A DNA stretch of 64,000 bases from Croceibacterium sp. (GCA_035626815.1 DASPMY010000030.1:1903-65902); one strand, 5' to 3'; numbered from the stretch's first letter, positions 1-64,000 are shown. Notes: a model not told the origin generated them from the sequence alone. Program-made: numbers and translations.

Positions 1-455
1 ACGCGCTGTGCCGCACGAGCTTGCCCGACATCTTGGCGATCGGCGACTGCGCGGCCCACGCAAACCGCTTCGCCGACGGTGCAATCATCCGGCTTGAGAG
101 CGTCCAGAACGCCAACGACATGGCCTTAACGGCGGCCAAGGCGATCTGCGGAAAGGCGGAGCCCTACGACGCAACCCCGTGGTTCTGGTCCAATCAATAC
201 GACCTCAAGCTGCAGACGGTTGGCCTGAGCGCCGGTCACGACCAGGCGATAACGCGCGGCTCACCGCCCGATCGGAGCTTCTCGGTCGTCTATCTCAGGC
301 AGGAGCGGGTCATCGCGCTGGACTGCGTCAATGCGGTCAAGGACTACGTTCAAGGCCGCAAGCTGGTCGAGGCAGGCGCATGGGTGAATCCGGCTTTGCT
401 TGCTGATGCGGGTACCCCGCTGAAGGAGCTGAACACTAGCTCCCCCGTCGCTTGA
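1..455 (+). CDS. FAD-dependent ferredoxin/rubredoxin-NAD(P)+ reductase, C-terminal part; 5' end lies outside the window
   Basis: The frame is open from the window edge. It contains 'LAIGDCAAH' (GD motif of pyridine-nucleotide-disulfide oxidoreductases) and '[16 protein letters not shown]', typical of the putidaredoxin-reductase C-terminal domain. The stop overlaps the pobA start. Confidence 0.8.
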
Positions 456-1618
456 AAACGCAGGTCTGCATCATCGGCGCGGGGCCCGCCGGCCTGCTGC
501 TCGGCCACCTGCTGCGCGCCGAGGGTGTCGCGTGCGTGGTGCTCGAGCGGCAGACGCCGGGCTACGTGCTCGGCCGCATCCGCGCGGGCGTGCTCGAGCA
601 GATCACCGTTTCACTTATGGAACGGCTCGGGCTCCACGCGCGGCTCAAGGCTGAAGGCCTGCCGCACGACGGCTTCAACCTGGCCGACGGCGAGCGGCTG
701 ATCCGCATCGACATCGCCGGGCTGACCGGCAAGCAGGTCACCGTTTACGGCCAGACCGAGCTGACCCGCGACCTGATGGAAGCGCGCGAGGCGCGCGGAC
801 TGGAGGTGATCTACTCCGCCGGCGACGTGGCGCTCCACGCCATCGACGGCGACACGCCGTTCGTCACTTTCACCCGCGACGGCCGCGAGGAGCGGATCGA
901 CTGCCGGATCGTGGTCGGCTGCGACGGCTACCATGGGCCCAGCCGCCAGGCTGTGCTGGGGCGCGGCACCGAGTACCACCGCGAGTACCCATTCGGCTGG
1001 CTCGGCATCCTGGCCGACGTGCCGCCGTGCCATCACGAGCTGATCTACTCGCACCACGCACGCGGCTTCGCGCTCGCCTCGATGCGCAGCGAGACTCGCA
1101 GCCGGTATTACGTCGACGTGCCGCTGAGCGAACGGATCGAGGACTGGCCCGACGAGCGGATCTGGGACGAGCTGGCGCTGCGGCTGCCCGACGAAGCCGC
1201 TTCGCGCGTGACCCGCGGCCCGGCGCTGGAGAAGTCGATTGCCCCGCTCCGCTCCTACGTGTTCGCGCCGATGCGCCACGGCTCGCTGCTGCTGTGCGGC
1301 GACGCCGCGCACATCGTGCCGCCGACCGGCGCGAAGGGGCTGAATCTGGCAGCCAGCGACGTGCACTACGCCGCCGAGGCATTGACCGCGTTCTTCAAGC
1401 AGAACGATGCGGACGCCATTGCCGGCTACTCGGACAAGGCACTGGCGCGGGTGTGGAAGGCGGAAAGGTTCAGCTGGTCGCTGACCCGGCTGCTCCACCG
1501 TTTCCCGGAGGACGGGCCGTTCGAGCGCGCGATGCAGCTGGCCGAGCTCGACTACATCGCGGCAAGCCGAGCGGCGCAGACCTCAATCGCGGAGAATTAC
1601 GTGGGGCTGCAAGTGTGA
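452..1618 (+). CDS. pobA: 4-hydroxybenzoate 3-monooxygenase
   Basis: 388 aa. N-terminal '[17 protein letters not shown]' FAD fold. Full-length resemblance to PobA ('[10 protein letters not shown]', '[21 protein letters not shown]'). Confidence 0.9.
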
Positions 1619-1958
1619 GCACAGGCTGTCGTCGAGCTTCAACGGAGGCTTTCCTCACCTCACGCTCAGGATCGGAGCGACTGCTATCGGCCATAGGTTG
1701 GATTCCTTCAGCCTATTCGGTCTAAGCTCGTCATGGACCGGCCTCGATCACGGTTGCCTTTATGGCTGATCTTATCCCTCGACCCAAGAATCGAAGCATT
1801 TTCGCGTATGAACGCGCCGGATTGACTCTTCTCCGTCTCCGCCAGATGCCAAGCCCTCCCGCAGGCGGGTTTCTTGTGGGTGAATCGCCGCGCGAGGCCC
1901 CCTCGGGTTGTCGCCGCTCTGGCGATTGCGATAAGCCAGCCCCGATCGGGAGGATCGG

Positions 1959-2582
1959 GTGATTCTAGCTGCCGCCAAAGCCGCCGTTGCCGTGACGCTG
2001 GCCACGCTGGCCGCTGCCCCGCTCCACGCCGACGTGCTCGAGATCGGCGCCGGCGGCGAGGCGCGGTGGATCGCCGGGCCGCAGGCGCGCGCGCTCGTCG
2101 AAGCGCCCGGCGCGCCGGCCGGCGAGGTCCCGGCGGAAGCGTCGCGGATCGCCGGCCCCGCCGCGACTGGCCTCGCTCACCGCGCGGTCCCGCCGGCCTA
2201 TGCCGCCAAAGTCGCCGAGCTGGCGGCCCGCTTCGACCTGAGCCCGGCGCTGATCGAGGCGCTGGTGTGGCAGGAAAGCCGCTGGCGGCCCGCGGCGGTG
2301 TCGCCGGCCGGCGCGCGCGGCCTCGCCCAGCTGATGCCCGGCACGGCGCGCGAGATGGGCGTCGACCCCGATGATCCGTTCGCCAACCTCGAGGGCGGCG
2401 CGCGCTACTTGCGCGAGCAGCTCGACCGGTTCGGCGGCGATGTCGAGAAGGCGCTCGCCGCCTACAACGCCGGGCCCGGCCGGGTCCAGGCGGCGAACGG
2501 CATCCCGCGCATTCGCGAAACCCAGAATTACGTCGCCTCGATCATGGGGCGGCTGTCGGATCAAGCCCGGAGTTCGGAATAG
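1959..2582 (+). CDS. virB1: VirB1-like lytic transglycosylase (SLT domain)
   Basis: Signal peptide. SLT motifs 'WQESRW...GLAQLMPGTA...AYNAGPGRV'. GGGAGGA RBS before the GTG start. First gene of the virB block. Confidence 0.8.
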   Translation: MILAAAKAAVAVTLATLAAAPLHADVLEIGAGGEARWIAGPQARALVEAPGAPAGEVPAEASRIAGPAATGLAHRAVPPAYAAKVAELAARFDLSPALIEALVWQESRWRPAAVSPAGARGLAQLMPGTAREMGVDPDDPFANLEGGARYLREQLDRFGGDVEKALAAYNAGPGRVQAANGIPRIRETQNYVASIMGRLSDQARSSE

Positions 2583-2879
2583 ATGCGCTCGATCTTTCGC
2601 CTTGCCGCCGTTGCGGCTCTGCTTCTCCCCGGCGCCGCCCACGCGCAGGATCCCGCCGGTTCCGGGCCGATCGTCGCCGCGCTGGCGTGGCTGCAGGGCA
2701 CGCTGCTCGGCAACGTCGCCACCGCGGTCGCGGTGATGGCGGTCGCCGCGGTCGGCTTCATGATGCTGACCGGGCGGATGAACTGGCGCTTCGGCGCGAC
2801 CGTGATCATCGGCTGCTTCATCCTCTTCGGCGCCGCCTCGATCGTCGCCGGCATCCAGTCGGCCGCGGCGGTCGGCTAG
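2583..2879 (+). CDS. virB2: VirB2/TrbC-type T4SS pilin
   Basis: 98 aa with a signal peptide and two hydrophobic helices. Position is between virB1 and virB3. Confidence 0.75.
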   Translation: MRSIFRLAAVAALLLPGAAHAQDPAGSGPIVAALAWLQGTLLGNVATAVAVMAVAAVGFMMLTGRMNWRFGATVIIGCFILFGAASIVAGIQSAAAVG

Positions 2880-2882
2880 ACC

Positions 2883-3164
2883 GTGGAGCTGGTCCGCCAC
2901 CCCGTGCATCGCGCGCTGACGCGGCCGCAGATGTTCGCCGGGGTGACCTACAACTACTTCATCATCAACGCCGCCGTGACGACCGAGCTGTTCCTGGTCA
3001 CGGGCAGCTTCCTGGCGCTGCCGGCGGCGGTGGTGATCCACGGCATCGGCTATTTCGCCTGCCTGCGCGAGCCGCGGATATTCGATCTGTGGCTGACCAG
3101 GGTCAGCAAGTGCCCGCGGGTGAAAAACTTCAAGCGCTGGGGCTGCAACAGCTACGCCGCCTGA
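2883..3164 (+). CDS. virB3: VirB3 T4SS protein
   Basis: 93 aa. 'HRALTRPQMFAGV...' VirB3-type motif and a TM segment. Lies immediately upstream of virB4. Confidence 0.8.
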   Translation: MELVRHPVHRALTRPQMFAGVTYNYFIINAAVTTELFLVTGSFLALPAAVVIHGIGYFACLREPRIFDLWLTRVSKCPRVKNFKRWGCNSYAA

Positions 3165-3204
3165 GCGAAAACCGTCCGCTACGGGACGGGAGGGGAGCGA
3201 ATTG

Positions 3205-5643
3205 ATGACGACCAAGTGGCTCGGCGCCGCCGCGTGGAGCGCTCGCGAGGCGCACGCCGGCGACCGGCTGCCTTATGCCCGGCTGGTCGACCCGCACACC
3301 CTGCTGCTGCGCGACGGCTCGCTGATGAGCGCGCTGCAAGTGCCCGGGCTGCTGTTCGAGACCGAGGATACCGACGCGCTCAACAGCCAAGCGGCGATGC
3401 GCGAGGTGATGCTGCGCTCGAACCTCGACGCGCGCTTCGCGCTCTATCACCACGTCGTGCGGCGCGGCGTGTCGGTCGCGCTCGAGGCGCGCTTCGACGA
3501 CCCGCTCGCGGCGCACATCGACCGCCGCTGGCGCGACAAGCTTTCGCGAGACCCGCTGTTCGTCAACGACCAGTTCGTCACCCTCGTCCGGCGCCCGGCG
3601 CGGGGCAAGGCGGGGCTGGCCGAGCGCGCCGGCAAGCTGCTGCGCCGGCGCCGCGAGCAGCTCGAGGCCGACCCGCGCGAGCTGCGGTCCTTGCGCGCCG
3701 CCTGCCAGGCGCTCGCCGCCGCGCTCGGCGACTACGGCGCGCAGCCGCTCGGCGACTACGTCGGTCCGAGCGGCCAGACCAACAACGAGCTGCTCGAGAT
3801 GCTGTCGGCCCTCTACAACGGCGAGATGCGCCCGGTGCGCCGGCCCGACGAAACGGCCGACGTCGGCCGCATGCTGCCCTATCGCCGGGCCAGCTTCGGG
3901 CTCGACGCGATGGAGCTGCGGGGTTCGGCGGGGCGCGATTTCGCCGCCATCCTCAGCCTCAAGGACTATCCCGACGCGACCTCGCCCGGCCTGCTCGACG
4001 CGGTGCTGCGACTGCCGTTCGAGATGGTCGTGACCGAGAGCTTCGCGCCGCAGGAGCGGCAGAGCGCGCGCGAGCGGATCGACCTGGCGCTGCGCCGGCT
4101 GCGCTCGGCCGACGAGGAAGCGCTGGCCGAGCGGGCCGAGATGCTCGCCGCGCGCGACGGGCTCGGCAGCGGCGCGGTGGCGTTCGGCGACCACCACCTG
4201 GCGGTGCTGGTGCGCGAAAGCGACCTGGCCCGGCTCGACGAGGCGAGCGCCGCGGTCGGCGCCGCGCTCGCCGACAGCGGCGCGATCGTGGTGCGCGAGG
4301 ACACCAACCTCGAACCCGCGTTCTGGGGCCAGTTCCCCGGCAACGAGGCGTTCCTGGTGCGCCGCGCGCTGATCTCGACCGCCAACATGGCCAGCTTCGG
4401 CTCGCTCCACGGCTTCGCGCTCGGCCAGGCCGAGGGCAACCACTGGGGCGATGCGGTCACGCTGCTCGAGACGACCAGCGCGACGCCGTTCTTCTTCAAC
4501 TTCCACCACGGCGACCTCGGCAACTTCTCGGTCATCGGCCCGTCGGGCTCGGGCAAGACGGTGGCGCTCAACTTCCTCGCCGCGCAGGCGCAGAAGTTCA
4601 GCCCCCGCACGATCCTGTTCGACAAGGACCGCGGCGGCGAGCTGTTCGTGCGCGGCATCGGCGGCCGCTACGACCGCATCCGCGCCGGCGAGCCGACTGG
4701 CTTCAATCCCCTCGCCCTGCCCGACAGCCCGGCCAACCGCGCCTTCCTGCGCGACTGGCTGGCGGTGCTGCTCGAGGCCGACGGGCCCGAGGAGCTGGCG
4801 ACGATCGCCGGGGCGGTCGACGCCGCTTACGCCAACGACGCCTCGCTGCGCCGGCTGCGCCACTTCCGCGAGCTGCTCTCGGGCGCGCGCCGGCCCGAGC
4901 CCGGCGACCTCGCCGACCGGCTCGCGGCATGGATCGGCGCCGATGGCGGCGATGGGGGCGAGCACGCCTGGCTGTTCGACAACGCCGCCGACCGGCTCGA
5001 CCTGTCGGCGCGCGTGATCGGGTTCGACATGACCGCGCTGCTCGACAGCCCGCGGCTGCGCACGCCGACGATGATGTACCTGTTCCACCGCATCGACGAG
5101 CGGCTCGACGGCAGCCCGGCGATGATCCTCATCGACGAGGGCTGGAAGGCGCTCGACGACGCGGTCTTCGCCGCGCGCATCCGCGACTGGCTGAAGACGC
5201 TGAGGAAGCGCAACGCGCTGGTCGGGTTCGCCACCCAGTCGGCGCGCGACGCGCTCGACAGCCGCATCGCCACCGCGCTGGTCGAGCAGACCGCGACGAT
5301 GATCTTCATGCCCAACGCCCGCGCCCGGGCCGAGGACTATTGCGACGGCTTCGGCCTGACCGCGCACGAGCTGGCGCTGATCCGCGGCCTGCCCGCGCAC
5401 AGCCGCGCGTTCCTGGTCCGCCAGCCGGACGCGAGCGTGGTCGTCCGGCTCGACTTGTCGGGCGCGCCCGAGGTGCTGACGATGCTGTCGGGCCGCGAGA
5501 GCGCGGTGCGCCGGCTCGACGTGCTGCGCGAGGCGCTCGGCGACGATCCCGCCGACTGGTACCCGCCGCTGACCGGCCGCGCCTGGCCGGGCGTAAAGCC
5601 GGAGGACGAGGCCGACTTCGCCGCGTGGGAGGTCGCCGAGTGA
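3205..5643 (+). CDS. virB4: VirB4 T4SS ATPase
   Basis: ~812 aa. Walker A 'GPSGSGKT' and Walker B-like 'MILIDEGW'. An ATG with a GGGAGGGGAG RBS was chosen over the TTG at 3202. Confidence 0.95.
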   Translation: MTTKWLGAAAWSAREAHAGDRLPYARLVDPHTLLLRDGSLMSALQVPGLLFETEDTDALNSQAAMREVMLRSNLDARFALYHHVVRRGVSVALEARFDDPLAAHIDRRWRDKLSRDPLFVNDQFVTLVRRPARGKAGLAERAGKLLRRRREQLEADPRELRSLRAACQALAAALGDYGAQPLGDYVGPSGQTNNELLEMLSALYNGEMRPVRRPDETADVGRMLPYRRASFGLDAMELRGSAGRDFAAILSLKDYPDATSPGLLDAVLRLPFEMVVTESFAPQERQSARERIDLALRRLRSADEEALAERAEMLAARDGLGSGAVAFGDHHLAVLVRESDLARLDEASAAVGAALADSGAIVVREDTNLEPAFWGQFPGNEAFLVRRALISTANMASFGSLHGFALGQAEGNHWGDAVTLLETTSATPFFFNFHHGDLGNFSVIGPSGSGKTVALNFLAAQAQKFSPRTILFDKDRGGELFVRGIGGRYDRIRAGEPTGFNPLALPDSPANRAFLRDWLAVLLEADGPEELATIAGAVDAAYANDASLRRLRHFRELLSGARRPEPGDLADRLAAWIGADGGDGGEHAWLFDNAADRLDLSARVIGFDMTALLDSPRLRTPTMMYLFHRIDERLDGSPAMILIDEGWKALDDAVFAARIRDWLKTLRKRNALVGFATQSARDALDSRIATALVEQTATMIFMPNARARAEDYCDGFGLTAHELALIRGLPAHSRAFLVRQPDASVVVRLDLSGAPEVLTMLSGRESAVRRLDVLREALGDDPADWYPPLTGRAWPGVKPEDEADFAAWEVAE

Positions 5644-6803
5644 GCGCGGCCTACTGCCAGCAGGCGATGGACGGCGTGGGCAGCGGCGTCGCCGCCAGCC
5701 TGCGCGCGGTCGATTGCGCGGCCGGCTCGATGGCCGAGACCGCGTTCGGGCGGCTGTTCGGCAGCGAGGGGGCGCTCGTTCCCGCGCTGACCGCGCTGCT
5801 GACGCTCTACGTCGCGTTCTTCGCGCTGGCGTTGCTCACCGGACGCACCCGGCTCGGGCTCGCCGCGCTGACGCCGCGGATGATCACCGTCGGGCTGGTG
5901 CTGACGTTCGCCACCAGCTGGATCGCCTACCAGTCGCTGGTGTGGAACCTCGCGGTCGGCGGGCCCGATCAGCTCGCCGCGCTGCTGACCGGGGTGGACG
6001 GTTCGGCGACGCAAGTCTTCGCCGACAAGATCGACATCGTGTTCAAGGCGCTGGTCGATTCGACCGGCTCGGCCCCGGGCACGGATAGCGCCGCGACGTT
6101 CTCGCCGCCCGGGCTGCTGTGGCTCGGCGGGACGCTGCTGCTGCTCGGCACCGCCGGGGTTCTGGCGACCAGCAAGATTGCGCTGGCGATCCTCCTCGGG
6201 CTCGGCCCGGTGTTCGTCGTTCTGGCGCTGTTCCCGGCGACGCGCGGACTGTTCGCCGGGTGGCTCAAGGGCGTGGTGCTGCTGGCGATCACGCCGCTGT
6301 TCGCGGTGCTCGGCGGTTCGCTGATGCTCGATTTGTCGGTGCCGGTGCTGCGCGCACTGGCCGAGCACCCCGGCGCGATCGACGCCCGCGCGGCGATGGC
6401 GTTCTTCATGATCGGCGCCGTCCATGTCGCGCTGATGATCATGGTGCTCAAGGTCGCCGGAACGATCGTCGCCGGGTGGAACGTGTTCGGCGCCCGCCGC
6501 GGCGAGGACGGCGAGGGCACGGCGCGGGCGGCCGCCGCGGCCGTCCGCGCCGCGGCACCGCCCGTGCCGCTGCTCCGGCCCGAGCCCGCCCGTGCCGCCG
6601 CTCCCGCGCCGTCGCGCGAGGTCAGGCTCGCGCGCACCGCGCTCGTGGCCGCCAACGACGGGGCCGTCACCGCCGGCCCGGCGCGCCGCGAGACCCGGGT
6701 CCTGCCTGCCGCCGCGGCGGCCGGCGCGTCCCCGTCGCGCACGCGCGGCCTCGGCAGCCGCTTCCGCTCTGCCCCCCTCAGATCGACGGAGAAGTTCCGA
6801 TGA
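5640..6803 (+). CDS. virB6: VirB6/TrbL-like polytopic inner-membrane T4SS protein with an Ala/Pro/Arg-rich C-terminal tail
   Basis: GTG start in a GTGA overlap with the virB4 stop. It has multiple TM helices. Position matches virB6. It sits inside a longer spurious ORF (3216..6803). Confidence 0.7.
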   Translation: MSAAYCQQAMDGVGSGVAASLRAVDCAAGSMAETAFGRLFGSEGALVPALTALLTLYVAFFALALLTGRTRLGLAALTPRMITVGLVLTFATSWIAYQSLVWNLAVGGPDQLAALLTGVDGSATQVFADKIDIVFKALVDSTGSAPGTDSAATFSPPGLLWLGGTLLLLGTAGVLATSKIALAILLGLGPVFVVLALFPATRGLFAGWLKGVVLLAITPLFAVLGGSLMLDLSVPVLRALAEHPGAIDARAAMAFFMIGAVHVALMIMVLKVAGTIVAGWNVFGARRGEDGEGTARAAAAAVRAAAPPVPLLRPEPARAAAPAPSREVRLARTALVAANDGAVTAGPARRETRVLPAAAAAGASPSRTRGLGSRFRSAPLRSTEKFR

Positions 6804-7600
6804 CCCGCGTCCTGCTCGCCGCAGCGCTGCTGTCCGCCGCCGCCTTGGCCGCTCCGGCGCAGGCCGACGAACGCCTGGTCGAGCGGCTCTACAATCCGGC
6901 CGAGGTCGTGCTGATCGAGGGCAGGACCAACGTCCAGGCGACGATCCGCTTCGGCGCGGACGAGCACATCGAGAACGTCGCCATCGGCGATTCGACCAAG
7001 TGGCAGGTGACGCCCAACCGGCGCGCCAACCTGCTGTTCGTCAAGCCGCTGAGCGAGCGGGCGGCGACCAACATGACCGTCGTCACCGACCGCCACACCT
7101 ACCTGTTCGACCTCGTGGCGAGCCCGGCGCACCGCGCGCCGCTGTACGTGCTCGCGTTCACCTATCCCGCCGAACCGGCGGCGGAGCGGGCCGGCGCAGG
7201 CCCGCTCGCTCCGCGCGACGAGCCGAACGCGGTCGAGCTGGCCGCGGCGAGCGATCCGTACGCGGTGGTCGATCCGGCGGAACTGAACTTCGCCTGGGAG
7301 GCCAGGGGCGAGCGCAAGCTGCTCCCGGCGCAAGTCTATGACGACGGCCAGGCGACGTTCCTCACCTGGCCGGCCGGCACGCCGCTGCCGGCGATCCTGA
7401 TCAAGGACCACAAGGGCACCGAGGGCCCGGTCAACTTCGCCGTGCGCGGCGAGGTGATCGTGGTCGACGGGGTGCCGCGCGAGATCGTGCTGCGCTCGGG
7501 CCGGGACCAGGCGACGCTGTCCAACCAGGGTCCGGCGCGCGCAGCGGCGCTGGCGCCGGCCGCGCTGGCCCAGGCCGGCCCGGCAACGGAGGTCAAGTGA
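6800..7600 (+). CDS. virB9: VirB9 T4SS outer-membrane core protein
   Basis: ATGA overlap with the virB6 stop. Signal peptide 'LLSAAALAAPAQA'. VirB9/TrbG-type N- and C-terminal domains ('TNMTVVTDRHTYLFDL'). Confidence 0.85.
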   Translation: MTRVLLAAALLSAAALAAPAQADERLVERLYNPAEVVLIEGRTNVQATIRFGADEHIENVAIGDSTKWQVTPNRRANLLFVKPLSERAATNMTVVTDRHTYLFDLVASPAHRAPLYVLAFTYPAEPAAERAGAGPLAPRDEPNAVELAAASDPYAVVDPAELNFAWEARGERKLLPAQVYDDGQATFLTWPAGTPLPAILIKDHKGTEGPVNFAVRGEVIVVDGVPREIVLRSGRDQATLSNQGPARAAALAPAALAQAGPATEVK

Positions 7601-8718
7601 TGAAGCTCGCCATGCGCCTCCCCGAGAAGTACGGCCGCGCCGCCAACGACAGCGACCCGCGCGACGGCGCCCCGGCCGAGGTGATCGACCTCGCCAGCCG
7701 CACCGCCTACCCGGTGGTCGGCCAGCGCAAGGGCCGCTCGGACGCGGTGACGCTCGCCGCCGGAGTCGGCTTCGTCGCGCTGCTCGGCGCGGCGACGCTG
7801 CTCGGGCTCGACTCGGCGCGGATGGACGAGGCGCAGCCGGCCGTTGCCGCCGCGCCGGCCCGGCCCGCCGTCGCTCCGCTGGTGGCTCCGGCGCAAGGCG
7901 ATCCGGCCGCGCTCGTCGCGCCGGACACGGGCGCGCCGGGCGATCCGGCGCCGGCGCCGGTGCTCGCGGCGGCGCCCAACTACGCCCCGCTGGCGGCGCC
8001 GAACCCGTTCGCCTCGCCGACGCTGCTGACCGACAACTACGCGCTGCCCGCGCCGGCCGCTGCGGCGCCCGCGGCTGCCGCGACCGCGCCCGCCGCCGCG
8101 ACCGGCGGCGGCAGCGCGAGCGATTTCGCCAGCCGCATCGGCGGGGTCGGCGGCGCCCCGGCGCAGGCGCGCGGCGACGTCGACCCGCAGACCACGCTGA
8201 CGCAGGGGACGATGATCCCCGCGGTGCTCGAGACCGCGATCAACACCGACGTGCCGGGCTACGTCCGCGCGGTGGTCAGCCAGGACGTGCGCAGCTTCGA
8301 CGGCAGCCGCATCCTCGTGCCGCGCAGCTCGCGGCTGATCGGCCAGTACCAGAGCGGGCTGCAGGCCGGGCAGAAGCGCGCCTACGTCATCTGGACGCGG
8401 CTGATCCGGCCCGACGGGGTGTCGGTCGCGCTCGCCTCGCCGGGCACCGCGTTCGACGGCAGCGGCGGGCTGCCGGGCAAGGTCGACAACCACTTCTTCG
8501 AGCGCTTCGGCAGCTCGATGCTGCTGTCGGTGATCGGCGGGCTGAGCGCGGTCGCCAGCGGCGTCCCCTCGGTGTTCGTCGGCAGCGGGCAGGGCGCGGC
8601 CAGCCCGGCGCTCGAGCAGGCCGGGCAGATCGGCCCGACGATCCGCGTGCGCATGGGCGAGCCGATCCGCGTGTTCACCGCGCGCGACCTCGACTTCTCG
8701 CAGGCTCCGCGGCTCTAG
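7600..8718 (+). CDS. virB10: VirB10 T4SS core protein
   Basis: The start overlaps the virB9 stop. It has an N-terminal TM segment, a Pro/Ala-rich linker and a conserved C-terminal domain ('GTMIPAVLETAINTD...YVIWTRLIRPDG'). Confidence 0.9.
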   Translation: MKLAMRLPEKYGRAANDSDPRDGAPAEVIDLASRTAYPVVGQRKGRSDAVTLAAGVGFVALLGAATLLGLDSARMDEAQPAVAAAPARPAVAPLVAPAQGDPAALVAPDTGAPGDPAPAPVLAAAPNYAPLAAPNPFASPTLLTDNYALPAPAAAAPAAAATAPAAATGGGSASDFASRIGGVGGAPAQARGDVDPQTTLTQGTMIPAVLETAINTDVPGYVRAVVSQDVRSFDGSRILVPRSSRLIGQYQSGLQAGQKRAYVIWTRLIRPDGVSVALASPGTAFDGSGGLPGKVDNHFFERFGSSMLLSVIGGLSAVASGVPSVFVGSGQGAASPALEQAGQIGPTIRVRMGEPIRVFTARDLDFSQAPRL

Positions 8719-8719
8719 G

Positions 8720-9724
8720 GTGGGCGCCGAAGTCCACCGATTGCTCGGCGACGAGCCCGAGCCGCCGCCGGCGGCGAGCGGCAGCGTCTATCTCGACGCC
8801 TACCTCGCCCCGTTCCGCCGCTGGCTCGAGCGCGACACGGTGACCGAGATCATCGTCAATCGCCCCGGCGAGTTGTGGATCGAGGACGCCGGCCAGGCGG
8901 GGATGGAGCGGATCGAGGCGCCGGAGATCGACGACAAGCTGGTCCAGCGGCTCGCCGAGCAGGTCGCCCGGGTCAGCCACCAGGGCATCAACCGCGAGCA
9001 CCCGCTACTCGGGGCGACGCTGCCCGACGGCGCGCGCATCCAGTTCTGCGGCCCGCCGGCGACGCGGCGGCACTGGGCGATGGCGATCCGCCGCCACCGC
9101 CGCCTCGACCTGCCGCTCGACGCCTACGACGCCGGGCCGCTGAGGCCGCCGCGCGAGGCGCCGATGCCCGACATGGCGGCCGAGCCGATCGCGTTCCTGC
9201 GCGCGGCGATCGCGGCGCGCAAGACGATCCTCATCTCCGGCGGCACCTCGACCGGCAAGACGACGTTCCTCAACGCGATGCTCGGCGAGATCCCGCCAGG
9301 CGAGCGGGTGATCGTGGTCGAGGACACCCCCGAGCTGCGCCTGCCCGGGGCCAACGGCGTCGGCCTGGTCGCGGTCAAGGGCGAGCTCGGCGAGGCCAAG
9401 GTCACCGCCAACGAGCTGCTGCAATCGGCGCTGCGGCTGCGCCCCGACCGCATCGTGCTCGGCGAGCTGCGCGGGGCCGAGAGCGTCAGCTTCCTGCGCG
9501 CGATCAACACCGGCCACCCGGGCAGCTTCTCGACGATCCATGCCAACAGCTTGCGCGGCGCGCTCGACCAGCTGGCGCTGATGGTGATGCAGACCGGCAT
9601 CGGCCTGAGCCGCGCCGACACGATCGCCTACGCCGCCTCGGTGATCGACGTCGTCGTCCAGCTCGAGCGCACCGGCGGCCGGCGCGGCGTCAGCGCCATC
9701 GCCTGGAGCGGGGAGCTTCTTTAG
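8720..9724 (+). CDS. virB11: VirB11 T4SS secretion ATPase
   Basis: 334 aa. Walker A 'GGTSTGKTT', 'VVEDTPEL', 'GELRG', 'NTGHPGSFSTIHAN'. Confidence 0.95.
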   Translation: MGAEVHRLLGDEPEPPPAASGSVYLDAYLAPFRRWLERDTVTEIIVNRPGELWIEDAGQAGMERIEAPEIDDKLVQRLAEQVARVSHQGINREHPLLGATLPDGARIQFCGPPATRRHWAMAIRRHRRLDLPLDAYDAGPLRPPREAPMPDMAAEPIAFLRAAIAARKTILISGGTSTGKTTFLNAMLGEIPPGERVIVVEDTPELRLPGANGVGLVAVKGELGEAKVTANELLQSALRLRPDRIVLGELRGAESVSFLRAINTGHPGSFSTIHANSLRGALDQLALMVMQTGIGLSRADTIAYAASVIDVVVQLERTGGRRGVSAIAWSGELL

Positions 9725-9810
9725 CCCCTCCCCTTCAGGGAGGGGTTGGGGTGGGGAATGTGCGGCCTGACACTCCCCACCCCCCGACCCCCTCCCCTGA
9801 AGGGGAGGGG
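9725..9810. repeat. REP-like G/C-tract palindromic element (double hairpin)
   Basis: The arms 'cccctccccttcagggaggggttggggtgggg' and 'ccccaccccccgaccccctcccctgaaggggagggg' are imperfect reverse complements. Each arm is itself a hairpin. The element lies directly after the virB11 stop. Confidence 0.7.
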
Positions 9811-9860
9811 GAGAAGTTACCACCTATCGCCGATTTGCTCGTCGAACGCCCGCCCGAAGT

Positions 9861-10214
9861 TTACACGCCCGCCACAACCCTGACACGGTCCTGGGCCAGG
9901 CCGCCGACGCCGCGAAGTTTACACTCGCCGGACGACTCTGACAGTGTCCTGCGCAGCCGTTCGGGCAGCAGCGCGAGGAAGGCTGCCTCGTCGGCGGCGC
10001 GCGCCGCGCGCAAGGCGCCGTCCCACGCCCGCGCGAACGCCGGCTCGCGCCGCCGCAGCGTGTAGGCCGCCTGGCGCGACAGCCCGACCCCCGCGCAAGC
10101 GCGGCGCACGTCGAGGCCGGCGCCAAGCATCTCGAGGAACCGCCGCCGGCGCTCCGGGGTCCACCCGTCGCGGCGGACGGGACGGGTGGTGACGGGCTCG
10201 CTTGCCTCGGTCAT
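9861..10214 (-). CDS. Small helix-turn-helix protein of unknown function
   Basis: ~117 aa. 'GWTPERRRRFLEMLGAGLDVRRACAGVGLSRQAAYTLRRR' is an HTH-like segment. The second ATG was chosen for better GGGAG spacing. Confidence 0.55.
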   Translation of the reverse strand: MTEASEPVTTRPVRRDGWTPERRRRFLEMLGAGLDVRRACAGVGLSRQAAYTLRRREPAFARAWDGALRAARAADEAAFLALLPERLRRTLSESSGECKLRGVGGLAQDRVRVVAGV

Positions 10215-10366
10215 GATCCGCATCTCCCGTTGAGAACAAAACGCGAATCAAGCTCCTTATGCACGAACGGCCGTGTAGGAAAATGGTTTTTCGCCCGGGG
10301 GTGGGAGCGCTTTTGGGCAATGGCCGCAATGGGTAGAAAGCTGACGCAAGCGCGTCTAGGAACAAT

Positions 10367-10732
10367 TCAGTCCGGAGTTTGGCCTTTGATCCTGGCGGTT
10401 TCATCTTCAATCGAGTCGAGGCAAGCCTCATGCAAAGCATCAAGGTCGGGGTCTGAAGCATCCAGCGCCACCCCGTGTCCCCTGCTGTAGCGATAATATT
10501 CGTATCCGACATAACCCCCAAACGCGTTCTTTGCATTGACCGCGTCCATGCAAACTAGTCCGCGTTCGACATCTATGTGCGTGAGGACATCATCGCGAAA
10601 GGTAGCGGAGTCGGGATCTCTTAGCTCTGCTTTCACTGCATCACGTGCTTCTTCGAGCAGTTGGGATCGTGGGCTTATGTTGCAGGCAGCCAAGAGCACC
10701 ACGAGACTGCATGATGCAGCTCTTACCATCAT
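10367..10732 (-). CDS. Hypothetical lipoprotein in a low-GC islet
   Basis: Lipobox 'VVLLAAC'. 121 aa. GC content is visibly lower than the surrounding sequence. Confidence 0.55.
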   Translation of the reverse strand: MMVRAASCSLVVLLAACNISPRSQLLEEARDAVKAELRDPDSATFRDDVLTHIDVERGLVCMDAVNAKNAFGGYVGYEYYRYSRGHGVALDASDPDLDALHEACLDSIEDETARIKGQTPD

Positions 10733-10841
10733 CGCCTAGGTCCCCTGACAATCAAATTGCGCTGACGGCTAGTTTGGCCCTCTGTCGAGATGTCCGCAAT
10801 GGGTCGCAAAGCGGCCGTCCGAGCGTCCGCGGCCGCAGCCC

Positions 10842-11396
10842 CTACCACCCATCCCCGGTCTGCTCGTCGAACGGCCGCGTGTCGGCGGGCTCGGGCTTGT
10901 AGGGCGGGCGCTTCGGCAGCGTCCGCTCCCCTTTCCACGGGACCTGGTCGACGCCCGTCCAGGCGTTGACGTGGAGGCGATAGAACTTCCATCGCCCATT
11001 GCGCCTGACCAGCCGATCGTCGCGGGTGCCGATGCCGAACACGAAGTTGGTCTGGTAGTCGGCGTTCCACTGCAGGATCTGGAAGAAGCAGCGCACCCGC
11101 GCGCCTTCGGGCAGCGGGTCCATGATGAAGTGGTTCATCAGGTGCTGGCGGCCGTACCACCAATGCTGGCGGTCGTACCACAGCTTGCGCAAGTTCTCGC
11201 GGATCGCTGCGTGGCCGCGCACCTTGCCTTGCCACAAGTGGTCGAACTCGGCGTCCTCGGCGAAGGTGGCGATGGCCTGCTCCTCGTCGGCGAGGTCGAT
11301 GCCCCAGGCATAGCGGGCGAACAGCTCCTCGATCTCGGCCCGGTCGTCGGTCGGCATCCGTTCGGGCACGCCGTTCGGCCATGGATTTTCGGTCAC
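10842..11396 (-). CDS. NTF2/SnoaL-like domain protein
   Basis: 184 aa. 'IEELFARYAWGIDLADEEQ...FAEDAEFD' is a SnoaL_4-type N-terminus. Confidence 0.65.
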   Translation of the reverse strand: MTENPWPNGVPERMPTDDRAEIEELFARYAWGIDLADEEQAIATFAEDAEFDHLWQGKVRGHAAIRENLRKLWYDRQHWWYGRQHLMNHFIMDPLPEGARVRCFFQILQWNADYQTNFVFGIGTRDDRLVRRNGRWKFYRLHVNAWTGVDQVPWKGERTLPKRPPYKPEPADTRPFDEQTGDGW

Positions 11397-11446
11397 GTCG
11401 CCTCTCCCAAAGCTGGTTCTGCTGCTCTAACCTAGCCGCAAGTGGT

Positions 11447-11533
11447 TCGTCATTGCGAGCGTAGCGAAGCAATCCAGGGCGTCCTGCCCCACGGCCCTGG
11501 ATTGCTTCGTCGCTTTGCTCCTCGCAACGACGA
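11447..11533. repeat. REP-like inverted repeat, 'tcgtcattgcgagcg.agcgaagcaatccag' family (copy 1)
   Basis: The arms 'tcgtcattgcgagcgtagcgaagcaatccaggg' and 'ccctggattgcttcgtcgctttgctcctcgcaacgacga' are imperfect reverse complements. The same arm sequence recurs at 22117..22202. Confidence 0.75.
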
Positions 11534-11554
11534 TGGGATGGGAGCTGAGACGTC

Positions 11555-12985
11555 ATGCCCGAGATCTTTCATCCCTACGCGAGCTTCGGCCACCAGTCGA
11601 AGATGCCGATGCGCTTCGAGGCCGACGTGTTCGAATGCGAGGTCGAGGGCGAGATCCCGCGCGAGCTCGAAGGCACCTACTACCGCACCGGCGGCGACCG
11701 GCAGTACCCGAGCCTTAAGGACGACATCATCCTCAACGGCGACGGGATGGCCTCGATGTTCCGCTTCGAGGACGGCCACGTCAGCTTCCGCAGCCGCTAC
11801 GTCCAGACCGAGCGCCTCAAGCGCGAGCGCGAGGCACGGCGCCGGCTCTACGGCCACTATCGCAACAAGTTCACCGACGACGAAGCGGTCTCGAACCTCC
11901 CCGAGCGCGACAACACCGGCAACACCAACGCCTTCAACCACCATGGCGAGCTGTACATGCTGCGCGAGGATTCGCGGCCCTATCGCATGAATCCCGACAC
12001 GCTCGACACGATCGAGGTCGGGCGGTTCGACAGCCTCGGCTCGAGTGCGCTCACCGCGCACCCGAAGATCGACCCGAAGACCGGCGAATGGTGGAGCTAT
12101 GGCGTGTTCGCGCGCGGCGAGCCGACCACCGACGCTTCGCTGCACGTGTTCGACAAGGCCGGGCAGCTGGTGCGCGAGGAGTGGTTCCACACCCCCTACC
12201 CCGGCCTCAGCCACGACTGGGGGGTGACCCGCGAGCACCTGGTGTTCCCGATCATGCCGCTGACCGCCGACGACCGCCGGCTGCGCGCCGGCGGGCCGTA
12301 CTACCAGTACGACCCCGACCTGCCGAGCGCGTGGGGCGTGATGCCGCGCGACGGCTCGCCCGACCGGATGCGCTGGTTCTCGATCCCGGGCATCGTCATG
12401 GGCCACGTGATGAACGCCTACACCGAAGGCAGCCGGGTGATCGTCGATACGCCCGTCAGCCCGGGCAACTGCTTCTGCTTCTTCAAGGACAAGCACGGCA
12501 ACCTGCCCACGATGGCGGAAACGGTGACCCAGCTGACCCGCGTGACCTTCGACCTGTCGAAGCCCGACGCCGAGGCGGTCACGCTCGAGCCGGTCCAGGG
12601 CGCCTACGGCGACATGCCCAAGATCGACGACCGCTACGCGATGGACAAGTACCGCGTCGGCTACCTCGCCTTCCGCGACTTTCCGCGGATGGGGGTGGCG
12701 CAGATCGACTGGGGCACGCGCGAGCTCAAGTTCCACGACCTCGACAACGCCGCCGCGCAGGAGCCGCTGTTCGTGCCCCGGTCGCCGGATGCGCCGGAAG
12801 GCGACGGCTTCGTCCTCACCGCGGTCGACCGCTTCGCCGACAAGCGCACCGACCTGCTGATTCTCGACGGCAACGACGTCAGCCGCCCGCCGCTGGCCAC
12901 GGTGAAGCTGCCGTTCGCGCTGCCGATGGCCTTCCACGGCAGCTGGATGGCGGGTGATTCCTCCCCGTTCCGGGGAGGAACTTAG
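11555..12985 (+). CDS. Carotenoid cleavage oxygenase family protein (lignostilbene-alpha,beta-dioxygenase-like)
   Basis: 476 aa. RPE65/CCO hallmarks 'GTYYRTGGD', '[14 protein letters not shown]', '[15 protein letters not shown]', 'SHDWGVT'. Confidence 0.9.
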
Positions 12986-13854
12986 CCGGTCACCCGCCCT
13001 ACGAAATCCGCGATCAGGTCCTCGACCTCGGTTTCCGGCGACCCCAGGCTGGTCGCGGGCGAGAGGTGGTTGTGCCCGGCGAGGTAGTGCAGCCGCGGGA
13101 ACTCGCCTTTCGCCACGCCCCATTCGCCCGCCAGCCGCGCGGCGGCGACCTGGAAGTCCTCGGGATCGAGCTCGCTGACGGTGAACAGCAGCGGGATCTC
13201 CGCGTTGATCAGCCCGGCCTGCATCGACGCCGGGCCCCATTCGCTGCGCTCCTCGCCGTAGTAGGCCCGGTGGAAGTCGTTGGGGGTGGTATTAAGCGTG
13301 TCGTAGATGCCGCTCATCATCACCGCGCCGGCGATCCCGCCCCGCTCGGTGACGTGGAAGCGCTTGTGCGCGACGTAGCTGGCGACATGCGCCGCGCCGG
13401 CGGACTGGCCGGAGAGCACGATCCTGCCTGGATCGCCGCCGTACCGCGCCACGTTGTCGCGCAGCCATGCAACCGCGGCGGCAATGTCCTCCGCTCCGCT
13501 CGGGAACTTGTTCGCGGGCGCCAGCCGGTAGGTCATCGTGACCCCCACCCAGCCCTGCCGCGCGGCGAAGTCGCCGACGTTCGAATAGAACGGGCTGCCT
13601 TCGGTGTGCTTGTCGCCCATCACGAACCCGCCGCCGTGGACGAACACGAGCACCGGCGCGTTCGTCACGCCCTCGCGGACGAACAGGTCGAACCGATGCC
13701 GCGCGTCGGGACCGTACGACACGTCGCGCGTCACCTTGGTCGCGAGATCGATCCCGGCGTTCATCCCGGCGAACAGCGCGGTGGTGCCGCCGAGCATCTC
13801 CGGCCCGATCTCTCGTCCGAGACTTTCGAGCTGGGCGCGCAAGTCAGGCGTCAT
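12982..13854 (-). CDS. Alpha/beta hydrolase (esterase/lipase, HGGG type)
   Basis: '[12 protein letters not shown]' oxyanion motif and 'GQSAGA' nucleophile elbow. Confidence 0.85.
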
Positions 13855-14947
13855 TGGAAGCTCCTTCCATCAGCAGCACCGGCTTGATCGCCTGGCCCGA
13901 ACGCGCGTCGGCGAACGCGCGCTCGATCTCGGCGAACGGGTAGAACGTCAGCAGGCGGTCGAACGGGAAGCGGCCCTGCCGCCAGTATTCGATCAGCTGC
14001 GGCAGGAACGCGCGCGGGTTGGCGTCGCCGCCGAGGATGCCGCGCAGCTGCCGCCCGCCGGCGAGCATGGCGAACAACTGCGGCGCCCATTCGCCGTGGG
14101 GCGCGGCGACGAACCCGGCCGTGCCGTTCATCGCCAGGCATTCGAGCGCGGCGGTGTGGATGGCCGGGACGGTGGTGGTGTTGAAGCTGTAGTCGACGCC
14201 GCGGCCGGTCGCCCGCCTGATCTTGCCCGCGAGGCCCTCCTCGCTGCCGAGGAAGCAGTTGGTCGCGCCGAGCTCGCGCGCCAGCTCGAGCCGCTCGGTC
14301 AGGAGATCGACGGCGACGATCCGGCTCGCACCGATCAGCTTGGCGGCCATCACCGCCGACAGGCCGACCGCGCCGGTGCCGAACACCGCGATGCTGTCTC
14401 CAAACCCCAGCTTGAACGCCTCGATCACCGCGCCGGCGCCGGTGATCACGCCGCAACCGAGCGGGCCGAGCTTCTCGAGCGGCAGGTCCTCGGCCACTTT
14501 CACGGCGGTCCGCTCGGGCACCACGGCGTAGGTGGCGAAGCTCGACTGGCCGAAGAAATGCGAGTGCACCGCGCCGCCTTCGAGCGAAGTCGAGCCGTCG
14601 AGCCGCTGGCCGCCGAAGCACAGCGGCATCGCCAGGTCGCAATACGTCGGCCGGCCGGCGAGGCAACTGAGGCACTGCCCGCAGCTGCTGCCGGAGAGGA
14701 TCACCGGGTCGCCGATCTCGAACCCGAGCACCCCTTCGCCGAGCCCCTCGACGGTGCCGGCCCCCTCGTGGCCGAGCACGATCGGGTGCGGCGCGTGGCG
14801 GCCCGGGTGCTCGTGCAGGTCGGTGTGGCAGATCCCGGTGGCGACGAGGCGGATGAGCATCTCGCCGGGCCGCGGCCGGCCGAGCTCGAGCTGCTCGATG
14901 ACCGGCGCCGGCGTGCCGCCCCGGCTCACAGCAGCGGTGATCTTCAT
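13844..14947 (-). CDS. Zn-dependent (aryl-)alcohol dehydrogenase
   Basis: 367 aa. 'GICHTDLH' Zn site and 'VFGTGAVGL' NAD fold. Confidence 0.9.
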
Positions 14948-15043
14948 CTCACCCTCACCCTTCGGCGCTTCGCGCCTCTTCCCGCTCCCAATGGGAGAGG
15001 GAGCGGCCCGCGCCGCGCCGGGGCCGCGGGAGGGTGAGGGTGA
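14948..15043. repeat. REP-like palindromic element
   Basis: The outer arms 'tcaccctcaccct' and 'agggtgagggtga' enclose an inner imperfect hairpin ('cttcccgctccc..gggagagggagcgg'). The element fills the gap between two minus-strand genes. Confidence 0.65.
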
Positions 15044-16507
15044 TCATCGTTGCGCCCCGAGGTGATGATCGTCCTGGATGTCGGCGACCGGCCCGTGCTG
15101 GGTCAGCAGGCTCTTGCGGCGGAGGAAGCGGCGCAGGCTCTCGGGCCCGATCCGCGGGGCGCCGTAGCCCGAGCAGCCGAAGCTGTCCGAGCCGAACGTG
15201 CCGAGCTTGGCGAAAGTCAGGAAGGTGTCCTGCAGAAAGATCCCGCCGGCGTTGAGCCGCCGGCCGATCGCCTTGGCCTCCTCGACGTCCCCGGCGATCA
15301 CGCTGGCGGTGAGCCCGAACTGCGTGTCGTTGGCGAGGCGGATGGCTTCCTCGGTGTCGGCATAGGACATCACCGGAAGGCACGGGCCGAACGTCTCGTC
15401 CTGCATGATGAGCATGGCGTGGGTGACGCCGGTGAGCACGGTCGGACGCATGTACAGCCCGCCGCCGATGTCCTCGATCTCGCCGCCGGTCAGGATGGTC
15501 GCGCCCTTGGCCACCGCGTCGTCGAGGTGGCGCTGCACGATCGCCGCCTGCGGGGCGAAGGTGAACGGCCCGATATGCCCGGCGCGCGGGTCGTCCGCGT
15601 TGAGCCGCACCGCCTCGGCCTGCTCGACCAGCCTGGCGACGAAGGCGTCGTGCACGCTCGCGTGCACGTAGACCCGCTCGACCGAGTAGCATACCTGCCC
15701 GGTGGCGTAGACCGCGCCGCGCAGCACCGCGGTCGCCGCGCGCTCGAGGTCGGCGCTCGCGGTGACGATGCACGGGTCCTTGCCGCCGAGCTCGAGGTTG
15801 CACGGGATCAGCCGCTCGGCGCAGGCGACCGCGACCTTGCGCCCGATCGGCACCGAGCCGGTGAAGCAGATCGTGTCGGCCTCGGCGATCACCGCCTGGC
15901 CGACTTCGCCGGGGCCGGTGACGTAGTCGAACACCTGGGCGAGCTCGGGGACCTCGCGCACGGTCTCGAACAGCGTCTCGATCACCCGCGGGGTGACCTC
16001 GCTCGGCTTGAGCAGCACTGCCGAGCCGGCGAACAGCGCCGGCACCGCGTCGAGCAGCGCCAGCATCAGCGGGGCGTTCCACGGGCTGATCACCCCGACC
16101 AGCGGGTAGGCGACGACTTGGCTCTCGATCGCGACCGTCGGCATCGAGGTGCTCATGCCCTGCCACTCGAGCGCCGCGAACGCCTTGGGCGCATCCTCCA
16201 GCCAGCCGCCGATGTTTCCACAAGTGATGAAGCCCTGGAGGTAGCTGGTGTGGCACCCGCCGGTGTCGGCCGCGTCGGCCTCGCCGATGTCGCCCGCGCG
16301 CGCCTTCACCGCGCCGAGCCAGCGCGCCATCACCGCGCAGCGGCCGGCGACGCCGAGCGCTTCCCAGGCCGGCTGGCGGGCGCGCAGCCGCGCCGCCTTG
16401 TCGGCCACTTCGCCGCGGCTCGATACCGCCAACTCGAAGTCGGCCGCGCCGGTGCGTGGGTTGCGCACCGCGAGCATCGCCTCTTGCGCCGGAGCCGCTG
16501 ACGCCAT
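15044..16507 (-). CDS. NAD(P)-dependent aldehyde dehydrogenase
   Basis: 'ELGGKDP', 'FTGSVPIGRKV' and catalytic Cys context 'TGQVCYSVERVYV'. The internal ATG (MASAAPAQE) with a GAGAGAGGA RBS was preferred to the 16570 start. Confidence 0.9.
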   Translation of the reverse strand: MASAAPAQEAMLAVRNPRTGAADFELAVSSRGEVADKAARLRARQPAWEALGVAGRCAVMARWLGAVKARAGDIGEADAADTGGCHTSYLQGFITCGNIGGWLEDAPKAFAALEWQGMSTSMPTVAIESQVVAYPLVGVISPWNAPLMLALLDAVPALFAGSAVLLKPSEVTPRVIETLFETVREVPELAQVFDYVTGPGEVGQAVIAEADTICFTGSVPIGRKVAVACAERLIPCNLELGGKDPCIVTASADLERAATAVLRGAVYATGQVCYSVERVYVHASVHDAFVARLVEQAEAVRLNADDPRAGHIGPFTFAPQAAIVQRHLDDAVAKGATILTGGEIEDIGGGLYMRPTVLTGVTHAMLIMQDETFGPCLPVMSYADTEEAIRLANDTQFGLTASVIAGDVEEAKAIGRRLNAGGIFLQDTFLTFAKLGTFGSDSFGCSGYGAPRIGPESLRRFLRRKSLLTQHGPVADIQDDHHLGAQR

Positions 16508-16705
16508 CGCCTGTCCTCTCTCGTCCCGGTGGCTTGGGTAACCTGTCGGCGCCGCGCTGGGTAGCGCCAAATGGGCCGGAATGGCGGTCCGGCGCGCGCC
16601 CGGCGCGGCTGGGCTCGATTGTGCGCTGCGGCAGGGAAACCGGGGCTTTCCAGCGCATTAACCGTGACGTCCGCCACGACAGTGGCTCGCAAGGAGATTT
16701 GTGCC

Positions 16706-17194
16706 ATGACCGACCAGAACAGGAACCCGGGCAGCCAGCGGCAGCAGCCGCAGCAGGGCGCCGGCACCGGCGCCGGCAGCCGCCAGCACGAGCAGCAGAC
16801 CGGCGGCGGCAGCTTCCAGCAAGGCGAGCAGAGCGGCGAAGGCTGGCAGCAGGACCAGGGCCGCGACGCCAGCTCGAAGCACATGGAGCAGCAGGGCGGC
16901 GTCGGCCGTCAGCAGGAGCAGGGCCGCGGCGGCGCCGGCGAGATGCGCGAGCAATCCGGCGGCCAGATGGGCCAGCAGGCCGGCGGCGCGCGCCAGCAGG
17001 GCGACATGAACTTCGAGTCCGACCAGGGCGACGACGTCAGCTTCCAGCAGGACCAGCAGGGCGGCGGCAGTCGCCAGCAGGAGCAGGGCGGCGACCGCAG
17101 CCGCCAGCAGGAACAGCAGGACCGCGGCGGCGGCCAGCAAGGCGGCACCGGCATGGGCACCGACACCCGCGGCGGCAACGAGACCAACCGCTAG
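16706..17194 (+). CDS. Gln/Gly-rich low-complexity hydrophilic protein (intrinsically disordered, stress-protein-like)
   Basis: An AAGGAG RBS lies 8 nt before the ATG. 162 aa dominated by Q, G, E, D, R and S. A strong hairpin lies downstream. Confidence 0.6.
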   Translation: MTDQNRNPGSQRQQPQQGAGTGAGSRQHEQQTGGGSFQQGEQSGEGWQQDQGRDASSKHMEQQGGVGRQQEQGRGGAGEMREQSGGQMGQQAGGARQQGDMNFESDQGDDVSFQQDQQGGGSRQQEQGGDRSRQQEQQDRGGGQQGGTGMGTDTRGGNETNR

Positions 17195-17240
17195 TCGCGA
17201 CCGCCAGGACCAACCGCTAGACAAGCAACCGGTTGGCAGA

Positions 17241-17281
17241 GCAAGGGCCGCCCCCAAGGTTCCCCGGGGTGCGGCCCTTGC
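17241..17281. terminator. Bidirectional stem-loop between convergent genes
   Basis: 'gcaagggccgc' ... 'gcggcccttgc' is a perfect 11-bp stem. It lies between the Q/G-rich gene (+) and the TonB-dependent receptor (-). Confidence 0.6.
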
Positions 17282-17293
17282 TTTGTCCGGCGC

Positions 17294-19312
17294 TCAGAAG
17301 CCGTAGCGCAGGCCGCCCCACACCGTCAGCGGCGCGCCGAGGTCCATCGAGCCGCCCTGGTTGCGGGTGATCACGTTTTCGTCGAACAGGTTCTCGACCC
17401 GGCCGACGACGCTCAGCCGGCCGACCAGCGGGACTTGCCCGAACAGGTCGACCGTCGTCGCCGCCGGCAGCGCGTCGTCCTCCTGGTCGTCCTCGAACTG
17501 CAGCCCGACATGGCGCACCGTCGCGGCGAACGTCATGCCGTCGCGCGGGCGCCAGCTCAGCGTCCCGCTCGCCGCCCATTTCGGCGTCTGCGCCGGGCGC
17601 AAGCCGTCGAGCGCCGCCTGCGCGCCGGTGCCGCGCATTTGCGTATCGGTGTACGCCAGGGTGCCGTCGAGGCTGACCGTGCCGAAGTCGAGCTGGCTGG
17701 CCAGCTCGATCCCCTGCGCCTCGATGGCGTCGATGTTCTGCCGCTGCCGCAGCACGGGGGTGAGCGAGACGTTGCTGACGGCGTTCTCGACCTCGTTGTC
17801 GAACGCGGTCAGCGAAAAGCGGAGGTTGTCGAGCGGCTGCCAGTCGATCCCCGCCTCGATCCCCTCGAGCCGCTCGTTGACGAGCGCGCCGTTGGCCTGG
17901 GTGGTGACCGGGAACACCACGAACGGCCGGTACAGCTCGTTGAGCGTCGGCAGCCGCAGCCCGCTGTAGGCCGCGGCGCGCAGCCGCACGCCCTCGGCCG
18001 CCTCGAACACCGCGCCCGCGCGGTACGACCAGTCCCAGCCGGTGCGGTCGGCGAACGCGGAATCGTCGTCGACGCTGCCATCGGCGTTGAGATTGAGATG
18101 GTAGCCGTCCTTGATCGCCCAGCGGTCGGCGCGCAGGCCGCCGGTCAGCGTCACCGGCCCGATCTCCCAGTCGTCCTCGACGAACACGCCGAAGTCGGTG
18201 TTGACCCCGCCGGCGGTGCGGCTGCCGTTGAGCGCGCCCGCCAGGGGCCCCCCGGCGACGTAGCGGTCCTCGAACAGGTCGCCCCGCGAGCGGCGGAAGT
18301 CGGTGCCGATGCGCAGCGTGTGGCCGCCGCCGACCGGCGGGCGAACCTCGAGCTTGCCGCCCTGGCCGGTGGACGGCGTATCGCGCTGGTCGAGCGTCTT
18401 GTTGAAGCTGGTCGACGAAATCACGACGTTGGAGAAATTGCGCCACTGCGCATAAGCCAGCGCGTCGACCTGCCACGCGCCGCGGCTGACCAGCCGGGCG
18501 CTCACGTCCTGCCCCCGGCTCGACGAGTCCGCGCCGGCGAACCGCAAGGTCCGGTGGTCCTCGAACGCCAGCCCGCGGACCTGAACCTCGAGGTTGTCGG
18601 CGACCGGCTGCACGATCCGCGCGCTGGCCGACCACGAATCGAACCCGGCCCGGGCGGTGGCCGGCACGCGCTGCGCCTGGGGGATGGTGAAGAAGCCCTG
18701 GCCGCGGTCCCAGCGGCCGCTGACGACCGCGAAGCCGTCGCCCAGCCGCGGCGCGACGGTGGCCGACAGCTCGGTCTCCGCCCGGCTGTTGATCAGCGCC
18801 GAGCCGCTGACCGGCCCGAGCGTCGTCGCGTCGGCGCTCTCGAGCTCGATCGCCCCGGCGAGCGCGCCGGCGCCGAACGGCCCGGTGCCGCCGCCGCGGG
18901 TGACGCGGATCGATTCGAGCCGCTCGGGCGCGATCGCCGACAGCGGGATGTAGCCGAAGAAGGGATCGGCCAGCGGCACCGCGTCGAGCAGCACCTGGGC
19001 GCGGCTGGTGGCGTTGCCGCCGAGCGCGCGCAGCGTGACGCCTTGCGCCGACGGGTTCGACGAGCGGCTGTCGGAGCGGCGGAATTGCTGGAAGCCGGCG
19101 ACGTTGTTGAGGACGTCCTCGATCCGCCCCGAAGCGCCGGAGACGATCTGCTCGCGCTCGAGCTCGATGACGTCGTAGGCCGGCGTCGCCGGGGTCTGCT
19201 CGAGCCCGCGGCCGGTCACGACGATGACCGGTCCGTCCTGCGCCGCCGCGGGGGCGGCCGGCAAGGCGAGCGAGGCGAGCAACAGGTATTTCAAGCGCAT
19301 GAAAGCTCTCAC
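17294..19312 (-). CDS. TonB-dependent outer-membrane receptor
   Basis: 672 aa with a signal peptide, a plug domain ('VIVVTG..', 'IESIRVTRGGG') and a beta-barrel ending in 'GLRYGF'. Confidence 0.9.
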   Translation of the reverse strand: MRAFMRLKYLLLASLALPAAPAAAQDGPVIVVTGRGLEQTPATPAYDVIELEREQIVSGASGRIEDVLNNVAGFQQFRRSDSRSSNPSAQGVTLRALGGNATSRAQVLLDAVPLADPFFGYIPLSAIAPERLESIRVTRGGGTGPFGAGALAGAIELESADATTLGPVSGSALINSRAETELSATVAPRLGDGFAVVSGRWDRGQGFFTIPQAQRVPATARAGFDSWSASARIVQPVADNLEVQVRGLAFEDHRTLRFAGADSSSRGQDVSARLVSRGAWQVDALAYAQWRNFSNVVISSTSFNKTLDQRDTPSTGQGGKLEVRPPVGGGHTLRIGTDFRRSRGDLFEDRYVAGGPLAGALNGSRTAGGVNTDFGVFVEDDWEIGPVTLTGGLRADRWAIKDGYHLNLNADGSVDDDSAFADRTGWDWSYRAGAVFEAAEGVRLRAAAYSGLRLPTLNELYRPFVVFPVTTQANGALVNERLEGIEAGIDWQPLDNLRFSLTAFDNEVENAVSNVSLTPVLRQRQNIDAIEAQGIELASQLDFGTVSLDGTLAYTDTQMRGTGAQAALDGLRPAQTPKWAASGTLSWRPRDGMTFAATVRHVGLQFEDDQEDDALPAATTVDLFGQVPLVGRLSVVGRVENLFDENVITRNQGGSMDLGAPLTVWGGLRYGF

Positions 19313-19425
19313 TAGGACAGGAAATTGCGTTTGTCCGGGCCTCTAGCGCGTCATCCTTGCCGCGTCACCCCTCGTTGGGCGCTATTTCCAGGGGGCTCAC
19401 CCAGCCGTTCGTCGCGCCGGATTAG

Positions 19426-19833
19426 TTGACTATGTCCGCGCCGTCCGTCGTCGCCCCGGATCACGCCCCGCTGCTCGACCGCCCAGACACGCGGCTCGCC
19501 GCCCAACAAGCGACCGGTCTACGCGATGCACCGCCCGAGGCTGCCGGCCGGCGACACCCCAGCGCGGCGCAGGACCTCGCCGGGCTGGTGGACTCGGTCC
19601 GCCCGGCCCGCCCGGCGCGCGGGATCAAGGACAGACGCGACCTGCCGCTGATCGACCTCATGGCTGAAGGCGGCAACGTCACCACCACATGCGTCCGGCC
19701 CGACCTGGGCCGCAGCGCCGACGGCAAGATCACCGAGCATGGGCTCCAATGCGCCCAAGCCAAATATCGATCCGAGCGCCAAAAGGCTGTAAGCTCCCAA
19801 GCCGACGCTGTGCACGGAGGCGATCATGGGTAG
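19426..19833 (+). CDS. Hypothetical protein (weak call)
   Basis: An open frame whose stop overlaps the ATG of the downstream methyltransferase (ATGGGTAG). No recognisable domain. Confidence 0.25.
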   Translation: MTMSAPSVVAPDHAPLLDRPDTRLAAQQATGLRDAPPEAAGRRHPSAAQDLAGLVDSVRPARPARGIKDRRDLPLIDLMAEGGNVTTTCVRPDLGRSADGKITEHGLQCAQAKYRSERQKAVSSQADAVHGGDHG

Positions 19834-20620
19834 TGCCGAAGTCCAGGGCCCATTGTGGGGTGCCCGCGCGGAGGATTGGGCGACTTATGTCGAGCAGACG
19901 GGTGTGCCGCTCGCCGGCGCGGCGCTCGACGCGGCGCGGGTGACGGCCGGCACCCGAGTGCTCGACGCCGGCTGCGGCGCGGGGCTGCTCTCGGTGCTGG
20001 CCCGCATGCGAGGCGCCGAGCCCGCCGCGGTCGATGCCGCCGAAGGCATGATAGCGGTGGCGCGGCGCCGCCTGCCGGGAGCCGACGTGCGCGTGGCCGA
20101 CCTCGAAGCGCTGCCGTTCGCCGACGCGGCGTTCGATGCCGCCATCGGCGTCAACAGCGTGTTCTACGCCGCCGACATGGCGGCCGCGATGGACGAGTTG
20201 GCGCGAGTCGTGCGGCCCGGCGGGCACGTCGTCATAACCGCCTGGGGGCCGCCCCAGCGCTGCGAGTTCATGACCTCGATCATGCCCCGGCTCGGGCCGC
20301 TGATGCCGCCGCCGCCGCCCGGCGCTCAGCCGCCCCATCCCGGCGCGCTGTCGGAGCCCGGCGCGCTCGCCGCCTTGCTCGAGAAAGCCGGCCTCCAGCC
20401 GAAGGAGCAAGGCGAGGTCGCCTGCCCGTTCGTGTTTCCGAGCGGCGAAGCCTCGTGGGTCGGCAACGCGAGCGCCGGCGTCAACCAGGCCGCCATCGAG
20501 CATAGTGGGGAAGCCGCGGTGCGCGCGGCGTATGCCGCGGCCGACGCCGAGCATACCCGCGCCGACGGCAGCGTCCGCTACGACAACGTGTTCGTCTGGG
20601 CGAGCGCGGTCAGGCCTTAG
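19826..20620 (+). CDS. Class I SAM-dependent methyltransferase
   Basis: 'VLDAGCGAGLLS' motif I and a 'DAAIGVNSVFY' post-I region. Confidence 0.8.
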   Translation: MGSAEVQGPLWGARAEDWATYVEQTGVPLAGAALDAARVTAGTRVLDAGCGAGLLSVLARMRGAEPAAVDAAEGMIAVARRRLPGADVRVADLEALPFADAAFDAAIGVNSVFYAADMAAAMDELARVVRPGGHVVITAWGPPQRCEFMTSIMPRLGPLMPPPPPGAQPPHPGALSEPGALAALLEKAGLQPKEQGEVACPFVFPSGEASWVGNASAGVNQAAIEHSGEAAVRAAYAAADAEHTRADGSVRYDNVFVWASAVRP

Positions 20621-20623
20621 CCG

Positions 20624-22096
20624 TCACAACCGCCCCGGCGCCCCGTCGAGCAGGATCGTTTTGGTCTCGAGGTACGGCCACAGCCCTTCCTCGCCGCCCT
20701 CGCGGCCGATGCCGGACTGCTTGAAGCCGCCGAACGGCATGCCGAACTCCATGCGCATGCCGTTCTGGCCCATCACCCCGGTGCGGATGCGGCGGCTGAT
20801 ATCGTAGGCCGCTTGCGGGTCGCTGGTCAGCACCGAGCCGTTGAGGCCGTAGCTCGACTCGTTGGCGAGGCGGATCGCGTCTTCCTCGTCCTCGGCGGGG
20901 ATCAGGCACAGCACGGGGCCGAAGATCTCCTCCTGGGCGATGCGGCTCCGGTTGTCGACGTTGGCGAACAGGGTGGGCTCCATGTAGTAGCCCTTGTTCA
21001 TGTGTGCCGGGCGCTGGCCGCCGGTGACGAGGTCGGCGCCGGACTTCCTGCCTTCCCCGATATACATCTCCACGCGCTCGAGCTGGCGCTTCATCGCCAG
21101 CGGGCCGAGCTGGGTCTCGGGGTCCTCGCTGTGGCCGATGCGGATGCCCTTCATCACGCCCGCGATCGCCTCCGCCAGCTCATCGTGGCGGTGCCGGGGG
21201 ACGATCGCGCGGCTCAGCATCGCGCACACCTGGCCGCTCATCACGGTGATGGTGTTGCCGAGGATGCCGGCGGCGGCCTCGATCGGGAAATCGTCGCGCA
21301 CGATCGCCGCCGACTTGCCGCCCAGCTCGAGCGTGCAGCGGGTCATCTTCGCCCCGCAGACCGCAGCGATGTGCATCCCCGCCGCGCTCGAACCGGTGAA
21401 GCTGACTTTGTCGATCTCGCGGCTGCGCACAAGGTGGTCCGACGCCTCGCGCTCGGCCGGCACCAGGTTGACCGTGCCCGGCGGCAGCCCCGCGGCCTCG
21501 GCCGCCTCGGCGATGATGTAGGCTTCGAGGGGGGTCTCCGGCGAGGGCTTCATGACGATCGGGCAGCCGGCGACGAGCGCGTAGAACACTTTGTTGGCCA
21601 TGATCCCGAACGGCGCGTTCCACGGCGCGATGCCGACCACCACGCCGACCGGCTCGCGCACGATCACCGCGGTGTCGACGACCATGCCCTTCTTCTGCTC
21701 GGTCCAGGCAAAGCTTTCCCCCAGCGCGGCGATCCCGCGCAAACCCGCGACGCCGCCGCCGTGCATGATCGGGGCGAAGCTGGCGAGCCCGCCGACTTGC
21801 GCGACCCACGCCGCGCACAGCTCGGGTACGCGCGCCTCGAGCTGGTCGATCATCGCCATCAGCCGGGCGCCGCGCTCGGCCGGCGGGGTGCTCGGCCACG
21901 GCCCGTGGTCGAACGCGTGGCGCGCGGCGGCCACGGCCCGGTCCATGTCCTCCGGCCCGGCCGCGGCGGTGCGGGCGACGACTTCCTCGCTGTTCGGATT
22001 GACGATCTCGAGCTGGCCGCCGGCGACGGGCGCGACCCATTCGCCGCCGATGTACAGCTTGTCGGGATGCCGGATGGTCACGCCTGCGGGGGTCAT
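20624..22096 (-). CDS. NAD(P)-dependent aldehyde dehydrogenase
   Basis: 'ELGGKSA', 'FTGSSAAGMHI' and a catalytic Cys in 'SGQVCAMLSR'. The ATG at 22096 has an AGGAGA RBS. The longer start would run into a REP element. Confidence 0.9.
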   Translation of the reverse strand: MTPAGVTIRHPDKLYIGGEWVAPVAGGQLEIVNPNSEEVVARTAAAGPEDMDRAVAAARHAFDHGPWPSTPPAERGARLMAMIDQLEARVPELCAAWVAQVGGLASFAPIMHGGGVAGLRGIAALGESFAWTEQKKGMVVDTAVIVREPVGVVVGIAPWNAPFGIMANKVFYALVAGCPIVMKPSPETPLEAYIIAEAAEAAGLPPGTVNLVPAEREASDHLVRSREIDKVSFTGSSAAGMHIAAVCGAKMTRCTLELGGKSAAIVRDDFPIEAAAGILGNTITVMSGQVCAMLSRAIVPRHRHDELAEAIAGVMKGIRIGHSEDPETQLGPLAMKRQLERVEMYIGEGRKSGADLVTGGQRPAHMNKGYYMEPTLFANVDNRSRIAQEEIFGPVLCLIPAEDEEDAIRLANESSYGLNGSVLTSDPQAAYDISRRIRTGVMGQNGMRMEFGMPFGGFKQSGIGREGGEEGLWPYLETKTILLDGAPGRL

Positions 22097-22116
22097 TGGG
22101 GGTCTCCTAACTGAGA

Positions 22117-22202
22117 TCGTCATTGCGAGCGCAGCGAAGCAATCCAGAGCGCATCGCGCGACGCCCTGGACTGCTTCGTCGCTACGCTCCTCGCAATGAC
22201 GA
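22117..22202. repeat. REP-like inverted repeat, 'tcgtcattgcgagcg.agcgaagcaatccag' family (copy 2)
   Basis: The arms 'tcgtcattgcgagcgcagcgaagcaatccag' and 'ctggactgcttcgtcgctacgctcctcgcaatgacga' are imperfect reverse complements. The left arm is near-identical to the copy at 11447. Confidence 0.75.
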
Positions 22203-22213
22203 AGGAACAGGCA

Positions 22214-24418
22214 TCAATAGCTCGACAAAATCGTCAGGCTGCGGCTGTCGAGCGGCTTGCCCTCGCGCTGCAGCTGCAGCTCGCGGGCGCGGACCTTGCG
22301 CTGCTCGTCGATCAGGAAGGCGTGGATCGCCTTGACCTGGTCGGGCGCGAGCAGGTCGCCCCAGCGCGGCATGCCGTTGGCGACCAGCAGCCCGTCGAGC
22401 ACGATCCTGTCGAACGCGTCGTGCGTTCCCGGCTGCATCCGCCGCAAGTCGGGCAGCGGCGCGCGCGGCTGGTTCGAATGGCACACCGAGCAGTTCTCGA
22501 GGAACAGCGCGTTGCCCATGGCGATCGTCTGCGGCGTGACGCCGGGGGCCTGCGACGGCGGCTCGGGCGCCGGCTCGAGCGGCGGCAGGTCCTCGGGCAC
22601 CGGCACCTCGCCGCCCCCGAGCCTGAACACCAGCAGCCGGTTGGCGTTGCCCTTCGCATAGGCGGCGGCATACGGCGGCACGAAGCCCCAGCCGCCCCCG
22701 CCCCAGCCGGTCTGCACCGCGACGTACTGCACCCCGCCGACCTTGTAGGTCATCGGCGCGGCGAGGATCGAGCTGCCGGTGTCGATGGCCTTGAGGACTT
22801 TCCCGGTCTCGGCGTCGCGCACCACCAGCTGGCCGGAAAGCGTGCCGTGGATGACCAGCCCGCTCGCGGTCGCAAGCACCCCGCCGCGATCCTGCCAGCC
22901 GTCAAAGTCGGCGGCCCACTTGGTCTTCCCGGTCAGCGGATCGATCGCGCGCAACTCGCTGGTGAACGGCTGGTCGAGCACCTGCTGCCATTGCGGCAGT
23001 GCCTTGATCGCCGCCTGCATCGGCGGGGGCAGGGTGGCGGCGGCGGCCTCGAGGTCGGCGGTGAAGATCAGCGCCGCACCCGGGTTCATCGCGTTGGCCC
23101 GGTGCGGCGGGTTCTCCGAGCCCGGCGGGATGAACATCAGGTTGCCGATGTCGACCACGCTGGCGAAGTACAGGTTGCGGCCCGGATCGTAGGCCGCGGC
23201 GTGCCAGTTGCGCGCCCCGGCGGATGACGGAAACACGATCTTGGGCCCGGTCGAGTAGTCGGAGAACTCGGGTGTCAGCTTCGGCCGGCCGGTGGCGAGG
23301 TCCCACCCGCTCGCCCAGCTCGTCCGCACCAGCGCGTTGGCCGCCAGCGGCTGGCCGCTCTCGCGGTCGACGACGAAGAAGAAGCCGTTCTTGGGCGTGT
23401 GGAGCAGCACCGGGCGGCGCGCGCCGTTCACCTCGAGCTCGGTGAACACCATCGGCTGCGAGGCGGTGAAGTCCCACGAATCCTGCGGCGTCTCCTGGAA
23501 GTGCCACTTCATCTCGCCCGTCTCGCGGTCGAGCGCGACCACGGAATCGAGATAGAGGTTGTCGCCTCCCGCCGGCGAGCGGCTCTTGTGCGGATAAGGC
23601 CCGCCGTTGCCGGTGCCGACGATCACCTGGTCGAACTGCGGATCGTAGTGGATCGCGTCCCACACGGTGCCGCCGCCGCCGATGTCCCAGCGGCTCTCGG
23701 GATCCCAGGTTTCAAGCGCAGCTTCCAGCGCTTCGGACTCCTGCGGACCCTTATCGGGATCGTGCGGGATGGTCCAGAAGCGCCACGCCTCGTCGCCGCT
23801 GTCGAGGTGGTAGGCGGTGACGTAGCCGCGCGTGTCGAACTCGGCGCCGCCGTTGCCGATGATCACCAGGTCGCCGGCGATCTCGGGCGCGCCGGTCACC
23901 GTGTAGCCGCGCTTGCGGTCGGCGATGGTGTCGGCCTTCCACTCGACGGCGCCGGTTGCGGCGTCGAGCGCGTAGAGCCAGCCGTCGAGCGAGGCGACAA
24001 AGACCTTGCCGTCCGCCACTTGCACCCCGCGGTTGGCCTGGTCGCAGCAGGCGGCGCGGTTGACCTGCATGTCGACCTCGGGGGTGAAGGTCCACAGCTC
24101 CTCGCCGGTCGCCGCGTTCAGCGCATAGACCCGGCCGAGGTTGCCCGAGGTGTACATCACGCCGTCGATGACCACCGGCGTCGCCTCCTGCACCCGCGCG
24201 GTGCCGAGGTCGTATTCCCAGGCGAGGCCGAGCTCGCCGACGTTCTCGGGCGTGATGTCGGTCAGGCGGCTGAAATGGCTGCCGGCCCAGTCGCCGCCGG
24301 GGTTGTCCCAGTCGTCCCCGGCGCCGATCACCGAGGTGTCGACTTGCGGAATGGTCGCGTCGGTGCAGGCGGCGAGCGCGAGCAGGAGCGGCATTGCGAG
24401 CGCGAGCCACGGCCTCAT
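22214..24418 (-). CDS. PQQ-dependent quinohemoprotein dehydrogenase (type II ADH-like, C-terminal cytochrome c domain)
   Basis: 734 aa. PQQ propeller repeats ('GRVYALNAATGEELW', 'DGWLYALDAATGAVEW') and a C-terminal heme site 'CSVCHS'. The start 'MRPWLALAMPLLLALAAC' is in an ATGA overlap with the upstream gene. The ORF track merges this gene into a longer spurious frame. Confidence 0.9.
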   Translation of the reverse strand: MRPWLALAMPLLLALAACTDATIPQVDTSVIGAGDDWDNPGGDWAGSHFSRLTDITPENVGELGLAWEYDLGTARVQEATPVVIDGVMYTSGNLGRVYALNAATGEELWTFTPEVDMQVNRAACCDQANRGVQVADGKVFVASLDGWLYALDAATGAVEWKADTIADRKRGYTVTGAPEIAGDLVIIGNGGAEFDTRGYVTAYHLDSGDEAWRFWTIPHDPDKGPQESEALEAALETWDPESRWDIGGGGTVWDAIHYDPQFDQVIVGTGNGGPYPHKSRSPAGGDNLYLDSVVALDRETGEMKWHFQETPQDSWDFTASQPMVFTELEVNGARRPVLLHTPKNGFFFVVDRESGQPLAANALVRTSWASGWDLATGRPKLTPEFSDYSTGPKIVFPSSAGARNWHAAAYDPGRNLYFASVVDIGNLMFIPPGSENPPHRANAMNPGAALIFTADLEAAAATLPPPMQAAIKALPQWQQVLDQPFTSELRAIDPLTGKTKWAADFDGWQDRGGVLATASGLVIHGTLSGQLVVRDAETGKVLKAIDTGSSILAAPMTYKVGGVQYVAVQTGWGGGGWGFVPPYAAAYAKGNANRLLVFRLGGGEVPVPEDLPPLEPAPEPPSQAPGVTPQTIAMGNALFLENCSVCHSNQPRAPLPDLRRMQPGTHDAFDRIVLDGLLVANGMPRWGDLLAPDQVKAIHAFLIDEQRKVRARELQLQREGKPLDSRSLTILSSY

Positions 24419-25350
24419 TGCGGCCACGCGCCCCGGTACTGCTCGAACACGCTGCGCAGCGAGCGCGGCGGGCGCCCGGTGATCCGCTCGACGCAATCGG
24501 TGACGCGGTCGAAATAGCCCTCGCGGATCGACTGGCCGAAGGTGACCATGTCGTCGCTCGACCACGGGATCGGCCCGTCGGGCACGATGTCGCTGGCATG
24601 GCGCGGCACGCCGAGCGAATCGAAATAGTGGTACATCGCCGCGTCGCTGACCGGCTGCACCTCGATCGGCTTGCAGGCCATTTCGGCGACCAGCGCCAGC
24701 GCCTCGGGAATGCTCAGCGCCTCGGGCCCGGTCAGGGTGTAGGCCATGCGCCCGTGGCCGTCCTGCGTCAGCACGCCGACGGCGGTGGCGACGCAATCGT
24801 CGCGGCTGACGAAGCCGACTTTGCCGTCGCCGCAGTTGTCGGGCTTGACGCCCATCTGCAGCGCCGGGATCGCCATGGCGAGCGCGATCGCCTCGGCATA
24901 CTGGCTGTCGCGCAGGAACGTCCACGCCGCGCCCGAGCGCTCGATGATCACCTCGGTGGCGCGGTGGTCGTCCTTGACGATCGCCGGATTGGCCGGCTCG
25001 TCGGCGGCGATCACCGAGGTGTAGACCACGTGGCTGACCCCCGCCCGCACCGCCGCCTCGACCGCGTTTCTGTGCTGGCCGACGCGGGTGCCGACGCGCG
25101 CGGTCGAAATCAGCAGCATCCTGTCGCCGCCTGCCATCGCCTCCGGCAGCGTCGAGGGTTCGTCGAAGTCCGCCCGCCGGACGTGCGCGCCCGTGCCGGC
25201 GAACTCGGCCAGCTTTTCGGGCGTGCGCGACAGCAGCACGAGGTCCTCGGCCGGGACCTGCTCCAGCAACAGCCGGGCCGCCGCGCTGCCGAACTGGCCG
25301 GACGCGCCGGTGACGATGATCTTGCCCAACGGACTCTCCCTTTCGCGCAA
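24415..25350 (-). CDS. NmrA/atypical-SDR family NAD(P)-binding protein
   Basis: 'KIIVTGASGQFG' Rossmann motif. 311 aa. Confidence 0.75.
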   Translation of the reverse strand: MRERESPLGKIIVTGASGQFGSAAARLLLEQVPAEDLVLLSRTPEKLAEFAGTGAHVRRADFDEPSTLPEAMAGGDRMLLISTARVGTRVGQHRNAVEAAVRAGVSHVVYTSVIAADEPANPAIVKDDHRATEVIIERSGAAWTFLRDSQYAEAIALAMAIPALQMGVKPDNCGDGKVGFVSRDDCVATAVGVLTQDGHGRMAYTLTGPEALSIPEALALVAEMACKPIEVQPVSDAAMYHYFDSLGVPRHASDIVPDGPIPWSSDDMVTFGQSIREGYFDRVTDCVERITGRPPRSLRSVFEQYRGAWPQ

Positions 25351-25390
25351 TCATAACGAGTGTTACGGTTGAGGCAACGAGGGAGAGACC

Positions 25391-25882
25391 ATGCTTTCGA
25401 TCGAAGACCGGCTCGGCCTGCAGGACCTGATCGCCGACTATTCCTGGGCGCTCGACACCGGCGACGCCGAAGGCCTCGTCGCCTGCTTCACCGAAGACTG
25501 CGTGATGAGCGAGGAGGTGTTCGAGGACCCCGACGTGTGGCAAGGCCACGCCGGCATCCGCGGGCTGATGGCGCACTACGCCAACGCCCCCGGCTTCGCC
25601 GGCCGCCAGCATCACGTGACGCAGACCCAGCACGAGCCGCAGGCCGACGGCAGCGTCAGGATGAGAAGCTTCGCTTTCGTCACCGAATGCGAAGGCGAGC
25701 CGCCCTACCTGCTGCGCTTCACCGGCTGGTACGACGACCACGCGGTCAAGGGCGCCGACGGCCGCTGGCGCTTCCGCCGCCGCACGGTGCGGCTGTGGGA
25801 CGGCGAGGTGCTCAGGAACTTCCCCGGCCGCGGCGAATGGGTGGCAAGGAAACGGCCGGAGTCGCTGATCATCAAGCGATGA
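25391..25882 (+). CDS. NTF2/SnoaL-like domain protein
   Basis: 163 aa. 'LQDLIADYSWALDTGDAEGLVACFTEDCV' is a SnoaL_4-type start. Confidence 0.7.
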   Translation: MLSIEDRLGLQDLIADYSWALDTGDAEGLVACFTEDCVMSEEVFEDPDVWQGHAGIRGLMAHYANAPGFAGRQHHVTQTQHEPQADGSVRMRSFAFVTECEGEPPYLLRFTGWYDDHAVKGADGRWRFRRRTVRLWDGEVLRNFPGRGEWVARKRPESLIIKR

Positions 25883-26340
25883 GCACGCTCCGCTTCCGCG
25901 CCGAGCTGCAGCGCAAGGACCCAGGCCTGCCGGTGTTCATCCGCATTCCGGGCGAGGTCGTGGCGCCGTGGGGGTTGAATGACTGGCGGTCGGTCGAGGG
26001 CTCGCTCAACGGCCACGCCTTCGGCCGCCGCACGATCAAGGACTGGGGCAACGGCAGCGCCGACTGGTTCGTCGAGATCGTCAAGCCATACCTCGAAGCG
26101 GCGGGCCTGAAGCCCGGCGATACAGTCGAGGTCGAGCTGCGCCTCGCCAACATGACCATGCCGGATGAAATGGCGGCGCGGTTGGAGAGCGATCCCGAGT
26201 TCGCCCGCGCTTTCGAAGCGCTCATTCCCAACCACAAGCGCAAGGCGATCGAGCACTACCTGGAGGCGAAGACTCCGGCGGGCCGCACCGCGCGGCTGGA
26301 CAAGATCAGCCGCTCGATCAAGGCGCGGCTTGCCCACTAG
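25879..26340 (+). CDS. DUF1905 / YdeI-family protein
   Basis: ATGA overlap with the preceding gene. C-terminal 'FEALIPNHKRKAIEHYLEAKTPAGRTARLDKI' is typical of the YdeI/OmpD-associated family. Confidence 0.65.
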   Translation: MSTLRFRAELQRKDPGLPVFIRIPGEVVAPWGLNDWRSVEGSLNGHAFGRRTIKDWGNGSADWFVEIVKPYLEAAGLKPGDTVEVELRLANMTMPDEMAARLESDPEFARAFEALIPNHKRKAIEHYLEAKTPAGRTARLDKISRSIKARLAH

Positions 26341-26342
26341 TG

Positions 26343-26422
26343 CGTCATTTCCCGCGAACGCGGGAACCCAGGCATTCCTATGGCGCCGGGCCTACCGGGT
26401 TCCCGCCTTCGCGGGGATGACG
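26343..26422. repeat. REP-like inverted repeat ('cgtcatttcccgcgaacgcgggaaccc' type)
   Basis: The arms 'cgtcatttcccgcgaacgcgggaacccagg' and 'cctaccgggttcccgccttcgcggggatgacg' are imperfect reverse complements. The element lies between convergent genes. Confidence 0.7.
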
Positions 26423-26431
26423 AAGGAGGGC

Positions 26432-26821
26432 TCAGACCCGGCGCACCAGCACCCACCCCAGCACCAGCCCGCAGTCGAGCGGCTGGGTGGCGGCGGTCAT
26501 GTCGCGCACGCGGCCGTCGTCGGCCGGCGCGTAGCCGGCTTCGCGCGCGACGTCCTCGATCAGCAGGGCGTCGGCCGGGCGGCTGACGCCGACCACGAAC
26601 GCCGGGCGCCGCGCGAACACCGCGCGGGCGAGGCGGACGCGGTCGCCTTCGATCGGCAGCGCCTCGCTGCCGCAGGCTTCGGCGAAGCGGCGCCCGGCGA
26701 CCAGCGAGGGGTCGTGCAGCAGCACGGCATCGCCGGAGCGTGCCGAGGCCGTCGTCGGCAGGCCCGCGAGCGCGGGCGCCGTCAGCGCGCCCGCCAGCAC
26801 GCCGCGCCGGGTCGCCTTCAT
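26432..26821 (-). CDS. Hypothetical exported protein with a Tat-like signal, last gene of the flavocytochrome operon
   Basis: The internal start 'MKATRRGVLAGALTAPALAG' has a twin-arginine motif. It overlaps the stop of the upstream cytochrome c gene. Confidence 0.5.
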   Translation of the reverse strand: MKATRRGVLAGALTAPALAGLPTTASARSGDAVLLHDPSLVAGRRFAEACGSEALPIEGDRVRLARAVFARRPAFVVGVSRPADALLIEDVAREAGYAPADDGRVRDMTAATQPLDCGLVLGWVLVRRV

Positions 26822-27204
26822 CGCGCCGCCCCGGTCGCGGCCGGATGCGGTCCCGCGGCGAGGTATTCGGCGATCTGGCGCAGCGCGTCGTCGCTGACCT
26901 CGCCGCGCGGGATCGCCGGCATGTTGCCGACGCCCTGGCGCGCGGCGACGATGACGTAGGGCGCGGGCAGGCTGTCGCGCGCCTCGAGCAGCGCCGGCTG
27001 GACGCGGCGGGCGAGCAGGCCGGTGCCCATGCCGTTGGCCGCGTGGCAGCTCGCGCAATGCTCGAGGTAGAGCGCCTCGCCAGCGCTCGCATTTGGGCGG
27101 CTGGCGCGGGTTTCCGGCTTCGGCGCCGGCGGCGGGCCCTGGGCGATGGCGGCTCCGCTCGCCAGCAGCAAGACCACTAGGGAATACTTGCCTCTAAGAC
27201 TCAT
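26818..27204 (-). CDS. Cytochrome c subunit (PchC/EhyA-like) of a flavocytochrome hydroxylase
   Basis: Signal peptide 'KYSLVVLLLASGAAIAQG', heme site 'CASCH' and a distal 'GNMP' Met ligand context. Confidence 0.8.
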   Translation of the reverse strand: MSLRGKYSLVVLLLASGAAIAQGPPPAPKPETRASRPNASAGEALYLEHCASCHAANGMGTGLLARRVQPALLEARDSLPAPYVIVAARQGVGNMPAIPRGEVSDDALRQIAEYLAAGPHPAATGAAR

Positions 27205-27397
27205 TTGCGCCGGACCTCGGCCTCGACACGCCGTCGATGAGCAATCCAAACGGAATCCCCACGAGGGCCAAATAGACGAGGAACTGCAATAGTTCACTGC
27301 GAATCACACCTGCCGCAAAGCCGTAGTAAAGAAACGAAGCCAACAGGAAAAAGTAGATCGAGAGTAGATGATTTAGGTTCAAACGTCGCAGCCTCAT
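27194..27397 (-). CDS. 67-aa two-TM hydrophobic peptide of unknown function
   Basis: The frame is visibly AT-richer than its neighbours. ATGA overlap with the flavoprotein stop and an 11-nt overlap with the cytochrome c start. Two hydrophobic helices. Confidence 0.45.
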   Translation of the reverse strand: MRLRRLNLNHLLSIYFFLLASFLYYGFAAGVIRSELLQFLVYLALVGIPFGLLIDGVSRPRSGANES

Positions 27398-28947
27398 GCC
27401 CGGCCTCCCTGCCCCTTCGGCCAGATCCCGTTTTTCCCCGGGGCGAGGATGCCGTTCGGGTCGAGCGCGTCCTTGACCGTCTGGTTGAGCTTGCCGAGCG
27501 CGCCGCCGTTCCAGTCGTAGCTGTCCGCCACCAGGTCCATGTAGTCGAGGTGGGTGCGGTACTCGCCGTACCCTTCGGCCTTCGCATCGGCGACGAGCTG
27601 GCGGAAGAACGGGTCGATCCGCGCCATCATCGCCGGGTCGTCCTTGTTGAACAGCATCGCGTTGACGTTGACGAGGTGCCGCTCGCCGAAGGCGAAGCTG
27701 CCCTGGTAGTCCATCCCGTATTCCTTGTAGCGGGCGTAAGTCCGCTGGAACTGCGCCAGCGCCGCGCTGCCGCTTTGCGGGATGATCGGCGAGAAACCGA
27801 TGTGCCCGCCGCGCCCGCCGTACCAGTTGGCGTTCTGCATCGGGAAGGTGATCGGCGTGCCGGTCCAGCCCGAATATTCCATCGGCTGCCCCTTGCGCCA
27901 CGTTGTCGGGCGCATGCTGAGCGGCTGAAGCGCGTTCATCGCCTGCTCGAGCACCGCGTAGGCGGCCTTGTTGACCTCCTCGCGCCCGTACAGACGCAGC
28001 GAGACCCCCCACCAGCCGAGCCCGAAACGCTTGCGGATCGCATCGATCACGGCATCGTCGAGCGCGCCGGGCTTGTCGGTCCATTCGCCGCGCGTGGTCG
28101 CCACCGCCGCGGCGCGCAGCCAGTTGCCGACGCTGGGGCTCTGCTGCAGCACGCGCTCGCGCCTGAGCGGCCCGATCGTGTCGACCAGCGGCTTGAGGTC
28201 CTCGGGGCGGTCGAACTCGACGTCCATCCCCATCAGGCTCTCGGGCTCGGGCATCAGCCACATGTTGGCCTTGGTCACGACGCCGAAGTTCGACTGCACG
28301 AACATCTGGTCCCAGCCGGGCCCGAAGCCGAACGGGTAATGCCCCCAGGTCGGCGCGCCGCTGAACGCGCCCATGCCGGTGCGAACGACCTCGCCGGTCG
28401 GCAGCACGACCTCGAGCCCGCACAGGTTCTTGGTGTTCTCGCCGTACGGCGTGTAGCCGACCCCGCGGTCGAGCGCGTTGCCGATCACGCTGCCCCACGA
28501 GTTGCCGGGGGTCGACAGCCAGTAGGGCAGCTGGTTGGCCTGGATGAAGTCGTAGAGGTCGTAGAACCCGACGCCGGGCTCGAGCAGCACGGTGCCGAAT
28601 TCCTCGTCGAACACGATCTTCTTCATGCCCGACAGGTCCATCACCACGCTGCCCGAAAGCAGCGGGGCACTGCCGCCGTAGCCCAGGTTCTTGCCGCGGC
28701 TGATCGGCCAGACCGGCAGGCGGAGCTGGTTGGCGATCCTGAGCGCCGCCTGGACTTCCTCGACCGAGGTCGGCCCGATCGCGCCCGCCGGCAGGTGCGC
28801 GGCGTCCTGGATCGCGAACTTGTCCTGGTAGCCGCTGCGGTCGAGGTCCTCGAAGAACACCTTGCCGGCGCCGAGCGCGGCCTCGAACTCCCGCCGCGCC
28901 TGGTCGAGCTTGGCGGCGGTGAAGTCGGGCGGGAGCGGCGCGGCCAT
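27394..28947 (-). CDS. FAD-linked oxidase, vanillyl-alcohol oxidase / p-cresol methylhydroxylase / eugenol hydroxylase flavoprotein family
   Basis: 517 aa. FAD_binding_4 N-terminal domain ('PVWPISRGKNLGYGGSAP') and a VAO-type C-terminal domain. It is paired with a cytochrome c subunit. Confidence 0.85.
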   Translation of the reverse strand: MAAPLPPDFTAAKLDQARREFEAALGAGKVFFEDLDRSGYQDKFAIQDAAHLPAGAIGPTSVEEVQAALRIANQLRLPVWPISRGKNLGYGGSAPLLSGSVVMDLSGMKKIVFDEEFGTVLLEPGVGFYDLYDFIQANQLPYWLSTPGNSWGSVIGNALDRGVGYTPYGENTKNLCGLEVVLPTGEVVRTGMGAFSGAPTWGHYPFGFGPGWDQMFVQSNFGVVTKANMWLMPEPESLMGMDVEFDRPEDLKPLVDTIGPLRRERVLQQSPSVGNWLRAAAVATTRGEWTDKPGALDDAVIDAIRKRFGLGWWGVSLRLYGREEVNKAAYAVLEQAMNALQPLSMRPTTWRKGQPMEYSGWTGTPITFPMQNANWYGGRGGHIGFSPIIPQSGSAALAQFQRTYARYKEYGMDYQGSFAFGERHLVNVNAMLFNKDDPAMMARIDPFFRQLVADAKAEGYGEYRTHLDYMDLVADSYDWNGGALGKLNQTVKDALDPNGILAPGKNGIWPKGQGGRA

Positions 28948-28950
28948 CGG

Positions 28951-29712
28951 CTAGGCCTTCTGCCCGCCGAACCCGGTGCGCGCCGGCGGCCGGGTGGCGG
29001 CGTCGAGCCGGATCACGTCGCCGTTCAGGAGCGGGTTCTCGATGATGAACATCGCCAGCCGGGCAAACTCCTCGGGGCGCCCTTCGCGGCGCGGGAACTG
29101 CGCGTCCTGCAGCAGCTCGTCGACGATCGCGCGCGGCACGCTGCTGACCATCGGCGTGGTCATGAAGCCCGGCGCGATGCCCATCACGCGGATGGCATGG
29201 CTCGCAAGATCGCGGCACCACACCAGGATCAGCGAGGCGAGCGCCGCCTTGGAGGCGGTGTAGGCCGTCATCGACGCCTGCCCGCCGAAGCTGGCGATCG
29301 AGCAGGCGTTGACGATCACCCCGCGCTCGCCGTCCTCGCCCGACGGCGCGTTGGCGATCATCCGGTGGGCGAAGTGGGCGGTGACGTTGATGGCCCCGAG
29401 CAGGTTGACGTCGATCACCTTGCGGATCGCCGCCACGTCGCCCGGCCCGTCGGCCGTGGCGATCGGCCCGAGGCCGCCGATGCCGGCGCAGTTGACGAGG
29501 ATGTGCACCGGCCCGTCGACCGCCTGCAGCGCGTCGGCGACCGACTGCGGGTCGGCCACGTCGCCATGGACGCAGCGCGCGCCCGCGGGCGGCGTGCCGG
29601 CGAGGTCGAGGGTGACGACCTCGGCGCCTGCCGCGAGCAGCGCTTGCGCGGTCGCCGCGCCGAGCCCCGAATTGCCGCCGGTGACGACCGCGACCTTGCC
29701 TGCCGGATTCAA
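28951..29712 (-). CDS. Short-chain dehydrogenase/reductase
   Basis: 'VAVVTGGNSGLG', 'NCAG' and a 'YTASKAA' catalytic motif. Confidence 0.9.
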   Translation of the reverse strand: MNPAGKVAVVTGGNSGLGAATAQALLAAGAEVVTLDLAGTPPAGARCVHGDVADPQSVADALQAVDGPVHILVNCAGIGGLGPIATADGPGDVAAIRKVIDVNLLGAINVTAHFAHRMIANAPSGEDGERGVIVNACSIASFGGQASMTAYTASKAALASLILVWCRDLASHAIRVMGIAPGFMTTPMVSSVPRAIVDELLQDAQFPRREGRPEEFARLAMFIIENPLLNGDVIRLDAATRPPARTGFGGQKA

Positions 29713-29890
29713 ACGTCTCTCCCGTCGCCGAGTCCCGCGACTTTAACGGTCGTTACTTTTGGGCTAGCGCCGGGCCAAGTCAAGCAAGGGAGAGCGACTT
29801 GGCGACACGCGAAGGGGCGCCGGCCGCGGGTGAGTGGCGTGCATGAACCAGGTACGGCCCATCGTCCGCCCGCTTGCGGGTAAGGAGTCG

Positions 29891-31090
29891 ATGAACCCCG
29901 TCCGCCGCACGGCCTCGCTCGTCCTCATCGCGCTGGTGTTCGTCATGGAGGGCTACGACCTCATGGCGATGTCGCTCGCGGCGCCGCGACTGGAGCCGCT
30001 CGGCCTCGATCCGGCGCAGTTCGGCTGGGTCTACACCGCGATGCTGGTCGGGATCGGCCTCGGTGGCGCGGTGCTGGCTCCGTTCGGCGACCGAATCGGC
30101 CGGCGGCCGCTGATCGTGTTCGGCTGCATCGCCGTGGCGGCGCTGACGCTCGCCACCACGCTCGCCACCACCCTCCCGCAATTCCTCGCCTGGCGCCTGC
30201 TCACCGGGATGGCCTTCGGCGCCTGCCTGCCCAACTGCAGCGCGCTGTCCGCCGAGCTCGCGCCGGAGCGCATTCGCGCGACCGTGATGGCGCTGGTCTC
30301 CGCGGGAATCCCGCTCGGGCTGGCGGCGGCCGGGCTGTTCGCGCCCGAGGTGGTCGCGATCGGCGGCTGGCAGGCGCTGTTCGTCGTCCCGGGCCTGTTC
30401 GCCGCGCTGCTCGGGGTGGTGCTGTGGCCGGTCCTGCCCGGCGAAGCCGCGCGCTCCGAACGAGCCCCGCGGGCATCGCGCCTGCCCCAGCTCGAGCTGT
30501 TCCGCGCGCCGTGGCGGGTGCCGTTCGCGGTGGTCGCGACGCTGCTCTCGTTGAACGCGATGAACCTCTACCTGCTCAACTCGTGGCTGCCGACCGTGCT
30601 GCCGAGGGCCGGCTTCTCGCTCGACGACGCGGCGCGGATCGCGGGGGTGGTGCAGCTCGCCGGGCTGGCGATCGGCGTCGTGGCCAGCGTGCTCATCGAC
30701 CGCTGGCGGCCGGGCGCGACGATGATCGGCCTGTTCGCGCTGATGGCCGCCTGCTTCGCTGCGATCGGCGCGATCGCGCCCGGCGCTGGCTGGATCGCAT
30801 TGCTGATGGTCGGGGTCGGCGGCGCCTCGGCCGCCAGCATGGCCCTGCCCGCGCTGTGCGCCTACCTGTTCCCGCCGCGGCTGCTGTCCTCGGCGGTTGG
30901 CATGGGGGTGATGGTCGCGCGGCTCGGCGCTTTCGCCGGGCCGCCGCTCGGCCAGGCGATGCTCGACGTCGACGTCGCGCCGCAGATGTTCCTCGCTTCC
31001 GCCGCGCTGCCGGCCGGGATCGCCGCGTTGATCGGCCTCGCCATCCCCGTTGCGCTCGCGGTGCTCCGCCGGCAGGAAGCCACGGCCTAG
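29891..31090 (+). CDS. MFS transporter (aromatic acid:H+ symporter-like)
   Basis: About 12 TM segments. The start has an AAGGAG RBS. 'GDRIGRRPL' is the MFS loop 2-3 motif. Confidence 0.8.
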   Translation: MNPVRRTASLVLIALVFVMEGYDLMAMSLAAPRLEPLGLDPAQFGWVYTAMLVGIGLGGAVLAPFGDRIGRRPLIVFGCIAVAALTLATTLATTLPQFLAWRLLTGMAFGACLPNCSALSAELAPERIRATVMALVSAGIPLGLAAAGLFAPEVVAIGGWQALFVVPGLFAALLGVVLWPVLPGEAARSERAPRASRLPQLELFRAPWRVPFAVVATLLSLNAMNLYLLNSWLPTVLPRAGFSLDDAARIAGVVQLAGLAIGVVASVLIDRWRPGATMIGLFALMAACFAAIGAIAPGAGWIALLMVGVGGASAASMALPALCAYLFPPRLLSSAVGMGVMVARLGAFAGPPLGQAMLDVDVAPQMFLASAALPAGIAALIGLAIPVALAVLRRQEATA

Positions 31091-32196
31091 TTCACGCCGG
31101 CGACTTGCTCGCTCTTGCGCCGCGCCGTCATCGGCAATCCCTCAGGCGAAGTGCCTCTGAATCCGGTGACGTTTCCGGCATCGTCGAGCTCGAACCGGAA
31201 AGTGCCGTTGCCGATCGGAGTGACCGACACATAGTTGAGCGGATCCGCCGCTCTGACGGGCATGAAAAACGGCTGGGGCGGATCGACCCGCATGAACAGC
31301 CGCTCGCCGCGCCGCTCGAACGTGAACTCGATCGGCGCGTGCTCGAGCGCATATTTTCCGGCCACGCGGTCGAGTTCCGCGGCCGCCAGCTTTAGGGACG
31401 GCGGGAGCGGCACGACCGGCGCGACCTCGTCGAGAGCGGCGATGGTCGGCAGGCCGTTCTCGAGGACGATCCTGTTGTTGAGCGACACGTCGCCTTCGTG
31501 CACCAGCCGGTCGATCACCGGGTGACGCAGGTAGACCATGTGGACGACCCACGGCCGCTCGAGCGTCTCGGGGTCGGTGATCGTGATGTCCGACTCCAGC
31601 CGATCCGGCCCGGTCATGTGCAGGCGCTCGATGAAGTGGGCGTTCTCGGACAGCGGCGGCCCGTCGGTAGAGTAATCGGGCGAATACTCCACGCTGACGG
31701 TGTCGATGACCAGGGTGTCACCCTCCCAGCAGCCGATCGAATCCCCCCACAGCGTCGGCCACCGTTCGTCCTCGGGCAAATGGGGCCGCCCGTCGGTGAA
31801 GATGTAGCGGACCTCACGGTATTCGCCGATCACGACGGTCTTCGTCGGCGACACGACGATGGTGAACGGCGATGGTGCGCTCATGACCAGCGGAAAGCTG
31901 AAGCCATGACCGCCGGTGTTGCCGGCAACACGGCCCATGCCTTCCTGCAGCCGCTCCCAGCCGGCCTCGTTCCAGGGGGCGTGGATTCCGAGCAGCTTGA
32001 GCCCGAGGAAAATCGGCGGAGCGCCAGGGATATCCCGGCCATTGAGACCCGCCTGGACGCCCTCGGCCATCCACACGCCTTCCCACGCGGCCACTCGGGC
32101 CAGGTCGGGTTGACAGCGCGGGGCTTCCGCTTGGCCCGCGGCCGCCGTGGACCAGAGCAGGGCCGCCGGGATCGCCAGGCCGGCGAGCCGCGTCAC
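31087..32196 (-). CDS. Exported hypothetical protein (paralog of 35200..36249)
   Basis: GTG start in a GTGA overlap with the upstream gene. Signal peptide 'LAIPAALLWSTAAAGQA'. It shares the 'W(E/D)GDTLVI(D/E)T' motif with its paralog. Confidence 0.6.
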   Translation of the reverse strand: MTRLAGLAIPAALLWSTAAAGQAEAPRCQPDLARVAAWEGVWMAEGVQAGLNGRDIPGAPPIFLGLKLLGIHAPWNEAGWERLQEGMGRVAGNTGGHGFSFPLVMSAPSPFTIVVSPTKTVVIGEYREVRYIFTDGRPHLPEDERWPTLWGDSIGCWEGDTLVIDTVSVEYSPDYSTDGPPLSENAHFIERLHMTGPDRLESDITITDPETLERPWVVHMVYLRHPVIDRLVHEGDVSLNNRIVLENGLPTIAALDEVAPVVPLPPSLKLAAAELDRVAGKYALEHAPIEFTFERRGERLFMRVDPPQPFFMPVRAADPLNYVSVTPIGNGTFRFELDDAGNVTGFRGTSPEGLPMTARRKSEQVAGVN

Positions 32197-32561
32197 GAGC
32201 GCTGCTCCACCGGTCGCCCGTTGATGCTCCTCAGCGTATGGAGTTCGCCGCCCCTGTTGCCGTTGCGAAGCGGCGCAATCGTCAGCGTGATCCTGTCGCC
32301 GGGCTTCAGGGTATTCTTGCCCCAGCCGCGCTCCCGCAGCGAGTGCGGCGGGCCCATTTCCACGCTCCATTCCTCGGCCTGCCCGGTGCGCCCGGCGACC
32401 GTCAGCTGGATGTAGCAATGGGGGTTGGTGAACTGGAACTCGCGCACGGTTCCGGTCAACTCGACCGGGGCCTGCACGTTGAACATCGCGCGCGAGTGGT
32501 GCGCTTCGGCGGCCGGGGCAGCGACCAGCAAGGCTGCGCCCAGAAGGAATTTCAAGTCCAT
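32193..32561 (-). CDS. Small exported protein (DUF6152-like, mature N-terminus 'HHS')
   Basis: Signal peptide followed by 'AHHSRAMF'. 122 aa. Translationally coupled to the downstream gene. Confidence 0.55.
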   Translation of the reverse strand: MDLKFLLGAALLVAAPAAEAHHSRAMFNVQAPVELTGTVREFQFTNPHCYIQLTVAGRTGQAEEWSVEMGPPHSLRERGWGKNTLKPGDRITLTIAPLRNGNRGGELHTLRSINGRPVEQRS

Positions 32562-32650
32562 CGACCCCCCCAGGAAGACGACTCGCGACCCGCACCCAGG
32601 TTTTTATAAAGGCGGTCGGGCCTCTGCAAGCAATCGCGCGACGGCGTGCC

Positions 32651-33079
32651 TCACGGCCTGAAGTCGAGCCCGCCGACGCGCTCGGCGAAGCGCCAGCCGT
32701 CGGCGGTGCGCAGCAACCGGTCGGTGAAGGTGCCGACCAGCGGCGAGTTGGCGCTCATCGCCGGCAGCTCGCCCGCTGGCGCCGGGTCGCCCTGGTAGAG
32801 CAGGATCGCGCAGAACGCCCGCGCATGGTCGGCATCCTCGACCTCGACCACCACGTTGGCGATCAGGTGCCGCTGCACGCGCGGCGGACGGGCGCGGAAG
32901 CCGGCGAGGATCGCCTCGCGCCCGACGATCGGCTCGCCGCCGCTCGGCCGCCGGAACACGGCGTCCTCGGTGTAGAGCGCGGCCACCGCCGGCCAGTCCT
33001 GCGCATCGTTCAGGTTGACGTAGCGCTTGATCAGCCGCTCGCAGTCGGCCTCGATCGCGCGGCGCTCGTCCTCGGTCAC
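32651..33079 (-). CDS. NTF2/SnoaL-like domain protein
   Basis: GTG start in a GTGA overlap with the marR stop. 'IKRYVNLNDAQDWPAVAALYTEDAVF' motif. Confidence 0.6.
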   Translation of the reverse strand: MTEDERRAIEADCERLIKRYVNLNDAQDWPAVAALYTEDAVFRRPSGGEPIVGREAILAGFRARPPRVQRHLIANVVVEVEDADHARAFCAILLYQGDPAPAGELPAMSANSPLVGTFTDRLLRTADGWRFAERVGGLDFRP

Positions 33080-33618
33080 GGCCCGGAGTCCGGCTTCGTC
33101 CGCTCGAGGAACAGCGAGCGGCCGGCCTCGTCGCTCGCCTCGAGCGTGGCGATCAGCCGCGTCAGGATCGAGCCGAGCTGGGCGGTCTCGTCGTCCGTCA
33201 GGTCGGAGAACAGGTAGTCGGCGACCCGCTCGCTCTGCGGCCGCATGATTGCGTAGAGCCGCCGGCCCTCGTCGGTCAGGCTGAGCCACTTGCGGCGGCG
33301 GTTGCCCGGGTCGGGCTGGACCTCGATCCGCCCGTGCCGCTCGAGCGTCGCCACGGCGCGGCTGACGCTCATCACGTTGACCCCGGTCAGCTCGGCGAGC
33401 TCGTGGCTGGCGGTGCGGCCGAGCGCGCCGATCGTCATCAGCAGGCGGAACTCGTTGAGGCTGATCTTGTAGCGGTGCGCGAGGTGGGTCGAGAACGGCG
33501 CCATCAGCCGGTTGGTCAGCTTCAGCAGCTGGTGCAGCATCGCCGCCTTGTCGCCGCTGGCGTTGTCGTTTCCGGTGCGCTTGAGCACTCGGCCACCCCC
33601 TCGATTGAGCGCGCGCAA
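33076..33618 (-). CDS. MarR-family transcriptional regulator
   Basis: Winged-HTH 'HELAELTGVNVMSVSRAVATLERHGRIEVQPDPGNRRRKWLSLTDEG'. The start is uncertain (33618 or an internal ATG near 33540). Confidence 0.85.
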   Translation of the reverse strand: MRALNRGGGRVLKRTGNDNASGDKAAMLHQLLKLTNRLMAPFSTHLAHRYKISLNEFRLLMTIGALGRTASHELAELTGVNVMSVSRAVATLERHGRIEVQPDPGNRRRKWLSLTDEGRRLYAIMRPQSERVADYLFSDLTDDETAQLGSILTRLIATLEASDEAGRSLFLERTKPDSGP

Positions 33619-33683
33619 ACCGGCGCCTGCTTGGCTTCGATTATAACAGTCGTTAGCGTTTAGCCACAGAATCAGAGGATGCC

Positions 33684-35168
33684 ATGACCGCCTTTCCGCA
33701 GACCATCCACTTCATCGGCAGCAACACCCCGCGGCGCGTCGAGCTGTCGGTCCGCAACCTCGCGGTCGAGGGCGAGATCCCGGCCGAGATCGACGGCGCG
33801 TTCTTCCGCGCGGTGCCCGACAACGCCCACGCGCCGATGTTCGACGACGACATCGCGCTCAACGCCGACGGGATGATCGCGCGCTTCAACTTCGAAAACG
33901 GGGCGGTCGACTACGACATCCGCTACGTCGAGACTGAGCGCTACCTCGCCGAGAAGAAGGCCCGCCGCGCGCTGTTCGGCCGCTACCGCAACCCGTTCAC
34001 CGACGATCCCTCGGTCGCCGGCTTCGACCGCACCGTCGCCAACACCACGCCGGTGTGGCACGCCGGCCGGCTGTTCATGACCAAGGAGGACGGCCGCGCC
34101 TACGAGATCGACCCGCATACCCTCGCCACGCGGGGCAAGTGGGACTGGTACGGCGCGCTCAGGAGCGAGACCTTCACCGCCCACCCGCGCCTCGACCCGG
34201 TCACCGGCGAGCTGTTCTTCTTCGGCTACGAGGCGGGCGGTCTGTGCAGCCTCGACATCGCTTACGGCATCGCCGACGCCGACGGCAACCTCGTCTCCGA
34301 GCAGTGGTTCCGGCAGCCGTACTGCGCGACGATCCACGACTTCGTGATCACGCAGAAATACGCGATCTGGCCGATCTTCCCGACCACCGCCGACCTCGAC
34401 CGGCTCAAGGCGGGCGGCCACCACTGGGCGCACCAGCAGGAGCTCGAAAGCTGGCTGGCGATCATGCCGCGCTACGGCTCGGTCGACGAGATGCGTTGGA
34501 TCAAGGGCCCGGCCGGCATCTCGGCGTTCCACGAGGTCAACGCCTACGACGACGGCGACCTGGTCCACATCGACTTGTGCCTGACCGACACCAACGCCTT
34601 CCCGTTCATGCGCGAGGCGGGCGGCATCCACCGCGACCAGCAGAGCCTGCAGGGGGCGCTGACCCGCTGGACGATCGACATGAGCAAGGCCGAACCGACG
34701 ATCGAGGAGCGCCCGCTCGGCCCTCCGGGCGACTTGCCGCGCCTCGCCGACGCCGACCAGGGCCGGCCCTACAATCGCGCCTGGTACCTGAGCATGAACC
34801 CGCACGGCGGGCCGCCGATGCCGGGCGGGCCGGTGGGCGTCAACTTCAACGCGCTGATGCGCATCGAGCCCGGCAACGGGCGCCTCGGCGTGATGGGCGT
34901 CCCGCCGGGGGCGGCGATCAGCGAGCCGGTTCATGTGCCCGCGCAGGACCCCGCGCACGGCGGCTGGCTGATGATGGTGGTTGACGTCCCCAACGGGCCC
35001 CCGGGCCAATCGGCGCCGCATGACTATTCGTCCGAGCTGTGGATCGTCGAGGCCGACGCGGTCGAGCAAGGCCCCATCGCGCGCGTCCGGACCGGTCTCG
35101 CGCTGCGCAGCCAGGTCCACGGCTGCTGGGTCAGCCGGGCCAAGCTGGACGCGAGCCGGCGGAGGTAG
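33684..35168 (+). CDS. Carotenoid cleavage oxygenase family protein (lignostilbene dioxygenase-like), second copy
   Basis: 494 aa. 'NTTPVWHAGRLFMTKEDG', 'FTAHPRLDPVTGELFFFGY', 'IHDFVIT'. Confidence 0.9.
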   Translation: MTAFPQTIHFIGSNTPRRVELSVRNLAVEGEIPAEIDGAFFRAVPDNAHAPMFDDDIALNADGMIARFNFENGAVDYDIRYVETERYLAEKKARRALFGRYRNPFTDDPSVAGFDRTVANTTPVWHAGRLFMTKEDGRAYEIDPHTLATRGKWDWYGALRSETFTAHPRLDPVTGELFFFGYEAGGLCSLDIAYGIADADGNLVSEQWFRQPYCATIHDFVITQKYAIWPIFPTTADLDRLKAGGHHWAHQQELESWLAIMPRYGSVDEMRWIKGPAGISAFHEVNAYDDGDLVHIDLCLTDTNAFPFMREAGGIHRDQQSLQGALTRWTIDMSKAEPTIEERPLGPPGDLPRLADADQGRPYNRAWYLSMNPHGGPPMPGGPVGVNFNALMRIEPGNGRLGVMGVPPGAAISEPVHVPAQDPAHGGWLMMVVDVPNGPPGQSAPHDYSSELWIVEADAVEQGPIARVRTGLALRSQVHGCWVSRAKLDASRRR

Positions 35169-35199
35169 CATACTCCGTTCAAAATACGGGGAGAGTGTC

Positions 35200-36249
35200 A
35201 TGAAGTTCTCGCGCATTGCCGTTGCGCTTGCGGCGCCCTTGCTGTTCGCCGCGCCGGCGCTCGCCAAGGACCCGGTTCCGTCCGCCAAGGACTATCCCGC
35301 GCCACCCGCCGGGTGGCAGGTGCCGCGCACCGCGTGGGGCGACCCGGATCTGCGCGGCATGTGGCCGGTCGACTACCTCGCCGGCACCCCGCGCGAGCGG
35401 TCGGCCGAGCTCGGCGACCGCCGCGAGTGGACCGAGGAGGAATACCAGCAGCGCTTCGCCGCGGCCGAGGAAGGCGCCACGCTGATCGACAAGCAGGACA
35501 AGGTCGGCATCCTCGGCATGGGCCACTGGACCGAGCGCGGCCGGCCGCTGTGGCAGACCTCGCTGATCGTCCAGCCGGCCAACGGCCGCGTGCCGGCGCT
35601 GACCGAGGAAGGCCGCCGCGCCCAGGCCGCGGTCAAGACCTCGTGGAACACCGAGGTGTTCGATTCGCTCGGCGATTTCGGCATCTGGGACCGCTGCCTG
35701 ACGCGCGGCCTGCCCGGCTCGCTGATGCCCGGCGCCTACAACATGGGCATCCGCATCATGCAGAGCCCCGGGCTGGTGGTGATCCCGATCGAGATGGTCC
35801 ACGAGACGCGCTTCGTCTATCTCGACGGGCGCGCGGCGCCGCCGCCCGAAGTGCAGCAGTACCTCGGCTTCTCGCGCGGCCACTGGGACGGCGACACGCT
35901 AGTCATCGAGACGACCAACTTCACCCCGGGCATGAGCAACGGCGCCTCGCCCAACAGCGCGCAGATGAAGCTGACCGAGCGGCTGACCCCGACCGGCCCC
36001 GACCAGATCCGCTACGAAGCATGGATCGAGGATCCGGTGATGCTGACCGCGCCGTACAAGATCGACATGCCGTGGCGGCGCAACCCGAACTACGAGTTCT
36101 ACGAATACGCCTGCCACGAAGGCAACGTGCAGATTCGCGGCTACATCACCGCGACTTCCCCGCGCTTCCAGCATCTGCGCGAGGAGCAGTGGGCCGAGCA
36201 GGGCGAGAAGCCGACGCCGGCGGAGCCGGGGCCGGGCGGCCAGCGGTAG
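35200..36249 (+). CDS. Exported hypothetical protein (paralog of 31087..32196)
   Basis: ATG preceded by GGGGAGAG. Signal peptide 'IAVALAAPLLFAAPALA'. 'HWDGDTLVIETTNF' motif. Confidence 0.6.
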   Translation: MKFSRIAVALAAPLLFAAPALAKDPVPSAKDYPAPPAGWQVPRTAWGDPDLRGMWPVDYLAGTPRERSAELGDRREWTEEEYQQRFAAAEEGATLIDKQDKVGILGMGHWTERGRPLWQTSLIVQPANGRVPALTEEGRRAQAAVKTSWNTEVFDSLGDFGIWDRCLTRGLPGSLMPGAYNMGIRIMQSPGLVVIPIEMVHETRFVYLDGRAAPPPEVQQYLGFSRGHWDGDTLVIETTNFTPGMSNGASPNSAQMKLTERLTPTGPDQIRYEAWIEDPVMLTAPYKIDMPWRRNPNYEFYEYACHEGNVQIRGYITATSPRFQHLREEQWAEQGEKPTPAEPGPGGQR

Positions 36250-36338
36250 CCGCGGCCGCGTTGCCGGCCCCGGGCGGGAAACCCGCGACCGGCTGAGGCG
36301 TCTCCTCGCTGTCCCCTGGGCAGCACGAGGAGCGAGCG

Positions 36339-37115
36339 ATGACCGGCCGGATCGAACGCTGGCGCACCTTGAGGCAACTCGACGCGTGGCTGCGCACGCC
36401 GATGCTGCTGTTGAGCCTCGTATGGCTGGCGCTCGTCGTGATCGAGCTCACCGCGGGGGCCGACACGCTGCTGTCGACCATCGGCACGGCGATCTGGGTC
36501 GCGTTCATCGTCGAGTTCGTCGTGCGCTTTGCGCTGGCCCCCGAGAAGCGCCCGTTCCTCAAGCGCAACTGGCTGACGGTCATCGCGCTGGTTGTCCCGG
36601 CTTTCCGCCTGCTCCGGGCCTTCGCCGTGTTCCGGGCCGCCGGCGCGTTGCGCGGGCTGCGCCTCGTCAAGATAGTCGGCACCGCCAACCGCAGCATGAA
36701 CGCGCTGAGGGTGACGCTGCGCCGCCGCCAGTTCGGCTATGTCGGCGGCCTGACGCTGCTCGTGATGGCGCTCGGCGCCGCCGGAATGCTGAGCTTCGAG
36801 CCGGCCGCCGAGGTCCGCGGCGGCTTCGCCAGCTACTGGGACGCGCTGTGGTGGACCGGCATGCTGTTGACCACGATCGGCAGCCAGTTCTGGCCGGTGA
36901 CCAGCGAAGGGCGCATCCTCGCCTTCCTGCTGTCGCTCTACGGGCTGGCGGTGCTCGGCTATCTGACCGCGACGTTCGCCAGCTTCTTCATCGGGCGCGA
37001 TGCCGAAAAGGCCGACGGCCCGGTGGCCGGCGCCGCCGAGCTGGCGGCGCTGCGCAAGGAGATCGAGATGCTGCGCCTGGCCGTCGCCGGCGACGGCCAG
37101 GCGGCAGCGGGTTGA
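36339..37115 (+). CDS. Voltage-sensor-containing ion channel family protein with a non-canonical pore sequence
   Basis: S4-like 'RLLRAFAVFRAAGALRGLRLVKIV'. Pore-helix 'YWDALWWTGMLLTTIGSQFWP' occupies the place of the T(V/I)GYG filter. Confidence 0.65.
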   Translation: MTGRIERWRTLRQLDAWLRTPMLLLSLVWLALVVIELTAGADTLLSTIGTAIWVAFIVEFVVRFALAPEKRPFLKRNWLTVIALVVPAFRLLRAFAVFRAAGALRGLRLVKIVGTANRSMNALRVTLRRRQFGYVGGLTLLVMALGAAGMLSFEPAAEVRGGFASYWDALWWTGMLLTTIGSQFWPVTSEGRILAFLLSLYGLAVLGYLTATFASFFIGRDAEKADGPVAGAAELAALRKEIEMLRLAVAGDGQAAAG

Positions 37116-37118
37116 CCG

Positions 37119-37631
37119 TCAGGCCGCGTCGGCCGGGGCCTTCCTGGTCAGCGCGTTGGCGAGCATCTCGGAGACGTAGCCGAACACCGCGCCGATGATC
37201 ACCGACAGGGCGACCGGCACGATCGCCTCGGTCGGGTCGCCGTCGTAGAGCGGCAGCGCGCCGGCGATCGAGGCGAAGCCGTAGACGCTGGCCGGGATCG
37301 TCGCCAGCAGCGGGATCTTGCTCGACAGGCAGATCAGCGCCGCGCCGAGGCCGACGGCGATGCCGAACGCGATCGGCGCGTCGAGCGAGCCGAGCGGACC
37401 GGTCGCCAGCAGCACCGCGGCGAGGCCGACGAGCGCGCCCCAGATCATGCACACCACCGCGGTGGTCGAGCCCTTGATGCCGCCGCCCGAGTGGAAGTGG
37501 CAGCCCCAGGCGATGAACGAGACCCAGATCAGGCCGGCGAGGATCGTCGAGTTGAGCGGCCCGATGTAGAGCCAGGTGTCGAGGACGGCGAGCAAGCCGA
37601 CCGAGGTGGCGAGCGCAAACAGTGCAGGCAT
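37119..37631 (-). CDS. Polytopic inner-membrane protein (DUF1097/YcdZ-like)
   Basis: 170 aa, 4-5 TM helices. The family assignment is from memory only. Confidence 0.5.
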   Translation of the reverse strand: MPALFALATSVGLLAVLDTWLYIGPLNSTILAGLIWVSFIAWGCHFHSGGGIKGSTTAVVCMIWGALVGLAAVLLATGPLGSLDAPIAFGIAVGLGAALICLSSKIPLLATIPASVYGFASIAGALPLYDGDPTEAIVPVALSVIIGAVFGYVSEMLANALTRKAPADAA

Positions 37632-37804
37632 GTGACAACTCCCCCAAACGTTATCGTTTTTGTCGAGGCGGCCCGGTCATGCCCGTCCGCAAGGAAAAGC
37701 TAACCATCTCCGTTCGCCGCGTCCAGCCGCCGGGGCGCGCCCATCCACGCTTGCGCACGGCCTTGGGCGGCGGCACTCTCCGGGCCGGCAACGGGAGGAT
37801 GGAC

Positions 37805-38389
37805 ATGGTGCGCAACTGGTTGGCCGCGGCGGCGGCGGTGGGTGGGATCGCGCTCGGCGCGCTGGCGGGGCCGCATGTGCCCGGCCTGGCGGCCGAGGGC
37901 GCCGCGGCGGGCGACGGCGCGCTGGCGGACCGCATCGCCATCGAGGACATGGTCACGCGCTACTACGGCAACTTCGGCAAGCCGGACGCGGCCGAGGACT
38001 TCGGCGCGTTCTACACCGAGGACGCGGTGTTCGACGTCAACGGCATCGTCTCGACCGGCCGCGAGGCGATCGAGGCGTTCTACACCGACACCGGCGACGA
38101 CGCGGAGGCCCCGGCGGCGCAAGGCACCTTCCACATGATGATCAGCAACCCGGTGATCGACGTGAACGGCGACACCGCGACCGCCGAGTTCATGTGGACC
38201 GGGGTGATGAACCAGACCATCGACGGCCGCCCGGTGCTGTGGGAGCAGGGCCGCGAGTACGACCGGCTGGTCAAGCAGGACGGCGCGTGGCGCATCCAGA
38301 AGCGCGTGGTGATCGCCGACAGCGGCCTGCCCGAGCGCTACAAGGCGACCTACCAGCCGCGGCGGGATTACGACATCGCCGGCGAATAG
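37805..38389 (+). CDS. Exported NTF2/SnoaL-like domain protein
   Basis: Signal-like 'WLAAAAAVGGIALGALAG', then 'IEDMVTRYYGNFGK...FYTEDAVFDVNG'. The start is either 37799 or 37805. Confidence 0.6.
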   Translation: MVRNWLAAAAAVGGIALGALAGPHVPGLAAEGAAAGDGALADRIAIEDMVTRYYGNFGKPDAAEDFGAFYTEDAVFDVNGIVSTGREAIEAFYTDTGDDAEAPAAQGTFHMMISNPVIDVNGDTATAEFMWTGVMNQTIDGRPVLWEQGREYDRLVKQDGAWRIQKRVVIADSGLPERYKATYQPRRDYDIAGE

Positions 38390-38394
38390 CCCGG

Positions 38395-38420
38395 TGTCCG
38401 CTTTGGGCGGTAGGCGGACA
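38395..38420. repeat. Short REP hairpin 'gtccgc-N12-gcggac'
   Basis: 'gtgtccgctttgggcggtaggcggacat' lies directly after the stop at 38389. Degenerate relatives are at ~10320 and ~10790. Confidence 0.55.
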
Positions 38421-38603
38421 TTCAGCCGGGCAGCCGTGAACCGGAGCGACCGGGCGAGACGGACAGATCGATCGACAGACTTGGCGAGCCGGGCTGCTCA
38501 TCATCGAAACTGTCCCACCATTGCTCGCCCCACTTCCGAGAGACTCGACGCCGGCATGGTCTAATGGATACTAGCGCGACGTGAGTTCCCACGGGGGGGA
38601 TTC

Positions 38604-41600
38604 GTGCAAACCGAACCTACACCGCGCGACTCGCGCCAGGGGGAAACTGTGCCTGAAGCCAGCAAGTCCAAGACCGTCACCGTCAAACTACTTCCCCAAG
38701 CGAACGACGACAATGCCAGCGGGCTCGAGAACGGGCTGCTGTGGATCGACGTGCTGGCGAACGACCTGGCGCAGAACGCGGCAAGCCTGTGGTCGCTGGA
38801 CCAGGTCGATCGTGCGCTCCACACGTCGCCGCTCACCGCGGTGCAGCTGCTGAGCGGCGCGAGCGTCTGGTTCCAGGACGGCAAGGTCGTGTACGATGCC
38901 AGCGCCGCATGGGACCATCTTGCCGCCGGCGAGCTCGCCACCGACACGTTCACCTATAGCATTCGGCTGGCGAACGGCGCGGTGACCTATGCGACCGTCA
39001 CGGTCGAGATCATGGGCGAAGCCGACGGCATCACCGGCTTCGTTTCCGACGGCTACGTCGCCGATGCGACGGTGTTCGTCGATGTCGACGGCGACGGGAT
39101 GCTCGACGACGACGAGGACAGCACCACGACCGACGCCAACGGCGACTTTTTCCTCGACACCGCCCAGGTCGGCCAGCTGCTCGCATTCGGCGGGACGAAC
39201 ATCGACACGGGTCTTGCCAACACCCTGACGCTGGCGGCGCCCGTGGGGGCGAGCGCGATCAATCCGCTGACCACCCTGATCGCCGCGATGATCGATCCGG
39301 CGAACGGGATCGATGCCGGGGCCGCCGAAGCCGCGATCAAAAGCGCGCTCGGCCTGCCGGACGTCGATCTCCTGAGCTACGACATGCTGGCCGCAGAAGC
39401 CGGGGATCCCGATGCGCTCGCCGCGCAGAAGGCCGCGGGCAGCGTCGTGACGCTGCTCCTGGCCGCCCGAGAGCTGGGCGGAGCCGACGCTCCGGCGGCG
39501 GAGGCGGCCGTGCTCGATGCGCTCGCCGGCGCGCTCACGGCAGGGGATCCGGTCGCGCTCGCGGACACTGCTGTACTGTCGTCGATCTTCGCCGCCGCGC
39601 TGCCCGACGCCGACTACGCCGCTGCGGTGAGCTCGGTCGCCGCGGCCAATGCGCTGATCGAGGACGCCGGGAGCTTCGCCGAAGTGGCGCACGGCCAAGC
39701 CCTGGCCGCTGCGATCCGCGACACCGACGGCGACGAATGGATCGAGGGCAGCGCTGCTGACGAAGTCTTCGACGGGCGCTCGAGCGGCTATCTCGCCATC
39801 AACGGCGGCGACGGCAGCGACACGGTCGTGCTGGGCGGTCCGCGCGACGCGTTCACCTTCGAATCGCGCAACGGCTTCATCTACGCGGTGGGGCCTGATG
39901 GGGAGACCGAGCTCGATGCGATCGAGCGCGTGCTGTTCACCGATGGCGCCGCGACGATCCAGGAGCTGGGGCCGTTCACCGTCGAAGGAACGGGGAATAC
40001 CTTCCTCCACGGCACTTACGCCGACGACATCCTGATCGGCCATGCGACCGAGAACGACGCGGTTGAGCTGCGAGGCACCGGTACCGACTTCGCCGACGGC
40101 CGCGGCGGGGACTACGACCGGGTGGTGATCGACCTCGGGCTGGAATCCGCCGGCGCGACGATCGCCTTCACTGGCACCCAGGTTCTCGAGCTCACCTCGG
40201 GAACCAAGACGATCGCCAACTTCGAGCAAGTGCAGTTTCGCGACAGCGTCTTCGACGACACGCTCAGCGGCGGAGACGGCCAGGACATCTTTCAGTATCG
40301 CGGCGGCAACGACGTCTACGACGGCGGCGAGGGAATCGACTGGATCCACCTGGACGCCGCGTTCGAGGACCTGGTGTTCGCGCAAGTCGACCCGACCACT
40401 TACACCGCGACGGCGGCCGACGGCGACGTGCTGACCTTCCGCAACTTCGAAGGCCTGTTGAGCTACGCGACGCTGGAGTCCGTGACGAACATCGCGGCGC
40501 TGCTGCGGCTGCCGATCACCGGCACGCCGGGCGACGACTGGCTGGAAGGGACCGACGGTGACGACGTCTTCGCCGCATCCGGCGGGAACGACTACGTCAT
40601 CGGCAGCTCCGGGACCGACACGCTGCGGCTGAGCGGTACGCGCGCGGACTACGCGGTGGCCGCGGCAGATACCGGCGGTACCGAGATCATGGTCGTCGAC
40701 CTGCGCACCGGCGCCCCTGATGGCAAGGTCTACGCGCTGTCGGTGGAAGCCTTCGCTTTTGCCGACCAGACGCTCGGACTTGCCGATCTCGGACCCTTTA
40801 CCGTCACCGGAACGGTCGATGGCGACGCGCTGCAAGGCACTTACGGCGACGATTATATCTTCGGGCTGGACGGCGACGATCTGATCTACTGGTGGCCCGG
40901 CGGGAACGACGTGATCGACGGCGGCGACGGCACGGACCTCGTCCACATCGAGCTGTGGCAGTCGGGCGGGCCCGTGTCCTTCACGTTCAACGGCGACGGC
41001 ACTTATGCGATGCCGACGGGCGAGACGCTGACCCTCACCGCGGTCGAGGACGTTGAGCTCATCGGCGGTGAGCAGGGTGACACCCTGGTCGGCGGGGCGG
41101 GCAACGATTTCATCGTCGGCGAGGAAGGCGACGACTGGCTCGAGGGCGGGGACGGCAGCGACTCGCTGGAGGGCTACGAGGGCGACGACACCCTGATCGG
41201 CGGCGCCGGCGACGATTTCATCGGCGACACCGCGGGTAACGGAGTCGCCGATGGGGGCGAAGGCACCGACGTTTTCGCCGTGCTCGGTGAGCGCGACCAG
41301 TTCCGCGCCGACTACGTCGACGACACCACCATCCGGCTCACCGACCTGTCCGGCGCGGGCACCTTCCTGGTCCAAAACGTCGAGATCGTGCGCTTCTGGG
41401 GCATCGATGCGACGCCGGAAGAACTGGTCGCGCGCATTGGCGAGCCCGGGTCTGACTGGCTGATCGGCAGCGAGGGTAACGACCTGTTCCTCACTTCCGG
41501 CGGCACTGACTTCCTGTGGGGAGAGCTTGGCACCGATTTGCTGCGGCTCACCGGCACCCGCGCCGACTACTCGCTCACCGCCGACCCCGACGGCAGCGAC

Positions 41601-43571
41601 CTGCTCGTCCTCACCGACTTGCGCGAGGCCGATCCGGAAACCGGGCTCGGGCCCGACGGCGTCATGCACCTCTCGTCGATCGAGCGCCTGCAGTTCGCCG
41701 ACGGCAACGCGCTGGTCTCGGAGTACGGGCCGTTCACGTTCGTCGACGTCCCCGGCAACGACGGGTCCTTCCAGGGCACTTATTCGAATGACGTGGTCCT
41801 CGCCGGGGACGGCGACGACTGGCTGTTCTCGGCCGAGGGCACCGACACCCTCGATGGCGGCGAAGGGACCGACACCGCCTATTTCGATTTCCGGCGCGAG
41901 GCATCCGGCATCATCGTCGACTTCTCGGCCGCCTCGCCGATCGTGCGGCTCGGCCAGGCGGTGACGCTCGCCGGGATCGAGAAGTTCGAGGTCGACGGCA
42001 GCGACTTCGACGACACCATCACGCTCGGCGCCGGAGACGACATGGCGTGGGCGAGCGGCGGACACGACGTCATCGACGGCGGTGACGGCCACGACATCGT
42101 CATGCTCGACGACGGCTACAACGCGTTCCAGTTCACGCTCGAGGGGGACGGCTCGCTGCGCATCACCTCGACCGGGCTCGGCGGGCGGAGCTCCGACTGG
42201 TCGCTGGTGCTGCGCAACGTCGAGGGCGTCGTGCTGAGCGGCCCGCGCAGCGTGTTCGACATCGCGGCGCTGGTGAGCCCCGTCTACGGCAGCTCGGGGG
42301 GCGCCGATCTGAGCGTCGGGCCCGACGACAAGGTCATCATCGCCGGGAGCGGCGACGATCGCATCGACACGTGGGGCGGCGGCGACGCGTGGATCGACGG
42401 CGGCGACGGGGACGACCTCGCGTACATCGACTTCGCGGAGTCCGCGGAGGGCGTGTTCTTCCAGTTCGACGGCTCCGGCCAGGATCAGTTCATCGATCAG
42501 CTCGGCGTCACGCTGGTCAATGTCGAGCGCGCCGAGATCTACGGCAGCGACTTCGACGACCGCTTGCGCGGCGGACAGAACGACGACGTGGTCTGGGGCG
42601 GCGCCGGCAACGACCGGCTGTTCGGCGCAGAGGGCCGCGACATCGTGCAGGGCGGAACCGGAAACGACATCCTGACCGGGCACGCCGGCAACGACATCTT
42701 CCAGTTCGACTTCACCGATTCCGGCGACGACGTCATCGCCGACTTCATCCACGGGCAGGACCGCATCTATCTCAACGGCGTCACGATCGGCGAGTGGGCG
42801 CCGATCGATGGCGACGGCGACGGCGCTGTCGATTCGCTCGGCACGACCTATTCGACCGAGACCGCCGCCCTGGGCACGATCACCGTCGGCGGGCTCGACG
42901 CCCCGCAAGTCGTGACGATGCACATCGGTCACGGCGGGGACGACATCCTGATGGGGACCGACGGCAACGATTACCTGTGGGGCAACAGCGGCAGCGACCG
43001 GATCGTCGCCTCGACGCTGGGCGACGACTACATCGACGGCGGCCCCGGCTTCGACTGGCTGATCTTCAACCTCGAGAACGCGACGGAAGGCCTGGTGTTC
43101 AACCTTGCCACCGATCAGTCCGCCGTCATCCGCGGCGGGGTCAAGCAGATCCACAACATGGAAGCGGTGATGACCAGCGGCTCGCAGTTTGCCGATGTCA
43201 TCACCGGCGGCGACAACTTTGACTCGCTGTTCGGAGGCCGGGGCGACGACGTGCTGAACGGCGGCGGCGGCGACGATCAGCTGAGCGGCGACTTCGGCAA
43301 CGATACGCTGACCGGGGGCGCGGGCCGCGACACGTTTACGATCAACTTCTACGAGACCGGGGACAAGACGATCACCGACTTCGAATCGGGGGTCGACATC
43401 CTGCAGATCGATCGGAGCAACATCCTCTCGCCGTGGACGTTCGCGGACGTCGACGGCGACGGGTCACTCGATGCCTCGACGCATTACCAGGGAACCGTGA
43501 GCGGTCTCGGCAGCGGCGAAATCATCTTGTTGGGCGCGTCGGCAGAGCCGGAGATCTTCTGGGTGGGATGA
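38604..43571 (+). CDS. Giant RTX-type calcium-binding repeat protein (probable T1SS-secreted adhesin/exoprotein)
   Basis: 1655 aa. Many GGxGxDx nonapeptide runs (e.g. 'GGAGNDFIVGEEGDDWLEGGDGSDSLEGYEGDDTLIGGAGDDFI'). N-terminal 'VLANDL...DTFTYSI...VTVEI' is a cadherin/VCBS-like module. GTG start after GGGGGGA. Confidence 0.85.
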   Translation: MQTEPTPRDSRQGETVPEASKSKTVTVKLLPQANDDNASGLENGLLWIDVLANDLAQNAASLWSLDQVDRALHTSPLTAVQLLSGASVWFQDGKVVYDASAAWDHLAAGELATDTFTYSIRLANGAVTYATVTVEIMGEADGITGFVSDGYVADATVFVDVDGDGMLDDDEDSTTTDANGDFFLDTAQVGQLLAFGGTNIDTGLANTLTLAAPVGASAINPLTTLIAAMIDPANGIDAGAAEAAIKSALGLPDVDLLSYDMLAAEAGDPDALAAQKAAGSVVTLLLAARELGGADAPAAEAAVLDALAGALTAGDPVALADTAVLSSIFAAALPDADYAAAVSSVAAANALIEDAGSFAEVAHGQALAAAIRDTDGDEWIEGSAADEVFDGRSSGYLAINGGDGSDTVVLGGPRDAFTFESRNGFIYAVGPDGETELDAIERVLFTDGAATIQELGPFTVEGTGNTFLHGTYADDILIGHATENDAVELRGTGTDFADGRGGDYDRVVIDLGLESAGATIAFTGTQVLELTSGTKTIANFEQVQFRDSVFDDTLSGGDGQDIFQYRGGNDVYDGGEGIDWIHLDAAFEDLVFAQVDPTTYTATAADGDVLTFRNFEGLLSYATLESVTNIAALLRLPITGTPGDDWLEGTDGDDVFAASGGNDYVIGSSGTDTLRLSGTRADYAVAAADTGGTEIMVVDLRTGAPDGKVYALSVEAFAFADQTLGLADLGPFTVTGTVDGDALQGTYGDDYIFGLDGDDLIYWWPGGNDVIDGGDGTDLVHIELWQSGGPVSFTFNGDGTYAMPTGETLTLTAVEDVELIGGEQGDTLVGGAGNDFIVGEEGDDWLEGGDGSDSLEGYEGDDTLIGGAGDDFIGDTAGNGVADGGEGTDVFAVLGERDQFRADYVDDTTIRLTDLSGAGTFLVQNVEIVRFWGIDATPEELVARIGEPGSDWLIGSEGNDLFLTSGGTDFLWGELGTDLLRLTGTRADYSLTADPDGSDLLVLTDLREADPETGLGPDGVMHLSSIERLQFADGNALVSEYGPFTFVDVPGNDGSFQGTYSNDVVLAGDGDDWLFSAEGTDTLDGGEGTDTAYFDFRREASGIIVDFSAASPIVRLGQAVTLAGIEKFEVDGSDFDDTITLGAGDDMAWASGGHDVIDGGDGHDIVMLDDGYNAFQFTLEGDGSLRITSTGLGGRSSDWSLVLRNVEGVVLSGPRSVFDIAALVSPVYGSSGGADLSVGPDDKVIIAGSGDDRIDTWGGGDAWIDGGDGDDLAYIDFAESAEGVFFQFDGSGQDQFIDQLGVTLVNVERAEIYGSDFDDRLRGGQNDDVVWGGAGNDRLFGAEGRDIVQGGTGNDILTGHAGNDIFQFDFTDSGDDVIADFIHGQDRIYLNGVTIGEWAPIDGDGDGAVDSLGTTYSTETAALGTITVGGLDAPQVVTMHIGHGGDDILMGTDGNDYLWGNSGSDRIVASTLGDDYIDGGPGFDWLIFNLENATEGLVFNLATDQSAVIRGGVKQIHNMEAVMTSGSQFADVITGGDNFDSLFGGRGDDVLNGGGGDDQLSGDFGNDTLTGGAGRDTFTINFYETGDKTITDFESGVDILQIDRSNILSPWTFADVDGDGSLDASTHYQGTVSGLGSGEIILLGASAEPEIFWVG

Positions 43572-43794
43572 TGCTCGGAGAGTGAACCTCCGAACGCCGC
43601 AAGGCCGCCGCGATGACGCTTGGACCCCGGGCGTTCCTAGACGACGGCGGACCCGGGCCGCCGCGTGCGCAGGTCACAAGTCCACTGCGGAACATAACGT
43701 GTGACCGGAGAACCATCTGCGCCGAAGAGGCTGAACGACGCGTCGGGGCCTAACGTGAGAACTATGTGACCCCAATCCAAGGCCCGGCGCGCCG

Positions 43795-44322
43795 TCAAAC
43801 CAGCGCGTAGTAGCGGAGCAGGTTGCCGTCCGCGCGGCGCTCGCCGACGCCGACGAAGACGTGCTTGGTCAGCCAGTCGTGCTTGCCGCTGGGCACCTCG
43901 AACGTCGGGTTGCCGCGCAAGTAATACTCCTCCGCCGGGACGGGTCCGCCATTGGCAAAAGCCCACTCGCGCAGGCGGCTCATGGTGTCGGGCGTGCGGC
44001 CCCACAGGTAGCCGCGGTTGGTGAGCAGGATCGGCGTGCCGTCGTCCTCCTCGAGCAGGTAGCGGGCATCGAACACCGCGACATCGTCGGGGCGGAAATA
44101 GGCGTAGTCGCCGCCCGAACCGGGCACCGCGCGGCCGTTGAGCAGCGGTCCCGCGAAAGTCCCGCCGCTGACCAGCACCGCGCTGCGGTTGCCGCCGCTC
44201 GGCACGTTGGCCAGCGTGTAGACCTCGGGAAACGTCAGCCGCACTTCCATCACGAACTCGAGCCGCGGGTTGTCGAGCGTCGAGAACGGGCCGGCGAACG
44301 GGGTGGTGTCGTTGAAGTCCAT
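43795..44322 (-). CDS. DUF3237 family protein
   Basis: 175 aa. 'VSGGTFAGPLLNGRAVPGSGGDYAYFRPDDVAVFDARYLLEEDDGTPILLTNRG' matches the DUF3237/UPF0311 pattern. Confidence 0.7.
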   Translation of the reverse strand: MDFNDTTPFAGPFSTLDNPRLEFVMEVRLTFPEVYTLANVPSGGNRSAVLVSGGTFAGPLLNGRAVPGSGGDYAYFRPDDVAVFDARYLLEEDDGTPILLTNRGYLWGRTPDTMSRLREWAFANGGPVPAEEYYLRGNPTFEVPSGKHDWLTKHVFVGVGERRADGNLLRYYALV

Positions 44323-44441
44323 CGCTGCCCCCTATCCGTTCGTGTCGAGCGAAGGCCGCAGGCCGTAGGCGAGATACCTCGCGGCCGCGCGCACGTGTCT
44401 CGACTGCGCTCGACACGAACGGGTTTGGCGCGCCCGGCACA

Positions 44442-45191
44442 TCAGCGCAGCTCTATCAGGCCGCCGTCGACGAACAAGTTGGCGCCGGTGATGAAGGCCG
44501 CGTCGTCGCTCGCCAGGAACAGCACCGCTTTGGCCACCTCGTCGGCCTCGCCCATGCGGTGCATCGGAATGTTGTCGACCATCATCTGCTTGAGCGCGGC
44601 GACGTCGGCCTCGCTCATGCCGGGATTGCGATAGAGCAGCGGCGTGTCGATCGGTCCGGGGCTGACCACGTTGAGCCGGATGCCCTCGTCGACCAGCTCC
44701 TTGGCGAAGACCTTCATCGCCATGTGCAGCCCGGCCTTGGCGGCGGCATAGGCGCCGTTGCCGGCGAGCGCGCCGTGCGCGCCGATCGAGCCGGTGACGA
44801 CCACCGCGGCGCCGCGCTTCATCAGCGGCAGCGCCTTCTGCAGCGCGAACACGCAACCCCTGAGGTTGACCGAATGCACCTGGTCCCAAGCGTGCTCGGT
44901 GATCGCCCGCAGCGGGGCGAAGCCGCCGATGCCGGCGTTGACGAACAGCACGTCGATGCGCCCGTCGGTCTCGCCGATCGCCGCGTAGACCGCGTCCATC
45001 TGCGCGAGGTCGGCGATGTCGGCGCGGTAGCCGCGCGCGCCCGGCATGCCGGCCACCGCCGCATCGAGCGTCTTGCGGTGGCGCCCGGTGATGCGCACGG
45101 CGGCGCCCTCGGCGGCGAACGCGCGGGCGCTGGCGAGGCCGATCCCGCTGTTGCCGCCGAGCACGACCACGACTTTGTCCTGGAAACGCAT
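44442..45191 (-). CDS. Short-chain dehydrogenase/reductase
   Basis: 'VVVVLGGNSGIG', 'NAGIG', 'YAAAKAG'. The ATG at 45191 has an AAGGAGG RBS. Confidence 0.9.
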   Translation of the reverse strand: MRFQDKVVVVLGGNSGIGLASARAFAAEGAAVRITGRHRKTLDAAVAGMPGARGYRADIADLAQMDAVYAAIGETDGRIDVLFVNAGIGGFAPLRAITEHAWDQVHSVNLRGCVFALQKALPLMKRGAAVVVTGSIGAHGALAGNGAYAAAKAGLHMAMKVFAKELVDEGIRLNVVSPGPIDTPLLYRNPGMSEADVAALKQMMVDNIPMHRMGEADEVAKAVLFLASDDAAFITGANLFVDGGLIELR

Positions 45192-45212
45192 AGGCCCTCC
45201 TTTATCCCGCTC

Positions 45213-45358
45213 CGTCACCCTGAACTCGTTTCGGGGTCCATCCCGCCACCCACCCGGTGCCCTCGGCGTGGAACCGGCCTAACCGCGAGCTGGCGTGAGC
45301 CGCAAAGCGCCAGGCTCGGCGGCACGATGAACCCTGAAACAAGTCCAGCATTACGATG
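45213..45358. repeat. REP-like inverted repeat ('gtcaccctgaac..tttcggggtcc' type)
   Basis: The left arm 'cgtcaccctgaactcgtttcggggtccatc' and right arm 'gatgaaccctgaaacaagtccagcattacgatg' are imperfect reverse complements, about 85 nt apart. Confidence 0.6.
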
Positions 45359-45379
45359 AAGGGGTGGCGAAGGTCATCA

Positions 45380-45769
45380 TCAGAACGGCCCGATCGGATT
45401 GGGACCACCTTCGACCACGTCCTGCATCACGTCCCAGTGCTCGGCGATCAGCCCGTCCTCCACCCGGAACACGTCGATCACCGCCCACCCGCGATCGTCC
45501 GGCCAGCGGCGGACGTGGTAATGGACGATCACGTGATCGCCGTCCACGAAGGCGCGCTTGACGTCGTGGACGGCCTCGGGCGTCTCGGCCCGGATCCTGT
45601 CGAGGAAGCGCTTGAGGCCGTCGCGGCCGGGCTCGGCGAGCTGGTTGTGCTGGATGTAGCCGGGGGCGATGAACCGGTCGACCGCGCTCGAGTCCATCGG
45701 CTCGAGGACCGCCTCGAACATCGCGAGCACCAGGTTGAGATTGGCCTCTTCCTGCGGCGTCCGGCTCAT
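45380..45769 (-). CDS. NTF2/SnoaL-like (polyketide-cyclase-like) protein
   Basis: ATGA overlap with the GMC oxidoreductase stop. 'EANLNLVLAMFEAVL...FIAPGYIQHN' is a SnoaL-type sequence. Confidence 0.7.
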   Translation of the reverse strand: MSRTPQEEANLNLVLAMFEAVLEPMDSSAVDRFIAPGYIQHNQLAEPGRDGLKRFLDRIRAETPEAVHDVKRAFVDGDHVIVHYHVRRWPDDRGWAVIDVFRVEDGLIAEHWDVMQDVVEGGPNPIGPF

Positions 45770-47400
45770 GCGGCCAGCTCGGCCCGCGGCAGCGCCTGGC
45801 CCCTGATCAGGTCGGCGGCCTTCTCGCCGATCATGATGCACGGCAGGTTGGTATTGCCGCCGGGCACCGTCGGCATCACCGAGGCGTCGGCGACGCGCAG
45901 GCCCTCGACCCCGATCACGCGCAATTCCGGATCGACCACCGAGCGTGTCCCCATGCCCATCGCGCACGTGCTGGTCGGGTGCTGCGCGCAATAGCAGGTG
46001 GCGCGGACGAACGCGTCGAGCGCGTCATCGCTCTGCACCGCCTCGCCGGGCATCCGCTCGCTCGCCAGCAGGTCGCCCATCGGCGGGGTGTTGTAGATCC
46101 GCCGCGCCGTCCGGATCGCGCGGCGCATCTGCTCGCGGTCGGCTTCCTCGGCCATCAGGTTGAGCGTCACCGCGGCGAGCTCGCGCGGGTCGGCGCTCTT
46201 CAGCTCGACCCAGCCGCGGCTCTCGGGATGGAGCTGGACCACCCCGGCCCAGAACACGTGCTCCTGCACCGCGCGGATGCCGGGGAACCACGGCGCGGCG
46301 TCGAAGCGGATCGGGTTGACCATGATCTGCAGGTCGGGCCGCTCGAGGTGCTCGGCGGTGCGGATCACCACGTTGCAGGAATTGACCTGCGTCGCCATCG
46401 TCCCCCTGCCGGTCAGCGCCCAGCGCGCGGTGTTAAGCAGGATGCGGTCCCACCGGAGCTGGTTGAGGAAAGTGACCGGCTCCCGCGCATTCCATTCGAG
46501 CGAGGCGGTCGGGTGCTCCTGCAGGTTGCGGCCGACGCCGGGGCTGTCGTGCACGACGGAGATGCCATGATCCTGCAAGTGGGCGGCCGGACCGACGCCC
46601 GAGAGCATCAGCAAGTGCGGCGAGTTGTAGGCACCGCCCGAAACGATCACCTCGCACCGCGCGCGCAGCACCCTCGGCTGGCCGCCATGGTCGATCTCGA
46701 CGCCGACGCAGCGCTTGCCCTCGAACACCAGCTTGCGCACCAGCACGCCCGAGCGGACGTCGAGGTTGCGGCGCCCCATCGCCGGCTTGAGGTAGGCGGT
46801 CGCGGCGCTGACCCGGCGGCCCTGTCGGTCGACAGTCTGCTCGCCGCGGGCGAAGCCTTCGGGGCGCTCGCCGGCGAGGTCGTCGCTGGTCGCGAACCCG
46901 GCGGCCTCGGCGGTCGCCATCATCTCGTCGTGGAGCAGGTGCGCGGAATCGATCGGCCGCACGTGCACCGGGCCGCCCTGGCCGTGCCACTCGCTCTCCC
47001 CGCGCCACGAATCCTCGGACTTGCGGAAGTACGGCAGCACGTCGGCGAACGACCACCCGGCGGCGCCCATCTGCGCCCACTGGTCGTAGTCCTTGGGGTG
47101 CCCGCGCATCGCGAACATGCCGTTGATCGAGCCCGACCCGCCGATCACCCGCCCGCGCGGCAGCGGCATGCGCCGCCCGTCGAGGTGCGGCTCGGGCTCG
47201 GTCCAGTAGGTCCAGTTGAACCGCGGATCGGGCATCGCCTTGAGGAAGGCGAGCGGCATCCTGAGGTAGAGGTGGTCGTCCCGCCCGCCCGCCTCGAGCA
47301 GCAGCACGTTGGCCCGTGAATCCTCGCTCAGCCGCGCGGCGACGACGCAGCCCGAGCTGCCCGCGCCGACGACGATGTAGTCGAAGCTCTCGCCAGCCAT
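45766..47400 (-). CDS. GMC-family FAD oxidoreductase (choline dehydrogenase-like)
   Basis: 'FDYIVVGAGSSGCVVAARLSED', 'GGSGSINGM' and C-terminal 'LRVADASVMPTVPGGNTN'. Confidence 0.9.
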   Translation of the reverse strand: MAGESFDYIVVGAGSSGCVVAARLSEDSRANVLLLEAGGRDDHLYLRMPLAFLKAMPDPRFNWTYWTEPEPHLDGRRMPLPRGRVIGGSGSINGMFAMRGHPKDYDQWAQMGAAGWSFADVLPYFRKSEDSWRGESEWHGQGGPVHVRPIDSAHLLHDEMMATAEAAGFATSDDLAGERPEGFARGEQTVDRQGRRVSAATAYLKPAMGRRNLDVRSGVLVRKLVFEGKRCVGVEIDHGGQPRVLRARCEVIVSGGAYNSPHLLMLSGVGPAAHLQDHGISVVHDSPGVGRNLQEHPTASLEWNAREPVTFLNQLRWDRILLNTARWALTGRGTMATQVNSCNVVIRTAEHLERPDLQIMVNPIRFDAAPWFPGIRAVQEHVFWAGVVQLHPESRGWVELKSADPRELAAVTLNLMAEEADREQMRRAIRTARRIYNTPPMGDLLASERMPGEAVQSDDALDAFVRATCYCAQHPTSTCAMGMGTRSVVDPELRVIGVEGLRVADASVMPTVPGGNTNLPCIMIGEKAADLIRGQALPRAELAA

Positions 47401-47447
47401 TCCTGCTCGCTAACGATCGTTACGATCGCTGGCAAGGCGGGCGGGCG

Positions 47448-48872
47448 CTAGAGCGGGCGGTACGACAGCCGCGGTGGCGCGTCGGGCGCTGCGGCGAGCG
47501 TCCCGGCGCGCGATCCGCCCGCGGCCCGATACAGCGCGATCCGGGCGAACAATTCCTCCTGCGCCGCCAGCACCTGGGCGTCCTCGGCGTCGGTCAGCAG
47601 GTCCTGCGCGTCGAGCACGCTGCCGAGATCCTGCTCGCCCTCGATGTAGCGCAAGTTGGCCAGCCGCGCGGTGGTCCCGGCCTCGGCGACGACCGCGTCG
47701 AGCAGCCGCGCCCGCTCGGCCGAGCGGTCGATCGCGCTGCGGGCATCCTCGGTCTGCTTGAGTGCGGCGAGGATTGCCAGGCGATAGCGCTCGACCGCCT
47801 CGACCTGGACCGCCGAAGCGTAAGCGAAATCGCCCTCGAGCCGTCCGCGGCTGAAGATCGGCGCCAGCAGCGCCGAGCCGAGCGTGACGCTGCGGCCGAG
47901 CGAGCCGGTCAGCAGGTCGGCGACCCCGCCGAGCCCGACCGAGAGTTGCGGAAAGAAGCTCGCCCGGGCCGCGCGCACGTCGCCCTCGGCCGCGGCGATC
48001 AGGGCTTCGGCGGCGGCGATGTCGGGCCGTGCCGCCAGCAGCACCGCGGGCGGCGGCGGGGCCAGCGCCGGCCGCGCCAAGTCGCCCAGCCGGCCCGGCG
48101 CCACGGCGAACGACGGGGCCTCCTCGCCCGCCAGCAGCGCCAGCGCGGTGCGGGTCTGATCGAGCGCTTCGGCGAGCCGCGAGCGCTCGGCGCGCAAGTC
48201 GAGCAGGCGGATCGACTGCAGCCCGAGGTCGACGCGCGTCGCCGCGCCTTCCTCCACCCGCACGCGGATGATCCGTTCGAGCTCGACCGCGCGGGCGATG
48301 CTGGCATCGAGGATCTCCATTCGCCGGGCCAGCGCCGCGCGCTGGACAAAGGCCGCGGCGACGTCGCTCTCGACCGCCAGCCGCACGGCGTCGCCTTCGA
48401 GCTCGGCGGCGCGGGTACGCGCCAGGGCGGCGCCGCGCTCGGCCCTGAGCTTGCCGAACAGGTCGAGGTCGAGCTCGATGTCGATCTGCGCGAACGCCTG
48501 GCGGAAATCGGGCAAGGCGCTGCCGAGCTGCCGCTCGCGGCTGCCGCTGGCGCTGAGCGACACGTCGGGCAGGACGGACTGGCGCGCGCTCCGCAGCAGC
48601 GCCGCCGCCTGCGCGACCCGGGCTTCGGCGATGCGGACGTCGGCATTGCGCTCCAGCGCGCGCTCGGTCAGCGCGGCGAGCTCGGGCGAGGCGAACAGCG
48701 CGCCGAGCGGTGCCGCCGGCACGTCGCCTCCCTCCGGCGCCGCCGCGCTCCATTCGGCCGATTCCAGCACCGGCGCCGGCTCGAGGCGCAGCTCGGGCGC
48801 GCAGCCGCCCGCGGCCAGCGCGGCCGTCGCAACTGCCGTGGCGAACCGGCTGCCCGAAACGACTGTGGCCAT
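47448..48872 (-). CDS. Outer-membrane efflux lipoprotein, NodT/OMF family
   Basis: Lipobox 'LAAGGC'. Two OEP repeats. 474 aa. Divergent from the CvaA-like gene. Confidence 0.85.
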   Translation of the reverse strand: MATVVSGSRFATAVATAALAAGGCAPELRLEPAPVLESAEWSAAAPEGGDVPAAPLGALFASPELAALTERALERNADVRIAEARVAQAAALLRSARQSVLPDVSLSASGSRERQLGSALPDFRQAFAQIDIELDLDLFGKLRAERGAALARTRAAELEGDAVRLAVESDVAAAFVQRAALARRMEILDASIARAVELERIIRVRVEEGAATRVDLGLQSIRLLDLRAERSRLAEALDQTRTALALLAGEEAPSFAVAPGRLGDLARPALAPPPPAVLLAARPDIAAAEALIAAAEGDVRAARASFFPQLSVGLGGVADLLTGSLGRSVTLGSALLAPIFSRGRLEGDFAYASAVQVEAVERYRLAILAALKQTEDARSAIDRSAERARLLDAVVAEAGTTARLANLRYIEGEQDLGSVLDAQDLLTDAEDAQVLAAQEELFARIALYRAAGGSRAGTLAAAPDAPPRLSYRPL

Positions 48873-48995
48873 GGCCCGGCGCTAGCAGCCAAGCGTTAAG
48901 ATTGGTTGAGCGGGTGTCCCGCAGCGGGACGCGCAAGCGCTTGGTTCACGGCCGGTTTACCTCCTTTTCAGGCTTCGCGCCTATGCGCGGGGGCG

Positions 48996-50228
48996 ATGGC
49001 AGAAGCCCTGTTCCGCAACCAGGTGATCGAGGAGGGCCGCAACCGGCTGACCGGCACGGTGATCGCCGCCGTGCCGCCGACCTCGCGGCTGTACACGCGC
49101 CTCGTCGCGGGCGTAGCGGCGCTGCTCGTGCTGTTCCTGTTCCTCGGCAGCTACACGATGACCGCCGACGTGCGCGGGATCGTCGCCTACGACGCCGGCG
49201 TCGCCCGGGTCTACCCGCGCACCGCCGCCGAGATCGGCGCGATCCACGTCCGCGAGGGGCAGAACGTCGCCAAGGGCCAGCCGCTGGTGACGCTGGCGAT
49301 CGCCCAGGGCCAGGGCGGCATGACCGGCCAGCTGAGCCAGATCGCCACGCAGGACAGCGAGCTGACCCGCCAGCTCGACCTCGCCGCGGCGCAAGCGGGC
49401 TCCGACGTCGCCGCGCTCGGCGAGCAGGCGGCCGGCTACGCGGCGATGATTGGCTCGCTCGAGCGCCAGCGCGCGCTCGCCGCCGACCAGATCCATCTCG
49501 CGGAATCGGCCGCCCGGCGCGCCGAGCGGCTCGCCGCCGAAGGCGCCGGCACGCAGCGCCAGGTCGAGGACAGCCGCTCCGAGCTGCTCGCCCGGCGGGC
49601 CGAGTTCGAGGCGCTCGGCGAGCAGCTCATCGCCCAGCGCAGCGCGTTGCGGGCCAACGAGGCCGAGCGCGCCCGGCGGCGGCTCGAAGCCGAGCGCGCG
49701 CAGTCGGTGCTGCAGGGCCAGCGCGCCTCGCTGGCCGAGCAACAGGCCCAGCTGGCGCGGACCGACCGGCTCGTGCTGACCTCGCCGATCGACGGCGCGG
49801 TCGGCGACGTCAGCCTCGAGATCGGCCAGCAGGCGAGCCCCGAGCGGTCGATCGTCTCGGTGATCCCGACCGACAGCCGGATGGAGATCTGGCTCTACGC
49901 TCCCAGCCGCGCGGTCGGCAACGCCCGCCCGGGCCAGCGGGTGCGGCTGCAGTTCGACGCCTTCCCGTACCAGAAATACGGCTCGGGCGTTGGCGTCGTC
50001 ACCGCCGTCGCCCGCGTGCCGACCGTGCCGGGCAACCTCGACCCGGGCCTGCGGATCGACGAGCCGGTGTTCCGCATCCGCACCCGCATCGTCAGCCTCT
50101 CGCCCGGGTCGAAGATCGACCTCGCCGCGCTGCGCCCGGGGATGACGCTCGGCGCCAAGCTCCAGCTCGAGCGGCGCAGCCTGTGGCAGGTGCTGCTCGG
50201 GCCGGTGTTCGAGGCGCTCGGGCGATGA
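48996..50228 (+). CDS. HlyD-family membrane fusion protein, CvaA (colicin V secretion)-like
   Basis: N-terminus 'LFRNQVIEEGRNRL' followed by a TM segment, coiled-coil middle, and C-terminus 'RPGMTLGAKLQLERRSLWQVLLGPV'. All three parallel CvaA. The internal ATG (MAEALF) was preferred. Confidence 0.85.
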   Translation: MAEALFRNQVIEEGRNRLTGTVIAAVPPTSRLYTRLVAGVAALLVLFLFLGSYTMTADVRGIVAYDAGVARVYPRTAAEIGAIHVREGQNVAKGQPLVTLAIAQGQGGMTGQLSQIATQDSELTRQLDLAAAQAGSDVAALGEQAAGYAAMIGSLERQRALAADQIHLAESAARRAERLAAEGAGTQRQVEDSRSELLARRAEFEALGEQLIAQRSALRANEAERARRRLEAERAQSVLQGQRASLAEQQAQLARTDRLVLTSPIDGAVGDVSLEIGQQASPERSIVSVIPTDSRMEIWLYAPSRAVGNARPGQRVRLQFDAFPYQKYGSGVGVVTAVARVPTVPGNLDPGLRIDEPVFRIRTRIVSLSPGSKIDLAALRPGMTLGAKLQLERRSLWQVLLGPVFEALGR

Positions 50229-52366
50229 GCGCGATGCAATGGCCGTGGCACCGTGGCGTCCGGCCGATCCTGCAGACCGAGGCCGCCGAATGCGGGCTCG
50301 CCTCGCTGGCGATGATCGCCCGCCATCACGGCCACCGGGTCGACCTGTCGGGCCTGCGCCAGCGGTTCCCGACCTCGATCAAGGGCATGACGCTGCGGCA
50401 GATGATCGACGTCGCCTCGGACCTCGAGCTGTCGGCGCGGCCGGTGCGGCTCGAGCCCGACGAGCTCGGCCAGCTGCGGCTCCCGGCGATCCTCCACTGG
50501 GACCTCAACCACTTCCTGGTGCTCGAGAAGGTCGAGCGCGGCGCGGTGTGGCTGCTCGACCCGGCGAACGGCCGCCGGCGGATGACGCTGGCCAAGTTCG
50601 GGCGGCACTTCACCGGCGTCGCGCTCGAGCTGATCCCGACCGCCGAGTTCCGCCCGATCGAGGCCCGGGTGCGCACCCGCCTGTCGGACTTGTGGAGCCG
50701 GCTGACCAATTACCGCTCGGCGTTCGTCCAGGTGCTGGTGCTGTCGCTGATCGTCCAGGTCACCGCGCTGGTCGTGCCGTTCTTCATCCAGCTGGTGATC
50801 GACGAGGGCGTCAACCAGGGCGAGGCGAGCTTCCTCACGCTGCTGCTGGTCGGCTTCGGGATGATCTACGCGCTGCAGGCGGTCACCCGCGGCCTGCGTA
50901 GCTGGGTCACGCTGTGCCTCGGCCAGTCGCTCAGCTTCCAGCTCGCCGGCAACGTCGTGCGCCACATGCTGCGGCTGCCGATGGGCTACTTCGAGCGCCG
51001 CCACGTCGGCGACATCCTCTCGCGCGTCGGCTCGATCCAGCCGATCCAGTCGCTGCTGACGCGCGGGGTGGTCGATTCGGCGATCGATTCGACGCTGCTC
51101 GTGGCGACGCTGCTGGTGATGCTGGCGATCAGCGTGCCGCTGACCGCGATCGTGTTCACCTGCACGCTCGCCTACCTCGTCGTCTCGCAGGTGGTCTATC
51201 CGGCGATCCGCGCCCGGGCGGAGGAGGAGATCGTCGCCCGCGCGCAGGAGGAATCGTTCCAGATGGAATCGCTCCGGGCGATGCGGGCGATCAAGCTCCA
51301 CGGCTTCGAGACGATGCGCGAGAGCGGCTGGCGCAACCGCTATGCCGAGGTCATCACGGCGACCTACAAGTCCGAGATGCTGAGCCTCAAGCTGAGCTTC
51401 GCCGAGGACCTGATCTTCGCCGCCTCGTTCCTGCTGACGGTGTATTTCGGCGCGCTGGCGGTGCTCGACCAGCAGCTCACCGTCGGGCTGCTGCTGGCGT
51501 TCCTGGCCTATCGCAGCAGCTTCGCCTCGAGCGCCACGTCGCTGGTCCGCCAGTGGCAGAAGTGGCGCCTGCTCGGGCTCCATCTCGAGCGGCTGTCGGA
51601 CATCGTCGGCGAGAAGAAGGAGCTGCTCGCGGCGACCGCGCGCGGCGGCCAGCGGGGAAGCGCGCCGGCGATCCGCGCGGTCGACCTGACGTTCGCCTAC
51701 GATCCGGCCGAAAGCCCGATCCTCGACCGGGTCAGCTTCGAGATCCCGGCTGGCGGCCTGGTGGCGATCGTCGGCCCCTCGGGGGCGGGCAAGACCACGC
51801 TGATGCGCCTGCTGCTGGGCCTGCTGACCCCGCAAGCGGGCACGATCGACATCGACGGCTCGCCGCTCGGCCCGGCAAGCATGGCGCACTGGCGCAGCCG
51901 CATCGGCGCGGTGATGCAGGACGACTACCTGCTGTCGGGCACGCTGGCCGACAACGTGAGCTTCTTCCATCCGCAGCCGGACCAGCGGCAGGTCGAGGCC
52001 GCCGCGCGCTTCGCCCGCATCCACGACGACATCGTGCGCATGCCGATGGCCTATCACAGCCTGATCAGCGACATGGGCGCGGCGCTTTCCAGCGGCCAGC
52101 GCCAGCGCATCCTGCTCGCCCGCGCGATGTACCGCGACCCCGACGTGCTGGTGCTCGACGAAGGCACCGCCAACCTCGACGAGCACACCGAAAGCCTGAT
52201 CGCGCGGGGCATCGCGGCGATGCCGATCACGCGGATCGCCATCTCGCACCGTCCGGCGCTGGTCGCCTACGCCGACGTCGTGCTCCACGTCGAAGGCGGC
52301 AAGGTCGAGCGCGTCGAGCACCGCGGCCTCGGCCGGCTCCGCCCGCTCGACGCGCGGAGCGCCTGA
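50225..52366 (+). CDS. Peptidase-C39 / ABC transporter, CvaB-like bacteriocin-processing exporter
   Basis: ATGA overlap with the upstream stop. The C39 motifs 'QTEAAECGLASLAMI' (catalytic Cys) and 'LHWDLNHFLVL' (His) are intact. Six TM segments. Walker A 'GPSGAGKTT', signature 'LSSGQRQR', Walker B 'VLVLDEGT'. Confidence 0.92.
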   Translation: MSAMQWPWHRGVRPILQTEAAECGLASLAMIARHHGHRVDLSGLRQRFPTSIKGMTLRQMIDVASDLELSARPVRLEPDELGQLRLPAILHWDLNHFLVLEKVERGAVWLLDPANGRRRMTLAKFGRHFTGVALELIPTAEFRPIEARVRTRLSDLWSRLTNYRSAFVQVLVLSLIVQVTALVVPFFIQLVIDEGVNQGEASFLTLLLVGFGMIYALQAVTRGLRSWVTLCLGQSLSFQLAGNVVRHMLRLPMGYFERRHVGDILSRVGSIQPIQSLLTRGVVDSAIDSTLLVATLLVMLAISVPLTAIVFTCTLAYLVVSQVVYPAIRARAEEEIVARAQEESFQMESLRAMRAIKLHGFETMRESGWRNRYAEVITATYKSEMLSLKLSFAEDLIFAASFLLTVYFGALAVLDQQLTVGLLLAFLAYRSSFASSATSLVRQWQKWRLLGLHLERLSDIVGEKKELLAATARGGQRGSAPAIRAVDLTFAYDPAESPILDRVSFEIPAGGLVAIVGPSGAGKTTLMRLLLGLLTPQAGTIDIDGSPLGPASMAHWRSRIGAVMQDDYLLSGTLADNVSFFHPQPDQRQVEAAARFARIHDDIVRMPMAYHSLISDMGAALSSGQRQRILLARAMYRDPDVLVLDEGTANLDEHTESLIARGIAAMPITRIAISHRPALVAYADVVLHVEGGKVERVEHRGLGRLRPLDARSA

Positions 52367-53082
52367 TGAGCGAGATCCCGCCGCTGGCCCTCAATCCCGA
52401 GCTCGACATCGACGCGCTGGCCGTGGCCTATCGCGCCCACGGCCGCATCCGCATCCAGCGCCTGCTCGGCGAAGGCGCGCCCGAGCTCTACCACCACCTC
52501 GAGGGCACCGAGCACTGGATCCAGCTGGTCAACAAGCAGCGCGGCGCGCACGAGCTGCCGCTGGCCGACTGGCACGCGCCGCGCTCGCGCCGGCGGACGG
52601 TGCTCGAGCGCGAGATGTACCAGCGGGCGCGCGACGGCTTCCAGTACAGTTATGCCGCGCTGCGCGTGCCGCAGCAGGGCGAGAGCACGCCCGACCCGGT
52701 GCTCGCGGCCATCGCCGAGCTGATGCGCGGCCCGGCGATGGTGGCGATGCTCGAGGCCGTGACCGGGATCGCCGCGCCGCGTTTCACCGACGGGCAGGTG
52801 ACCTCCTACGGCCAGGGCGACTTCCTCACCGGGCACGACGACGATGTCGTCGGCTCGCGGCGCCAGGCGGCGTTCGTCTACGGGCTGACGCCGCAGTGGC
52901 GGCTCGAATGGGGCGGCCTGCTGCTGTTCCACGAGCCGGGCCAGGTCGAGGTCTCCGGCCTGGTGCCGCAGTTCAACACGCTCGATCTGTTCTCGGTGCC
53001 GCGCTACCACAGCGTCAGCCAGGTGACCCGCGCGGCGCCGCGCCGGCGCTATTGCGTGACCGGCTGGCTGTCGACGCCCTAG
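52366..53082 (+). CDS. 2OG-Fe(II) oxygenase (prolyl-hydroxylase-like superfamily)
   Basis: TGATG overlap with the ABC gene. Candidate facial triad 'GHDDD' ... 'PRYHSVSQV', and a basic 'RRRYCVTGW' that may bind 2OG. Confidence 0.7.
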   Translation: MSEIPPLALNPELDIDALAVAYRAHGRIRIQRLLGEGAPELYHHLEGTEHWIQLVNKQRGAHELPLADWHAPRSRRRTVLEREMYQRARDGFQYSYAALRVPQQGESTPDPVLAAIAELMRGPAMVAMLEAVTGIAAPRFTDGQVTSYGQGDFLTGHDDDVVGSRRQAAFVYGLTPQWRLEWGGLLLFHEPGQVEVSGLVPQFNTLDLFSVPRYHSVSQVTRAAPRRRYCVTGWLSTP

Positions 53083-54029
53083 ACGGCGGTCGAGCTGGAG
53101 CTGCGGACCTTGATCTCGACCTCGATCGCGCACTCCATCGGCCTGGTCAGCAGCGGCCTGGCGATGCGCGGGTCGAAGAAGTCGCGCAGGATCGGCGGGC
53201 GCCACGCGGCGAAGTAGAACTCGGGGTCCTCGGCCACCGTCTCGTTGGCCGTCAGGCGCAGCTCGTCCTTGCGGGTGACGTGCTCGACGACGCACCACGC
53301 ATGGGTGATCCCGGCGCTGCGCAGCGCGTAGCACCGGTGGTAGCCGTTCTGCAGCAGCACGCGCTTGCCGCTCCTAACGCCGCTGACGAAGTTGGAGCCG
53401 AACCCGACCGAAACGCCGAAGAACGCCGCCGCCGGACCGGGCAGCTCGAGGTGGCCGATCTCGTGCGGCCGCAGCAGCCGGGGCGAATGCTCGCGGAAAT
53501 CGCTCGACGGCGAGGTGAACTGGTAGCGGTTCGACGCCAGCCGCCGGATGCTGACCGGGGGCAGCTCGCGCTCGGCCGGGAGGCAGAAGCGGAACAGCGC
53601 CGACGGCGGCGGCGCAGGCCCGAGCCGCGCGGCGATGGCGCCCGAGAAGCCGTTCTCGACGTGAAGCTGCGAGACCACCAGCTTGTCGAGCTCGACCAGC
53701 TCGATGGTGTACGGCAGGTCGTCGAACGTCGCCCGGAACCACGGGTTGCGCTCGAGCTCGCCGGCGAGCCGCGCCAGGCGCCGGTCGAGCGGTCGGCAGT
53801 CGATCGTGTCGGCGATGCCCGCCTCGGCCTGCTCCAGCTCGTAGTAGTAATCGTTGGCCTCGCGCCATTCGGCGGTCAGTTGCCGCGCGTCGGCCGCCTC
53901 GCCGCCGATCACCTTCGAGCGGTGGAACGCCAGGTAGTCGCGCAAGCTCGGCTGGCCGAGCAGCCACACCATCGGCACGGGCTCGGCGGCTGAGGGCTCA
54001 GGCCGGAGCGGGGCGGGCTCGATGTACAT
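53079..54029 (-). CDS. 316-aa protein of unknown function encoded directly after the precursor peptide; weak ParB/Srx-like 'NGYHR..A....G' motif
   Basis: Long open frame. No confident family match from memory. The C-terminal third has 'GKRVLLQNGYHRCYALRSAGITHAWCVV', reminiscent of the ParB/sulfiredoxin 'DGHHR' motif. The start codon is uncertain (54029 or an ATG 57 nt downstream). Confidence 0.55.
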   Translation of the reverse strand: MYIEPAPLRPEPSAAEPVPMVWLLGQPSLRDYLAFHRSKVIGGEAADARQLTAEWREANDYYYELEQAEAGIADTIDCRPLDRRLARLAGELERNPWFRATFDDLPYTIELVELDKLVVSQLHVENGFSGAIAARLGPAPPPSALFRFCLPAERELPPVSIRRLASNRYQFTSPSSDFREHSPRLLRPHEIGHLELPGPAAAFFGVSVGFGSNFVSGVRSGKRVLLQNGYHRCYALRSAGITHAWCVVEHVTRKDELRLTANETVAEDPEFYFAAWRPPILRDFFDPRIARPLLTRPMECAIEVEIKVRSSSSTAV

Positions 54030-54066
54030 GGCGAAGGCTTAGCAGGGCCGCGTTACCCAATAGTAA

Positions 54067-54088
54067 GGGCGGGGATCGCGCCCCGCCC
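54067..54088 (-). terminator. GC-rich stem-loop after the precursor gene (possible attenuator or partial terminator)
   Basis: The minus-strand RNA would read GGGCGGGG-CGCGAU-CCCCGCCC followed by UUACUAUU. It lies between the precursor stop (54122) and the next gene (54029). Confidence 0.45.
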
Positions 54089-54121
54089 CCCAGGTCGGTC
54101 CGCGCCGGCGGCGCGAGCCGC

Positions 54122-54313
54122 TCAGCAGTAGCCACGCGAGCCGTGGCCCTTCGACTTGCTCTTGGACTTCGACTTCGACTTGCACTTCGACTTCGACTTG
54201 GACTTCGACTTGCTCTTCGAGCCGCCACACGACGGCGGGGTCGGCGAGCAGTGACGGCCGCGGCCGCCGGCGCCGTAGACCAGCTCGAGTTCGTTGAGGT
54301 TCAGATCGCGCAT
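54122..54313 (-). CDS. 63-aa double-glycine-leader precursor peptide (microcin/RiPP-like) with a (Ser-Lys)n, Cys-containing cationic core
   Basis: GGGGAGAA RBS. The leader 'MRDLNLNELELVYGA' is position-for-position similar to the colicin V leader 'MRTLTLNELDSVSGG'. The core is 'GGRGRHCSPTPPSCGG(SK)6CK(SK)5GHGSRGYC'. Adjacent to a C39-ABC/HlyD/OMF exporter. Confidence 0.8.
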   Translation of the reverse strand: MRDLNLNELELVYGAGGRGRHCSPTPPSCGGSKSKSKSKSKSKCKSKSKSKSKSKGHGSRGYC

Positions 54314-54524
54314 CTTAGCTTCTCCCCACGGGTCATTCAGGCTTGGTGCCCGGTGGAGAGGCTGCGCCGTCGCGGCGCGTTTGTCGGTATATGGCCATGG
54401 TTAATATCTGGGCCGCTTCAGATTGACACACCGGCGGCGGGCCGGCGAGCGCGATGGTTAACGCGCGCTGGGTCCGCGCCGGTTCGCGCTTGCGGCCAGT
54501 TCGCATATCTGAAATAGCCCCGGC
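54314..54524. promoter_or_regulatory. Divergent intergenic region (precursor gene / iclR) with the only AT-rich patch of the locus
   Basis: 'ggtatatggccatggttaatatctgg' and a second 'gatggttaac' share the 8-mer ATGGTTAA. A TTGACA hexamer is also present. No promoter could be assigned with certainty. Confidence 0.3.
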
Positions 54525-55277
54525 ATGGCCGCCAGCGATCCCTCCTCGAGCCAGGTGAAGTCGGCGACGCGCACGCTCGACATCATCGAGTATGTCGTCG
54601 CGCACGACCGGCCGCTGGTGGCGCAGGAGATCGCCGTCGCGCTCGGCATCCCGGTGTCGAGCCTGTCGTACCTACTCGGCACGCTGGTCGACCGCCATTA
54701 CCTGACGCGCGACGGGCGCCGCTATTCGGCCGGCCCGGGGCTGCAGCGCCTGCAGGCGCGGCCCGGCGGCTTCAGCCTCGCCGAGCGCGCGGCGCCGCTG
54801 GTGCGCACGCTGCGCGTCCAGCTCAACGAGACGACCACCTTCTGGGTCCGCAGCGCGTGGGACGTCGAGGCGATCGTCACCGAATCGAGCGAGCAGGCGC
54901 TGCGCTATTCGATCACCACCGGCCAGCGCCAGCCGATGCACGCGCTCGCCGGCGGCAAGGCGCTGCTCGCGGCGCTCGCCGACGACGATCTCGACCGCTA
55001 CTTCGCCGAGAGCGAGCGGGCGCGCTTCACGCCCTCGACGGTGACCGCCGAAAAGGCGCTGCGGCGCGATCTCGCCGAAGTGCGGCGCACCGGCTTCGCC
55101 TTCACCGACGAGGAGTTCTCGCTCGGCATCCGCGGCATCGGGCGCGTGGTCACGATCGGCGGCGAGGCGGTCGGCTCGCTGTCGGTCGGCATCCCCAAGG
55201 CGCGCTTCGACGAGCCGATGCAGCAGCGGGTGACCGATCTGCTGGCGCGGACGGCGAGCCTGCTCGAGACGAGCTAG
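54525..55277 (+). CDS. IclR-family transcriptional regulator
   Basis: 250 aa. N-terminal wHTH 'SATRTLDIIEYVVAHDRPLVAQEIAVALGIPVSSLSYLLGTL' and a C-terminal IclR effector domain. Confidence 0.9.
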   Translation: MAASDPSSSQVKSATRTLDIIEYVVAHDRPLVAQEIAVALGIPVSSLSYLLGTLVDRHYLTRDGRRYSAGPGLQRLQARPGGFSLAERAAPLVRTLRVQLNETTTFWVRSAWDVEAIVTESSEQALRYSITTGQRQPMHALAGGKALLAALADDDLDRYFAESERARFTPSTVTAEKALRRDLAEVRRTGFAFTDEEFSLGIRGIGRVVTIGGEAVGSLSVGIPKARFDEPMQQRVTDLLARTASLLETS

Positions 55278-55840
55278 CGGCCGACCACCGCCGGCGGTCC
55301 CTGGACTTCGGGCCGCGGCTGCGCGCGCGGCGGCAACGTGGGCGCCGCTGGAGCGGGGGGCGGCGGGCGGGTCTCGCCGTCGCCGTAGAGTTCCCCGGCG
55401 ACGAACGGCCCGAGCGGCGCGCCCGCGGCGACGCGTTCGAGCACGTACGGCTCGAGCCCGGTGCCGACGTAGATCAGCTCGGCCCGGTCGGGACCGAGCA
55501 GGTGGAAGCGGAACACGTCGGGCTCGACGCCCGGGCGCGGGTCGGTGAAGCTGAGCTCCGCCCAGTCGCCGATCGCCCGGCCGTCGTCGGACTTGCGCTC
55601 GACCGCGGGCAGCTCGAGTTTGCCGAACAGCTTGCCGTCGGTCGCGAAGTGGGTCGGCTTGGCCCAGCCGCCGCGCCACTTCTCGCCGTCGCGCTCGAGA
55701 TCGAAGCGCATGATGATCGCCCCGTCGAGGCGCAGCGCCCAGGAACCGGCAAGGCTTTGACCGGCGAGCGCTTGCGCGGCCGCCGGAACCGGCAGCAGCA
55801 GCAGGACGGCGAGCAGCAGGCGAGCGACCATGCGGCGCAT
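55274..55840 (-). CDS. Secreted hypothetical protein with a Pro-rich C-terminus
   Basis: Signal peptide 'MRRMVARLLLAVLLLLPVPAAAQA'. 188 aa. It sits inside a longer spurious ORF. Confidence 0.5.
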   Translation of the reverse strand: MRRMVARLLLAVLLLLPVPAAAQALAGQSLAGSWALRLDGAIIMRFDLERDGEKWRGGWAKPTHFATDGKLFGKLELPAVERKSDDGRAIGDWAELSFTDPRPGVEPDVFRFHLLGPDRAELIYVGTGLEPYVLERVAAGAPLGPFVAGELYGDGETRPPPPAPAAPTLPPRAQPRPEVQGPPAVVGR

Positions 55841-55860
55841 CGTAGCGGTCGCCGCGGCAA

Positions 55861-55894
55861 AGAAAAAGGGCGGCCGCCTCGCGGCGACCGCCCC
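55861..55894 (-). terminator. Rho-independent terminator downstream of the ligM-like gene
   Basis: The minus strand reads GGGCGGTCGCCGCGAGGCGGCCGCCC followed by TTTTTCT. Confidence 0.75.
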
Positions 55895-55914
55895 TCGTCG
55901 TGTCGATCGGCCGA

Positions 55915-57351
55915 TCAGGCGCTGACGTACTCGCTCACGCCGACACCCTTCTGGCGCCACGATTCGGCATAGGCGTCGCGCGCGGTCTCGGAGTACGGGA
56001 CCGGCGAGACGATCGCCTTGATCTCGACCTGCTCGTGCGGCTCGACCGTCGGCTTGCTGGTGCCGCCGTTGGGCTCGCCCCACACCAGCGTCACTTCCTT
56101 GCCCATCTCGACGTGGGCCGGGTCGATCATCGCCAGGCTCAGCATGCGGCCCTCGTTCGAGCTGTAGCCGATCCAGGTCGACACGCCGATCGGCTTGCCG
56201 TCGACGCGCACCTCGTCGAACGGGTGCATCGCGTAGACCGCGCTGGGGAACTCGAAGTACTTGGCGCGGCTGCCCTTGGTCATCAGCGAGCTCATCACCC
56301 GGAGCACGTCCTCGTTGTCGAGCGCCAGCGTGACCTTGGTCTTGTGGGTCTCGTTGGCCATCCGCTCGAGCGCCTCGCGGCCGACGAACGCGTGGTCGAA
56401 CTTGACGATGTGGCCGTAGCCGATGTCCCACGGCGTCAGGTAGTAGCCCTCGATGCTGTCGGGGACGTAGCTGCCGCCGATCGAGCAGGTGCCGGCGTAG
56501 GAGTTGCCCGAGGCCCACTGGCGGAAGTCCTTCATCATCTGGCTGTCACCGGTGAAGGTCGCCGGCAGCGGCGAAGGCAGCCAGCCCGATTCGAGCGTGT
56601 TCGACGAGTAGGCGCGGCCGCCGACCAGGGTCAGGCCGTCGTTCTTGCCTGCCTCGACCAGCGCGCCATGGACGGCCTGGTAGTCTTCCCACGGCCCGAA
56701 CAGCTCGTAGCCCGGCTGGCCGGCCATGCCGTGGCGGAGCGCGATGACGTCCTTCCCGGCGATGTCGATGTGCGCCATGTTGAAGAACTTCAGGTCCGGC
56801 GCCTGCTGGCCCATGGCCTGGCTGAGGATCTTCATCGCATTCGGGCCCTGGAGCTGGAAGCGATAGTTCTTGCGCTGGCCGTCGGTGCGCAGCGCGGTGC
56901 GCTCGTCGCGCTCGACGGTGACGTTCCACTTGCCGCCGTCGGGCTTGGGATACTGCGCGTGGAACTCGACCCACTCGATCGCCGGCGCGCGGCCGACCAG
57001 GCTGAACTCCTCGTCGGCGAGGTAGAACAGGATCACGTCGCCGATCACGTAGCCGTCGGGGGTCACCGGGACGAACTGCTTGGCCTTGTTGACCGCGAAG
57101 TTCTTGAAGCTGTTGATGGCGAGGTACTCGAGCAGCGCGAAAGCGTCGGGACCGCGCACGTAGAGCTCGACCATGTGGTAGCTCTGGTTGAACAGCACGG
57201 CGCTCTTGGCCCACGCGCGCTGCTCGTTGCGCCAGTTCGAATACTCGGCCGGGACGCCGGGATAGACGTTCGGGCCGACCTGCTGGTTGCGCAGGAATTC
57301 GACGACGTCGCCGACCTGGTCCAGCTTCTGCTGCAGGGTTTGTTCGGTCAT
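55915..57351 (-). CDS. ligM: Tetrahydrofolate-dependent aromatic O-demethylase (LigM/DesA-like aminomethyltransferase family)
   Basis: 478 aa. Extensive resemblance to Sphingobium SYK-6 LigM as I recall it ('EFLRNQQVGPNVYP', 'KAKQFVPVTPDGYVIGD', 'LRHGMAGQPGYELFGPW', 'SNTLESGWLPSPLPA', 'VSPVPYSETAR'). It could equally be a DesA-type paralog. Confidence 0.8.
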   Translation of the reverse strand: MTEQTLQQKLDQVGDVVEFLRNQQVGPNVYPGVPAEYSNWRNEQRAWAKSAVLFNQSYHMVELYVRGPDAFALLEYLAINSFKNFAVNKAKQFVPVTPDGYVIGDVILFYLADEEFSLVGRAPAIEWVEFHAQYPKPDGGKWNVTVERDERTALRTDGQRKNYRFQLQGPNAMKILSQAMGQQAPDLKFFNMAHIDIAGKDVIALRHGMAGQPGYELFGPWEDYQAVHGALVEAGKNDGLTLVGGRAYSSNTLESGWLPSPLPATFTGDSQMMKDFRQWASGNSYAGTCSIGGSYVPDSIEGYYLTPWDIGYGHIVKFDHAFVGREALERMANETHKTKVTLALDNEDVLRVMSSLMTKGSRAKYFEFPSAVYAMHPFDEVRVDGKPIGVSTWIGYSSNEGRMLSLAMIDPAHVEMGKEVTLVWGEPNGGTSKPTVEPHEQVEIKAIVSPVPYSETARDAYAESWRQKGVGVSEYVSA

Positions 57352-58091
57352 GAAGGTTGCCTTTCGTAGGGCGGTTGCGTTGGAAGAAGATGTTCGTCGG
57401 CCGGGCGGGCGAGCCAGTCGGCGATCGCCGCGTTGACCGCTGCGGGCGCCTCGAGCGGCAGCATGTGGCCTGCTCCCGGAACGATCACCAGGCTCGCGTC
57501 GGGGATCGCCGCGGCGATCTCGCGGTGCTGCGCCGGCGGGCTCCATTCGTCGAGCTCGCCGGTGATGACCAGCGTCGGGCAGGCGATCTCCGGCAGAAGG
57601 CCGCGCACGTCGGGGCGGCCGAGCAGCGCGCCGATCTGGGTGTCGAACAGCGCCTGGCCCTGGTCGAGCGACATCTCGCGCATCTCGCGGTAGATCGGCC
57701 TGGCGCGGTTGGCCTCGGCGACCATCGGCGGCAGCCAGACGTCGACCAGCGCCGCGAAGCCATGGTCGTGGCCGATCGCCTTCAGCGCCGCGCGCTTGGC
57801 CGGCTCCTGCTCGGCGACCGGATGGATGCCGGTGCTCGACAAGGCCAGCCGCCGCACCCGCCGGGGCGCCAGGCGATAGACTTCGAGCGCGACGCGCCCG
57901 CCCATCGAATGGCCGAACAGGTCGAACCGTTCGGCGCCCTCGCGGTCGGCCTGCGCCAGCGCCACGCGCGCCATCGCCTCGAGCGAACCGGCCATGCCGT
58001 AGCCGTCCACCGCCCGCGAGGCCGGGAATGCGGCGAGCTGCGGCGCATAAATGCGCGCGTCGCAGATCAGCCCGGGGAGGAACAGCAGCAT
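57348..58091 (-). CDS. Alpha/beta hydrolase
   Basis: 'GHSMGG' nucleophile elbow. 247 aa. Its stop overlaps the ligM-like start (ATGA). Confidence 0.8.
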   Translation of the reverse strand: MLLFLPGLICDARIYAPQLAAFPASRAVDGYGMAGSLEAMARVALAQADREGAERFDLFGHSMGGRVALEVYRLAPRRVRRLALSSTGIHPVAEQEPAKRAALKAIGHDHGFAALVDVWLPPMVAEANRARPIYREMREMSLDQGQALFDTQIGALLGRPDVRGLLPEIACPTLVITGELDEWSPPAQHREIAAAIPDASLVIVPGAGHMLPLEAPAAVNAAIADWLARPADEHLLPTQPPYERQPS

Positions 58092-58221
58092 CGCTCTCGT
58101 CTATGTTCGCAGGTGTGAAAAATTCGTCTATACGAAAAACAATGCGCGCGCTAGAGGCTTTGTCAACGCGCGCGAAACGCCTAAGGGCCCCCATGTCCGC
58201 GCCCCACAGAGGAGCCAATCG

Positions 58222-59094
58222 ATGTCCTACGCCGCCATCCACCCGGACTGGGAGAAGCCGCGCCGCAACATGGTCGACGGCTATTCGCTGGAGATGACGG
58301 CCAAGGAGCTCGACGGCCTGCGCGACGCCGCGCCCCTCATCCGTCCGAACACGCAGGTGGCGGTCACGTTCCTGCCCGGCGAGGCGATGGAGCAGCGGGT
58401 GGAGGCGGCCAAGCTGGTCCGCGCATTGGGCTTCGAGCCGATCGTCCACCTCTCGGCGCGCCGGCTGACCTCGAAGGACGAGCTCGACGGCTACCTCGCG
58501 CGGATCACCGGCGAGGCCGGGGTCAAGCGCGTGTTCCTGATTGCCGGCGATCCGCCCGAGCCCGAAGGCCCGTTCGAGGATTCGCTGCAGGTGATCGAGA
58601 GCGGCCTGCTGGAAAAGCACGGCATCACCATCGCCGGCATCGGCGGTCACCCCGAAGGCCATCCGAACGTCTCCAGGGACGACTTGTGGGTGTGGATGGA
58701 GCGCAAGATCGCCGCCTTGCGCGCGCGCGGCATCGTGCCGCTGGTGGTCACCCAGTTCGCCTTCGACGACGACGCGATCGTCGAGTGGGTCGGCGAGATG
58801 CGCCGCCGCGGCATCGACGTGCCGGTGCGCCTCGGCGTGCCCGGCCCGGCCGGAATCAAGCGGCTGCTCGGCTTTGCCGCGCGCTGCGGCGTCGGCGCCT
58901 CGGCGAGCGTGATGAAGAAGTACGGCGTCTCGGTCACCAACCTGCTCGGCCGCGCCGGGCCCGACAAGCTGGTCGATTCGCTCGACGCCAAGCTCAACGA
59001 CGGCGAGCATGGTCGCGTCCGCCTGCATCTCTATCCGTTCGGCGCGCTGACCGCCTCGGCCGAATGGGTCAACGAATACGACGCGAAGCACTAG
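58222..59094 (+). CDS. metF: 5,10-methylenetetrahydrofolate reductase
   Basis: AGAGGAG RBS. 290 aa MTHFR fold ('RVFLIAGDPPEP', 'IGGHPEGHP', 'VVTQFAFD'). Divergent from the ligM-like operon. Confidence 0.85.
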   Translation: MSYAAIHPDWEKPRRNMVDGYSLEMTAKELDGLRDAAPLIRPNTQVAVTFLPGEAMEQRVEAAKLVRALGFEPIVHLSARRLTSKDELDGYLARITGEAGVKRVFLIAGDPPEPEGPFEDSLQVIESGLLEKHGITIAGIGGHPEGHPNVSRDDLWVWMERKIAALRARGIVPLVVTQFAFDDDAIVEWVGEMRRRGIDVPVRLGVPGPAGIKRLLGFAARCGVGASASVMKKYGVSVTNLLGRAGPDKLVDSLDAKLNDGEHGRVRLHLYPFGALTASAEWVNEYDAKH

Positions 59095-59365
59095 AGGGTC
59101 TAAACCCGCCCTCCGCATGGGTCAGGGCTTGGCTTGAAGCGGCCAGATCAAGGAGTGAGGACGAAGGACATGTCTAAACATATTCGAGGACGAGCGACGC
59201 CGAGCTGGCCGCTTCAAGCCAAGTCGCTTCGCGATGGCCCGCTGCGGGCGAGCTGCGTCGTCGCACCGCTCGACCGGGGGACAAGCCCCGCTCTTCGCGG
59301 TGCTCCTAGCATCTCATCCCGCAGCGGAGCCACCCTGGCCCATGCGGAGGGCGGGTTTAGACCCT
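59095..59365. repeat. ~270-bp nested inverted-repeat element (MITE-like or structured RNA) filling the metF-folD gap
   Basis: 33-nt terminal inverted repeats (32/33 match): 'agggtctaaacccgccctccgcatgggtcaggg' / 'ccctggcccatgcggagggcgggtttagaccct'. An inner perfect 19-bp IR: 'cttggcttgaagcggccag' / 'ctggccgcttcaagccaag'. A further 10-bp IR: 'ccgctgcggg' / 'cccgcagcgg'. Confidence 0.7.
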
Positions 59366-59366
59366 A

Positions 59367-60290
59367 ATGGCCCAGATCATCGACGGGCGCGCGATCGCGC
59401 GCCAGCTGGACGAGAAGACCAAGGCCGCGGTCGACGCGATGGTCGCGGCCGGCCAGCCGCGCCCGGGCCTGGCGGTGATCCTCGTCGGCGACGACGGCGC
59501 GAGCCAGGTCTACGTCCGGCGCAAGATCAAGGCGTGCGAGAAGGTCGGCATCCGGTCCTTCGAGCACCGCCTGCCCGCCGACGCCTCGCAGGACGCGCTG
59601 CTGGCCCTGATCGACAGGCTCAACAGGGATCCCGAGGTCCACGGCATTCTCTGCCAGGTGCCGCTGCCCGAGCACATCGACACCCGCTGGGTGCTGCGCG
59701 CGATCTTGCCCGACAAGGACGTCGACGGCTTCCACCCGGTCAATGTCGGGCGGCTCACCACCGGGACCGGCGGGATCGTGCCGTGCACTCCGCTGGGGGT
59801 GATGATGCTGATCGAATCGGTCATCCCCGACATCAAGGGCAAGGACGTGGTGGTGATCGGCAAGTCGAACATTGTCGGCAAGCCGGTGGCGAACCTTCTG
59901 CTCGACGCCGAGGCGACCGTCACCGTCACCCATATCCACACCGAGAACCTGGCCGAGATCGCCCGCAAGGCCGACGTCATCGTCGCCGCCGCCGGCGCGC
60001 CCGAGCTGGTCAAGGGCTGGTGGGTCAAGCCCGGCGCGGTGCTGATCGACGTCGGCATCTCGCGCATCGTCGGCGAGGACGGCAAGGAACGGCTGGTCGG
60101 CGACATCGCCTTCGACGAGGTCCAGCATGCCAAGGCGGTCACCCCGGTGCCCGGCGGCGTCGGGCCGATGACCATCGCCTGCCTGCTGTCCAATACCGTG
60201 CAAGCGGCGCAGAACCTCCTCGCCGGGCCGGCCGCGCGGGGCGACGATTACGCCGACGCCCCCGACCGCGCGATGTATCCGGCCCACTGA
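59367..60290 (+). CDS. folD: Bifunctional methylene-THF dehydrogenase / methenyl-THF cyclohydrolase (copy 1)
   Basis: 'IIDGRAIA', 'VILVGDDGASQVYVRRK', 'ILCQVPLP', 'DVDGFHP', '[12 protein letters not shown]'. Confidence 0.95.
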   Translation: MAQIIDGRAIARQLDEKTKAAVDAMVAAGQPRPGLAVILVGDDGASQVYVRRKIKACEKVGIRSFEHRLPADASQDALLALIDRLNRDPEVHGILCQVPLPEHIDTRWVLRAILPDKDVDGFHPVNVGRLTTGTGGIVPCTPLGVMMLIESVIPDIKGKDVVVIGKSNIVGKPVANLLLDAEATVTVTHIHTENLAEIARKADVIVAAAGAPELVKGWWVKPGAVLIDVGISRIVGEDGKERLVGDIAFDEVQHAKAVTPVPGGVGPMTIACLLSNTVQAAQNLLAGPAARGDDYADAPDRAMYPAH

Positions 60291-60358
60291 GGCTGGCGGC
60301 GATAGCCCGCCGGGCGTGAAATCTTGCCAATTGGCCGCCAATCGCCGAGTGTCGGCGA

Positions 60359-61276
60359 ATGGGGGAGATCATCGACGGCCGCGCCATCGCGCGCCAGCTG
60401 GACGAAGAGACCGCCGCGCTGGTCGCGGGGCACACGGCGGCGGGCCGCGGCCCGCCAGGCCTGGCGGTGATCCTGGTCGGCGACGATCCCGCGAGCGAGG
60501 TCTACGTCAGCCATAAGGTGAAGGCGTGCGCGCGGCTCGGCGTCCGCAGCTTCGAGCACCGCCTGCCCGCGGCGACCGCGCAGGCCGAGCTGCTGGCGCT
60601 GATCGACCGGCTCAACCACGATCCCGCGGTGCACGGCATCCTGTGCCAGGTGCCCCTGCCCCAACATGTCGATGCGCGCGCCGCGCTCGAGGCGATCCGC
60701 CCGGAGAAGGACGTCGACGGCTTTCACCCGGTGAACGCCGGACGGCTGATGACCGGCACTGGCGGCATTCCGGCGTGCACGCCGCTCGGGGTGATGAAGC
60801 TGCTGGCCTCGGTCGTGCCCGATCCGGCGGGGCTCGACGCGCTGGTGATCGGCCGCTCGAACATCGTCGGCAAGCCGGTCGCGATCATGCTGCTGGCGGC
60901 GGGGTGCACCGTGACCATCGCCCATAGCCGCACGCGCGATCTGCCCGCGGTGGCCCGGCGCGCCGACGTGATCGTCGCCGCCTGCGGCATCCCGCGCTTC
61001 GTCAGGGGCGACTGGGTCAAGCCCGGCGCGGTGGTGATCGACGTCGGCATCAACCGCCTCACCGACGACAACGGCAAGGAGCGGCTGGTCGGCGACGTGG
61101 CGTTCGACGAGGTCGCGCATGCGAAGGCGGTCACCCCGGTGCCCGGCGGCGTCGGTCCGATGACGATAGCCTGCCTGCTGCACAACACCGCGCAGGCGGC
61201 CCGGGCGCAAGCGGAGGCGCGGTCGCTCGGCGGCGCGCCGATCGACGGCGCCGGCGAAGGCGCCCGGGCTGACTAG
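60359..61276 (+). CDS. folD: Bifunctional methylene-THF dehydrogenase / methenyl-THF cyclohydrolase (copy 2, tandem paralog)
   Basis: Same motif set as copy 1. The two are clearly paralogous but diverged. Both have short C-terminal extensions. Confidence 0.95.
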
Positions 61277-62238
61277 AGCCAGCCGATGCGCCGGAAGCGC
61301 ACGAACAGGCCCACGCACAGCAGCGCCATCGCCCCGACCACCATGAAATAGCCGTAGCGCCAGTCGAGCTCGGGCATGACGGCGAAGTTCATCCCGTAGA
61401 TTCCGGCGATGGCCGTCGGCACCGCGAGGATCGCCGCCCACGCGGCGAGCTGGCGGGTGATCGCGCCCTGGCGGCTCTGCTCGAGCAGCCCGGCGACCTC
61501 GATCATCGCCCCGAGCGTGTCGTTGAGCCAGCGCGCCTTCGTCACCGCCCGGCGGGTGTGGTCGAGCACGTCGCGGAAATAGGGCCGCGCGCGCCGGTCG
61601 ATCGCCGGCTGCTCGACCTCGGCCAGCTTGGCGGCGACTTCCTCCATCCGCCCGGCGATGTCCTCGAACCGGCGCAGCTCGCGCCGCAAGTGGAAGATGC
61701 GCCGGATGCGCCCCGGGTCGGGGAACCGGGCGACGGCGTTGTCCTCCATCTCGCCGACCTCGGCCTCGAGCCGGTCGAGCAGCGGGCCGTAGCCGTCGAC
61801 GATGAAATCGAGCACCGCGTGGAGCACGAAGTCGGGCCCTTCGGCGAGCTTTTCGGGCACCGCCTCGAGCTGCGCGCGCAGCCTGTCGTGGGCGCGGGTG
61901 CTGCCCTGCCGCACGGTGACCAGGAAATCCTTGCCGAGGAACAGCGCCGTCTGGCCGTAGGCGATGCGGTCGTTGTCGCCCAGGTCCGCGGTGCGGGCGA
62001 TCACGAACAGCTGCGCGCCGTACGCCTCCGCCTTGGGCGCCTGGCGCTGGCTCATCGCGTCCTCAACCGCCAGCGGATGGAGGCGGTACTTCGCCGCGAC
62101 AGCCTGCATTTCCCCGTCGCTCGGCTCGACCAGGCCGACCCAGTCGAACTCCGACTTCGCGGGCGACGGGCAATCGTCGGGCAGCCGGTCCTCGACCAGC
62201 TTCCCGTCCCGGTAGCGGCGCGCGGCGACCATCGTCAT
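61273..62238 (-). CDS. corA: CorA-family magnesium/cobalt transporter
   Basis: 321 aa. C-terminal two TM segments with the 'YGMNF' signature. Confidence 0.9.
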
Positions 62239-62285
62239 GGCGCGGATTGGTGACAGAGGGCGCGACTGCTGGCAATCTCGTTCGC

Positions 62286-63758
62286 ATGGCCGGGGAACAA
62301 CGCGAATTCGATGTCCTGATCGTCGGCGCGGGCATCTCCGGCATCTCGATGGCGGCGCACCTCAAGATGATGTGCCCGGAGCTGACGTTCGCGATGCTCG
62401 AGCGCCGCGACCGGCTCGGCGGGACCTGGGACCTGTTCCGCTACCCGGGGGTGCGTTCGGACAGCGACATGCATACGCTCGGCTTCCGCTTCGAGCCGTG
62501 GATCCACCCCAAGGCGATCGCCGACGCGGAGGCGATCCGCGAGTACCTCCAGCGGGTCGTATCCGAGCGCGGCATCGACCGGCACATCCGCTTCGGAACC
62601 AGGGTCATCTCGGCGGATTGGCGATCGGACGAGGCCCTGTGGCAGCTCACGGTCGAGGATGCCGAGGGCTGCCACCGGCTCACCGCGCGCTTCCTCTACC
62701 TCGCCTCGGGATACTACGACTACGACGACCCGCACGACGCCCGGCTTCCCGGCCTCGCCGAGTTCGGCGGACAAGTGGTCCACCCGCAGTTCTGGCCGGC
62801 CGACCTCGACTACGCGGGCCAGCGGGTGGTGGTGGTCGGCTCGGGCGCGACCGCGGTCACCATCGTCCCGGCGATGACCGACCGGGCGGCGCACGTGACC
62901 ATGCTCCAGCGCACGCCGACGTGGATGGCAGCGGGCCCGAGCGAGGACGCCCTGGCGAACCGGCTGCGCCAATGGTTGCCGCAAGGGCTCGCCTACTGGA
63001 TCGTCCGGCAGAAGAACATCCGCTTGCGCCACCTGTTCTTCACCAAGTCGCGCGAGGAGCCCGACAAGGTCGCCGGATACCTCACCCGGCTGCTCCGCAA
63101 GGAGCTCGGCGAGCACTTCTCGGCCGACTTCCAGCCGCCTTACGCGCCGTGGGACCAGCGGCTGTGCCTGGTGCCCGACAGCGACTTCTTCGCGGCCGTC
63201 AAGGCGGGTACGGCCTCGGTCAGGACCGGCGAGATCGAGACCTTCGAGCACGATGGCGTCAGGCTCACTTCCGGCGAGCGGCTGCCCGCCGACATCGTCG
63301 TCACCGCCACCGGCCTGCGCCTCGCGCTCGGCGGGAAGATCGCGGTCAGCCTCGACGGCGGGCCGGTGAACTGGGCCGAGCGCTGGTTCTACCGCGGCTG
63401 CATGTTCTCGAACGTGCCCAACCTGGCGATCGTGTTCGGCTACCTGAACGCCAGCTGGACGCTGCGCGCCGACAACAATGCCGACTACGTCTGCCGGCTG
63501 CTCAATCGCATGCGCGACAAGCGCGCCGACGTCGTGATGCCGTGCCTGCCCGAGGACCACGGCCTCGAGGAGGCCGACATCATCGTGTTCTCGTCGGGCT
63601 ACCTGCAGCGCGCGCGCAGCCTGATGCCGAAGAGCGCGGCCACGCTGCCGTGGCGCCTCAACCAGAACTACCTCGAGGACTGCCGCGACTTCCGCAAGCG
63701 CCCGGTCGACGACGGCGTGTTGCGGTTCGCCAGGCTGCCCGCCAAAGCGGCGGCATGA
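62286..63758 (+). CDS. Flavin-dependent (Baeyer-Villiger/EthA-like) monooxygenase
   Basis: 'FDVLIVGAGISG', BVMO fingerprint 'FGGQVVHPQFWP' and a second Rossmann 'VVVVGSGATA'. The internal ATG was preferred to 62247. Confidence 0.85.
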   Translation: MAGEQREFDVLIVGAGISGISMAAHLKMMCPELTFAMLERRDRLGGTWDLFRYPGVRSDSDMHTLGFRFEPWIHPKAIADAEAIREYLQRVVSERGIDRHIRFGTRVISADWRSDEALWQLTVEDAEGCHRLTARFLYLASGYYDYDDPHDARLPGLAEFGGQVVHPQFWPADLDYAGQRVVVVGSGATAVTIVPAMTDRAAHVTMLQRTPTWMAAGPSEDALANRLRQWLPQGLAYWIVRQKNIRLRHLFFTKSREEPDKVAGYLTRLLRKELGEHFSADFQPPYAPWDQRLCLVPDSDFFAAVKAGTASVRTGEIETFEHDGVRLTSGERLPADIVVTATGLRLALGGKIAVSLDGGPVNWAERWFYRGCMFSNVPNLAIVFGYLNASWTLRADNNADYVCRLLNRMRDKRADVVMPCLPEDHGLEEADIIVFSSGYLQRARSLMPKSAATLPWRLNQNYLEDCRDFRKRPVDDGVLRFARLPAKAAA

Positions 63759-64000
63759 GCGACAAGATCTGGACCGCCGCGCTGGTCGTCATCGGCGACG
63801 AGATTCTCTCCGGCCGGACGCACGACAGGAACATCGCCCGGGTCGCGAGCTGGCTGCAGGTCCAGGGCATCCGGCTGATGGAAGTGCGCGTGGTGCCCGA
63901 CATCGCCGAGCGCATCGCCGAGGCGGTCAACGCACTCAGGACCGCGCACGACTACCTGTTCACCACCGGCGGGATCGGCCCGACGCACGACGACATCACC
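63755..64000 (+). CDS. CinA-like / MoCF-biosynthesis domain protein, N-terminal part; runs off the window
   Basis: ATGA overlap with the upstream stop. 'ALVVIGDEILSGRTHDRN...FTTGGIGPTHDDIT'. Confidence 0.8.
   Translation, partial: MSDKIWTAALVVIGDEILSGRTHDRNIARVASWLQVQGIRLMEVRVVPDIAERIAEAVNALRTAHDYLFTTGGIGPTHDDIT

Follow-up and report, generated by a model that had tools for sequence, protein, structure and literature searches.

A self-contained gene cluster for the putative cleavage and export of a polycationic Ser/Lys-repeat peptide

Gene content of the cluster

The window analysed here is a 64,000-nucleotide stretch of Croceibacterium sp. DNA (GCA_035626815.1 DASPMY010000030.1:1903-65902). 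It contains a compact unit of six genes encoding a NodT outer-membrane factor, a HlyD adaptor, an ABC exporter with a C39 peptidase domain, a 2OG oxygenase, a 316-residue protein (hereafter U316) and a short peptide (Table 1). The six genes, which a sequence-only reading had proposed to form a self-contained microcin/RiPP-like cluster, were all confirmed. They are flanked by a GMC oxidoreductase and an IclR regulator. The GC content of the cluster is 0.72-0.756 against 0.66-0.70 in the flanks and is thus slightly high rather than identical to the surroundings.

Table 1. Features of the cluster, with positions counted from the first nucleotide of the window.
Position	Strand	Feature	Size
47448-48872	-	NodT-type outer-membrane factor, divergent from the exporter operon	474 aa
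48873-48995		Divergent intergenic region between the outer-membrane factor and adaptor genes; presumed promoters	123 bp
48996-50228	+	HlyD/CvaA-type membrane-fusion adaptor (alternative TTG start at 48906)	410 aa
50225-52366	+	ABC exporter with N-terminal C39 peptidase (domain at about residues 15-139, nt 50267-50641)	713 aa
52366-53082	+	2OG-Fe(II) oxygenase, translationally coupled to the ABC gene	238 aa
53079-54029	-	U316, conserved soluble protein of unknown function	316 aa
54065-54090	-	GC-rich hairpin between the peptide stop and the U316 start; terminator- or attenuator-like	10-bp stem, 6-nt loop
54122-54313	-	Peptide ORF	63 aa
54122-54268	-	Core peptide plus stop codon: Gly/Arg start, Cys-bounded SPTPPS loop, (Ser-Lys) repeats, C-terminal GYC	48 aa
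54149-54211		TCGAAG hexanucleotide array within the core	10.5 copies
54269-54313	-	Double-glycine leader (cleavage site inferred)	15 aa
54321-54327	-	Shine-Dalgarno-like GGGGAGA, 7 nt upstream of the peptide ATG	7 nt

The export components were assigned by profile searches. The outer-membrane factor matched Pfam OEP (1.6e-35) and TIGR01845 outer_NodT (211.9 bits, cutoff 210.05). The adaptor matched HlyD_3, HlyD_D23 and type_I_hlyD (TIGR01843, 110 bits), and its homologues align from the ATG rather than from the alternative TTG. The exporter matched Peptidase_C39 (116 bits, profile positions 5-131 of 133), ABC_membrane and ABC_tran. The C39 domain is catalytically complete, with the motifs QTEAAEC (Q17, C23), NHFLVL (H96) and DPANG (D112) all present. 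The adaptor and ABC genes overlap as ATGA, and the ATG of the oxygenase overlaps the ABC stop as TGATG. The oxygenase matched PF13661 (1.9e-20) and PF13640 (4.8e-15). Its putative iron-binding residues H157-x-D159 and H215, read from the motifs GHDDD and RYHSV, lie in the region aligned with OGFOD1 and Tpa1, and R226-228 was likewise assigned by sequence.

A hairpin follows the peptide gene. In our scan a GC-rich hairpin was reported within 110 nt after the peptide stop in all 34 genome loci scanned, with different stem sequences and often a U-rich tail, although no shuffled control was included. The consensus terminator scan did not call the hairpin of this locus, and no canonical terminator was found. 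No sigma-70 promoter was found either, although the divergent intergenic region was not included in a promoter scan.

Conservation of the peptide and its partner genes

The peptide, MRDLNLNELELVYGAGGRGRHCSPTPPSCGGSKSKSKSKSKSKCKSKSKSKSKSKGHGSRGYC, carries the leader MRDLNLNELELVYGA. Its core has a net charge of +15, 1 hydrophobic residue and 4 Cys. According to our analysis the ORF is far beyond chance. The same leader plus a cationic core sits next to the U316 homologue in 36 of 36 genome loci with enough flank. Across all related loci retrieved (labelled L with a number) with at least 450 nt upstream, a strict pattern found it in 85 of 95, and five of the ten misses carry the peptide elsewhere in the locus (L018, L033, L098, L111 and L112). 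The general leader is MRDLxxxELxxVYG(A/G). In 82 distinct leaders L-12, E-8 and G-2 are invariant, L-7 (78 of 82) and V-4 (80 of 82) are nearly so, and A or G occupies -1, in agreement with the double-glycine consensus. In the corresponding 82 distinct leader DNA sequences, variation at codon position 3 is three times that at positions 1 and 2 (0.454 against 0.15 and 0.14). The cores are 24% Gly, 22% Ser and 20% Lys, with a median charge of +12 and almost no hydrophobic residues. This composition holds in 84 distinct cores, whereas the core sequence itself is variable.

The conserved module consists of peptide, U316, adaptor and exporter, which co-occur in two different gene orders (convergent and co-directional) and across U316 identities of about 41-80%. 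The exporter is 59-84% identical in Sphingomonadales-type loci and about 40% identical in co-directional loci. The sequence-only reading had listed the oxygenase and the dedicated outer-membrane factor as components of the unit, but both are branch-specific accessories. A homologue of the outer-membrane factor was found in 37 of 51 convergent-type loci and in none of 31 co-directional loci, and the oxygenase was present in 22 of 118 loci. Neither is the system a local oddity; it belongs to a large family found mainly in Sphingomonadales and in other Alphaproteobacteria (Defluviicoccus, Geminicoccales). Four of the loci come from cultured strains, namely Novosphingobium sp. MW5, N. aquae AS3R-12, Sphingomonas parva 17J27-24 and S. 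oligophenolica S5.1. Only 1 of 8 peptides looked up is annotated, and we found no database entry or published description of a characterised equivalent.

The oxygenase occurs only where the core has an SPxPP-type motif. In the U316 tree this holds in every case, and in the genome set the motif was found in 19 of 19 loci with the oxygenase against 2 of 18 without it (the SPQGP of L033 being counted as the motif). L004 sits inside the oxygenase-bearing clade, has lost the gene and has CPPPPPC instead. This association is not corrected for phylogeny, and the motif also occurs without a detected oxygenase in L027, L051, L054, L057 and L111. Other branches carry different enzymes next to the same peptide and U316 pair. 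A non-orthologous P4H + Sel1 oxygenase sits in L028 and L052, whose core has CAPPPC, a P4H-like gene lies near L030, and a FemAB-family gene was found in 11 co-directional loci at varying positions. Rare fusions of U316 to methyltransferase and GT25 domains also exist.

U316 itself matched no model in Pfam, NCBIfam, PADLOC or PHROGs, and 14 members gave no Pfam hit even at E <= 10. It has at least 451 homologues and 1,089 representatives at 50% identity (E <= 1e-3). No transmembrane segment was found, and the pI is 6.1. The invariant residues are mostly polar or charged (E69, Q121, S175, D177, R179, N213, R223, H231, R232, E256, R277, D283). A confident AlphaFold model (pLDDT 93.7) has no significant structural neighbour. 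Only a local segment at residues 223-261 (NGxHR..L..G.THAPC) aligns with the ParB GERR helix and strand, as seen in Foldseek against PDB and BFVD, in a profile search against PDB sequences and in hhalign. The invariant G229, H231 and R232 align with GERR in Spo0J and Noc (E about 0.2; hhalign P = 0.007 over 34 columns). The link is statistically weak everywhere, with best Foldseek E-values of 0.16 (PDB) and 0.035 (BFVD), an hhalign probability of 5%, a TM-score normalised to the query of <= 0.22 and only 40-85 aligned residues with consistent superposition (longer alignments have rmsd > 8 A).

Proposed function and alternative readings

We posit that the locus makes a 63-aa precursor, tailors it in the cytoplasm, removes a colicin-V-type leader and exports the rest, a reading that we consider as a whole somewhat more likely than not. 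The C39 peptidase would cut after Gly-Ala (positions -2 and -1), and the core of roughly 48 residues would then pass in one step through the ABC exporter, the HlyD adaptor and the NodT channel. In leader cleavage and export of this peptide we have high confidence. The released product would be a non-amphipathic, disordered polycation with a Cys-bounded Pro-rich loop at its N-terminal end and a C-terminal Cys. That the peptide is modified at all, as the sequence-only reading had suspected, gains indirect support from the variable enzymes and is more likely than not, although no modification has been observed. The oxygenase most likely hydroxylates proline in the SPTPPS loop, which we favour by a narrow margin. 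U316 is regarded as the obligatory, class-defining partner, which most likely binds the precursor and modifies the Ser/Thr + Lys/Arg repeats using an anionic, nucleotide-type co-substrate. Whether it is an enzyme is evenly balanced, and Ser phosphorylation, although the leading guess, is unlikely taken on its own. The invariant arginines could also bind the acidic leader rather than a nucleotide. Outside the cell the polycation most likely acts on anionic surfaces of competitors, like a bacteriocin. The antibacterial role remains an assumption and is tentative. No immunity gene was recognised, which is unusual for a bacteriocin locus (no small membrane protein is present, and the gene adjacent to the structural gene is U316), and a peptide with no hydrophobic residues is unlike any characterised microcin.

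Alternatively, the peptide might be an unmodified class II microcin-like toxin, with U316 serving as a cytoplasmic immunity, antitoxin or chaperone protein that holds the polycation, or its acidic leader, until export, and with the oxygenase as an optional decoration only. U316 sits directly downstream of the structural gene, where microcin immunity genes usually lie, no other immunity candidate is present, and a +15 peptide would be expected to bind nucleic acids inside the producer. U316 is also mildly acidic (median net charge -4) and shows no significant match to any enzyme family. On the other hand, it is far more conserved than the cores it would neutralise (44-80% identity with 18 invariant residues, against cores conserved only in composition), has no membrane segment, is much larger than typical immunity proteins and is too weakly charged for an electrostatic sink, while variable enzymes cluster around it and some are fused to it. 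We consider this reading unlikely. A chance ORF in GC-rich repeat DNA, with the exporter handling some other substrate, is effectively refuted. The locus is 70-75% GC, so that spurious ORFs abound, the ORF contains a hexanucleotide array, and the exact peptide is absent from the protein collection. However, the leader is conserved in more than 90 loci with a coding pattern of substitution, a ribosome-binding site is present, and a 63-aa gene is called at this place on three independent metagenome contigs.

It is also conceivable, though again improbable, that the exported polycation is not a weapon but serves the producer outside the cell as a matrix, adhesion or mineral-binding peptide, as a metal binder or as a secreted signal like other double-glycine peptides. 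Conservation in composition only, as in structural low-complexity peptides, and the lack of a recognised immunity gene would fit this view, as would the HGHD or HSRS repeats of some branches (L067, L068, L095), which are suggestive of metal binding. Most of the metagenome loci come from JGI Ga- and C688-series samples, which presumably represent soil, sediment or mat habitats. The Ser/Lys repeats, a hydroxylase and methyltransferase fusions are reminiscent of silaffin chemistry. Yet no sensor kinase or receptor gene is conserved next to the module, non-amphipathic polycations such as protamine and epsilon-polylysine are themselves antibacterial, and nothing here links the locus to biofilm or mineral genes.

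More speculatively, U316 might found a new class-defining family of RiPP enzymes, built around a divergent ParB/sulfiredoxin-type nucleotide-binding core, that iteratively modify the Ser/Thr-Lys/Arg repeats of double-glycine-leader peptides, for example by poly-phosphorylation. The products would be a previously unknown class of secreted, heavily modified polyionic peptides, bacterial counterparts of silaffin-like or protamine-like molecules, further decorated by proline hydroxylation, FemAB-type aminoacylation of Lys, methylation or glycosylation, depending on the lineage. We regard this as doubtful. If our preferred reading is right, a widespread family of secreted bacterial peptides, apparently mostly from soil and freshwater Alphaproteobacteria, has been missed; gene callers usually skip these peptides, and their partner protein matches no known family. 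The reading would extend the microcin export paradigm to hydrophobic-free polycations, add an unstudied protein fold to peptide maturation and offer a natural set of variable tailoring enzymes acting on simple repeat scaffolds. This is of interest for new antimicrobials, for peptide engineering and for understanding competition among sphingomonads.

Comparison with known systems

In composition only, the cargo resembles silaffins, protamines, histatins and epsilon-poly-L-lysine, which appear to be hydrophobic-free polycations of eukaryotic or non-ribosomal origin with unrelated biosynthesis. Silaffins in particular appear to have Ser/Lys/Gly repeats that are heavily phosphorylated, hydroxylated and methylated. 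With the ParB/sulfiredoxin-fold enzymes SerK (a free serine kinase), SbnI and sulfiredoxin, U316 appears to share a local strand-helix-strand segment with G-x-H-R (GCHR in sulfiredoxin, GERR in ParB). These enzymes use the fold to bind ATP or ADP and phosphorylate a small hydroxyl or sulfinate acceptor (PMC12704722), and the cargo here is rich in Ser. However, U316 has no Pfam ParBc (PF02195) hit, no significant structural or profile match and about 250 further residues with no detectable relatives.

The oxygenase has the double-stranded beta-helix domain with an HxD...H triad in common with prolyl hydroxylases and with hydroxylases of RiPP pathways, and its best solved relatives are OGFOD1 (5.6e-6), Tpa1 and PHD2. 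It differs in its small size, in an N-terminal half that matches no Pfam or NCBIfam model and in its presumed substrate, a small secreted peptide. The NHLP/Nif11-type RiPP export systems (TIGR03796/TIGR03797/TIGR03794), which are also C39-ABC export systems for modified peptides in Gram-negative bacteria, provided the best-scoring NCBIfam models for the exporter (NHLM_micro_ABC1) and a scoring model for the adaptor. The scores are nevertheless far below the family cutoffs (474.6 against 853.3, and 54.6 against 156.2), the peptide matches no NCBIfam model, the leader is of the short ColV type rather than an NHLP or Nif11 domain, and there is only one ABC gene.

Colicin V and class II microcin secretion (CvaC precursor, CvaA, CvaB, TolC) shares with this locus a 15-residue double-glycine leader, an ABC exporter with an active C39 peptidase, a HlyD-type adaptor, an outer-membrane channel, a small ribosomal cargo with Cys near the C-terminus and a compact organization. 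The ColV leader, probably MRTLTLNELDSVSGG, would match the leader described here at about 10 of 15 positions. While the sequence-only reading had described class II microcins as known mainly from Enterobacteriaceae, they are now reported as widespread, from work in Enterobacteriaceae and gut microbiomes (PMC12219008). In contrast to colicin V, the cargo is a Ser/Lys/Gly repeat peptide rather than a Gly/Ala-rich microcin, a dedicated NodT factor replaces the shared TolC, a 316-aa partner protein accompanies the peptide, tailoring enzymes vary between branches, and the producers are Alphaproteobacteria.

Gene content of the locus and its conservation

The six ORFs of the cluster lie where the sequence-only reading had placed them, and their coordinates and family assignments are listed in the table. 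The residue set of the ABC protein is that expected for an active double-glycine peptidase. The adaptor and ABC genes overlap as ATGA, the ABC and oxygenase genes overlap as TGATG, and the oxygenase gene converges with that of the 316-aa protein (U316) with a 4-nt overlap. The flanks encode a GMC oxidoreductase and an IclR regulator. The GC content of the cluster (0.72-0.756) is slightly above that of the flanks (0.66-0.70), with the highest values in this part of the window (0.74-0.756) found in the exporter half. Locus L001 (Croceibacterium; loci numbered L001 to L038 are from genomes) appears to share the IclR-side neighbour, judged only from a similar antisense ORF, and the insertion site may therefore be conserved there.

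Coordinates of the features of the cluster and of related loci
Location	Coordinates	Strand	Feature	Evidence or remark
Window	47448-48872	-	Outer-membrane factor	Pfam OEP; NodT subfamily, 211.9 bits, just above the cutoff of 210.05
Window	48996-50228		Adaptor	HlyD_3, HlyD_D23, type_I_hlyD; homologues align from the ATG at 48996
Window	50225-52366		ABC protein	Full-length Peptidase_C39 match (116 bits), ABC_membrane, ABC_tran; Q17, C23, H96 and D112
Window	52366-53082		Oxygenase	PF13661, PF13640
Window	53079-54029	-	U316	No match in Pfam, NCBIfam, PADLOC or PHROGs
Window	54065-54090	-	GC-rich hairpin	Follows the peptide stop codon; found by folding
Window	54122-54313	-	Peptide	Shine-Dalgarno-like GGGGAGA 7 nt upstream; Ser-Lys tract is a TCGAAG array of 10.5 copies; no match in Pfam, NCBIfam, PADLOC or PHROGs
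Window	47000-50500		Exporter half of the cluster	Highest GC in this part of the window
L013	8984-9178	-	Second kind of double-glycine peptide	Between U316 and the oxygenase
L021	5229-5411	+	Second kind of double-glycine peptide
L018	5095-5280		Peptide gene	Novosphingobium aquae AS3R-12
L018	6161-7861		Transposase-like ORF, 566 aa	Between the peptide gene and U316 (about 8001)
L028	5395-6375	-	P4H-type oxygenase with a Sel1 repeat	Between U316 and the ABC gene
L052	5388-6368	-	P4H-type oxygenase with a Sel1 repeat	Between U316 and the ABC gene
L052	3006-5249	-	747-aa protein	No Pfam match

The sequence-only reading had named absence of the short ORF from homologous clusters as a ground on which its interpretation would fail, and the peptide passes this test. 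A search with a U316 alignment returned 38 genome loci, most of them from Sphingomonadales (Novosphingobium, Croceibacterium, Erythrobacteraceae, Sphingomonas, Allosphingosinicella and Sphingopyxis), with Defluviicoccus and a Geminicoccales MAG also represented. All 36 loci with usable upstream DNA contain a short ORF that begins MRDLxxxELxxVYGAG and continues into a basic Ser/Lys/Gly-rich tail, and eighty further metagenome loci show the same thing. Overall, 85 of 95 loci with at least 450 nt upstream have the peptide within 1 kb on the same strand, and five of the ten misses have it elsewhere in the locus. In 82 distinct leader DNA sequences, M-15, R-14, L-12, E-8 and G-2 are invariant, L-7, V-4 and Y-3 are nearly invariant, and position -1 is Ala or Gly, while DNA variation at codon position 3 is three times that at positions 1 and 2. 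These are the key positions of the double-glycine leader, and the leader of colicin V appears to be closely similar. The possibility that the peptide ORF is spurious was rejected on this basis. Public annotation largely misses these genes, as only 1 of 8 exact peptide sequences is present in a collection of 15 billion proteins, where it is labelled hypothetical. A 63-aa gene is nevertheless called at this place on three independent metagenome contigs that carry the identical locus, and no variation in repeat number was seen among these contigs.

A tblastn search of the six window proteins against all loci revealed two architectures. In the Sphingomonadales type (51 loci), peptide and U316 converge on (oxygenase)-ABC-adaptor, with a divergent outer-membrane factor. 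In a more distant type (31 loci, U316 about 41-55% identical), peptide, U316, adaptor and ABC are co-directional and no outer-membrane factor is found. The invariant module is thus peptide + U316 + adaptor + ABC. The oxygenase, which we had considered as part of this conserved core, is present in only 22 of 118 loci and was excluded from it. In L018, from the cultured strain N. aquae AS3R-12, the transposase-like ORF (possibly IS66-like) may indicate that the operon is disrupted.

Other accessory genes appear instead of the oxygenase. A FemAB-family protein (PF02388, 7.7e-35) occurs in 11 co-directional loci at varying positions, accompanied in five of them (L089, L090, L099, L100 and L107) by an unknown 222-aa protein. 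All the cores of these 11 loci where a peptide was found are Gly/Ser/Lys repeats (mostly GSK-type, GHGK in L107), and none was detected in L089. By analogy with peptidoglycan Fem enzymes, this suggests aminoacyl-tRNA-dependent addition to Lys side chains. A P4H-type oxygenase with a Sel1 repeat, not orthologous to that of the window, occurs in L028 and L052, in L052 with a 747-aa protein alongside it, and a related gene lies near L030. Rare, distant U316 homologues are fused at the N-terminus to a methyltransferase-like domain (P0208, 518 aa), in one case also with a GT25 glycosyltransferase domain (P0206, 730 aa).

A GC-rich hairpin was reported by our scan within 110 nt of the peptide stop in all 34 genome loci scanned, with stem sequences differing between lineages and often a U-rich tail, although no shuffled control was run. 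It resembles the attenuators that may follow structural genes in many bacteriocin operons, and is probably an attenuator that sets the ratio of precursor to enzyme. Simple consensus scans around the peptide found no sigma-70 promoter and no terminator.

The cargo peptide and the oxygenase

Across 84 distinct cores the composition is Gly 23.7%, Ser 22.2%, Lys 19.8%, Arg 6.9%, Cys 5.7%, His 4.2% and Pro 4.1%, with a median length of 43 residues, a median net charge of +12 and a median count of hydrophobic residues of 1. Composition is conserved, while sequence is not, and the repeats include SKSK, KKSK, GSKG, SKH, RSHS, TDKK and GGSSSGGGKR. Most Sphingomonadales cores begin with a short Gly/Arg stretch, followed by a Cys-bounded loop that often contains prolines, and end in Cys, or in an aromatic residue plus Cys. 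In all, 61 of 84 cores have a Cys in the last three residues. The core of the window (48 aa) has a net charge of +15, 4 Cys and one hydrophobic residue. This is unlike characterised class II microcins and also unlike amphipathic cationic peptides, and in composition appears to be closer to protamine, polylysine or silaffin. Some branch cores (L067, L068, L095 and L107) are rich in His or in Gly-His-Tyr, for example HHGHSKSKSRSRSKSHSH, GHDHGHDHGHDH and GGGHGKGGGYGYGGG, which suggests metal binding, or a likeness to glycine-rich antifungal peptides. A second kind of double-glycine peptide lies in the related loci L013 and L021. The two sequences, MRELSTNELTLVSGAGAGCGCSPMPPAKAGKGNNGFGNG... and MRDLHDFELKLVSGAGSSSCPPSKNNNGYGNG..., are Gly/Asn/Pro-rich and not polycationic, and may represent a second cargo of the same exporter.

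The closest solved relatives of the oxygenase are OGFOD1 (5.6e-6), Tpa1 and PHD2, all prolyl hydroxylases, and the alignment covers the region that holds H157-x-D159 and H215. In the genome set the oxygenase co-occurs with an SPxPP-type core motif in 19 of 19 loci, against 2 of 18 loci without it (Fisher's exact test, 1e-8, not corrected for phylogeny; the SPQGP of L033 was counted as the SPxPP type). Ordered by a U316 tree, the oxygenase-bearing loci form one main clade plus separate lineages (L013, L031 and L033), each of which has the motif, while their neighbours without the oxygenase have other loops. Inside the main clade, L004 has lost the oxygenase and has CPPPPPC. The reverse does not hold, since L027, L051, L054, L057 and L111 have the motif with no oxygenase detected. 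The non-orthologous P4H genes beside Pro-loop cores (L028 and L052 with CAPPPC; L030) add independent support. We infer hydroxylation of proline in the loop with moderate confidence.

The partner protein U316

The U316 family is large, with at least 451 close homologues, 1,089 representatives at 50% identity with E <= 1e-3, and 266 with E <= 1e-30. Every one that carries a source name is called 'hypothetical protein', and none has a Pfam domain. The protein is soluble (maximum 19-residue hydropathy 1.36, median pI 6.1, median net charge -4). The absence of a hydrophobic segment speaks against a membrane immunity protein, and a charge of only about -4 against a strongly acidic sink for the polycation, and both ideas were dropped. 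Across 98 sequences down to 35% identity, 18 residues are invariant, most of them polar or charged (E69, Q121, S175, D177, R179, N213, R223, H231, R232, E256, R277 and D283). An initial AlphaFold model from 14 sequences was too weak in the C-terminal half (pLDDT 69), whereas the 98-sequence alignment gave a confident model (pLDDT 93.7, pTM 0.88). Foldseek found no significant neighbour of this model in PDB (best E 0.16) or BFVD (best E 0.035), with TM-scores normalised to the query of at most 0.22, so that most of the protein has no detectable structural relative in the libraries available.

Both top lists are nevertheless dominated by ParB, Noc, KorB, sulfiredoxin, Atu1540 and phage ParB/Srx proteins, with well-superposed alignments covering about 40-85 residues. 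Sequence and profile searches of U316 against PDB gave only E >= 0.1, but the profile search independently picked Spo0J (0.19), Noc (0.2), SbnI (1.2) and free serine kinase (1.7), all over the same segment. An hhalign comparison with a ParBc profile built here aligned U316 228-261 (NGxHRAyALRxxGxTHAPCvv) with the ParB GERR helix and the following strand, yet the alignment was short and of low probability (P = 0.007, probability 5%), and we therefore treat it as a lead and do not assign U316 to the ParB/Srx family. The lead matters because the ParB-CTPase fold is used as an ATP-binding catalytic module in SerK, SbnI and sulfiredoxin (PMC12704722), and because the one constant feature of the cores is Ser/Thr next to a basic residue. 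Invariant arginines are unlikely to contact a polycation; they would suit an anionic co-substrate, or alternatively the acidic leader.

Inferred mechanism and relation to known systems

The locus encodes a complete, translationally coupled peptidase-exporter, adaptor and channel set, together with a conserved double-glycine cargo gene and an obligatory partner protein, to which branch-specific enzymes are added. We infer that the leader is cleaved after Gly-Ala at -2/-1, that the core is exported in one step and that its Cys residues fold oxidatively outside the cell. Hydroxylation of Pro by the oxygenase, a U316-dependent modification or hand-over step, and action as a polycation on anionic targets are likewise inferred. 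Sphingomonads carry glycosphingolipids in place of LPS, which could give intrinsic tolerance to an LPS-directed polycation and would explain the missing immunity gene. This is speculation, and it does not cover the non-sphingomonad branch.

Our literature searches found no description of the peptide family, of U316 or of the module. Recent work that widens class II microcins concerns Enterobacteriaceae and gut microbiomes and does not mention Sphingomonadales, Alphaproteobacteria or cationic peptides (PMC12219008). The comparative evidence is strong that this is a widespread, unannotated system. It is not an NHLP/Nif11 system, because scores are far below the cutoffs. It fits the RiPP pattern of leader plus core plus co-encoded enzymes, although in the absence of mass spectrometry no modification has been seen. 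The locus works like a class II microcin or ColV export system and conforms to that family in its leader, peptidase, adaptor and channel, while an immunity gene is not evident. The export logic is known, whereas the cargo type and the obligatory partner family are new.
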